A DNA stretch of 41,757 bases from Aulosira sp. ZfuVER01 (lineage in GTDB: Bacteria > Cyanobacteriota > Cyanobacteriia > Cyanobacteriales > Nostocaceae). A model generated the notes under the pieces. The model was not told the DNA's origin and did not search any database. It was given only the letters and a program-made list of their open reading frames with translations. This document shows positions 1-41,757 of the stretch, in pieces. Both the position numbers and the translations under genes were made by a program. The stretch lies in NCBI GenBank assembly GCA_034530615.2, contig JAVRCV020000018.1:1-41757 (forward strand), read 5' to 3'. The stretch's first letter is position 1. Each line of letters starts with the position of its first letter.

Positions 1-22
1 AACAATAGCTTCTCTGTGAATC

Positions 23-55
23 AAAAGCGCTCTCCCAATTGGGAGGGCGCTTTTT
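23..55. terminator. Intrinsic terminator-like hairpin, possibly bidirectional
   Basis: AAAAGCGCTCTCCC-AATT-GGGAGGGCGCTTTTT: GC-rich stem with an A-tract before and a T-tract after. Confidence 0.8.
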
Positions 56-86
56 GATTTCTCTAGTTTTCACCCGATTAGTTGAG

Positions 87-94
87 GCGATCGC
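87..94. repeat. HIP1 octamer GCGATCGC (one example; recurs throughout the window)
   Basis: Exact palindrome seen many times, e.g. also 31926-31933 and 31962-31969; hallmark of many cyanobacterial genomes. Confidence 0.95.
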
Positions 95-151
95 ATTTCG
101 TAACCAAGTATTGTTGTCACTGTTAAACTTTAGCTTGGCAATTTACAAATA

Positions 152-784
152 ATGGCAACAATTACTATTTATGGCAGCCCTGTCAGTACTTACGTTCGGA
201 CTGTGCGGTTGTTACTTGAGGAAGCAGATGCAAACTATAACCTCACTGGAATAAATATTTTGGCTGGTGAAAACACCTCAGTCCAGTATCTAAGCAAAAA
301 TCCATTTGGTAAAATCCCAACCTTAGAATTTGATGGGGAACTGCTTTATGAAACTGCCGCTATTACTGAATATCTTGATACTGTCGTAGCAAATAATAAA
401 TTTAGTCCATCTAATCCGCTCTCCAAAGCTCGAATGCGCCAGATTATGGCAATTATTGATAGCTATCTCTATAACCCTGCGATCAAAACAATTGTCATAC
501 AACGTCTAATTGTGCCAAATCAAGGTAGTAAAACTGATGAGGACGCAGTGAAAAATGCCATTACGCCTGCAAAAAAATCTTTAGAGGCGATTGAGTCCCT
601 TACCGTTGGTAGTCCGTATCTGCTGGGTAGCGAATTGAGCATTGCAGATTTCTACCTGATTCCCATCTTTAATTACCTCTCGAAAACCCCAGAGTTTTAT
701 GCCATTACCGCTCAAACTCCTAAACTCACGACTTGGTGGAATGAAGCCAATCAGCTCAAGAATGTGAAACGAGTGTGCAGGTGA
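152..784 (+). CDS. Glutathione S-transferase family protein
   Basis: NPFGKIPTL and LYETAAITEYL GST N-terminal motifs; YLLGSELSIAD C-terminal motif. Confidence 0.93.
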   Translation: MATITIYGSPVSTYVRTVRLLLEEADANYNLTGINILAGENTSVQYLSKNPFGKIPTLEFDGELLYETAAITEYLDTVVANNKFSPSNPLSKARMRQIMAIIDSYLYNPAIKTIVIQRLIVPNQGSKTDEDAVKNAITPAKKSLEAIESLTVGSPYLLGSELSIADFYLIPIFNYLSKTPEFYAITAQTPKLTTWWNEANQLKNVKRVCR

Positions 785-807
785 GCTGATGCGCACCTAG
801 ATTAAAT

Positions 808-930
808 ATTCGGCGTTGCATAATTGCGGGATGATTTTGGAATTTGCATGACAAATAATAATCACCGTGTCACCGCGTCTCCCTGTCTTTGCATCAGCCT
901 CAATCATCCCCTTATTCTGCAACGCCGAAT
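808..930. mobile_element. MITE-like element with about 29-bp imperfect terminal inverted repeats
   Basis: ATTCGGCGTTGCATAATTGCGGGATGATT ... AATCATCCCCTTATTCTGCAACGCCGAAT around a short non-coding core, between convergent genes. Confidence 0.7.
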
Positions 931-1556
931 TACTCTGTCTTCTCCCACAAACTTTGATAACCCGTGACAATCCGACTCCCATCCTTGAGAACATGAATCT
1001 CTATCTGGTCGCTAGCCCAGGTAATTTTATCTTGAAAGGCGGGATTAAAAATATGAACTCTTTGATTGCTGGACGAGACTGGGGAACTAGGAGAATGAAT
1101 AGCGAGAGACTCCACAAAAGGCCCGTCAATTAAGATATCTAGTTGTTCTAACAACTCTTGGGAACCTGGGGGAGCTGATTCAGATTGTAGTAGCTTCAGA
1201 GTAAACCCAGTAAATGACATCACATTCAAACCAGCAGCTTTGACTTTGCGTGCTAGAGATGCCAATGCTGGTGCTTGCCAAAAGGGTTCGCCACCAGAGA
1301 AAGTAACACCTGTGTTACGCGGGTTCTTGAGAATATTTTCGGCAAGGGTATCAACACTAATCAATTGATTGATCTCAAATGGCCAGGATGCAGGATTAAA
1401 ACAGCCAGGGCACTCTCTTAGACAACCTTGCACCCAGACGACAGCACGACAACCAGGCCCGTTGACTTCCGATTCATCAACATAACCCATGATGTTTAAA
1501 TGCTCAGGGGGAATTTCTATAAGTGCTAGCGATGGTTTGCTTAACTTTGTTTCCAT
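930..1556 (-). CDS. Radical SAM protein, NrdG-like (anaerobic RNR activase family)
   Basis: VNGPGCRAVVWVQGCLRECPGCFN (CxxxCxxC), GVTFSGGEP, DILIDGPF, SSNQR. Confidence 0.85.
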   Translation of the reverse strand: METKLSKPSLALIEIPPEHLNIMGYVDESEVNGPGCRAVVWVQGCLRECPGCFNPASWPFEINQLISVDTLAENILKNPRNTGVTFSGGEPFWQAPALASLARKVKAAGLNVMSFTGFTLKLLQSESAPPGSQELLEQLDILIDGPFVESLAIHSPSSPVSSSNQRVHIFNPAFQDKITWASDQIEIHVLKDGSRIVTGYQSLWEKTE

Positions 1557-1593
1557 CTCTTTGCTCCTTTGAAGCGTGACCTGTTAACCGTTA

Positions 1594-2412
1594 CTATAGG
1601 GAGACTATTGCCGGGTAATTTACTGGAATGTTGATGGCATCGTGAATTTGAGTAGCTAGTGAAGCAAGGATGTCAGTGCTGACACATTTGAGATTCTGAA
1701 AAAGGTCAGGGGGAGATTGAAGAGTATCGTTGCCTCGTGCCTCCAATTCCCGTACCAAAACGCGGGGACGGGAAGGAATATTGAGTTGGATTTCATCTGG
1801 TTTTAGACGCTGAAGGATTTGCATATAATCCTCTACCATGTCTGGTGTCCAACGAGACAAAACCATTGTTTGGATCGCTAAGTGTCCCTGATATTCCTGC
1901 CGAAATTGCTCGATTCCCTCCAATATACCTGGCAGATTAATTGTCGCTACAGGGCGGTTAATTTGCTGCAATTGATTTGACGAAATTGCATCGAGTTTAG
2001 CAGCAACTGTATCTGCTAGTTTTAAAGCACTGCGAACTTCGGGATCATGCAGCAAAGTACTGTTAGTTAAAACTACGGTTGGCAGTCTGGTAACTTTCTT
2101 CACCACCGCAAGAATTTTCTCTAAATTCAGTGCCAGGGTAGGCTCTCCACTACCACTGAGAGTAACCACATCTATCTGCTCCAAAGGCGCAATAGCCCGC
2201 AATTCATCAATAATTTGGGCTGTAGGTACAAAAACTTGGCGCACAGGTGTAACTTGTTGAATGTTTCCCAACTGGCAATAGACACAGTTAAAAGAACAGG
2301 TAGATACGGAACCAATGGGGTCGATGCCAAGCGATCGCCCAAATCGCCAAGATTTTACCGGGCCATAGACGGAAGAACACTGTGGCTTTTGTATATATAG
2401 TGTTGCGCTCAT
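1594..2412 (-). CDS. Radical SAM protein (TYW1-like Fe-S oxidoreductase of unknown function)
   Basis: YGPVKSWRFGRSLGID, CSFNCVYC, SGSGEPTL. Confidence 0.85.
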   Translation of the reverse strand: MSATLYIQKPQCSSVYGPVKSWRFGRSLGIDPIGSVSTCSFNCVYCQLGNIQQVTPVRQVFVPTAQIIDELRAIAPLEQIDVVTLSGSGEPTLALNLEKILAVVKKVTRLPTVVLTNSTLLHDPEVRSALKLADTVAAKLDAISSNQLQQINRPVATINLPGILEGIEQFRQEYQGHLAIQTMVLSRWTPDMVEDYMQILQRLKPDEIQLNIPSRPRVLVRELEARGNDTLQSPPDLFQNLKCVSTDILASLATQIHDAINIPVNYPAIVSL

Positions 2413-2554
2413 ACTTGCCCCTTCGCAGAATCAACCATACACTGGTATCAAAAATCCATCTAAAATCTGGACTCATTACAAATGTAGAGCCAGAATCTGA
2501 GGAACTTGTGAGGGCAGGAAGAGGCAGGGTGCAGGGTGCAGGGGGGACAAGAAA

Positions 2555-2640
2555 TTTTAGATTTTAGATTGAAATCCAATCCAAAAGACGCTCGCGGACT
2601 CGCTAACGCTGCGCTAACGCAAATCCAAAATCCAAAATTG
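2555..2640. repeat. STRR heptamer tract (AATCCAA/TTTTAGA) interrupted by a 34-nt GC-rich insert
   Basis: TTTTAGATTTTAGATT...AATCCAAAA-[GACGCTCGCGGACTCGCTAACGCTGCGCTAACGC, 2587-2620]-AAATCCAAAATCCAAAAT. Confidence 0.7.
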
Positions 2641-2703
2641 TTTCCAATTCTCCATGCCCAATCAAATATTTATTAGTGATTGGAGATAACACCAGAAATT
2701 GAT

Positions 2704-5700
2704 ATGGCAATTAATGCTCAACAGATCAAAATTTTAGTTGTAGACGCTCATCCAGAAAATTTGCAATTTTTATCAGATATTCTTAGATGCCAAGGTTATC
2801 AAGTGCAAACAGAAGTTTCTGGAAAGGTAGCAATAAACAAGGCGATCGCTTCTGTGCCAGATTTGATTATGCTTGACATTTCGCTGCCTGATATAGATGG
2901 ATATCAAGTTTGGCAACATCTTCAATCTTATAAAATTACACAAGATATCCCCGTAATTTTTCTAGGAAATCAAGATAAATTACTGATAGCAGATAATGTA
3001 GATTATATTTCTCAACCATTACAAATAGAAGAAATCTTATTCAGATTAGACAAGCAACTTACTCTTCAGCAACTCAAGAAAGAGTTAAAAGTACAAAATC
3101 AACAATTGCTTCGCGAGACGCAAGAGCTTCAAAGATTAACACTAGAGTTAAATAAGCAAAAACAGCATAGAGAAACGATTTTAGATGCTGTGAAAGTGGG
3201 AATTTGCTTAACAGATGAAAATGGATATTTTGTAGATGTTAATAATGAATATTGTCAAATATATGGATTTACACGTGAGGAACTAATTGGGCAACAATTT
3301 ACCTTGCATTATGCAAATTTAAATGCTAAAGAAAAATCTAATTTACTTCAGCAATATAAAAATTTCATATCTAATGGTATTCAGCCAGAGAAAAGAGAAT
3401 TTAGTATTACAAGTAAAGATGGTTCGCGCTTACCTGTAGAAATGAGCCAGGTAATTTATCAAAAAGATGATAGTAGATTTTTTGTTGTTACTACTCTCAT
3501 TGATATTACTCCTCATCAACTTATAGCATCAACTCACAAATCTCGCGAACGCTACCTATCAGCCCTTGTGCAAGTTCAACGCACTTTATCTACTTTTGAT
3601 GGCAGCAACAAATACTACACAGAAATAGTACACATTCTCGGATTAATATCCAAAGCAAGTCGTGTATATATTTGCGAAAATCAGCTTACACTAGAAGGCG
3701 ACTTGGTGGTGAATCGATGTGCAGAATGGTGTGCTAATGGAATTCCATCAAAAATACCAAACTCTGCCCACAGAAGCTTTAGTCCTGACGATTTTTTTCC
3801 ACGTTGGGTTACTTTATTATCCCAAGGCGAGATTATTTCTGAGATAGTGACGGAATGTTCAGAATTAGAAAGAGAAATTTTAGCCAATCAAGGAATTTTC
3901 TCTATTTTGATGTTACCAATCATGGTCAAAGGAGAATTTTTTGGACTAATTGGCTTTGATAACTGTGTGGAAGTCAAGAGTTGGGAAGCCTCAGAAATTT
4001 CAATTTTACAAGCAGTCACTGCTACCATTGCGATCGCTCATGAACGCAAACAAGCAGAAGATGAGCTACAAACACAGCTAATCCAACTTCAACAAGAAAT
4101 ACGTGTTAGCGAAGCTTCCCGAAAGGCTCGCCTATTTGCTCTCAAAGCCAGTGATGGTAAATATCGCCATTTAGTTGAGACATCCCAGGACACGATCTGG
4201 TCATTGGATGCAGATGGTGCAATTACCTTTGTTAACCCTGCTGTCAAACAGTTTTATGGTTACGAACCCCAAGAAATGATTGGGCGTAAGTTTACTGATT
4301 TCATCTTGTCAAATCAAGTTGTTCTGATTAAGAAATTATTCGCTCGGTTGCTGAAGGGAGAATCTGTTTTCCAGCATGAAATTACGTGTAGTGCTAAAGA
4401 TGGTAGCACTCTTTATTTAACGATCAATGCGATCGCTTTACGTAATGATAAGGGTTTGGTTGTAGGTATAACGGGTACAGCTAGTAATATTACTGAGCGC
4501 AAACGCGCCGAACAAGCATTGCAAGCAAGCGCCATCAAACTCCGTCAGCATAACTTAGTGTTAACAGAACTAGCCCGAAATCAAATCCTTTATCAAGGTG
4601 ACTTGAAAGCGGCGGTTAGTGAAATCACAGAAGTAGGCGCAAAAAATATTGAGGTGGAACGAGCCAGCGTTTGGCTGTATGAAGAAAACGGCACAATTTT
4701 AAACTGTCTCGATTTATACGAGCATAGTCAACAGCAACATAGCGAAGGTTATTCACTGATCGCAGCAGATTATCCCGCTTATTTTCAAGCTTTGCACTCA
4801 GACCAAATCATCGTTGCCCATAACGCCTGTACAGATCCCAGAACCAAAGAATTTTTAGATGCTTACTTAACTCCATTCAACATCACTTCCATACTCGATA
4901 CACCAATCAGGTTAGGAGGAAAGACTGTAGGGGTTTTATGCTTAGAGGCAGTGGCAATTACTCATAATTGGACATTAGAAGACCAAAATTTTGCTCGTTC
5001 TTTAGGTAATTTAGTATCTTTGGCGCTAGAAGCACGGGAACGCAAACGCGCAGAAACAGCACGACGCATTTCCGAAGAAAAGTTAGGCTCGGCTTTTAGA
5101 TCGTCTCCTGACCCGATTAGCCTCAGTACTTTTCCCGATATGCGCTATATCGAAGTTAACGATAGTTTCTGTACATTTTTTGGTTATTCTCGTTCGCAGG
5201 TAATCGGTCACACTAGCCAAGAATTGCAGATTTGGGTCAATCAAGAAGAATATGCTTTCCTCCCGCAAATGTTGCAACAGACAAAAGTTATCCGTAACCA
5301 TGAGATTGATATCCGCACTGCTACAGGGGAAGTTAAGACGACTTTGTTAAGTGCGGAAATGAGCGAAATTGATGGGCAAAAGTACATACTCGGTACAGCT
5401 AAAGACATTACTGAGCGCAAGCAAGCAGAAAATGAAAGCCGTTTGTTGCTGTTAACCACCCAAGCCATTACTCGCGCTATTGATGTTAACAGTGCTTTAG
5501 CACTGGTTCTGCGCTTAATTTGCCACAATATCAGCTGGGATTTTGGCGAAGCATGGCTACCTAGTGATGATGGGACTGTTTTAGAACATAGTCTTGGTTG
5601 GTACGGAGAGCAAAACAGCTTAGAAGAATTTTGGTTAGAAAGTAAAACTCTGAAATTAACTCTGGGTGAGGGTTTACCAGGACGAGTTTGGCAAAATAAG

Positions 5701-8700
5701 CAGCCAGAATGGATTGAAGATGTTTCTCATGTCGCCCAACCTGTTTTTTTGCGATCGCCACAAGCTGTGAAGGTGGGATTAAAAGCCGTCTTTGGCGTGC
5801 CAATTCTGGTTGGTAACAAAGTATTAGCTGTTTTGGTACTTTTTAAAAGCAGCTCAGTGTCAGTGGATAAGCGGTTGCTATTGCTAGTAGGTGCTGTAGC
5901 TGCTCAGTTAGGTGGGCTAATTCAGCGAAAACTGGTAGAAGCCGCCCACAGAAAGAGCGAAGAACGTTTGCAGCTAGCCTTAGAAGCTAGCGATTTAGGA
6001 TTGTGGGATTGGGATCTCACCAGTGGCAGAATCTATCGTGACTGGCGTTGGAAGAAGATGTTGGGCTATGCAGAAACAGAAATTGAAGAGAATCTGCAAG
6101 CTTTTGAGCAATTAGTACATCCAGAAGATTTACCTTTAGTTAGATCGTTATTAGAAGACCATTTCCAAGGTGCTACTCCTGTATATGAAGTAGAATTTCG
6201 GATGCGTTGTGCCTCAGGTACTTGGAAGTGGATTCAAAGTCGCGGTCAGATTTTTGAACGCGACGAACAAGGTGTACCATTGCGAATGACAGGTACTCAC
6301 AAAGACATCACTGAACGCAAAACCTTAGAACGAGAAATAGCCTTAAGAGAAGCTCGCCTCAATGCCTTTTTCTCTAGCGCTCCTGTAGGGATGGATATTT
6401 TAGATAAGCAACTGCGGTTTGTGCAAATCAATGAATTACTCGCAGAGATTCACGGAAAGCCGCAACAAGACCATATTGGCAAGACTATCTATGAGATTAT
6501 TCCCCAGATAGCTCCTTTGATTGCACCATTCTACAAACAAGTACTGTTAACTGGTCAACCAATACTGAACTTAGAAGTAAGCACTCCATCACCTAAGCAA
6601 CCAGATAGTGTACGCCATTTCCTAGTTTCTTATTTTCCCATTCCAGGTGAAGACGATCGCCCCTCTGGTGTGGGGACGGTGATGGTAGAAATTAGCGATC
6701 GCAAATATGCAGAACAAGAACTGCGCCTAGCAAACGAGCGCTTGCAATATCTGCTGACTTCTAGCCCTGTAGTGATTTATAGCAGCAAAACTTCAGGGGA
6801 TTTTGGCAATACATTTATGAGTGAGAACGTGAAGAAAATGCTTGGCTACGAAGCGCGGGAATTTCTGGAAAATTCCGATTTCTGGCTACGCCACGTTCAC
6901 CCAGAAGATGTTGAGTATATTTTAAGAAAATTTTCTCAGTTGTTTGAACAGGAGTACAATTCCTACGAATACCGCTTTTTGCACGCTGATGGAACTTATC
7001 ACTGGTTATACGAGCAGGTAAGGTTAATTCGCGATGAAGTTGGGAAGCCAATAGAGCTTGTTGGTTATTGGGCAGATGTCAATGCTCGGAAGCTGGCAGA
7101 ATTAGCTTTGCAAGAAAGTCAGCAACGGTATCAACTGTTAGCAGAGGCCTCACCAGCTTGTATATTCCACACGGATGTTCATGGCAATTTCTTATATCTA
7201 AATCAACGCTGGAGTGAGATTACCGGACTCTCCTTAGCAGAGTCTTTGAGACAAGCTTGGACAAAAGCTATACATCCAGATGACCGCTCGCAGGTTTTGA
7301 CCACTTGGAATAAAGCCAGGGCTAGTAAATCTCCGTATAAAAGCGAACATAGATTTCTCAAGGCTAATAATACGATTGTCTGGGTATTATGTCAGTCTTT
7401 GCCAGAAATTGGGGATGATGGAGAAATTAAAGGCTACATCGGCACAGTTACAGATATTACTGAGAGAAAATTAGCAGAAGAAGCCTTGCAGGAGAGCGCA
7501 GAACGAGAAAAAGCGATCGCGCTTGTAATTCAAAGGATGCGCCAAACATTAGATTTAGAGACGATATTTGCCGCCACAACCCAAGAATTACGCCAAGTTT
7601 TAGATTGCGATCGCGTCGTTGTCTATCGTTGCAATTCCGAAGGCGATGGCGAGTTTGTTTCAGAAGCGGTGGGGCCTGGTTGGATTTCCTTAATCGAAAC
7701 TCAACTAAATAACCCCAGTCTTAAGGTAGACAATGACCGTGGCATGATAACACTGTTAAATAGTGCAGATACACTACAAGATACTAATTTACAAATCAAC
7801 CAAGGCATTATCTACGAATGTATCCCAGATATTTATAAAGCTGGGTTTTCAGCTGATAGCATCAGGCTGTTAGAGCTATTTCAGGCAAAAGCTTATCTAA
7901 CTGTGCCCATCTTATGCGGCGATAAACTTTGGGGATTATTAACAAGTTATCAAAATTCTGAACCTCGACAATGGAAAACAGAAGAAATTAATATTGCAGT
8001 TCAAATTGGCAATCAATTAGGAGTTGCTTTACAACAAGCACAATTGCTAGCACAAACTCAAAGTCAATCACAAGAATTGCAAGCGGCGGTAGATGCTGCT
8101 GATGCGGCCAATCGTGCCAAAAGTGAATTTCTAGCTAACATGAGCCATGAATTGCGAACTCCACTCAACGCTATTCTCGGTTTCACCCAAATTATGAGCC
8201 GTGAAAATTCTTTATCTAGCGAACATCAACAACACCTAGCAATAATTAATCGTGCTGGTGAGCATCTGCTTAACTTAATCAATGACATTTTAGAAATGTC
8301 CAAAATTGAAGCTGGTAGAACCACCTTAAATGTCACCAGTTTTGATTTAATTCACCTCTTAAAAAGCTTAGAAGAAATGTTGCGCTTTCGTGCTGCTTCT
8401 AAAAACCTTCAATTGCTATTTGAATATACCCTTGATATTCCTCTATATATACAAACTGATGAAAGTAAACTGTTACAAGTTTTACTGAATCTTTTAGGCA
8501 ATGCTATCAAGTTTACTCAGAAAGGCAGCGTGACGTTACGGGTGAAGCTGGGGAATAAGACAGAATCTTCTCAATCTTTAGTCTTTGAAGTCCAAGATAC
8601 TGGTCTTGGTATTGCTCCCCAAGAAATTAACTTGTTGTTTGAAGCATTTGGCCAAACTGAAACCGGCAGAAAATCGCAACAGGGAACAGGACTAGGTTTA

Positions 8701-9534
8701 GCAATTAGTCGCAAATACGTACAGTTAATGGGTGGAGACATTAGCGTTAATAGTACTTTGGGTGAAGGTAGTAAATTTACCTTTGATATTCAAATCAACC
8801 CCGCCTCGGCCAATGAAATTCAGATTCAACCAAGTAAATCTTTAGTTATTGGTTTAGCGCCTCCTCAAAGAGAATATCGCATCTTAGTAGTGGACGATGC
8901 CGCAGAAAGTCGTTTAGTAGTAGTAGAATTACTGGCAGCTATTGGCTTTGCAGTCAGAGAAGCAACTAACGGTCAAGAGGCGATCGCTCAATGGCAAGAA
9001 TGGCAACCACATCTAATTTTCATGGATATGCGAATGCCTGTCATGGATGGCTATGAAGCTACAAGAGTTATCAAAGCTAGAGAATCCCAACAACCAACAT
9101 CTAATAACCGTACCATCATTATCGCTTTAACTGCTAATGCTTTTGAAGAACAAAGAGCCGCAATTATTCACGCTGGTTGTGATGACTTGATTAACAAACC
9201 ATTTCGCGAGGAAATATTATTAGAAAAAATCAGCGAATATTTAGAATTACAATATATTTATCAAGCAGAAATCAATGCTTTAGCAAAAGCAAGTCAAACA
9301 ATCCTAGAACAAATTTTAACGCCTACTGATGTACTACCTTTGTTATCTCAAATTCCACCTGAATGGTTAACTCAGCTATACCATGCTGCTGCCCAATGCA
9401 GTGACGAGATCATCCTAAATTTGCTCGATCAACTTCCTTCAGATCGTGCTGAATTGAGAAAATTTCTGACTGACTTAGCGCAGAATTTTCAATTTGAGAG
9501 AATTATGGAATTAATTGAGCAAGTAAATCTGTAA
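2704..9534 (+). CDS. Multi-sensor hybrid histidine kinase (degenerate REC, multiple PAS and GAF, HisKA, HATPase, REC)
   Basis: FLANMSHELRTPLN H-box, LLNLLGNAIKFT N-box, DTGLGI and GTGLGLAIS G-boxes, C-terminal LIFMDMRMPVMDG receiver, repeated PAS ends (DITERK); ATG at 2704 preferred over TTG at 2680. Confidence 0.95.
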   Translation: MAINAQQIKILVVDAHPENLQFLSDILRCQGYQVQTEVSGKVAINKAIASVPDLIMLDISLPDIDGYQVWQHLQSYKITQDIPVIFLGNQDKLLIADNVDYISQPLQIEEILFRLDKQLTLQQLKKELKVQNQQLLRETQELQRLTLELNKQKQHRETILDAVKVGICLTDENGYFVDVNNEYCQIYGFTREELIGQQFTLHYANLNAKEKSNLLQQYKNFISNGIQPEKREFSITSKDGSRLPVEMSQVIYQKDDSRFFVVTTLIDITPHQLIASTHKSRERYLSALVQVQRTLSTFDGSNKYYTEIVHILGLISKASRVYICENQLTLEGDLVVNRCAEWCANGIPSKIPNSAHRSFSPDDFFPRWVTLLSQGEIISEIVTECSELEREILANQGIFSILMLPIMVKGEFFGLIGFDNCVEVKSWEASEISILQAVTATIAIAHERKQAEDELQTQLIQLQQEIRVSEASRKARLFALKASDGKYRHLVETSQDTIWSLDADGAITFVNPAVKQFYGYEPQEMIGRKFTDFILSNQVVLIKKLFARLLKGESVFQHEITCSAKDGSTLYLTINAIALRNDKGLVVGITGTASNITERKRAEQALQASAIKLRQHNLVLTELARNQILYQGDLKAAVSEITEVGAKNIEVERASVWLYEENGTILNCLDLYEHSQQQHSEGYSLIAADYPAYFQALHSDQIIVAHNACTDPRTKEFLDAYLTPFNITSILDTPIRLGGKTVGVLCLEAVAITHNWTLEDQNFARSLGNLVSLALEARERKRAETARRISEEKLGSAFRSSPDPISLSTFPDMRYIEVNDSFCTFFGYSRSQVIGHTSQELQIWVNQEEYAFLPQMLQQTKVIRNHEIDIRTATGEVKTTLLSAEMSEIDGQKYILGTAKDITERKQAENESRLLLLTTQAITRAIDVNSALALVLRLICHNISWDFGEAWLPSDDGTVLEHSLGWYGEQNSLEEFWLESKTLKLTLGEGLPGRVWQNKQPEWIEDVSHVAQPVFLRSPQAVKVGLKAVFGVPILVGNKVLAVLVLFKSSSVSVDKRLLLLVGAVAAQLGGLIQRKLVEAAHRKSEERLQLALEASDLGLWDWDLTSGRIYRDWRWKKMLGYAETEIEENLQAFEQLVHPEDLPLVRSLLEDHFQGATPVYEVEFRMRCASGTWKWIQSRGQIFERDEQGVPLRMTGTHKDITERKTLEREIALREARLNAFFSSAPVGMDILDKQLRFVQINELLAEIHGKPQQDHIGKTIYEIIPQIAPLIAPFYKQVLLTGQPILNLEVSTPSPKQPDSVRHFLVSYFPIPGEDDRPSGVGTVMVEISDRKYAEQELRLANERLQYLLTSSPVVIYSSKTSGDFGNTFMSENVKKMLGYEAREFLENSDFWLRHVHPEDVEYILRKFSQLFEQEYNSYEYRFLHADGTYHWLYEQVRLIRDEVGKPIELVGYWADVNARKLAELALQESQQRYQLLAEASPACIFHTDVHGNFLYLNQRWSEITGLSLAESLRQAWTKAIHPDDRSQVLTTWNKARASKSPYKSEHRFLKANNTIVWVLCQSLPEIGDDGEIKGYIGTVTDITERKLAEEALQESAEREKAIALVIQRMRQTLDLETIFAATTQELRQVLDCDRVVVYRCNSEGDGEFVSEAVGPGWISLIETQLNNPSLKVDNDRGMITLLNSADTLQDTNLQINQGIIYECIPDIYKAGFSADSIRLLELFQAKAYLTVPILCGDKLWGLLTSYQNSEPRQWKTEEINIAVQIGNQLGVALQQAQLLAQTQSQSQELQAAVDAADAANRAKSEFLANMSHELRTPLNAILGFTQIMSRENSLSSEHQQHLAIINRAGEHLLNLINDILEMSKIEAGRTTLNVTSFDLIHLLKSLEEMLRFRAASKNLQLLFEYTLDIPLYIQTDESKLLQVLLNLLGNAIKFTQKGSVTLRVKLGNKTESSQSLVFEVQDTGLGIAPQEINLLFEAFGQTETGRKSQQGTGLGLAISRKYVQLMGGDISVNSTLGEGSKFTFDIQINPASANEIQIQPSKSLVIGLAPPQREYRILVVDDAAESRLVVVELLAAIGFAVREATNGQEAIAQWQEWQPHLIFMDMRMPVMDGYEATRVIKARESQQPTSNNRTIIIALTANAFEEQRAAIIHAGCDDLINKPFREEILLEKISEYLELQYIYQAEINALAKASQTILEQILTPTDVLPLLSQIPPEWLTQLYHAAAQCSDEIILNLLDQLPSDRAELRKFLTDLAQNFQFERIMELIEQVNL
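4106..4126 (+). repeat. 21-nt SDR-like insert in a degenerate HIP1 site inside the kinase gene
   Basis: GTG|TTAGCGAAGCTTCCCGAAAGG|CTCGC; flanks resemble GCG^ATCGC; length keeps the frame. Confidence 0.6.
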
Positions 9535-9564
9535 TATGGAGAATTACCTCATCAACATTTTGAA

Positions 9565-10701
9565 TTAAGAGTTGTTATGACCAAGATATTTAGCCTTTAA
9601 TTCTTCTAGCTCATCATCTATTATGCTTTTACTAGTAGGTTGAGAAGTTGGATTTGCTGGGTTAATTTGTTTTTTTTGCGGCTTACCACCACCCATAAAT
9701 TGAGTTTTCAATTCCTCTAAATCTCGATCAATTTGAGTTTGCGATTTGCTGTTTCCAGCAGGTTGAGGTGTGGATGGCGAGATAGTAACAGGCTTTACCG
9801 ATATGGCTGATGTGGGTGCTAATGATAATTTTTGCAGTTCATTGAGAACTTCATCTGCTGTTTGATAGCGCCGGATGGGGATACTTTCTACCATCTTGTT
9901 GAGAATGCGACTCAAATCATTACTCACCGGAGTTTTTAAGTATTGCTGCCAAATCCAAGTGTCATTATTAATATCATAAGAATCAAAGGGCGATCGCTCA
10001 GTTAATAACCGAATACAAGTAACCCCCAAGCTGTAGATATCACTGGCAAAAATTGCCCGTCCCCTAATTTGTTCGGGAGCAACATATTCTGGACTACCGA
10101 TACTTGTACCAGTTCTATTGAGGGAGGTACTGGTGGCAGATTTAGAAGCACCGAAATCTACCAATACTAGTTTGCGATCGCTACTACGTAAAATTATATT
10201 TTCGGGTTTAATATCGCGGTGAATTACTTGTCTAGCATGGCAAAATTGCAGCACGGGCAATAAATCATCTAGTAACTGCTTTATCTGTATTTCACTAAAA
10301 GCGCCTTGCTCAACCAATTCCTGCGCTAAATTTTTGCCATCAATAAATTCTTGTACAAGATACTGTCTATCTTCTTGAGTAAAATATGCTAGCAGTTCCG
10401 GGATTTGGGGATGTTTGCCTAACTCATCCAACTGTACTGCTTCTTGGTTAAATAACTCCACAGCTTTTTGCACGGTATTAGTGCCTTGGGCTTGGGGGTA
10501 AAATTGCTTAATTACACAGCGTGGTTTTGAGGGTTTATCTTCATCTACCGCCAAGAAAGTTCTACCAAAACCACCTTGCCCTATAGGTTGAATAGCGCGG
10601 TAACGTTCTTTGAGGAGTAACTTAGCTCCACAAGTTAGACAAAACTTGACATCATCAGGATTTTCCGGTTTTGGGCAACGGGGATTAAGGCAGTAGCTCA
10701 T
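9565..10701 (-). CDS. Ser/Thr protein kinase with N-terminal 4-Cys motif
   Basis: YCLNPRC...FCLTCG, GQGGFG, HRDIKPEN, DFG, APE. Confidence 0.95.
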   Translation of the reverse strand: MSYCLNPRCPKPENPDDVKFCLTCGAKLLLKERYRAIQPIGQGGFGRTFLAVDEDKPSKPRCVIKQFYPQAQGTNTVQKAVELFNQEAVQLDELGKHPQIPELLAYFTQEDRQYLVQEFIDGKNLAQELVEQGAFSEIQIKQLLDDLLPVLQFCHARQVIHRDIKPENIILRSSDRKLVLVDFGASKSATSTSLNRTGTSIGSPEYVAPEQIRGRAIFASDIYSLGVTCIRLLTERSPFDSYDINNDTWIWQQYLKTPVSNDLSRILNKMVESIPIRRYQTADEVLNELQKLSLAPTSAISVKPVTISPSTPQPAGNSKSQTQIDRDLEELKTQFMGGGKPQKKQINPANPTSQPTSKSIIDDELEELKAKYLGHNNS

Positions 10702-11239
10702 GGTGGCGCTAAAAATCGCTCTTGTTTGTCTTTATTGTGCCCTGCGATCGCCATTTTTGAGTCTAACAGCTTGAACATGACCAAAAAGTGCTGAGTTGAA
10801 AGTGCTGAGTGCTGAGTCAGAAATGATTGTTGTCAGAGCAGATATGGTTCAGAGCAACTAAATTCAGTATGGCTCCTGTTTGTTCATAAAATGAAAAGAA
10901 TACCAGTGATACAGAACAACCTATAATGATATCTCTGGAGAACGTAGTACCAGCCATGCTGAAAGTTTACAAAAGATTAGGTAAGTATAAAAGCCTGTAT
11001 GAAATGGAATACGGTGTTTTTGTTACTACAGCTGACATTGCAGCTTCATGAAAAGCTTACTGAAATAACAAGATTTTTTTACAATCAAGAGGTATTTCTT
11101 TTTACTGTTCTTAACAGATTCTAGTTCATAGAAGCCAAGATATAAAAGCAATTTTAGAGTTTACTTGCTCTCAATCAGTTAAGTTATCAGATTTCGCCAT
11201 CTGCATTGACACCCCAGAAACGCACAAAGGTAGAAATAA

Positions 11240-11611
11240 ATGGCTAATAACAGACAAATTGCTTATCATCCAAGTCAACAAGGGTATATAAAGCCGATAG
11301 ACAAAACTGCATTGGCGATGATTCAGAATCGCCGTGCTGTTAAGCGTTTAAACGCGCAACAGACTATTGGCGATCGCATTTTACAAGCAATTACGATTTC
11401 TTCTATTTTGATTACTAGCTTGTTTGGGATCGGTGCGTTGGGATTTTGGGGACTAGAAATTATCGATGCTAATACAAAATCAGCAATCGTTAACAATCAG
11501 CAGGATTGGCAGACACGAAAGCATATCTGTTTAGGCTGGATGTTCGTGGGTTTGTCCAGTTTTCTGGGTAGTGCTTCGTTAGGTGGTAAGCATCAGCGAC
11601 GAGAGCAATAA
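11240..11611 (+). CDS. Hypothetical membrane protein with two hydrophobic segments
   Basis: 123-aa ATG ORF with AAAGGTAG upstream; two predicted TM helices. Confidence 0.6.
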   Translation: MANNRQIAYHPSQQGYIKPIDKTALAMIQNRRAVKRLNAQQTIGDRILQAITISSILITSLFGIGALGFWGLEIIDANTKSAIVNNQQDWQTRKHICLGWMFVGLSSFLGSASLGGKHQRREQ

Positions 11612-11624
11612 TTATCCCTGTACT

Positions 11625-12389
11625 TTATTCGTACTCGTCACGAATAATTGTCAAATCTAAAGCTTTATAAGCAGCCAGCATTTGATTAGATACTGTTGGT
11701 GCAGTTACCAGGTAAGTCAGTGCATGAATTGACTCCACTATATAAGGAGCTGCTGTGTCTAATTTTGCTGCTGTCACTAATCCTACTACCTCAGCCGAAC
11801 CAGCAATCATTGCTCGTTTCACATGGGCTTCGTCCAAGTTTGGTACACTAATCCCCACTTCTGGATGCAAACTGCACACCCCTAACATACACAAATCTGC
11901 ACGAATCATCCGTAATGACTCAATGGTGACAGTACCAACGTTCACTAAGGCTTTTTTGTAGAGTTTTCCACCTAGCATCACAACTTCTATATTTGGATGT
12001 TCGGCTAAGGCGATCGCAATTGGCGGACTATTCGTTACGACTGTGGCTGGCAAATCTTGAGGTAAATGGCGGGTGACTTGAAGCGTTGTTGTTCCCCCAT
12101 CTAAGATTACCACCTGCCCTGGACAAACTAACTTGGCGGCGGCACGGGCGATCGCTTCCTTTTCTTTGGGTGCTTGCTTTTGCCGATCTGCATAACTAGC
12201 GGTAGCGGGGGAAGTTAGCAATGCGCCACCATGAACGCGCTGCAATAGTCCGGCTTCTGCTAATTCTCGCAAATCCCGACGAATCGTATCCTCAGAAACC
12301 TTAAGCACAGCACTAAGTTCCGTTGACAGCACCTTTTTATCACGACGCAGAATTTCCAAGATGAATTGTCGGCGTTCAGCAGTGAGCAT
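11625..12389 (-). CDS. DeoR/GlpR family transcriptional regulator
   Basis: MLTAERRQFIL...VSEDTIRRDLREL...RVHGGA HTH and LDGGTTT; start set at ATG 12389 because the longer ORF extension runs through a repeat element. Confidence 0.93.
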   Translation of the reverse strand: MLTAERRQFILEILRRDKKVLSTELSAVLKVSEDTIRRDLRELAEAGLLQRVHGGALLTSPATASYADRQKQAPKEKEAIARAAAKLVCPGQVVILDGGTTTLQVTRHLPQDLPATVVTNSPPIAIALAEHPNIEVVMLGGKLYKKALVNVGTVTIESLRMIRADLCMLGVCSLHPEVGISVPNLDEAHVKRAMIAGSAEVVGLVTAAKLDTAAPYIVESIHALTYLVTAPTVSNQMLAAYKALDLTIIRDEYE

Positions 12390-12451
12390 AATTATTTTTC
12401 CTGAAGTTGCGTTTTTAGTCTTGAAATTGCACGTTTGTGAGTTTATACTTA

Positions 12452-12644
12452 TGAAGAGGAAAGGCAGAGGACAGGAGGCAGGAGGCAGAAGGTTGTTGAA
12501 AAGAGAAGTTCTGGCGTAACCTTTGCTCCACAAAGGTTTAAGCCGGCAAATCATAGATTTTGGTGGCATACAATTAGTGATGCTCTAAAGCCCAACAAAC
12601 TATTATCCCTTCTGCCATCTGCCCTCTGCCCTCTGCCTTCTTCA
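12452..12644. mobile_element. STRR-armed inverted-repeat (MITE-like) element
   Basis: (AGGCAGA/G)n left arm, (TCTGCCC/T)n right arm, internal hairpin AACCTTTG-CTCCA-CAAAGGTT; same architecture at 34263-34417. Confidence 0.6.
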
Positions 12645-12882
12645 CTAGCGGAAATGTGCAGGTTTCTGTACGTTTATTCGTAACTTCAATTGAATTCAAG
12701 CATATTCATGCACAATTAAATGTATTCATTTTGGCACGTGAGCGCGTGCCAACTCAAGCCACATGGTTCAATAATGGTTCCTAGTGGGCTGCTTTTGCTT
12801 GGGAAACGATTGGATATTTATTTTTCAGAAATTGCTCATAGAGTTGGTCTTTCCAAATTAGTCCCTATTTCAGAAATAAGCC

Positions 12883-14796
12883 ATGACTATTGCTAAAACC
12901 CAATTTCCTATCGATCTCGGTAATTACAAATATTTGGCACTCAATCCCGCCAATGCTACCCTGACGGCGGAACAGCGAGACACCCTAAAAGCAAATATTC
13001 AACTTTGCCGAGATGCGATCGTCTTTTTTACAGCCACAGGCGCGGCTAGAGGAGTGGGCGGTCACACTGGCGGGCCTTATGATACTGTGCCAGAAGTAAT
13101 GATTTTAGATGCCTTTTTCCGAGGCGCATCAGAGCAATTTGTCCCGATTTTCTTTGATGAAGCTGGACATCGCGTTGCCACCCAGTATTTAATGGCAACA
13201 CTGCATGGAGAATTACCAGCAGAGCAACTGTTACGCTATCGCGAAGCACATTCCCATTTACCGGGACACCCAGAATTAGGGCTAACTCCTGGTGTAAAAT
13301 TTAGCTCTGGGAGACTGGGACACGTGTGGCCTTACGTCAATGGTGTAGCAATGGCGAACCCAGGCAAAGTAGTTTTCTGCCTTGGTTCTGACGGCTCCCA
13401 GCAAGAAGGTAACGATGCGGAAGCGGCTCGTTTAGCTATTGCCCAGCATCTCAACGTCAAGTTAATTATTGACGATAATGATGTCACGATCGCCGGACAT
13501 CCGTCTAAATATTTACCTGGTTTTACCGTCGCCAAAACCTTAGAAGGTCATGGATTAAAGGTGCTGCAAGGAGATGGGGAAGACTTAGACGACTTATACA
13601 GTCGCCTTTGTGCAGCTGTAAATACACCAGGCGCGATCGCAGTCATCAACAAACGCCCCATGTGCCCTGGTATTGAAGGCTTAGAAGGTTCAACCCACGG
13701 TCATGATGTAATTTCCGTAGATTTGGCGATTAAATATCTCGAATCTCGCGGACAAACTGCGGCGGTCGAATACCTCAAAAACATCCAAAAACCCAAGCAA
13801 ACCTATACATTTCTTGGTTCCAGCGGCAAATGGGGAGCTAACCGCAACGTCTTTGGTGAAGCTGTGGTAGGTGTCCTCAGCCGCATGAGTGAAGCCGAAC
13901 GCAAAGAAAAAGTCTTAGTCATTGATAGCGACTTAGAAGGCTCCTGCGGATTGAAGAAAATCCACGATACCTACCCGGAAATTTTTATTCCCTCTGGCAT
14001 CATGGAAAGGGGTAACTTCTCGGCTGCGGCTGGATTTGGCATGGTCAAAGGCAAGCAAGCCATTTTCGCCACCTTCAGCGCCTTTTTGGAAATGTGCATC
14101 TCGGAAATCACGATGGCGCGGCTGAACAAATCTAACGTTCTGTGCCACTTTTCCCATGCTGGTATCGATGACATGGCCGATAACACCTGTCACTTCGGTT
14201 TAAATAATATGTTTGCCGATAATGGCTTGGATGATGGCTATGACACAAAGCTGTACTTCCCCGCAGATGTCAATCAAATGACAGCCTGTGTAGAAGCTGT
14301 ATTTTCTGACCCTGGACTCCGGTTTATTTTCTCCACCCGTTCCAAAGTGCCCAATATTTTGGATAGTAAAGGTAATGAATTCTTTGGTAGCGGTTACAAA
14401 TTCGTCCCTGGTAAAGATGAAGTTATCCGCGAAGGAACCCAAGGCTACATTGTAAGTTTTGGTGATGCTTTATACCGTTCTTTGGATGCTGTAGAACGTT
14501 TGCAGCAGGAAGGGTTAGACGTAGGTTTAATTAACAAGCCGACTTTAAATGTCGTTGATGAAGATGCGATCGCTAAAATTGGCAAAGCACCCTTTGTCTT
14601 AGTAGTGGAAGCCTTCAACCGTCGGACTGGCTTAGGTAGCCGTTTTGGTTCTTGGTTGTTAGAGCGCGGCTTTACGCCTAAATATGCTCACCTGGGAACG
14701 CATAAGGAAGGTTGCGGTGGCTTGTGGGAACAATACCCGTATCAGGGTATCGACCCCGTAGGCATTATCAACAAGGTGAAGGAATTAATCGCTTAG
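12883..14796 (+). CDS. Transketolase-like TPP-dependent enzyme (non-canonical subfamily)
   Basis: GGHTGG, LPGHPE, SSGRLGH, SDGSQQEG...DDN TPP motif, DSDLEGS, GIMER. Confidence 0.85.
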   Translation: MTIAKTQFPIDLGNYKYLALNPANATLTAEQRDTLKANIQLCRDAIVFFTATGAARGVGGHTGGPYDTVPEVMILDAFFRGASEQFVPIFFDEAGHRVATQYLMATLHGELPAEQLLRYREAHSHLPGHPELGLTPGVKFSSGRLGHVWPYVNGVAMANPGKVVFCLGSDGSQQEGNDAEAARLAIAQHLNVKLIIDDNDVTIAGHPSKYLPGFTVAKTLEGHGLKVLQGDGEDLDDLYSRLCAAVNTPGAIAVINKRPMCPGIEGLEGSTHGHDVISVDLAIKYLESRGQTAAVEYLKNIQKPKQTYTFLGSSGKWGANRNVFGEAVVGVLSRMSEAERKEKVLVIDSDLEGSCGLKKIHDTYPEIFIPSGIMERGNFSAAAGFGMVKGKQAIFATFSAFLEMCISEITMARLNKSNVLCHFSHAGIDDMADNTCHFGLNNMFADNGLDDGYDTKLYFPADVNQMTACVEAVFSDPGLRFIFSTRSKVPNILDSKGNEFFGSGYKFVPGKDEVIREGTQGYIVSFGDALYRSLDAVERLQQEGLDVGLINKPTLNVVDEDAIAKIGKAPFVLVVEAFNRRTGLGSRFGSWLLERGFTPKYAHLGTHKEGCGGLWEQYPYQGIDPVGIINKVKELIA

Positions 14797-14813
14797 ATAA
14801 AACACACTTTTTT

Positions 14814-15180
14814 TGTTGAGAATACCTGACCTACCTTATACAAATATGTTGGTAAGGGCATGGTAATTGGTGTCCACTTAAGCAAAAAGGAACCATAAGA
14901 TGTAATCTCAGAACATCTTGATTGATGTTCTGAGTGATACATCATGAGTAGAAAAAGTCCAGCGCGAAAAGGAAACCCGGATCTGCGGCAGCAAAAGCAT
15001 GTACCTTCCCCGCCGATAGAGGAAATCGACAAGCAACTATATTCATTGCTCTCACCAGGCAGCTTCAAGCCACTCAAGTTGTGTGAGGGCAAAGACAAGA
15101 AAAAATTGCGTAGGCGCAGCCCGCCGCAGGCATTGCGGTTACTAACATTGCCAGTGATGATGGTGGTGACAGCATTCACT
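14814..15180 (+). mobile_element. Internally deleted IS4-family relic with a transposase N-terminal fragment starting at 14944
   Basis: MSRKSPARKGNPDLR...PSPPIEEI...LLSP...LLTLPVM resembles, from recall, cyanobacterial IS4 transposase N-termini; similarity ends near 15165; 11-bp direct repeat CACACTTTTTT at 14803-14813 and 15181-15191. Confidence 0.7.
15111..15131 (+). repeat. 21-nt SDR-like insert in a HIP1-like site
   Basis: GCG|TAGGCGCAGCCCGCCGCAGGC|ATTGC; one mismatch to GCG^ATCGC. Confidence 0.75.
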
Positions 15181-15225
15181 CACACTTTTTTAGCTCACGA
15201 TAACTTTACTTTAGCAGCGATCGCC

Positions 15226-15254
15226 AAAAATAAAGGGTATGCCTCTGCATACCC
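15226..15254 (-). terminator. Intrinsic terminator for the HtrA protease gene
   Basis: GGGTATGC-CTCT-GCATACCC stem followed on the minus strand by TTTATTTTT. Confidence 0.7.
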
Positions 15255-15289
15255 CTAGTATCATAAATTAACTCAATACTCAGCGCTGA

Positions 15290-16504
15290 TTACGAAGCGT
15301 TTTGTAACTCAGCGGTGCGTACCGATAGCTGCTGTGTTTGATTACCCCGTTGGACTTTTACCTGCAAAACTTGACCGAGGCGACTATTTTCTACAACATT
15401 TTGCAACTGTTCCGCAGTAGTAATTGCTTGTCCATCAATTTGCACAATCACATCCCCGCGTCGGATACCCGCAGATGCAGCTGGAGAATTGGGTATAACT
15501 CTCATCACCAAAACACCGTTAACTTCTGGTATTTGAATGGGAGAGTTGGGATCTGTGTTGTTCTGCTTGGCTAACTCCGGTGTTAAAGATACCATTTGCA
15601 CGCCTAAATAAGGGTGAGCAACTTTACCTTCGCGTTGGAGTTGCGCGGCGATCGCTTTTGCTTTATCTATCGGAATAGCAAATCCAATCCCCATCGCATC
15701 AGCACGAATAGCGGTATTAATCCCAATTACTTCACCTGTACCGTTTAATAACGGCCCGCCAGAGTTACCAGGGTTAATAGCTGCGTCAGTTTGAATAAAC
15801 TCTAAGCGTTTATCTGTAATCCCAACTTGAGCGCTGGAACGCTTGAGGGTGCTGACAATTCCCAAGGTAACGGTATTATCAAATCCTAAAGGATTACCAA
15901 CTGCGATCGCCCAGTCTCCTACCTGCACATTACTAGAAGAACCCAAGGGTGCAACTGGTAAATCATTCCCAGCATTAATTTTAACTACTGCCAAATCTGT
16001 AACTTCATCGATACCTTGAACCTTACCGTCAAAGGTGCGACCATCTTTCAGTCGGACTGTCACGCGATCGGCTTTATCGACTACGTGAGCATTGGTGAGA
16101 ACTATCCCACTCTTATCAAGAATAAAACCAGAACCAAGACCACGCAATTGCTCTCTAGATGGCTGTTGTGAGAAACTATCGCCAAAAAACTGGCGGAAAA
16201 ATGGGTCTTCCATAAATGGATCAACACGACGAGTAATTGTGCGTTCTGTATCAATCCGTACCACTGCTGGCCCCACACGATTGACTGCTGCTGTCACAAA
16301 GCTACTGCTACCTATCGCCGCAGATGCTGGTGATTGGCGTTGAGCTAGCAATTCTGGTGTATTAGCAGTTGCAGACTTTGGCGCTGGTTCTGCTTGGGAA
16401 GGTAACACCCGCAGAGAAGTAAAAGTTAGCACAACTCCTAGAAATATGGCTAAAACATGGGAACTGAGTTGGCGTATAGACCGGGTTCGTTTGGGAAATA
16501 TCAT
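15290..16504 (-). CDS. hhoA: HtrA/Deg family serine protease with PDZ domain (HhoA-like)
   Basis: GSGFI, LTNAHVV, DLAVVKI, QTDAAINPGNSGGPL triad motifs; C-terminal PDZ; N-terminal signal segment; paralog assignment tentative. Confidence 0.85.
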   Translation of the reverse strand: MIFPKRTRSIRQLSSHVLAIFLGVVLTFTSLRVLPSQAEPAPKSATANTPELLAQRQSPASAAIGSSSFVTAAVNRVGPAVVRIDTERTITRRVDPFMEDPFFRQFFGDSFSQQPSREQLRGLGSGFILDKSGIVLTNAHVVDKADRVTVRLKDGRTFDGKVQGIDEVTDLAVVKINAGNDLPVAPLGSSSNVQVGDWAIAVGNPLGFDNTVTLGIVSTLKRSSAQVGITDKRLEFIQTDAAINPGNSGGPLLNGTGEVIGINTAIRADAMGIGFAIPIDKAKAIAAQLQREGKVAHPYLGVQMVSLTPELAKQNNTDPNSPIQIPEVNGVLVMRVIPNSPAASAGIRRGDVIVQIDGQAITTAEQLQNVVENSRLGQVLQVKVQRGNQTQQLSVRTAELQNAS

Positions 16505-16894
16505 AAATCACAACCTAAATCTAGAAGCGTAATTTTTACTTAGTCGTGACAAATCTATCTAAACTTATTTTTACAGCATCGATAAGAATACCTGCGTATT
16601 GACGCTTGCACTCTATTTCAGGTTTCACCGCCTTCCCAAAGTTTTATTCTTAGATAACTACTAAGATTAGAGGGAGTTGGCAAATTGTGATTATTCTTCC
16701 TCATCACCTTCATCTCTCAATTAATATCTTTGAAAACAACTCAGTAAGTTGGGATAGAACGTAAACTACCTGTAATCAAATTAATTGTATATTTAGCTCA
16801 AAAGCTATTATGGACATTCCCCCTAGCAAGGTTCGGATTTCACCCCACAATTGATATTTGTCAAGAGTCAAGAGACAATGAAAATTTGTCATTT

Positions 16895-16952
16895 CTCCCC
16901 ACACTCCCCACACTCCCTTGTCCTCCTTGTCCCCTTCATCCCCACTCCCCTC
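16895..16952. repeat. Nonamer STRR tract (CCCCACACT / CCTTGTCCC)
   Basis: CTCCCCACACTCCCCACACTCCCTTGTCCTCCTTGTCCCC. Confidence 0.7.
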
Positions 16953-16991
16953 TAGGCTAGTATCTTAGTTAGACCAGCACTTTGATAACCC

Positions 16992-17390
16992 ATGAATGGA
17001 TTAAACCGATCCCCTGAAGAATCCTTAACTACATCCCAGCAAGTAGAACACTCCCATAATCACAGCACAGACCACGAACATCCAGATCATCATGTGCATG
17101 GAGACTCGGTTCATCCTCACGTCCATAGTGAAGAGTCTTTACGGAAAATTGTGAATCGGCTTGCACGTATAGAAGGACACATTCGTGGGATTAAGACAAT
17201 GGTGCAGCAAAATAGCCCTTGTCCTGATGTTTTATTGCAAATTGCCGCAGTCAGGGGTGCATTAGATCGGGTAGCGCGAATTGTGTTAGATGAACATTTA
17301 ACGGAGTGTATTGCTAGAGCTGCACAAGAGGGAAATATTGATACTGAAATTGCCCAACTTAAAGCTGCTTTGGATCGGTTTTTACCTTAG
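16992..17390 (+). CDS. CsoR/RcnR family metal-sensing repressor with His-rich N-terminus (InrS-like)
   Basis: NRLARIEGHIRGI...CPDVLLQIAAVRGAL...EHLTEC; His-rich tail. Confidence 0.9.
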   Translation: MNGLNRSPEESLTTSQQVEHSHNHSTDHEHPDHHVHGDSVHPHVHSEESLRKIVNRLARIEGHIRGIKTMVQQNSPCPDVLLQIAAVRGALDRVARIVLDEHLTECIARAAQEGNIDTEIAQLKAALDRFLP

Positions 17391-17413
17391 AAAATAACAA
17401 ATTATAAACAATC

Positions 17414-17440
17414 ACCCTGGCGATTTGTCTTCACCAGGGT
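17414..17440. terminator. Hairpin between the repressor gene and menH
   Basis: ACCCTGG...CCAGGGT stem; no clear T-tract. Confidence 0.45.
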
Positions 17441-17459
17441 AATTAAATATGAATAGAAT

Positions 17460-18269
17460 ATGTCTCTGGCTAATTATAAATTTAACTACTCTTTAATTCA
17501 CAATCCCAATAAGCCACTAATTCTTTTTTTGCACGGCTTCATGGGTAACATCGATGAATTTGATGAAGCTATAAAATTACTATATGATGAATTTTCTTAT
17601 TTAACCATTGACCTTCCCGGACATGGCAAAACTCAGGTTTTGGGTAGTGATGAATACTATACAATGCCAAACACTGCTCAGGCTTTGATTAACTTATTAG
17701 ACGAGTTGCAAATTAATCAATGCTTTTTAGTGGGCTATTCAATGGGGGGTAGATTAGCTTTATACCTCACCTTGCATTTCCCGGAGCGTTTTTATAAAGT
17801 TTTACTAGAATCAGCTTCTCCAGGGTTAGTAACAGAAGCAGAACGATTAGAACGAATTAAAAGTGATTCTCAAATAGCAAGAAAATTAACCAGAAGTATT
17901 GAAAAAATAGATTTTAGTGCTTTTCTATCAAATTGGTATAATCAGCCAATTTTTGGAGATATCAAAAATCATCCAAAATATAACTTTATGCTAGAAAGTC
18001 GATTGCAAAATCACCCTTTAGAATTAGATAAATCTCTACGTTTTATGGGTACAGGATGTCAAACTTCATTGTGGGAAAAACTCAAAGAAAATAAGATTCC
18101 TTTGCTGTTACTTGCTGGTGAATATGATGAAAAATTTATAGATATTAATCAAAAAATGGCGGATATATGTAAAGTAGCCCAGCTAAAAATCATTAAAAAT
18201 GCTGGACATAACATCCACTTTGAAAACACACAAGAATTTGTGCAAAATCTCCGAATATTTTTAGAATAA
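17460..18269 (+). CDS. menH: 2-succinyl-6-hydroxy-2,4-cyclohexadiene-1-carboxylate synthase
   Basis: FLHGFMG, GYSMGGR, ESASPGL, WYNQPIF, GEYDEKF, AGHNIH. Confidence 0.88.
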   Translation: MSLANYKFNYSLIHNPNKPLILFLHGFMGNIDEFDEAIKLLYDEFSYLTIDLPGHGKTQVLGSDEYYTMPNTAQALINLLDELQINQCFLVGYSMGGRLALYLTLHFPERFYKVLLESASPGLVTEAERLERIKSDSQIARKLTRSIEKIDFSAFLSNWYNQPIFGDIKNHPKYNFMLESRLQNHPLELDKSLRFMGTGCQTSLWEKLKENKIPLLLLAGEYDEKFIDINQKMADICKVAQLKIIKNAGHNIHFENTQEFVQNLRIFLE

Positions 18270-18307
18270 GGCGATGTTCAGCCATGCGCTTTTAGTGTTG
18301 AATTTTG

Positions 18308-18343
18308 GATGGTGCGTTACGCTAAAGCGATAACACACCCTAC
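18308..18343. repeat. REP-like palindrome (GTAG at the minus-strand 5' end)
   Basis: GATGGTGCGTTA-CGCTAAAGCGA-TAACACACCCTAC; second copy at 35732-35766. Confidence 0.75.
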
Positions 18344-18391
18344 AATTTAATTGTTTAATGACAAATGACAATTAACAAAAAAAATCACAGC

Positions 18392-18856
18392 TTAACCAGG
18401 ATTGATAGGTAAATTTTCGCACTCTCTTTTAGTCACATAATGACGATAGCGAAACATAGCTTCTAGTTGTGCTTGCACTAACCAACCACTGATAAATTCA
18501 ACGCTTTCTCCACCAGGCATAGAGAAAGAAATATCATCAGTCAATCTAGTTTTACCATTTTCAGGTTCTAATTCATGCCTGTGTACCCAAGACTCAAAAG
18601 GCCCGGATATTTGTTCATCGACAAATAGGCGATTTTTTTCACATTGAGTGTGACGTGCTAACCAAGTCAAGGGTAAGGGGCCGAGAAAAAGACGAAATTC
18701 AGTGATAGCACCTACCTCCAGTCCTCCCTCACGGCGCATGACTTTGACTGGTTGCCAAGGTGGAGTTAGCATTTGCAAAATATCTGTTCTTTCGTGAAAT
18801 CTCCACACTACTTCTGGTGGTGCATTAATCACAGAGGTATGTTTAAAGTGCAGCAT
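18392..18856 (-). CDS. SRPBCC (START-like/cyclase) family protein
   Basis: INAPPEVVWRFH, LTPPW, FVDEQISGPFESWVHRH, MFRYRH. Confidence 0.88.
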   Translation of the reverse strand: MLHFKHTSVINAPPEVVWRFHERTDILQMLTPPWQPVKVMRREGGLEVGAITEFRLFLGPLPLTWLARHTQCEKNRLFVDEQISGPFESWVHRHELEPENGKTRLTDDISFSMPGGESVEFISGWLVQAQLEAMFRYRHYVTKRECENLPINPG

Positions 18857-18993
18857 GGAAGCGAAACCTAAAATTCAACCAATAATTACTAATTCGTAAT
18901 TTGTAATTCGTAATTAAAAAATGCTGGAACACCAGATTTTTATAAGTTCCACTGTGATGATTAGTGTAGTGGCTATAACGTAATTACAAATTG

Positions 18994-19182
18994 TTAACCT
19001 TCGTATTCGGTATCAATTTCAATATCTAGGGTGTCTTCATCAACCCTGACATACAAAATATTTGGGTTACAGCAAACTTGACAATCTTCGACATAAGATT
19101 GCTGTCCGCCAGCACTTAAATCAATAAAGGTTAAGTTTGGTTCACCGCAATAAGCGCAGTAATACTCAGCTGTTGTTTGCAT
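18994..19182 (-). CDS. CPXCG-motif small cysteine-rich protein
   Basis: CAYCGE...QSYVEDCQVCCNP. Confidence 0.88.
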   Translation of the reverse strand: MQTTAEYYCAYCGEPNLTFIDLSAGGQQSYVEDCQVCCNPNILYVRVDEDTLDIEIDTEYEG

Positions 19183-19194
19183 TAATTTTGTAAT

Positions 19195-20841
19195 CTATGA
19201 ATTTAATGGCTGAAGTTCTTTTGGGGATGAGTCAAAATTACTCGTAGCATCAGCCAAGTGTTTCAGTAGTGTAGACTGTGGTAGAGGCCCTTGCAAGTGA
19301 TTCCAGGGTAATATTTGCTCTGTTAACCAATTAGCATGGACGTAGAAATCTAAGTCAGGAATTTGACCTTTTAGCTGTTTAAAAGCGCGTTTGTAGCTGC
19401 CTAGAGAATCGCCAAAGTCACGGGTAAGTTCTAGCAGGTGAGATAGTCTGCGATCGCCTCTTGATAACAAAGCTTGGATTATAGACCAATTATAGCTTTC
19501 TGGGCGAAACTCTATCCCTTGGGGTTTTAGCTGCTTTTGTAACATCTGCAACCGCTTTTCTGCTTGCTTATTCACGCCAAACCATTGAAATGGTGTATGT
19601 GCTTTGGGTACAAAGGTGCTGCATCCCAGTGTTAACCGCAATCCAGGCGCAGCTTTTTTAACGCTACGCATCATTGCTACAGTTTGCTCTAAATCTTCTG
19701 GTTCTTCGCCGGGAATTCCCACCATTCCGTAGAGTTTCAAGCTGCTTAAGCCACCAGCTTTGGCGTTGACTGCGGCTTGGATAATTTCGTCATTATGCAG
19801 CTTTTTGTTGATGATGCGGCGTAATTTTTCCGAACCAGTTTCTATGGCAATAGTAAGCGATCGCGTGTCTCGTTTCGCTAAAGTTTGGGCTAGCTGCACT
19901 GTAACTGTATTGGTGCGCACTGAAGCAATGCTAAGACGCACATCATCATATTGCGGCTGACTAATATAATCTAGCAACGTCTCAAACTCTGGATGCTGAG
20001 TTACAGAAGCACCTAATAACCCTAATCGCTTTGTAACTTGTAAGCCTCTTTCAATGGCTGGAATTAACGAACTCTCAAGACTCGCGGTTCTAAATGGCAA
20101 TGTGAGATAACTAGCCAGACAGAAGCGACACATCTCAGGACAACTGCGCACCACTTCCACCATGTAAATATTTTCCCATGCTGCCTTTTCTGTAACGACC
20201 GTGGATGCAGAGAGAATATTTCCCCGATAAGTCTGTTTTTGTACTATTGCAGGAATTTCTGAGGAAATTGGTGTAATTGACTTTATAGCACCATCTAACG
20301 CCTCATATTCCACTTCATACAAACTGGGAACGTAAATTCCAGGTACTTGTGCAAGTGCTTTCAGTTGAGTTTGTCGAGAAGCGTTCCTAACTTCTTTGTA
20401 CTTCTCGATGAAATCTCCCAACAGATTTTCCCCATCTCCTAGCAAAATGACATCAAAAAAATCAGCAAAAGGTTCAGGGTTTGCTGTGAGGACTGGGCCA
20501 CCACCAAAAATTATTGGATGATTATCGTTACGGAAAGATGCGCGAATCGGAATTTCTAAAGATTCCAGCAAATTTAAGATATTGACATAATCTAGTTCCC
20601 AAGAAATCGAAAATCCGACAATTTCTGGTTTTCTCGGAAGTTGTTCGTGAATATCAGTAAACAGGCGACTTACCTGCACATCATCGCGCATTGCCAAATT
20701 TGCCCACACCACCTGATATCCTAGGCTAGTGATTCCCACGCTATACTCATTGGGAAAAGCGAAAATCACCGGGATAGCGTCGGTGTTGGGGGTAGCGGGG
20801 GTGAATAGCAGGCGTTCAGCAGAAAATACAGATGATGTCAC
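19195..20841 (-). CDS. B12-binding-domain radical SAM protein
   Basis: FAFPNEY...SLGYQ, GGPVLTANPEP, RSCPEMCRFC, FVPKAHTPFQW; GTG start at 20841 inferred. Confidence 0.88.
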   Translation of the reverse strand: MTSSVFSAERLLFTPATPNTDAIPVIFAFPNEYSVGITSLGYQVVWANLAMRDDVQVSRLFTDIHEQLPRKPEIVGFSISWELDYVNILNLLESLEIPIRASFRNDNHPIIFGGGPVLTANPEPFADFFDVILLGDGENLLGDFIEKYKEVRNASRQTQLKALAQVPGIYVPSLYEVEYEALDGAIKSITPISSEIPAIVQKQTYRGNILSASTVVTEKAAWENIYMVEVVRSCPEMCRFCLASYLTLPFRTASLESSLIPAIERGLQVTKRLGLLGASVTQHPEFETLLDYISQPQYDDVRLSIASVRTNTVTVQLAQTLAKRDTRSLTIAIETGSEKLRRIINKKLHNDEIIQAAVNAKAGGLSSLKLYGMVGIPGEEPEDLEQTVAMMRSVKKAAPGLRLTLGCSTFVPKAHTPFQWFGVNKQAEKRLQMLQKQLKPQGIEFRPESYNWSIIQALLSRGDRRLSHLLELTRDFGDSLGSYKRAFKQLKGQIPDLDFYVHANWLTEQILPWNHLQGPLPQSTLLKHLADATSNFDSSPKELQPLNS

Positions 20842-20969
20842 AGGCGATCGCTTGGGGGTGTTTATAATAATTTGCACTGACACAAACAAAACTCAGCGAC
20901 GTAGGTTGCAAGTTCTCCAGTCCGCGCAGGTAGAGTTTGTTTGTGTAGCTTCAGACTTCTAATCTAAGG

Positions 20970-21224
20970 TTATCTATATCTAATTTTAAGCGATAGAATT
21001 ATTAAGTTAAAAAATAATGACACACTGTTAGCAAGAATAATTGGCAAAGCTTGGAGATAAATGCCATAAATTAACCATAAAAATAAACCACTGCTAAATG
21101 TAATCAGCATGACATAAGAAACATCTTTAGCTGACTTTGTTCGCCATGTTTGAAACATTTGTGGCAAGAAGGCAACGGTGGTTAAGGTAGCTGCTACTAG
21201 TCCTAAGATTGTAATAAAATCCAT
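20970..21224 (-). CDS. SemiSWEET / PQ-loop transporter
   Basis: LTTVAFLPQ...TKSAKDVS...LWLIYG...PIILAN. Confidence 0.92.
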   Translation of the reverse strand: MDFITILGLVAATLTTVAFLPQMFQTWRTKSAKDVSYVMLITFSSGLFLWLIYGIYLQALPIILANSVSLFFNLIILSLKIRYR

Positions 21225-21339
21225 TGGATACTTTTCTATAAAAGAAATAGATAAAATTGCACCATAAAATTTTACTGTAACCTTAATGCGTTTATTCTTA
21301 TCTTATTTTTTGCTATTGGACTTAAAATTCACAAATAAA

Positions 21340-21621
21340 TCAGCTCAACAAGCGCTTAAGTTGCTTGTAGACTTCATCATCGTTACGTTTTCCAACTAAA
21401 ATTACCTCAACTAAATCCTCATCAACATTGAAGCGATACACAATACGATATTCGCCGCTGTCTACGCGATAATAACCAGAATATCCAGATAACTCTTGAC
21501 TGTCAGAAGGTAAGGGTTCAATATTCAGAGATAGCACTTTTTTGGCAATCTGAGCAGCTATTTTAGGTTGTAAACCTTTCAGAAAATCCAGAACAGTTTT
21601 CAATCCATCAAGCTTTGCCAT
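21340..21621 (-). CDS. RelE/ParE family type II toxin
   Basis: LSGYSGYYRVDSGEYRIVY...ILVGKRNDDEVY; overlaps the antitoxin stop. Confidence 0.9.
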   Translation of the reverse strand: MAKLDGLKTVLDFLKGLQPKIAAQIAKKVLSLNIEPLPSDSQELSGYSGYYRVDSGEYRIVYRFNVDEDLVEVILVGKRNDDEVYKQLKRLLS

Positions 21622-21901
21622 TTGATTGTTCGTCGGATTCAAAATTGGCTAGATGCTTGAGTTCTGCTGTAAAGGTTTCTGTACCAACCATTTGTGAATT
21701 TAAAAGATCTGCTTCAGCAAGTTTACCAAAAACATAGTCTTCTAATTCAGCCAGCCGTTGCACTAATTGCTGATAGTTGCGAGCTGACATAATTATATAG
21801 CTAGGCTCTGAGTCTTCTGTCAGCAATACAGGCTCAACAGAAGCATTTCCAAATACTTCACTTTGGCGATCGCTGATTTCTTTTAGAGGATAGCTCTGCA
21901 T
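21608..21901 (-). CDS. Phd/YefM-like antitoxin
   Basis: EPVLLT...YIIMSARNY Phd-like N-terminus; acidic; directly upstream of and overlapping the toxin. Confidence 0.82.
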   Translation of the reverse strand: MQSYPLKEISDRQSEVFGNASVEPVLLTEDSEPSYIIMSARNYQQLVQRLAELEDYVFGKLAEADLLNSQMVGTETFTAELKHLANFESDEQSNGKA

Positions 21902-21985
21902 GAAACCCAACTTTTTTGATGGTTTCTCACCATTATAATTGGTACTGAGCCGGAGCTATAAGAAGCTTTACAGCGTCCATATTCA

Positions 21986-23074
21986 TCACAACACTTTACA
22001 CTGCCCATGATTCCGTAATAAATGGTCGCACAAAACTAACGCCACCATCGCCTCAACCATCGGCACAGCACGAGGTAACACACAAGGATCGTGTCTTCCC
22101 TTCGCTGCTAATAGAGTTTCTTCACCTTCACGAGTTACAGTTTTTTGCTCTTTCCTAATCGTCGCTGTTGGCTTAAACGCAACTCGTAAAATTATATTTT
22201 CGCCGTTAGAAATTCCTCCTTGAATCCCACCAGAACGGTTAGTTACAGTGCGAATTTCACCTTGTTCATCAATATAAAATTCGTCGTTATGTTCAATTCC
22301 TGTTAATAGCGTCCCCGCAAAACCTGAACCTATTTCAAAACCTTTGCTAGCAGGAAGGGACATCACGGCTTTAGCAATATCTGCTTCTAATTTATCGAAT
22401 ACTGGTTCGCCTAAACCCTTAGGGACATTCCGCACTACACATTCGACTACACCGCCAATAGAATCACCTTGTCTACCAGTTTGCTCAATTAATTCAATCA
22501 TGCGTTCTGCTGATTCCGTATCGGGACAGCGCACGATGTTGCTTTCAACTTGTTCTAGAGTGACAGTGTTGGGATCGATAACGCCTTCCAAGTCTTTGAT
22601 GCGCTTGACGTAACCGATAATTTCCACATTAGCGACTTGACGGAGAATTTTTTTGGCGATCGCACCTGCTGCTACTCGTCCAATTGTCTCACGCGCCGAT
22701 GACCTACCACCACCTTGCCAATTGCGAATCCCATATTTGGCATCATAAGTTGCGTCAGCGTGAGAAGGGCGATATTTCTGAGCCATTTCGTCGTAATCTT
22801 GGGGACGGGTGTCTTTGTTCCGCACCAAAATTGCGATCGGCGTTCCTAAGGTTTTTCCTTCAAACACTCCAGATAATATCTCGCAGGTATCAGCTTCTTT
22901 GCGAGGCGTAGTAATTTTACTTTGTCCTGGACGCCTTCTATCTAGTTCTACTTGAATTTCCTCAGCAGAAATTTCCAGTCGCGGCGGACAACCATCAATC
23001 ACAACTCCCACGCCACCGCCGTGAGATTCACCAAAAGTAGTAATGCGAAATAGATGACCAAAAGTGTTGCCCAT
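21986..23074 (-). CDS. aroC: Chorismate synthase
   Basis: [53 protein letters not shown]. Confidence 0.98.
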
Positions 23075-23222
23075 GATATTGAGGAAATAGACCAGGCTTA
23101 TGTATTTTACCTGGCTGGGTGACAAAATGCCGAACCAACCGCTGTAAATCTAGAATGTTGTGGGCGAATTGATAGGGGGTTTAACCCATCAGCCCCAATC
23201 CATTGGAAATTTCTTTAATTTC

Positions 23223-23271
23223 AGTGCGTTTTAACGCACTTGAGCTATTAGCCCGCGATTTATTGCAGGGC
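23223..23271. repeat. Twin-hairpin REP-like or IS200/IS605-end-like element
   Basis: AGTGCGTT-TT-AACGCACT followed by GCCCGCGAT-TT-ATTGCAGGGC. Confidence 0.55.
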
Positions 23272-23641
23272 GGGAAAGCAACGCCAAACTAAGGTTTTTA
23301 CAGTCGTAAGGGACTAAGCTAACTAGTCAATGTATTTCATTAAAAGTCATGATTTTGTATACAAAGTTAACAATGTTTAATCAAATTAATTAATATGTTA
23401 TTGAATTGAAAAATCTGTTCAATCATCTGCTAATTGACCCTGGATCTTGCTTGGCGAACAATAAACCTCTTCCCAGAAAAAGCTAAAATTTTAATTTTTA
23501 TTTTGGGATTAACTGAAAGCCTGAAATGGTATTCTGATTGATGAGAATCAAAGCCTTAAGCCCAGCGTAATTTTCTAGTAGAAGTCTGATACATTACTAT
23601 AGTAAAGCCTAAAGTATTTACCCAGTTGTCATTTTAGACCT

Positions 23642-24181
23642 GTGCAAATTCATTCCTACTCAGAATATGACCCCAGTCGTAAAAGAAATTATGAGCAGGG
23701 GTTACGAAGGGTGCTTGACCGTCTGCTCATCACCATGCAGCGGGATGCATTAGTCCGACAAACGATCGACGAACTTAGAGAGTCACTTCAGGTTGAGCGC
23801 GTAGTTTTATATTATTTTTACGGATGTTGGCAGGGACAAGTAACTTTTGAATCTGTAATTTCTAGTGAATATTCAATCTTCGGTTCTACAGGGCCTGATA
23901 ATTGTTTTAACGAAGAGTATGCCAGTTTGTATTTAGCAGGAAGAGTCAGAGCGATCGCGGATATCGAATCAGAACCAATACATGATTGTCATCGAGATTT
24001 TCTTAGGAGTTTAAAGGTTCGGGCTAACCTAGTAGTACCCGTTTTGATCCCCAGAGGATTATGGGGCTTGTTAGTAGCTCATAACTGTCAATCACCTCGC
24101 TTTTGGTCGCCATCAGATATTGAACAGATGCAAACAGGGGCAAAAACTATGGCAACAGCCCCTTGTATTCTAGAGAGTTAA
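23642..24181 (+). CDS. Stand-alone GAF protein, DXCF cyanobacteriochrome-like
   Basis: ERVVLYYF, GPDNCF (DXCF), IHDCHRDFL (CH), VRANLVVPV, LWGLLVAH. Confidence 0.85.
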   Translation: MQIHSYSEYDPSRKRNYEQGLRRVLDRLLITMQRDALVRQTIDELRESLQVERVVLYYFYGCWQGQVTFESVISSEYSIFGSTGPDNCFNEEYASLYLAGRVRAIADIESEPIHDCHRDFLRSLKVRANLVVPVLIPRGLWGLLVAHNCQSPRFWSPSDIEQMQTGAKTMATAPCILES

Positions 24182-24205
24182 CTAAAGTCAAGTTGAGCAA
24201 AAGCT

Positions 24206-24595
24206 ATGAAGTTTGGTTATACAATGATCTGGGTAGACGATGTAGTTAAAACCGTTGAGTTTTACGAAAAAGCGTTTGGCCTTGTTCGTCGTACAATCCG
24301 AGATCAAAATCAATTTGTTTGGGCAGAAATGGAAACTGGAAATACCACCTTGGCTTTCTCCTCCACTAATGAAGCGCAAGCATTATTTCCTGGTGGCTTT
24401 TATCCTAACGATCCCATACAACTACCTTCATTAATTCAAATATCATTTATTACACCTGATGTTGCTACTGCTTATATGAGAGCATTAGGAGCAGGAGCAA
24501 AAACCTTAGATGCACCAAAACGCCAGCCTTGGGGGCAAACAATTGCTCGTGTTCGCGATATCAATGGTGTGCTGGTGTCATTAGTGAGTGAGTAG
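24206..24595 (+). CDS. VOC (glyoxalase/bleomycin resistance) family protein
   Basis: VDDVVKTVEFYEKAFG...QPWGQTIARVRD. Confidence 0.9.
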   Translation: MKFGYTMIWVDDVVKTVEFYEKAFGLVRRTIRDQNQFVWAEMETGNTTLAFSSTNEAQALFPGGFYPNDPIQLPSLIQISFITPDVATAYMRALGAGAKTLDAPKRQPWGQTIARVRDINGVLVSLVSE

Positions 24596-24615
24596 GTTTT
24601 CTTACTAATAAATTA

Positions 24616-25038
24616 CTACTCCCATAAACATAGTAACAAAGCGATTATCGCGAGTAAGATACCAATACCTTGCCGCAAAGTTATCGGCTCTTTGAGAATT
24701 AGAAATGCTAAGAGGATGGTGATAACCGGATACAAAGAAGTGAGAGGTATCACAATTGTTGCAGAAGCTTGACTTATAGCCACGAAAAAACATAGCGTGG
24801 CTAAAGTTCCACTAGTACCAACTAGAACTGCATATAAGATACCGCGAATATCCCCTTGCCATTTAAAGTCATTCCTCCAGATTAAGAGTAGGCTCACTAA
24901 AATAGCACCACCGACTTCGTAAACTAAAGCACGTTTTGGGTCAATATAGTTTGTGGACAGCTTACTGAATAAGCCCCAAAAACCATATAGAAATAATGAA
25001 AATATTGTGTAGAGAAGCCAATGTGTTACTGGAATCAT
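24616..25038 (-). CDS. EamA/DMT family transporter
   Basis: Five hydrophobic helices; PLTSLYPVITILLAFLILKEPI. Confidence 0.85.
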   Translation of the reverse strand: MIPVTHWLLYTIFSLFLYGFWGLFSKLSTNYIDPKRALVYEVGGAILVSLLLIWRNDFKWQGDIRGILYAVLVGTSGTLATLCFFVAISQASATIVIPLTSLYPVITILLAFLILKEPITLRQGIGILLAIIALLLCLWE

Positions 25039-25277
25039 GTTGAGTTTTGAATTGTTGATTAAGGATATAGTTTGCAACCCATCAAAACTTTTTCAAAGGT
25101 AAATTTTAGCTTTTAGATTAAGAATTCAAAATTTGTAATTAATTTATACAAGGGTAATTAGATTCCCTCTGAAAATTGGCAGACTAACTCTTTTTTGTAC
25201 TCTAACCCAGTTTTTAATTACGAATGATGAATTAGTAATTAGGTTGATAATTAGAGTCTTACTTCCTACTAAATTTT

Positions 25278-26486
25278 ATGGATTCCAATCTAGCGCTGTG
25301 TAAATTCATCGCTCATCGTATTGCTACAAGTCCCCAACAGCGAATTACTTTTGCTGAATATATGGACATGGTGTTATATCACCCTGAACATGGTTACTAT
25401 TCCAGCAATGCAGTCAAACTTGGGTTTGAAGGTGGTGATTTTTTCACTTCTGTCCATCTTGGGTATGACTTTGGTGAATTACTAGCGGAACAATTTCTTC
25501 AGATGTGGGAAATTTTAGGGCAACCTGTGACCTTTTCTCTGGTAGAAATGGGAGCAGGTCAAGGATTGCTAGCATCATATATCCTCAAGTACTATCAGCA
25601 GCACTACCCAGATTTTCTGAGCGTTTTAGAATATCTCATTGTTGAAAAGTCCCCATCTCTGAGGCAAGAACAGCAGCAACGCTTACAAGATTTTCCCGTG
25701 CGTTGGTGCAATTTAGAGGAGTTACCACCCAATTCCATTACAGGTTGCTTTTTTTCTAATGAATTGGTGGATGCTTTGCCAGTACATCAGTTTATTTTAG
25801 AGGCAGGGGAACTGCGAGAAATTTATGTGACAACGGGAGATGTGGGGGACAAGGAGGATATTGCTTTTTTATCTATCCCCAAATCTGTACCATCATTTGT
25901 CGAAGTCACAGGGGAACTTTCTACCCCTAGGTTGACGGAATATTTCAATTTAGTAGAAATTAATTTTGCCCAAAATGGTTATACAGATGGCTACCGTAGT
26001 GAAATTAATTTAGCTGCTCTAGACTGGTTGAGTATAGTGTCAGAGCGCTTGCAGCGTGGGTATGTGTTAACAATTGATTATGGCTACCCTGCCAGTCGTT
26101 ACTATAACCCCAGGCGATCGCAAGGAACCTTAAAGTGCTATTATCACCATCGCCACCATGACAACCCTTATGTCAACATCGGACAGCAAGATATTACAGC
26201 CCATGTTGATTTTACTGCTTTGGAACGATGGGGCGATCGCTGCGGTTTAGATAAAGTGGGTTTTACCCAGCAGGGATTATTTTTGATGGCGTTAGGGTTG
26301 GGAAGTCGCATTGCTGCCCTTTCTTACCAAGAACAATCCATTTCACAACTATTGCAGCGGCGAGAGTCACTACACGAACTTATCAACCCTTTAGGGCTAG
26401 GCGGCTTTGGCGTTTTAGTTCAAAGCAAAGGCTTAAAGGAAAAACAACTGTCTCAACCGCTAAAAGGCTTAATTGTGCCAGAGTAA
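25278..26486 (+). CDS. SAM-dependent methyltransferase, MidA/NDUFAF7 family
   Basis: FAEYMDMVLYHPEHGYY, GDFFTS, EMGAGQG, SNELVDALP, IDYG, QDITAHVDF. Confidence 0.93.
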   Translation: MDSNLALCKFIAHRIATSPQQRITFAEYMDMVLYHPEHGYYSSNAVKLGFEGGDFFTSVHLGYDFGELLAEQFLQMWEILGQPVTFSLVEMGAGQGLLASYILKYYQQHYPDFLSVLEYLIVEKSPSLRQEQQQRLQDFPVRWCNLEELPPNSITGCFFSNELVDALPVHQFILEAGELREIYVTTGDVGDKEDIAFLSIPKSVPSFVEVTGELSTPRLTEYFNLVEINFAQNGYTDGYRSEINLAALDWLSIVSERLQRGYVLTIDYGYPASRYYNPRRSQGTLKCYYHHRHHDNPYVNIGQQDITAHVDFTALERWGDRCGLDKVGFTQQGLFLMALGLGSRIAALSYQEQSISQLLQRRESLHELINPLGLGGFGVLVQSKGLKEKQLSQPLKGLIVPE

Positions 26487-26587
26487 AAGCAGGTGAAAAG
26501 TTAAAACTCTATTAATGCTGTATTAGTCTCAGTTGACTAGAGTAACACTGTTACAGTGACAACTAAAACATAAGGCAATCAAGAATT

Positions 26588-26683
26588 ATGAGTACCCATG
26601 ACCTATTAGTGCTAGTTACACTACTTACTCCCGGTATCTTACTGTCAGTTGTAATTCTGGTGACTTTTGCCGCAGGTGGCTAA
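26588..26683 (+). CDS. Putative 31-aa single-pass membrane microprotein (not in the ORF track)
   Basis: Manual translation MSTHDLLVLVTLLTPGILLSVVILVTFAAGG*; TAAGG upstream; co-oriented with neighbours. Confidence 0.65.
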   Translation: MSTHDLLVLVTLLTPGILLSVVILVTFAAGG

Positions 26684-26829
26684 TTACCAGATTCAAAAGT
26701 CAGCATTCAGTTACCAGTTATCAGTTATGACTGTTAACAGGTAACTGTTAACTGTTAGTTATTCACTGATAATGGAAAGGCGATGTCTAGAATAGGCTTC
26801 GCCTAAGCTGTACCAAAGGAACATAAACA

Positions 26830-27708
26830 ATGAAGGTGGCATTTCTGGGAACTGGACTGATGGGACTACCAATGGCTCAAAGGCTATTAGCAGCAAATAT
26901 AGAGTTAGTTGCCTACAACCGCACCCCAGAAAAATTAGCACCACTACAAGCAGCTGGTGCAGAAATCGCGACACATCCCCGCTATGCAATTCGCGCAGCT
27001 GATTGCATAATCCTCATGCTCACAAATGCTGCGGCTATTTATAGTGTGTTGCTTTCAGATACCTCTTGGCGAACTCTCTCAGGACGCACCGTTATCCAAA
27101 TGGGGACAATTACCGCCACGGAAAGCCAAGAAATTCGAGACGCAGTAGCAGCCGCTGGTGGTGAGTATCTAGAAGCACCAGTTTTAGGGAGTATCCCAGA
27201 AGCACAAACTGGCAACCTAATTGTCATGGTAGGCGCTCGTGAAGATCAATTTCAGCGCTACTTCAATTTACTCCAAAATTTTGGACCAGAACCTCGATTA
27301 GTCGGGCCTGTAGGTGCTGCGGCTTCTATGAAGCTAGCACTTAATCAACTAATTGCTTCTCTAACAACTAGCTTTGCTCTGAGTCTAGCTTTTGTCCAAC
27401 GTCAGAACATCAATGCGGAAGCATTTATGCAAATTCTGCGTGAAAGTGTGCTTTACGCCCCTACCTTTGACAAAAAGCTGTCACGAATGCTGGATGGCAA
27501 TTTTGCAAATCCGAATTTTCCTACCAAACATTTGTTGAAAGATACAGACTTATTTATCAATGAAGCTAAAGCAGTTGATTTAGATGTCAGCAGTATTAAA
27601 GGTGTCAGGCAAATCTTGCAAGCAGCGATGAAGATGTCCTTCGCTAATGATGATTACTCATCGGTATTTTATGCTATTAAAGCGTGGGAAGAAGGGCGAT
27701 GGGAATAG
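26830..27708 (+). CDS. NAD(P)-dependent oxidoreductase, 3-hydroxyisobutyrate dehydrogenase family
   Basis: FLGTGLMGLPMA, YNRT, EAPVLGS, KLALN, KHLLKD; AAGGA RBS. Confidence 0.93.
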   Translation: MKVAFLGTGLMGLPMAQRLLAANIELVAYNRTPEKLAPLQAAGAEIATHPRYAIRAADCIILMLTNAAAIYSVLLSDTSWRTLSGRTVIQMGTITATESQEIRDAVAAAGGEYLEAPVLGSIPEAQTGNLIVMVGAREDQFQRYFNLLQNFGPEPRLVGPVGAAASMKLALNQLIASLTTSFALSLAFVQRQNINAEAFMQILRESVLYAPTFDKKLSRMLDGNFANPNFPTKHLLKDTDLFINEAKAVDLDVSSIKGVRQILQAAMKMSFANDDYSSVFYAIKAWEEGRWE

Positions 27709-27860
27709 AAAGTTAGGCAAAATTGTAACCGACTGCACCCAATTTTAGAGAATTGGTATGAAGTCTTGACTACGAAAGTTTTATGTCATTTTGCGGAATC
27801 TCAAGTGACTGAGGAGTATAAACAAAAGCAAGTAGTTAAATATACACTTGCTGGAGTACC

Positions 27861-30851
27861 ATGCGCGATCGCTTAAAATACTTCTTATTGGTAGCTGTCA
27901 TACTCCCCCTGCTGTGCTTATGTCCCTTACCCGCCATACTCTCTCCACTGACAGCACAAGCCCAAACGCCGCAAGACCGCAAAGCTGAGGCTGTACGGCT
28001 TTATAATTTAGGTCTGCAACAGTTCGATCGCGGACAGTATCCTGAAGCTTTAAAGTCCTACGAGCAAGCTTTAGCAATTATTAGAGAAATTAAATATCTT
28101 CAAGGTGAAGCGGTAATTTTGAATGAGGTTAGCGCTGTTTACCGCAAATTAGGACAATATCCCAAAGCTATAGAAATTTTGGAACAAGCTTTAGTCATTG
28201 TCAAACAAACAGGCGATCGCGCTGGTGAAGGTGCAATGATTAATAATATTGGCTTGGTTTACCGTTATTTAGGGCAGTATACCAAGGCTTTAGATTACTT
28301 TCAGCGAGCTTTAGCCATTACCAAAGAAGTTGGAAGTAAAGCACAGCAAGCATCAATCCTCAGCAATATTGGCTCAATATACGACAGACAGGGAAAGTAT
28401 CCTCAAGCATTGGATTTACTCCAGCAAGCTTTAGCAATTCATCAAGAAGTTGGGAATAAACCTGAGCAAGCAACAGTTTTCAACGATTTGGGGTCAGTTT
28501 ACCAAAGTTTGGGGGAATACAATAAAGCATTAGAATTTTATCAGCAAGCCTACGCCATTCATAAAGAACTTGGTCATAAAGCTGAGGAAGCAATCAACCT
28601 CAACAATATTGGCTCAATTTATTACGACTTGGCACAGTATCCTAAAGCCTTGGAATTCTATCAGCAAGCTTTAGCTATTAGTAAACAAATTGGCGATCAA
28701 GCACAGCAAGGAACAACGCTGAATAATATTGGTTTAACTTATAATGATTTGGCAGAGTATACCAAAGCATTGGAGTATTTTCAGCAATCTTTAGCTATTG
28801 ATAAAAAAATTGGTAATAAAGCTGGAGAAGGGGTAGTTCTTAATAATATTGGTTCTGTTTATCGCAACTTAGGACAGTATGCTAAATCATTAGATTTTCT
28901 TCAGCAAGCTTTAGTAATTCGTAAACAAATTGGTGATAAAGCAGGGGAAGGTACAAATATTGGTAATATTGGAGAAATTTACCGCAATTTAGGACAACAT
29001 CCCCAAGCACTGCAATATTTTCAACAAGCTTTAGCGATTCAAAAGCAAATTGGCGATAAAGCGGGAGAAGGAACAACTCGCAATAATATTGGCGAAGCTT
29101 ACCGCGAATTAAAAGAGTATGAAAAAGCTTTGGAATATCTTCAGCCAGCTTTAGTACTCCGCAAACAAATCGGTGATAAATCCGGAGAAGGACAGACTCT
29201 CAACAATATTGGAGAACTGTACCGCAATTTAGAAAAGTACGATCGCGCCTTAGACTATTTTCAACAATCTTTAGCGATCAACAAACAAATTGGCGATAAA
29301 GCTGCGGAAGCAGGAAATGTCAATAATATTGGCGAAGTTTACCGTAACTTAGGACAATATGCTAAAGCCTTAGAATACTTTCAACAAGCTTTAGCCATTG
29401 TCAGAAAAATTGGTGACAAGGTAGGAGAAGGGAAAACTCTCAACAATATTGGATTAATTTACAATCGTCAAAGCCAATATCCTGAAGCTGAAAAAACTCT
29501 CTTTGCTGCTGTCGAAATTTGAGAGTCTTTACGACCAGGATTAACTGATACTCAGAAAATTTCATTGTTTGAAAACCAGACAATTACCTACCGTTCGCTA
29601 CAACAAAGCTTGGTATCTCAGAATAAGATTAATTCTGCACTAGAAGTAGCCGATCGCGCTAGAGCTAGAGCCTTTGTTGAGTTATTAGCCTCGAAACAAT
29701 TAGAGAAGCCAAATGCTCAATTAAATATCAAACCTTTAAAAATTGCAGAAATTCAAAATATTGCTAAACAAGAAAATGCAACGCTTGTGCAATACTCAAC
29801 TTTAGAGGACAAGTTACTTTATATTTGGGTAGTCCAACCTACAGGCAAAATTTCTTTTGAGCAAGTTAATCTGTACAATTCCCTCAAATCTTCTTCTTCT
29901 CTAAAAAACCTTGTGTTTAACAGCCGCAGAGGAATCGGTGCAAGAGGTAGAGGTGTTTATGTTGAATCTACATCTGGCAATAAACAAAATCAAGGTAATC
30001 AAAATTCACAATTAAATAAACTCTATGAAATCCTCATTAAACCAATTGCTCAATATCTTCCTACAGATCCTAACGCTCGTGTAATCTTCATTCCCCAAGA
30101 ATCGCTGTTTCTTGTACCATTTCCCGCATTACAAGACAACCAAGGCAAATATTTAATCGATAAACATACTATCTTGACTGCACCAGCAATTCAAGTTTTG
30201 GATCTCACCCGCAAACAGAAACAAAACCTTAAGCAGCCTACAAAAGATGTCTTGATAGTCGGTAATCCTACCATGCCGAAGCTTCCCATTGATAATGAAC
30301 AGTTACCACCTCTACCGGGTGCGGAAGAAGAAGCAATTAAAATTGCAGATTTATTGAAAACGCCGGCGATTATTGGTAACAAAGCCACCGAGACAGCGAT
30401 GGTAGAAAAGATGAAGCAAGCTAATATTGTTCACTTTGCTACCCACGGCTTACTTGATGATTTTAAAGGCTTGGGTGTACCAGGTGCGATCGCTCTTGCA
30501 CCTGGTGGTAAAGATGACGGTTTGCTGACATCTGGCGAAATTTTAGACATGAAACTCAAAGCCGAACTAGTTGTACTCAGTGCTTGTAACACTGGAGGTG
30601 GTAATATTACAGGCGATGGTGTGATTGGCTTATCACGCTCTCTCATTACCGCCGGAGCCAAGAGTGTGATTGTTTCGCTTTGGTCTGTACCCGACAATTC
30701 CACCGCATTATTGATGACTGAGTTTTATCGCCAACTCCAACATAATTCTGATAAAGCAGCAGCGCTAAGACAAGCAATGTTGACTACGAGACAACAGTAT
30801 AGCAATCCTGTTGACTGGGCTGCATTTACTCTCATTGGGGAAGCAGAGTAA
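27861..30851 (+). pseudogene. TPR + CHAT (caspase-like) protein interrupted by one in-frame TGA at 29520-29522
   Basis: ORFs 27861-29522 and 29565-30851 share a frame; reading through gives AAVEI*ESLRPGLTDTQKISLFENQ; 40-aa TPR repeats; CHAT HFATHG and LSAC dyad intact. Confidence 0.85.
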
Positions 30852-30855
30852 TACA

Positions 30856-30887
30856 ATTTTGGATTTTGGATTTTGGATTTTAGATTG
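30856..30887. repeat. STRR heptamer tract (TTTTGGA)n
   Basis: AATTTTGGATTTTGGATTTTGGATTTTAGATT. Confidence 0.85.
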
Positions 30888-30908
30888 ACCACAAGCAGAA
30901 AAACACAC

Positions 30909-31412
30909 ATGAAACGCATTATTAAATTAGTAACTTTTGCTGTCGCTAGCGTTGCCATATCTATGCAAATCGTATCTGCTCAACCTAATACCAAGCCAGC
31001 AGCCGATCCGCGCATCAAAGACGCACTCGATAAAATAGGTGCTAAATATGAAATAATCTCTGATGAGGATTTTAAATTATTAGTAGAAACAGAAAATAAA
31101 AGAAGCCAAGTCGTATTTATTGAGTCTAAAACTGAGAAACTTGGTAATTTAGAAATTCGCTATATTTCATCTCCAGGGTATATATCCAAGGGTTCATTTT
31201 CAGCAGATATTGCCAATAAGTTATTACAAAATAGCGGTCTGAATAAAATAGCTGCTTGGCAAGTGTTTACAAAAGACCAGACACAAATGGCTGTATTTAC
31301 TGCCAAAATTGCAGTGAATAGCGATCCTGAAACTATTAAAAATACTCTGTTGGCTGTGGGATATGGTGCAGATGCTATGGAAAAAGAATTAACAGGCAAG
31401 GATGAATTGTAG
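30909..31412 (+). CDS. Secreted hypothetical protein, possibly YbjN / chaperone-like fold
   Basis: Signal peptide MKRIIKLVTFAVASVAISMQIVSA; ATG at 30909; fold guess is inference. Confidence 0.7.
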   Translation: MKRIIKLVTFAVASVAISMQIVSAQPNTKPAADPRIKDALDKIGAKYEIISDEDFKLLVETENKRSQVVFIESKTEKLGNLEIRYISSPGYISKGSFSADIANKLLQNSGLNKIAAWQVFTKDQTQMAVFTAKIAVNSDPETIKNTLLAVGYGADAMEKELTGKDEL

Positions 31413-31455
31413 TCAAGGGATACTTGAATAAAGTTGAAAAAATTAACGATAGGGG

Positions 31456-31614
31456 ATGGATTTGAGTGGAGCTAATTTGCCCGAAATTAACTTGAGTCAA
31501 GCTAATTTTGCTGAAGCCAACCTTAGTAGCGCTAATTTGTGCGGAGCCGATTTGAGGAATGCTTGGCTCCATCAAGTTAACTTGGAAGGGGCTAACTTGT
31601 CCCAGCCACAGTGA
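31456..31614 (+). pseudogene. Pentapeptide-repeat gene remnant (52 codons)
   Basis: [53 protein letters not shown](N/D)Lxx periodicity, ends abruptly. Confidence 0.75.
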
Positions 31615-31720
31615 GACTACAGAACTTTAGAAGCATGAGGGTTAGCAAACTGGATAAATAGGCGTATTTTTGCTTAAAAAAATGATAAAAACAGGGTTTA
31701 TGAGTTGTGAAGCTAAAATA

Positions 31721-31920
31721 CGAATCAGAAACTTAATTTGCGAGTCAGAAACTTAATTTGCGAGTCAGAAACTTAATTTGCGAGTCGCAAACTTAATTTG
31801 CGAATCAGAAACTTAATTTGCGAATCAGAAACTTAATTTGCGAGTCGGAAACTTAATTTGCGAATCAGAAACTTAATTTGCGAGTCAGAAACTTAATTTA
31901 CGAGTCGCAAAAGTTGATTG
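31721..31920. repeat. Tandem array of 20-bp units (nine near-perfect, one degenerate)
   Basis: Consensus CGARTCRSAAACTTAATTTG starting every 20 nt from 31721 to 31901; no spacers. Confidence 0.97.
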
Positions 31921-31977
31921 AAGGAGCGATCGCACTGTGAAAATAGCCAGTATCCTCAAGCGCGATCGCTCTGGCTT

Positions 31978-32610
31978 TTAATCATTGATTTCCAATAACC
32001 CAGGTGGGGGTGTAACTTCAATTCGACGGGCTTGTATGTCTACTACAGGTGCGATCGCTTCCACAAAGGGAATTAAAACTTTCTTGTGTTTTTTGTCAGG
32101 CGCAAATCCAGGGTGTAACTCCACTTCCAATAAATCATGGCCAGTGGGAATTATATCTACCACTGTGCCCACAAGTTCACCCGATGCTTGCAAAAAGACT
32201 TCCAAGCCAATCAAATCGGGAACATAAAATTCATCTTCTGCCAATTGGGGGCGATCGCTTATTGGCACCATTAATTTAGAATCACGCAATTCCTCTGCTT
32301 GGTTGCGATTTTCCACGCCAGCTAATTTGATCGCATACAAATTTTTGTTTTCAATGTAGCGCCCTTCCAGTAATTCTATTGGTTGAGGTTCTGTCTCACC
32401 CGGACGCAACAACCAGCGTGTTCCCGCTACCTCAAATCGTTCCGGGAAGTCGGTATTTGGATAAACTCGCAACTCCCCAGATAGCCCTTGAGCTGCAACA
32501 ATCTTACCAATCTCTAGCCAATCATCCAATTTTAGATTTTGGATTTTGGATTTTGGATTAGTCTCTTTTTTCCTTTCTTTCTTCGCGTTCTTCGTGTCTT
32601 CGCGGTTCAT
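31978..32610 (-). CDS. rimM: Ribosome maturation factor RimM
   Basis: IGKIVAAQGLSGELRV, EDEFYVPDLIGLEV, LIPFV, PPPGLL; N-terminal extension is repeat-derived. Confidence 0.95.
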   Translation of the reverse strand: MNREDTKNAKKERKKETNPKSKIQNLKLDDWLEIGKIVAAQGLSGELRVYPNTDFPERFEVAGTRWLLRPGETEPQPIELLEGRYIENKNLYAIKLAGVENRNQAEELRDSKLMVPISDRPQLAEDEFYVPDLIGLEVFLQASGELVGTVVDIIPTGHDLLEVELHPGFAPDKKHKKVLIPFVEAIAPVVDIQARRIEVTPPPGLLEIND

Positions 32611-32640
32611 TCCCAGTATTTAACAGTAAACATTTGAAAT

Positions 32641-32818
32641 TAGGGGATTGGGCATGGGGCATTGGGCAAACAAGGAGTGTGGGAAGTGTGGGAGGATGGG
32701 GAAGACGGGGGAGCTAATAAAGAAAGTGTGGTTCGTTTCTTCCCTCTCTCCTCTCTCCCCACACTCCCCTCCCTATCTCATCTCTCTTGTCCCCCTTCCC
32801 TTCCCTCCCTTCTCTGCC
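32641..32818. repeat. G-rich and C-rich STRR arms in inverted orientation
   Basis: GGGGATTGGGCATGGGGCATTGGG...GTGTGGGAAGTGTGGGAGG opposite CTCCCCACACTCCCCTCCC... Confidence 0.6.
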
Positions 32819-32819
32819 C

Positions 32820-34103
32820 TTAAGCACTCACAGTTGCACGCTGATAAACTTGTTCAACCACCTTAGCCAAACGTCGCATCCCAGTAACTAACTCCTCATC
32901 GCTACCGGTAAGACTAATGCGTAGACATTGCTGTTTGTGCGCCCACTCTTCCTTTAAACCAGGGAAGAAGGTACTACCAGGTACAACAATTACACCGACT
33001 TGTTTCAATTCTTGGTAGAATTCCCAATCGGTAATTGGTAAATCTTCTAACCACAACCAAGCAAATATCGCACCTTCACCGCGATGGAGGAACCAAGGTA
33101 AATCCTTGGGCATAGATGCATCTAATGTATTTTCTAATACACTAAACTTGTTTTGGTAGAATGGGCGGATGACTTGTTCGGCAATTTCAGCTAAGGCTCC
33201 AGAGTTAATAGCACGAGCTGCGATCGCTTGCCCATAACGCGACGAATGCAAGCTAGCATTGGTTTGAAATGACTCGAGAACTTGAATAATCCGTTCATTA
33301 CCAATCGCAATCCCAATTCTTTCCCCTGGTAGCCCAGCCTTAGATAAGCTAGTGCAATGAACAATATTTTCGCCAAAGATCAGCGACATATCCGTAAAAT
33401 TCAGTGCTGGGAAGGGAGGCGCATAAGCTGAATCAATAAACACTGGCACATCGTAAGGTGCAGCTAGGGCGGCAATTTTTCTTACCTCTTCATCGGTAAG
33501 CACATTACCTGTAGGGTTGCAGGGACGAGAGACAATCACGCAACCAGTGCTTTCTGTAATTGACAGTTGGCTGAAGTCGGGACGGTATTTAAATCTGTGG
33601 GCAGGTGCGTCAATATCTAGGGCTGGTTTATAAGCAATTAATGCTTCTGGAACTAAGCAGATTCCACCATAACCTGTGTAGTCGGGGCTGAGAGGTAAGA
33701 CGATTTGCTTGAGTTCACCAGTGGTAGTGTAACCACCAAAGGCATTGGCAGCGTAGAAGTAGAGAGTTTGACTACCAGGAGTAATTAAAATATTGCGAGA
33801 AGTTAAATTTAACCCGTAGCGCCGATTAAAATCATTAGCGATCGCTTCAATTAATGGTGCGTAACCTTGACTCGAACCGTAACGACAAACAACCTCACCA
33901 TATTCCGAGCTAGCGAGTAAATCTGCTGTACAATCGCGCCATAATCTCTCTACGGCGGGCAAAATCAACGGATTACCCGCACTCAAATTAATTAATTCCT
34001 GCCCTGCGCCAGATTGCAATGTTTCGATAATATCCTTCATAATTGCTCGAACGCCTGTCAGGTTGGACATTTGAGCGCCAATTTTCGTAAGGGCAGGATT
34101 CAT
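32820..34103 (-). CDS. avtA: Valine--pyruvate aminotransferase
   Basis: NLSAGNP, LPLSPDYTGY, FKYRPDF, SRPCNPTGNV, IDSAY, SLSKAGLPGERIG, GAIFAWLW. Confidence 0.93.
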   Translation of the reverse strand: MNPALTKIGAQMSNLTGVRAIMKDIIETLQSGAGQELINLSAGNPLILPAVERLWRDCTADLLASSEYGEVVCRYGSSQGYAPLIEAIANDFNRRYGLNLTSRNILITPGSQTLYFYAANAFGGYTTTGELKQIVLPLSPDYTGYGGICLVPEALIAYKPALDIDAPAHRFKYRPDFSQLSITESTGCVIVSRPCNPTGNVLTDEEVRKIAALAAPYDVPVFIDSAYAPPFPALNFTDMSLIFGENIVHCTSLSKAGLPGERIGIAIGNERIIQVLESFQTNASLHSSRYGQAIAARAINSGALAEIAEQVIRPFYQNKFSVLENTLDASMPKDLPWFLHRGEGAIFAWLWLEDLPITDWEFYQELKQVGVIVVPGSTFFPGLKEEWAHKQQCLRISLTGSDEELVTGMRRLAKVVEQVYQRATVSA

Positions 34104-34262
34104 AGGCTGTGACAAAATATAGATTTATCTAGAGTATTGACCAATTCTTATTGGGGAGATGCTGCTAGTACAAGGTTTACGTTGTTGCGCAAACAGCTAT
34201 TTCCACCTTTAATTAATCTAACTAGAGAATGACATTTTAACAAAGTCAGAATCTTTTTTGAA

Positions 34263-34417
34263 TAAAGGCAGAAGGCAGGAGGCAGAAGGAACAATTAGTG
34301 AAGGAAAAGTTCCCCAGCATAAAGCCACTGCCAATCCTTAGCATTGAAGACTTCAAGCTCATACGGCAAAAGCTTATCTCAAAACTTATTCTTTCCTTCT
34401 GCCCTCTGCCTTCTTTA
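34263..34417. mobile_element. STRR-armed inverted-repeat (MITE-like) element
   Basis: TAAAGGCAGAAGGCAGGAGGCAGAAGGA ... TCCTTCTGCCCTCTGCCTTCTTTA. Confidence 0.6.
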
Positions 34418-34516
34418 GGAAAAGATTGCAGAAAAGTTACAAAAAATTTCTTCGCCCAATCTCCGATATACACTCAAATAGCTATTTGAGAAAACTCTAG
34501 ACAAGAGGGCTAACGT

Positions 34517-35626
34517 GTGGAAGTTAAAGCCGCAGTAGCTTACGGCGCAGGTAAGCCATTAACGATAGAAACCGTTCAATTATCGGGGCCACAAGCTGGG
34601 GAAGTGTTGGTGGAAATTAAAGCCAGCGGTGTTTGCCATACCGATGCTTTTACCCTTTCTGGTGACGATCCTGAAGGTTTGTTTCCCGCCATCTTAGGAC
34701 ATGAAGGCGCGGGTGTGGTGGTGGAGGTGGGTGCTGGTGTTACCAGTGTAAAACCAGGCGATCGCGTAATTCCCCTTTACACTCCAGAATGTCGCCAGTG
34801 TGAATATTGTCTCAGCCTCAAAACTAATCTCTGCCAAGCCATTCGCCCTACCCAAGGACGCGGTGTGATGCCCGATGGCACCAGTCGCTTTAGTATTGAT
34901 GGGCAGATGATTCATCATTATATGGGTACATCCACCTTTGCAAACTATACAGTGTTGCCCGAAATTGCCGTTGCCAAAATTCGGGAGGATGCCCCATTTG
35001 ATAAGGTTTGTTACATTGGCTGCGGTGTGACAACGGGTATTGGTGCAGTGATTTATACAGCCAAAGTAGAACCTGGTGCAAAAGTAATAGTTTTTGGCTT
35101 AGGTGGTATTGGCTTAAATGTCATCCAAGGGGCGCGGCTGGTAGGAGCTGAGATGATTGTTGGGGTAGATATTAATCCCAGCAAACGCGCCTTAGCAGAA
35201 AAGTTTGGCATGACGCACTTCGTCAACCCCAAGGAAGTAGAAGGTGATTTAGTCCCCTACTTAGTGGACTTAACCAAAGGCGGCGCTGATTACACCTTTG
35301 AATGTATTGGTAATGTCAAAGTAATGCGTCAAGCCTTAGAATGCTGTCACAAAGGTTGGGGCGTGAGTGTAATTATTGGTGTGGCGGGTGCGGGACAGGA
35401 AATTAGTACTCGCCCGTTTCAACTAGTAACTGGACGTGTTTGGAAAGGTTCAGCATTCGGTGGCGCTAGAGGACGTACAGATGTGCCAAAAATTGTTGAT
35501 TGGTATATGAATGGGAAGATAAATATTGATGATTTGATTACCCATGTCATGCCAATTGAGCAAATTAATGATGCATTTGAATTAATGCACAAAGGTGAAT
35601 CAATTCGCAGCGTTGTGACGTTTTAA
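34517..35626 (+). CDS. frmA: S-(hydroxymethyl)glutathione dehydrogenase / class III alcohol dehydrogenase
   Basis: [62 protein letters not shown]. Confidence 0.97.
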
Positions 35627-35731
35627 TTGTTAGATTTTGATTAAGGTGGGCATTGCTTACCAAAATAGTGCTGAGTACCGAGTAACGAGTAATAAGTGAG
35701 ATCCCCACTTAGGACTCAGTACTCAGTCTCA

Positions 35732-35766
35732 GATGGTGCGTTAGCCTGCGGCATAACACACCCTAC
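35732..35766. repeat. REP-like palindrome
   Basis: GATGGTGCGTTA-GCCTGCGGCA-TAACACACCCTAC; arms identical to the copy at 18308. Confidence 0.75.
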
Positions 35767-35848
35767 CAAAATACTAAATTCTGCCTACTTTTCATAATTA
35801 CGAATTACAAATTACGAATTACGAATGCAAAAAACTTAGGAGAGTTAA

Positions 35849-36508
35849 ATGGTTACTACCAGTGAAGCGATAAACAGCACTCCTACAGAAAAACCACTTG
35901 CAGAAAAGCGTGTCACGCTTCATAACATCAGTTGGGGTGCTTATGAGCAAATTCTTGATGCTTTGGGCGATAACCGAGCAGCCCGACTCACATATTACAA
36001 CGGTATGTTGGAGATTATGACTCCGTTAGAAGAACATGAAACTAGTAGCGAAAATATTGGGATGTTGATTCAAATTTTAACTGAGGAACTCAATCTCAAT
36101 ATTAAAAGCATGGCTTCTACGACCTTAAAAATGCCAAAGTCAAAAATTGGTGCAGAACCTGATAAATGTTACTACATTCAAAATGAGCCTGCTGTGCGAG
36201 GTAAAACAGTAGACTTAGCAGTAGATCCACCTCCAGACTTTATTTTAGAAGTAGATATCACTCATACAGATATTAATAAAAAACAAATGTATCAAGAAAT
36301 GAAAGTTCCAGAATTTTGGCGCTATAACGGTACAAGTTTAACTATTTATTTGTTGGCGCAAGGTGAATATCAAGAATCAGCAACTAGCGCGACATTTCCG
36401 ATATTGACTAAATCAATGGTTTACGATTTTTTAGCACAATCCAAAACGCAGGGAGAAACTCAGACTAAACGTGCTTTTCGTGCCATGCTGCGAGAACAAC
36501 TTCAGTAA
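35849..36508 (+). CDS. Uma2 family (PD-(D/E)xK) endonuclease-like protein
   Basis: ISWGAYEQI, LEIMTPLEEHE, EPDKCYY, PPPDFILEVDIT, VPEFWRY; AGGAG RBS. Confidence 0.92.
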   Translation: MVTTSEAINSTPTEKPLAEKRVTLHNISWGAYEQILDALGDNRAARLTYYNGMLEIMTPLEEHETSSENIGMLIQILTEELNLNIKSMASTTLKMPKSKIGAEPDKCYYIQNEPAVRGKTVDLAVDPPPDFILEVDITHTDINKKQMYQEMKVPEFWRYNGTSLTIYLLAQGEYQESATSATFPILTKSMVYDFLAQSKTQGETQTKRAFRAMLREQLQ

Positions 36509-36679
36509 TAGTGAGTGCGATCGCTCTTATGTTCTCGAAAAGGCAAATTGCTTTAGTTGATGACAAAATGCAGAAAGCAGAAAGCCAGCCAGGGCGGTGA
36601 ATCTAGCATTACAGGTGGGTTTTCAGGTAGCTTGATGCGTTACGCTAAATCTTACGCTTGCTAAATTTGTACTGTCTCA

Positions 36680-37522
36680 ATGACTAATCTCCAACTCACC
36701 TCAGAATATAAATGCTTTGGTGGCAAAGTCGGCTTTTATTCTCACTTCTCCTCAACCTGTAATGGAGAAATGCGTTTTGCTATCTATCAACCACCGCAAG
36801 CTAGTCAAGAACCTGTACCAATTCTTTATTTCCTCTCCGGTTTGACTTGTACGGAAGAGAATTTTATTGTCAAAGCCGGGGCGCAACGCTACGCGGTGGA
36901 GTACGGTTTGATGCTAGTTGCACCAGATACTAGCCCTCGCAATACTGGTATTCCTGGTGAAGATGATGATTGGGATTTTGGTACAAGTGCGGGTTTTTAT
37001 GTTGATGCTACAGCACAGCCTTGGCGATCGCACTACCAAATGTATAGTTATGTCGTCCAAGAATTACCTGCTTTAATTACCGCAAAATTTCCTGTCCAAG
37101 CTGAAAAACAAGGCATTTTTGGTCATTCAATGGGGGGACATGGGGCTTTGGTATGTGCAATGCGCAATCCCCAGTTATATAAATCTGTCTCAGCTTTTGC
37201 TCCCATCACTGCACCTACACGCTGTGCTTGGGGTCAAAAAGCATTTAGTGGTTATTTAGGAACTAATCAAGAAGCTTGGCGGAGCTATGACGCTAGTGAA
37301 TTAGTCAAGCAAGTGGGGTATCATAGCCCCATTCTGATCGATCAAGGGACTGCTGATAAATTTTTAGCCGACCAATTACTACCAGAAGTGTTTGCACAAG
37401 CTTGTGCAGAAGTGCAGCAGCCCCTAAACTTGCGTTATCAAGAAGGCTATGACCATAGTTATTATTTTATTGCCAGTTTTATTGAAGACCACATTCGCCA
37501 TCATGCGATCGCTTTAAGTTGA
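36680..37522 (+). CDS. fghA: S-formylglutathione hydrolase
   Basis: [42 protein letters not shown]. Confidence 0.96.
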
Positions 37523-37597
37523 ATTTTTCCTGCATCCCTGCGTCGGCTGATCCAAAGGTTAGGTACTTATAAAAATTACAAATTACAAATTTAAACG

Positions 37598-37903
37598 CTA
37601 CACTACACCAGCTTGAAAAATCTGAATTGGGGTGAGATTCAATTCTGGAAAAGTTTGGGAGACTATAACATCACGATCTCGAAACTTACTTATCTGATAT
37701 TCTCCATCCACTAAGTTACAGACAGAGATTGTCGGTTGTTTGGGGTTGCCGATAAAATTGCGTCCACCCAACGCCGCATAGTCTATAATCCAGTATTCCG
37801 GGATACCCATCTCTTCATAATCAGCATATTTTAAATGGTAATCGTCCCGCCAGTTGGTTGATACAATCTCAATTTCTAGTAAATTTTTTGGGCGTTGCTC
37901 CAT
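37598..37903 (-). pseudogene. 5'-truncated Uma2 family gene
   Basis: Only the C-terminal half is present: EIVSTNWRDDY...YEEMGIPEYWIID...SQTFPEL. Confidence 0.75.
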
Positions 37904-37960
37904 AGGTTGTGTCAGTTGTAAAGTGAGATTACCGTATACTTATACCTAGAGGAGACAGTC

Positions 37961-38872
37961 ATGTCTGCAAAGCAACCTTTAGTAATTGACTGTGCAGATT
38001 GGAAAAATCTTCTGGCAAATCCGCCCCTCCTTACCAGTTTTCAATCAGGTTGGAATAACATTCATCTTGCCCATCTCCGCCAACCATCAATTGATCTTCC
38101 TGAAGTATCTAGCCCTCAACACACCATCTTTATTGCAATAGGACATCAGACAGTTGATTTAGAGATTATCACAGAGGGACGCTTGCAAAAAATCTCGTTT
38201 AGGGACAATGACTATACCAGTGGGTGTATTGGAATCTTTCCTGCTGCTCTACCGTTTAAGATTCATACTACTTCAACTGTTAACGCAATAGAAATGATTC
38301 AGTGTTATCTAGAGCCTGCATTCTTGGCTCAAATAGCGTATGAATCAGTGAATCCCGATCGCGTCGAACTATTGCTGATCCCCAAAAAAGCTGATTTGTT
38401 GATCCAGCAGATTGGTCTGGCACTCAAGGCAAGTTTAGAGGTGGATGGGGTGGGCAGTTGTTTCTACGCTGATTCAATGGCAACAGCGCTATCAGCTCAT
38501 CTGATACGCCATTACTCTACACGCACTCATCGGTTTCAAGACTATGAGGATGGGTTGTCTAAACAAAAGCTCAAGCGAGCAATTGAGTATATGCAGATAC
38601 ATTTGGGCGAGGATCTATCCTTAAATGATATTGCGAATGAACTTGGAATGAGCCAGTACTACTTCTGCCATCTATTCAAGCGCTCGACGGGTATGTCTCC
38701 TCATCAATATCTGATTCGGCAACGAGTAGAACGGGCAAAGCAGTTACTTAAGCAACCAGAACTAACCGTTGCCTCAATCGCAATGGAGTGTGGTTTCGCC
38801 AGTCAGAGCCATTTTGCCAAGTATTTTCGTCAATTTACAGGGATGAACCCGAACCAGTTTCGCAAGTTTTAG
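37961..38872 (+). CDS. AraC family transcriptional regulator
   Basis: MSQYYFCHLFKRSTGMSPHQY...ECGFASQSHFAKYFRQFTGMNP double HTH; AGGAG RBS. Confidence 0.95.
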   Translation: MSAKQPLVIDCADWKNLLANPPLLTSFQSGWNNIHLAHLRQPSIDLPEVSSPQHTIFIAIGHQTVDLEIITEGRLQKISFRDNDYTSGCIGIFPAALPFKIHTTSTVNAIEMIQCYLEPAFLAQIAYESVNPDRVELLLIPKKADLLIQQIGLALKASLEVDGVGSCFYADSMATALSAHLIRHYSTRTHRFQDYEDGLSKQKLKRAIEYMQIHLGEDLSLNDIANELGMSQYYFCHLFKRSTGMSPHQYLIRQRVERAKQLLKQPELTVASIAMECGFASQSHFAKYFRQFTGMNPNQFRKF

Positions 38873-38906
38873 CAAGATTTTGCTCTAAATCGCAAGAAAA
38901 TGGAAG
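38872..38906 (+). promoter_or_regulatory. Putative AraC operator (GCAAGA direct repeat)
   Basis: GCAAGATTTT at 38872 and GCAAGAAAAT at 38892, 20 nt apart, right at the araC stop codon. Confidence 0.5.
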
Positions 38907-39435
38907 AATTTATTTTAGCAGTTGGTTAGAGTGCAATCAACTGAGGATGCGATCAGTCGTTCCCTCAGATTTGTATAGTGCTAGCAACTCTTCTTTCGTG
39001 AGTAGCTTCTGGCAGTGTTGCGGCAATTCTGGCCCCCGACTCCTGTTTGAAGGAGATCTGGCGGCGGTTTAGAGGGCGATCGGGTTTCTATTTGGGAAGA
39101 CGAAAGGTGGGTTCTTACCCCTCTTGTGTCAGACTGGGAAAACCCAATCGCTGAAAGCATGAGCGGAGCTTTACTTTTCAGCTTTTGGCTACAAATTTTA
39201 GTTTCTATTAGAAAATAAAAGCTCAAAGCTTAATTAGATAAAAGTTCCAGTGTTTCGCTACGATTATTGTTTTCCGGAAGTGACAACACAGGGTTACATA
39301 AGTCTTGCACCCTTTAACTTTCAATCTCCTCTCTCCAACCGCTAGGTGTCCTGTCTTGCGCTCATGGTTGAGGACATAAACCTCCAGCCTAGGCTGACAG
39401 ACAACTAAACATAAAGAAAAGATAGGGATATCACA

Positions 39436-39948
39436 ATGCACAAGCCTTTAAGTACACATACGATACGGTTAAGTGCTGTGCTATCTGCACTCTCAATTTC
39501 GGTTTTTACGAGCGCCACCACTGCTGCACCAGCACCAATCCAACGAATTGCTCATATAGGGTCAATCAACGGAACTCTTTCTTGGCGCAAGGGCGAAATA
39601 TTTGTTCCTTCGGGTACCATAGCTGCCCCTGGTATCAAAAGTCCAACTCTTCAAGACCAAATCAACTTACATGCCTACATCATCAAGGTCATTCCAGGGT
39701 CAGATGGATCTTTCGGTACCGTTCAGCGAACGCAAGTCGGATCTGAGCCGAAATACGGCAGAGCGATCGCATCAGGTGACATTGTTAGCGTTCAATATAC
39801 AGTAACAGCCGTGCCGATCGGCACAGCCATTCAGATTAACACCAAGGACAGCCTTTTCAGCCCTATCGGTGCTGCTAATGTTATCTGCACAGTGGAAGCC
39901 CCAGTTGTTTCCAACTACGACCTTCGCTATCAAGAACCACCGAGATAA
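39436..39948 (+). CDS. Secreted hypothetical protein (putative cassette 1)
   Basis: Signal-like N-terminus LSAVLSALSISVFTSATTA; AGGGA RBS; beta-rich; followed by an attC-like site. Confidence 0.7.
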   Translation: MHKPLSTHTIRLSAVLSALSISVFTSATTAAPAPIQRIAHIGSINGTLSWRKGEIFVPSGTIAAPGIKSPTLQDQINLHAYIIKVIPGSDGSFGTVQRTQVGSEPKYGRAIASGDIVSVQYTVTAVPIGTAIQINTKDSLFSPIGAANVICTVEAPVVSNYDLRYQEPPR

Positions 39949-39996
39949 ACAGACTAGTACGACAGTAGCCCATGAATTTTCCAAGCGGCGACATCA

Positions 39997-40089
39997 GTCT
40001 AACAACGCCCATACACACCGACTGTCGAGAGTTGGTTGGCTACAATGCAAGGGCTATCTATGGTAGGTGGGTGATGAACAACGTTAGCT
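39997..40089 (+). mobile_element. Integron attC-like recombination site (93 bp)
   Basis: R'' GTCTAAC, 5-nt spacer, L'' CCATACAC ... L' GTGATGA, 5-nt spacer, R' GTTAGCT; L''/L' pair with one extrahelical base and one mismatch. Confidence 0.75.
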
Positions 40090-40121
40090 GGCTGTACACA
40101 CCTTAAAGTGAATAGACATCT

Positions 40122-41222
40122 ATGGAACTCGAATCGATCATTCGCAACTTGCGCAAGATAAAAACCTGGATTGTTGCATTTGTGTTACTTGCATCGTTAT
40201 CATTTGGAGTGGTTGTTTTCGCTGCTGATGATGACCAGGACGATGCGACGCTACGTGTCATGACCCAAAATTTATTTATGGGCACAGATTTTCCAGAACT
40301 GATCGCCGCAAAGACATCTGAAGAATTCATCCAAGCTGTCACAACGACTTACAATAATGTTATTGCAACTAAGCCTGCCGAACGAATGGCTGCGATCGCT
40401 CAGGAGATTGCCCAGCGAAAGCCCGATCTCATTGGTTTGCAGGAAGCTGCTATCTTGCGTACTGGTTCTCCGGCTGCAACCAATGTCAAATTCGATATGC
40501 TTCAGATTCTGCTTGGGGAACTCAATAGGCTAAGGCAGCCTTATACCGCTGTTGCTATTCTATTGGGTCTTGATGCTGAAGCCCCTAGTTCAAGCGAAGA
40601 ACTGGGTAATGTTCGCTTTACGGTGCAGGACGTGATTCTTGTCCGAAACAACAGTCTAGCGGGTAAATTTAGACTATCGAACGTTCAAACGTCTCCTTAC
40701 AAAGCACAGCTCACAGTACCGACGGCTATTGGTCCAATTACAAATGTAGCCGGTTGGGCTGCTGTCGATGGGCAAGCTGGTGGTAGGGGATTCCGATTTG
40801 TGACGACCCATTTAGCGATTACTCCCAACTTTGATGCCACTATCGCATTGGCACAGGCACAGGAACTTAGAGATACCGCAGGTAATACAAGCCTGCCCGT
40901 AGTGTTTGTGGGAGATTTTAATTCAGTAGCCAGTGATAGAAATAATCCAACCTTTGCGACCTATAAAAGTTTCCTTGATGCTGGTTTTGCAGAGATCTGG
41001 CTCCAAACACGATCCGTTGATCCAGGTTTCACTTGCTGCCAGTCCCCTAACGTTAGAAATTCTGCATCTTCTTTGAGTCAAAGAATTGATCTTATCTTCG
41101 TCCGGGGGCAGATTAGTGGTATTAACGCGAGTCTTGTTGGGGACAAGCAAAATGAGCGCACACCCTCTGGCTTGTGGCCATCCGATCACGCAGGAGTTAT
41201 AGCGAAATTGAATGGAGTATGA
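40122..41222 (+). CDS. Secreted endonuclease/exonuclease/phosphatase (EEP) family protein (putative cassette 2)
   Basis: VMTQNL, DLIGLQE, VTTHL, VGDFN, RIDLIF, SDHAGV; N-terminal signal/TM segment. Confidence 0.9.
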   Translation: MELESIIRNLRKIKTWIVAFVLLASLSFGVVVFAADDDQDDATLRVMTQNLFMGTDFPELIAAKTSEEFIQAVTTTYNNVIATKPAERMAAIAQEIAQRKPDLIGLQEAAILRTGSPAATNVKFDMLQILLGELNRLRQPYTAVAILLGLDAEAPSSSEELGNVRFTVQDVILVRNNSLAGKFRLSNVQTSPYKAQLTVPTAIGPITNVAGWAAVDGQAGGRGFRFVTTHLAITPNFDATIALAQAQELRDTAGNTSLPVVFVGDFNSVASDRNNPTFATYKSFLDAGFAEIWLQTRSVDPGFTCCQSPNVRNSASSLSQRIDLIFVRGQISGINASLVGDKQNERTPSGLWPSDHAGVIAKLNGV

Positions 41223-41225
41223 AAC

Positions 41226-41319
41226 AAGTGGGCGATAGCAGGTTCCTGATGTCTGAAGAATTGTTGCTAGCTGGCTCCCAATAAATGTTACTTGCCGCCG
41301 CTCACTTTAGCCGTTAGCT
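41226..41319 (+). mobile_element. Second, partly degenerate attC-like site
   Basis: AAGTGGGCG (41226) pairs with CGCTCACTT (41299-41307), 5-nt spacer, then GTTAGCT (41313); no R'' box at the expected position. Confidence 0.55.
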
Positions 41320-41416
41320 GGCTGCAAACATTTGACGGTTGTTCATATCTATGAAAAGTATTTGCGACACAACCACTAAAATTAGTTCCACCAATTTATG
41401 AAAGGAGAAAATAAAG

Positions 41417-41757
41417 ATGAAACGAAGCAAACTGCTATGTTTGGTGGTCTTGGCATTGCTACCAGCTATTTTTTGGATGAATGGAAGCGATAGTAAAGCG
41501 CAAGGAAGAAGCCGCAGTCGATCCAAACTCCCTGGAACCATCTCTAAGCCACAAGAACAATATTATCGACTCCAACTAAAGCATGGTGGTCAATTTTTGG
41601 ATGCCGATCATTGCTCAACAACAATCAGCTTAAATCCTGGTTCTGACTATGAGGGTGGAGCGTGTGAACTGTGGAGACTTGTTCCCAATGGGGATGGATG
41701 GAATCGACTCCAACTAAAGCATGGTGGTCAATTTTTGGATGCCGATCATTGCTCAAC
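41417..41757 (+). CDS. Secreted ricin-B / beta-trefoil lectin-like repeat protein, truncated by the window end (putative cassette 3; not in the ORF track)
   Basis: AAAGGAG upstream; MKRSKLLCLVVLALLPAIFW...YYRLQLKHGGQFLDADHC...GACELWRLVPNGDGWNRLQLKHGGQFLDADHCS; 46-aa repeat. Confidence 0.8.
   Translation, partial: MKRSKLLCLVVLALLPAIFWMNGSDSKAQGRSRSRSKLPGTISKPQEQYYRLQLKHGGQFLDADHCSTTISLNPGSDYEGGACELWRLVPNGDGWNRLQLKHGGQFLDADHCS

Follow-up and report, generated by a model that had tools for sequence, protein, structure and literature searches.

Among the integron-related elements described so far, the CALINs are among the closest to the locus reported here. Loss of the integrase gene intI is one of four origins listed for them, and intI pseudogenes lie near 15 of 279 CALINs (PMC4889954); the two-site rule by which they are called is that of IntegronFinder 2.0 (bioRxiv 10.1101/2022.02.28.482270). 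A single attC site that has neither a further att site nor an integrase gene near it is termed a SALIN (bioRxiv 10.1101/2022.09.11.507474). In the sedentary chromosomal integrons of Xanthomonas, large deletions in intI freeze the array, and such losses are lineage-specific and repeated (bioRxiv 10.1101/2025.06.18.660453). Integron hosts include Cyanobacteria (PMC4889954), for which the attC-taxa pipeline provides a separate attC model (cited in bioRxiv 10.1101/2025.06.18.660453). A study devoted to Nostocales integrons was not found in our literature search, for which subscription journals were mostly out of reach.

The window, that is the whole stretch of DNA analysed (41,757 nucleotides), is the entire contig C18 of a genome of 8.0 Mb in 83 contigs (99.99% complete). 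Towards its end it holds, in this order, an intI stub, an AraC-family regulator gene, a MITE-like insertion, ORF1, attC1, ORF2, half of attC2 and ORF3 (Table 1). The locus is almost certainly the relic of a chromosomal integron. It is best explained as a complete integron that likely lost intI and attI in place and is now likely inert, rather than as an array mobilised in trans. For this reading as a whole, a remnant with a ten-codon intI stub and worn or halved attC sites whose genes are likely fixed and perhaps expressed from the AraC module, we estimate a probability of roughly 70%.

Table 1 Features of the integron relic (positions in the window)
Feature	Coordinates	Strand	Description
Uma2 3' half	37598..37873	-	PF05685, putative restriction endonuclease; in-frame behind the intI stub
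intI stub	37874..37912	-	Leader (9 bp) and initial ten codons (ATG at 37903) of a cyanobacterial integron integrase gene
Former promoter/attI stretch	37913..37960	.	48 bp where complete integrons have about 280 bp
AraC-family regulator	37961..38872	+	Assigned from Pfam and orthologs
Candidate AraC-controlled promoter stretch	38873..38933	+	With GCAAG repeats; conserved behind orthologs; putative role
MITE-like insertion	39119..39293	.	175 bp; imperfect terminal inverted repeats; 4-bp target duplication TTAC
ORF1	39436..39948	+	170 aa, likely secreted; small unnamed family
attC1	39997..40089	+	Full-length degenerate attC, 93 bp; R'' 39997-40003, R' 40083-40089
ORF2	40122..41222	+	366 aa, likely secreted endonuclease/exonuclease/phosphatase (EEP)-family enzyme; PF03372
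attC2	41282..41319	+	3' half alone; L' at 41298, R' 41313-41319; R''/L'' missing
ORF3	41417..41757	+	Likely secreted ricin-B-type (beta-trefoil) lectin, PF14200; runs off contig; no attC behind

Like the CALINs, the locus has its attC sites on one strand and within 4 kb of each other, a small number of cassettes with no known function, and no functional integrase (PMC4889954). It differs in having a single complete site, and in a ten-codon N-terminal stub invisible to the search for the C-terminal domain of IntI used in that study. The first-pass annotation had called it a CALIN; this stands in so far as the elements are attC-derived and integron-related and no intact integrase accompanies them, but its full site is accompanied by no more than a half site at a distance of 1.2 kb, and the locus is a borderline CALIN by the two-site rule. 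Under a strict scan a single full attC is recovered at the locus, and further solitary sites exist elsewhere in the genome, which recalls the SALINs; however, half of attC2 and the intI stub adjoin attC1 and set the locus outside that class. With the Xanthomonas integrons the shared traits are large intI deletions by which the array becomes fixed, and repeated losses in particular lineages; the difference is that intI occupies one locus there, whereas intI relics are found at several chromosomal places in this cyanobacterial genus. Complete Nostocales integrons (for example in genomes G109, G029, G151, G061 and G133) have the same attC family (84–91 bp), intI start and divergent layout, but they possess an IntI of 320 aa, a promoter/attI region of about 280 bp and attC sites that fold well.

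A single contig of 5,798 bp covers positions 37400-41594 with zero differences in three of three runs (all from one study, possibly the source of this DNA), and hence the junction at 37873/37874 is not a misassembly of this contig set. The join between C18 and contig C60 is backed by loose ends of read contigs; the gene at C60:6058-6537 is orthologous to the far-side neighbour of the intI fragment in genome G003, which fits this join. ORF3 ends about 100 bp into C60, and no attC follows it in the first 8 kb of that contig. The array had been expected to run on past the window; C18 ends there, and what C60 contributes over these 8 kb is the end of ORF3 and attC-free DNA.

A mark of a former integron platform is the intI stub. 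Its 39 bases agree with an intI start at 36 positions (E 1.4e-9 in a search of 538 kb from 86 loci), and a profile of 12 intI starts found it as the best match of the genome (28 bits, E 1e-5; runner-up 12.8 bits). The initial statement that no integrase is in view overlooked 39 bp of intI lying 2.1 kb upstream of attC1. The stub is on the minus strand, opposite to the attC sites, so that of the hallmarks of a complete integron the divergent intI within 4 kb is retained, while an intact intI and an attI are absent. The genome-wide search for IntI proposed in the first-pass annotation gave no match over the cut-off: the best match to TIGR02249 scored 26.5 bits against a cut-off of 265, and tblastn with the IntI of a relative gave a single weak match of 56 aa on another contig. 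Fragments of intI are present in nine of 14 genus relatives; the longest has 360 of about 960 bp and none is full length.

On its downstream side, the stub is continued in frame by a neighbouring gene: the minus-strand ORF 37598-37903 consists of ten N-terminal codons of IntI followed by the C-terminal half of an Uma2 protein. Homology to full-length Uma2 orthologs (83–93%) ends at 37873/37874, and at 37866 in the most distant of the seven. G003 retains the final 48 codons of intI (48/48 residues shared with a complete IntI), and these end 37–38 bp before the orthologous Uma2 gene. This order of intI and then Uma2, together with the break in Uma2 homology, makes a single deletion of about 1.3 kb the simplest reading; it would have removed intI from codon 11 on, up to the middle of Uma2. 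Genomes G009 and G013 have this junction in common with G003, and G011, at the same locus as these two, has no intI piece. The junction in the window has at most one base of microhomology. A cut by IntI in its own gene was considered and rejected. On the intI side the junction does fall at G-TT, but the sequence of the Uma2 side is at odds with such a cut, and no breakpoint motif was common to the further intI relics that were compared.

The region between intI and the array appears to have been lost separately. From the intI start to the AraC gene there are 57 bp, compared to about 290 bp of promoter and attI in complete integrons, and an attI profile had no match at the locus (best match in the genome, E 6.7). 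Two short look-alike words in 37913-37949 are not significant as a remnant of attI. The proposed history would begin with an active IntI that inserted cassettes at attI, probably AraC with ORF1 closed by attC1, then ORF2, and lastly ORF3, whose attC would have been lost. The 1.3-kb deletion and a second event that took the promoter/attI region would have followed, and the attC sites would then have decayed.

For the attC sites, a reference set was assembled from related cyanobacteria. Of 201 family genomes, 11 have an IntI match that passes the TIGR02249 cut-off; a geometry scan without family-specific assumptions at 16 loci adjoining intI genes or fragments yielded eight seeds and, from these, 26 full-length sites at ten loci, which stand in arrays beside intI. 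The high-GC integron of G025 differs from the rest and did not enter the training sets. In these 26 sites the R/L stem covaries, with 84% of 520 cells paired and 81 changed on both sides; this was reached in none of 500 shuffles, and slid controls were paired at 26–47%. A covariance model was trained on the 26 sites with the first element of the window left out. A larger set of 62 sites took in loci fetched by queries from the window, so that its window scores and its junction count (7/62) are partly circular; the conclusions on attC rest on the 26-site set.

With this model attC1 was recovered over the full model length with 37 bits (E 1.3e-7 in 49.8 kb, runner-up 11.4 bits) and was the sole significant match in a search that covered the window, 4 kb of C60 and a further locus. 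Genome-wide (E 2.1e-5) it is one of four matches, the three others being scattered full-length attC-like sites. The attC geometry first noticed between ORF1 and ORF2, with its boxes, is therefore borne out, also by the kind of covariance search that had been suggested as a check. Over 89 nt the element has 79% identity with an attC from the complete integron of G133. It begins 48 bp after ORF1, and ORF2 begins 32 bp behind it, a spacing typical of cassettes. The supposed deviation of its R' box is no defect, GTTAGCT being the R' of three of the 26 reference sites. Signs of wear are nonetheless evident: attC1 carries a 4-nt insertion, and the extrahelical G, invariant in all 26 reference sites, is replaced by A. 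Folding of the bottom strand, also suggested at the outset, gave a divided answer. Pairing of the R and L boxes is possible (probability 0.044; 21 of 26 references higher and five lower, rank 22 of 27), but the minimum free energy of -4.3 kcal/mol is the weakest of 27 (references -8.2 to -18.5 kcal/mol).

The second element is a fragment. It matches positions 50–85 of the attC profile (20 bits, E 0.0055 genome-wide) and is not detected by the covariance model; its best BLAST match in 251 genomes, 97% over 33 nt, is an attC in the G029 array, which has an intact intI. The paired L boxes reported earlier are not there, as L'' is missing together with R'', the absence of the latter having been recognised from the start. 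The 59 bp 3' of ORF2 are unlike attC. As had been described, both junctions continue identically with CGTTAGCTGGCT, at 40082 and 41312, the sole two occurrences in the 8.0-Mb genome. Since GTTAGCTGGCT continues R' in two of the 26 reference sites, the shared junction is a trait of the cyanobacterial attC family. Further candidates were rejected: a degenerate attC upstream of ORF1 near 39337 or within 38873-39111 lacked profile and matrix support, a 21-nt match to a cassette leader reached an E-value of 0.057, and an attC half before the ORF2 paralog C79:83894-84925 had an E-value of 0.73 and a matrix score of -3.5.

The three ORFs are, as first annotated, co-oriented and unrelated. ORF1 belongs to a family of 13 representatives including itself (E<=0.001 among 1.84 billion); it had no Pfam, NCBIfam or PDB match, Atlas gave nothing usable, and a scan of close relatives was empty. 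In ORF2 the catalytic-type motifs are unchanged across 11 aligned relatives, and none of 300 genomes of the order has a homolog at E<=1e-30. ORF3, whose best solved relative is ThreeFoil (E 2.3e-23), has about three near-identical 46-aa repeats with a 138-bp DNA repeat at the contig end; depth ratios of 2.6–3.6 (core) and 1.7–2.4 (linker) point to three. It was found in one of 250 family genomes. None of the best 150 of 175 DNA matches in 14 genus genomes covers ORF1-3, which are by this comparison apparently foreign to the relatives. A signal peptide had been assigned to each ORF; in all three the most hydrophobic 11-mer is N-terminal, by a crude score that 1,120 of 4,825 genome ORFs (23%) also pass. 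Signal peptides are enriched among cassettes in general, at 16.1% versus 6.8% (PMC10661359). The integron arrays of the relatives have 21 cassette genes (29 sites, eight without an ORF), and a signal-peptide-like start is found in one of them, so three of three is not typical of these integrons, and an array of exported functions, as proposed earlier, is not supported as a trait of them.

The secreted cargo is probably better accounted for by the gene in front of it. Orthologs of the AraC gene occur in ten of 200 family genomes, most of them outside integrons and three of the seven closest behind the ATP synthase operon. Six of these seven have a co-oriented gene with a signal-peptide-like start within 4 kb, which in four is the first such gene. 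Given six of seven here, against one of 21 among cassette genes and 23% of genome ORFs, the secreted-only content probably reflects the upstream AraC module rather than selection by the integron. AraC proteins bind to direct repeats. What follows the AraC stop codon is a stretch conserved behind the orthologs as well and, in G017, G027 and G011, duplicated before downstream genes; this candidate promoter may drive expression of the locus, which we put forward tentatively; a scan for promoter consensus sequences was uninformative (five found, 7.6 in shuffles). The AraC gene may be the leading gene in a cassette made up of a regulator and its target.

The main alternative is a mosaic in which the integron relic is genuine, but neither the AraC gene nor, in part or entirely, the set of secreted genes arrived as cassettes. 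In this rather unlikely scenario, AraC and secreted genes would have come as a module that inserted into the integron during its decay, or recombined with it, and took the place of attI and of the 5' half of attC2. DNA of the AraC leader does stand in place of attI, at five of seven loci the AraC orthologs are ahead of secreted genes with no integron present, the DNA behind ORF2 has no likeness to attC, and ORF3 has no attC of its own. The homologs of ORF2 are ordinary chromosomal genes: among 160 such loci (<=69% identity), of which 131 offered sufficient downstream DNA, there was not one with an attC of cyanobacterial type next to the gene, and eight showed loose generic attC geometry only. 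Against this, attC1 lies at cassette distance from ORF1 and ORF2 alike, two attC-derived junctions part three unrelated genes, and in the complete integrons of relatives, genes for regulators with their targets are likewise found ahead of attC (as labelled from N-terminal sequence). Only two of the seven AraC orthologs have an attC downstream (G017 and G108, related loci with a common neighbour gene), which counts against the cassette reading. The mosaic is retained because no homolog of ORF1-3 was found as an intact cassette, nor a close one with its DNA context, among the loci examined, and because no convincing cassette start matching R'' of attC1 was found in 37913-39436, where two matches with one mismatch fall into the AraC-associated stretch and the MITE. 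Capture of ORF1 and ORF2 as cassettes is, on balance, somewhat favoured.

Whether the genes can still move is a separate matter. Excision from an integron requires either a pair of foldable sites or an attI together with an attC. To the right of ORF2 no complete site is present, and to the left of ORF1 there is none; the genes are likely immobile since no gene here has two competent sites, and we regard the locus in its present state as very probably fixed. That the locus is a CALIN still competent for recombination, or a series of cassettes inserted at attG sites of the genome, and can still be mobilised in trans, is a most improbable reading. It could draw on the retained R/L pairing of attC1, on the family genomes with an IntI match over the cut-off, and on the three scattered attC-like sites, as insertion into the genome predicts (bioRxiv 10.1101/2022.09.11.507474). 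However, the stub attests loss of intI in cis, no intact intI is present here or in the 14 genus relatives, attC2 is half a site, attI is missing and C60 has no further sites in its first 8 kb. The earlier suggestion of mobilisation in trans is thereby disfavoured, with no intI over the cut-off, intI present as fragments only in the nine relatives, worn or halved sites and no attI. The R and L boxes of attC1 are still able to pair, and the site is thus not proven dead.

Finally, chance likeness of the motifs in ordinary intergenic DNA is refuted: unconstrained folds of both strands of attC1 (z +1.44 and +0.45) and of attC2 are no better than shuffles, and neither a relevant Rfam family nor a repeat-finder signal of note was obtained, but the independent model scores, the identity of 74–79% to attC sites elsewhere and the adjoining intI stub are not explained by chance.

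As a decayed integron, the locus is one more case of a common and already described fate. What is new here, as far as the sequence can be read, is an integrase apparently lost in place, with its N-terminal stub fused to the neighbouring gene. Such a ten-codon stub escapes profile searches, and some CALINs counted as being without an intI relic may therefore be decapitated integrons. That this AraC subfamily is linked with genes for secreted proteins and with attC relics hints at a way in which the cargo of an integron could remain expressed after the death of the platform. A domesticated array, in which self-contained, inducible modules of AraC and its promoter in Nostocales replace the cassette promoter and a signal-controlled operon for captured secreted proteins persists after the loss of intI and attI, is an extension to which we give little credence; its cargo of a phosphoesterase, a lectin and a beta-rich protein would perhaps act at cell surfaces in a root habitat.

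The MITE-like element lies between the stretch behind the AraC gene and ORF1. It is present in multiple copies in the genus relatives, with TTAA duplications at all three copies examined.

Relics of intI that bear internal deletions are common in relatives of the genus and family (L319-L327, L025-L038) and are spread over several chromosomal places. In the genomes G012 and G009, and at the loci L026, L032, L036 and L038, the leftover intI piece runs straight into either the promoter repeats or attI. The Nostocales intI promoter/attI region of ~290 bp is conserved (L018-L024, L029, L033, L037), contains several imperfect palindromic repeats and includes an attI core whose last bases are TAATAAATA-GTT; no description of it was found in the literature searched. 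A high-GC integron (L039) in a genome of the same family (G025) may represent contamination or a recent transfer.

The Aulosira genome (G000) holds further solitary attC-like sites, mostly worn or partial, three of which score E<1e-3 with the covariance model. At several loci (L003, L004, L005, L008 and G000 C83:4250-6957) a complete or truncated attC lies ahead of a gene that we take, from its N-terminus, to be PEP-utilising-enzyme-like, sometimes with a small reductase-like gene in between. This arrangement is possibly a domesticated cassette.

Features recorded in the window, in other contigs of G000 and in G025
Feature	Location	Remark
MITE-like element	window 39119-39293	175-bp
ORF3 repeat region	window 41565-41757 + C60:1-107	
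Hsp70-like gene, TPR gene, 753-aa gene	C60:1076-5964	between ORF3 and conserved flank
Second EEP-family gene	C79:83894-84925	likely secreted; 41% identity to ORF2
Solitary attC-like site	C34:126239-126324	
Solitary attC-like site	C32:38263-38349	
Solitary attC-like site	C22:63763-63843	
Solitary attC-like site	C22:70019-70080	
Solitary attC-like site	C53:122120-122186	
Solitary attC-like site	C80:43075-43160	
Solitary attC-like site	C83:6891-6957	
Solitary attC-like site	C6:102886-102964	
High-GC integron	L039 (G025:C14)	attC sites 133-bp; divergent IntI (62%)

ORF3 appears to be a natural beta-trefoil lectin of almost perfect three-fold symmetry, relevant to the evolution of symmetric folds. 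Its top PDB match is the designed protein ThreeFoil, and its 46-aa repeats are near-identical between copies at the DNA level; this repeat caused the assembly break between the window and the downstream contig C60. The TPR gene beyond ORF3 was called from Pfam and the 753-aa gene presumably has a caspase-like start; both, along with the Hsp70-like gene, are missing from the corresponding place in the relative G003. The ORF1 family (P0001, P0122-P0133) is unnamed and comprises mostly secreted, beta-rich proteins, with domains occurring singly or in tandem and fully conserved columns of G, W, Y and P. The second EEP-family gene, like ORF2, was not found among the 300 genomes of the order searched.

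The AraC subfamily (L064, L341-L346) is often located behind the ATP synthase operon. At these loci the end of the AraC gene and the next 60 bp are duplicated before variable secreted-protein genes, including lectins and pentapeptide proteins, a possible secretion-gene hotspot. The MITE-like element has one full copy in G000 and many in G005, G007 and other relatives, with a 4-bp target duplication, TTAA or TTAC.
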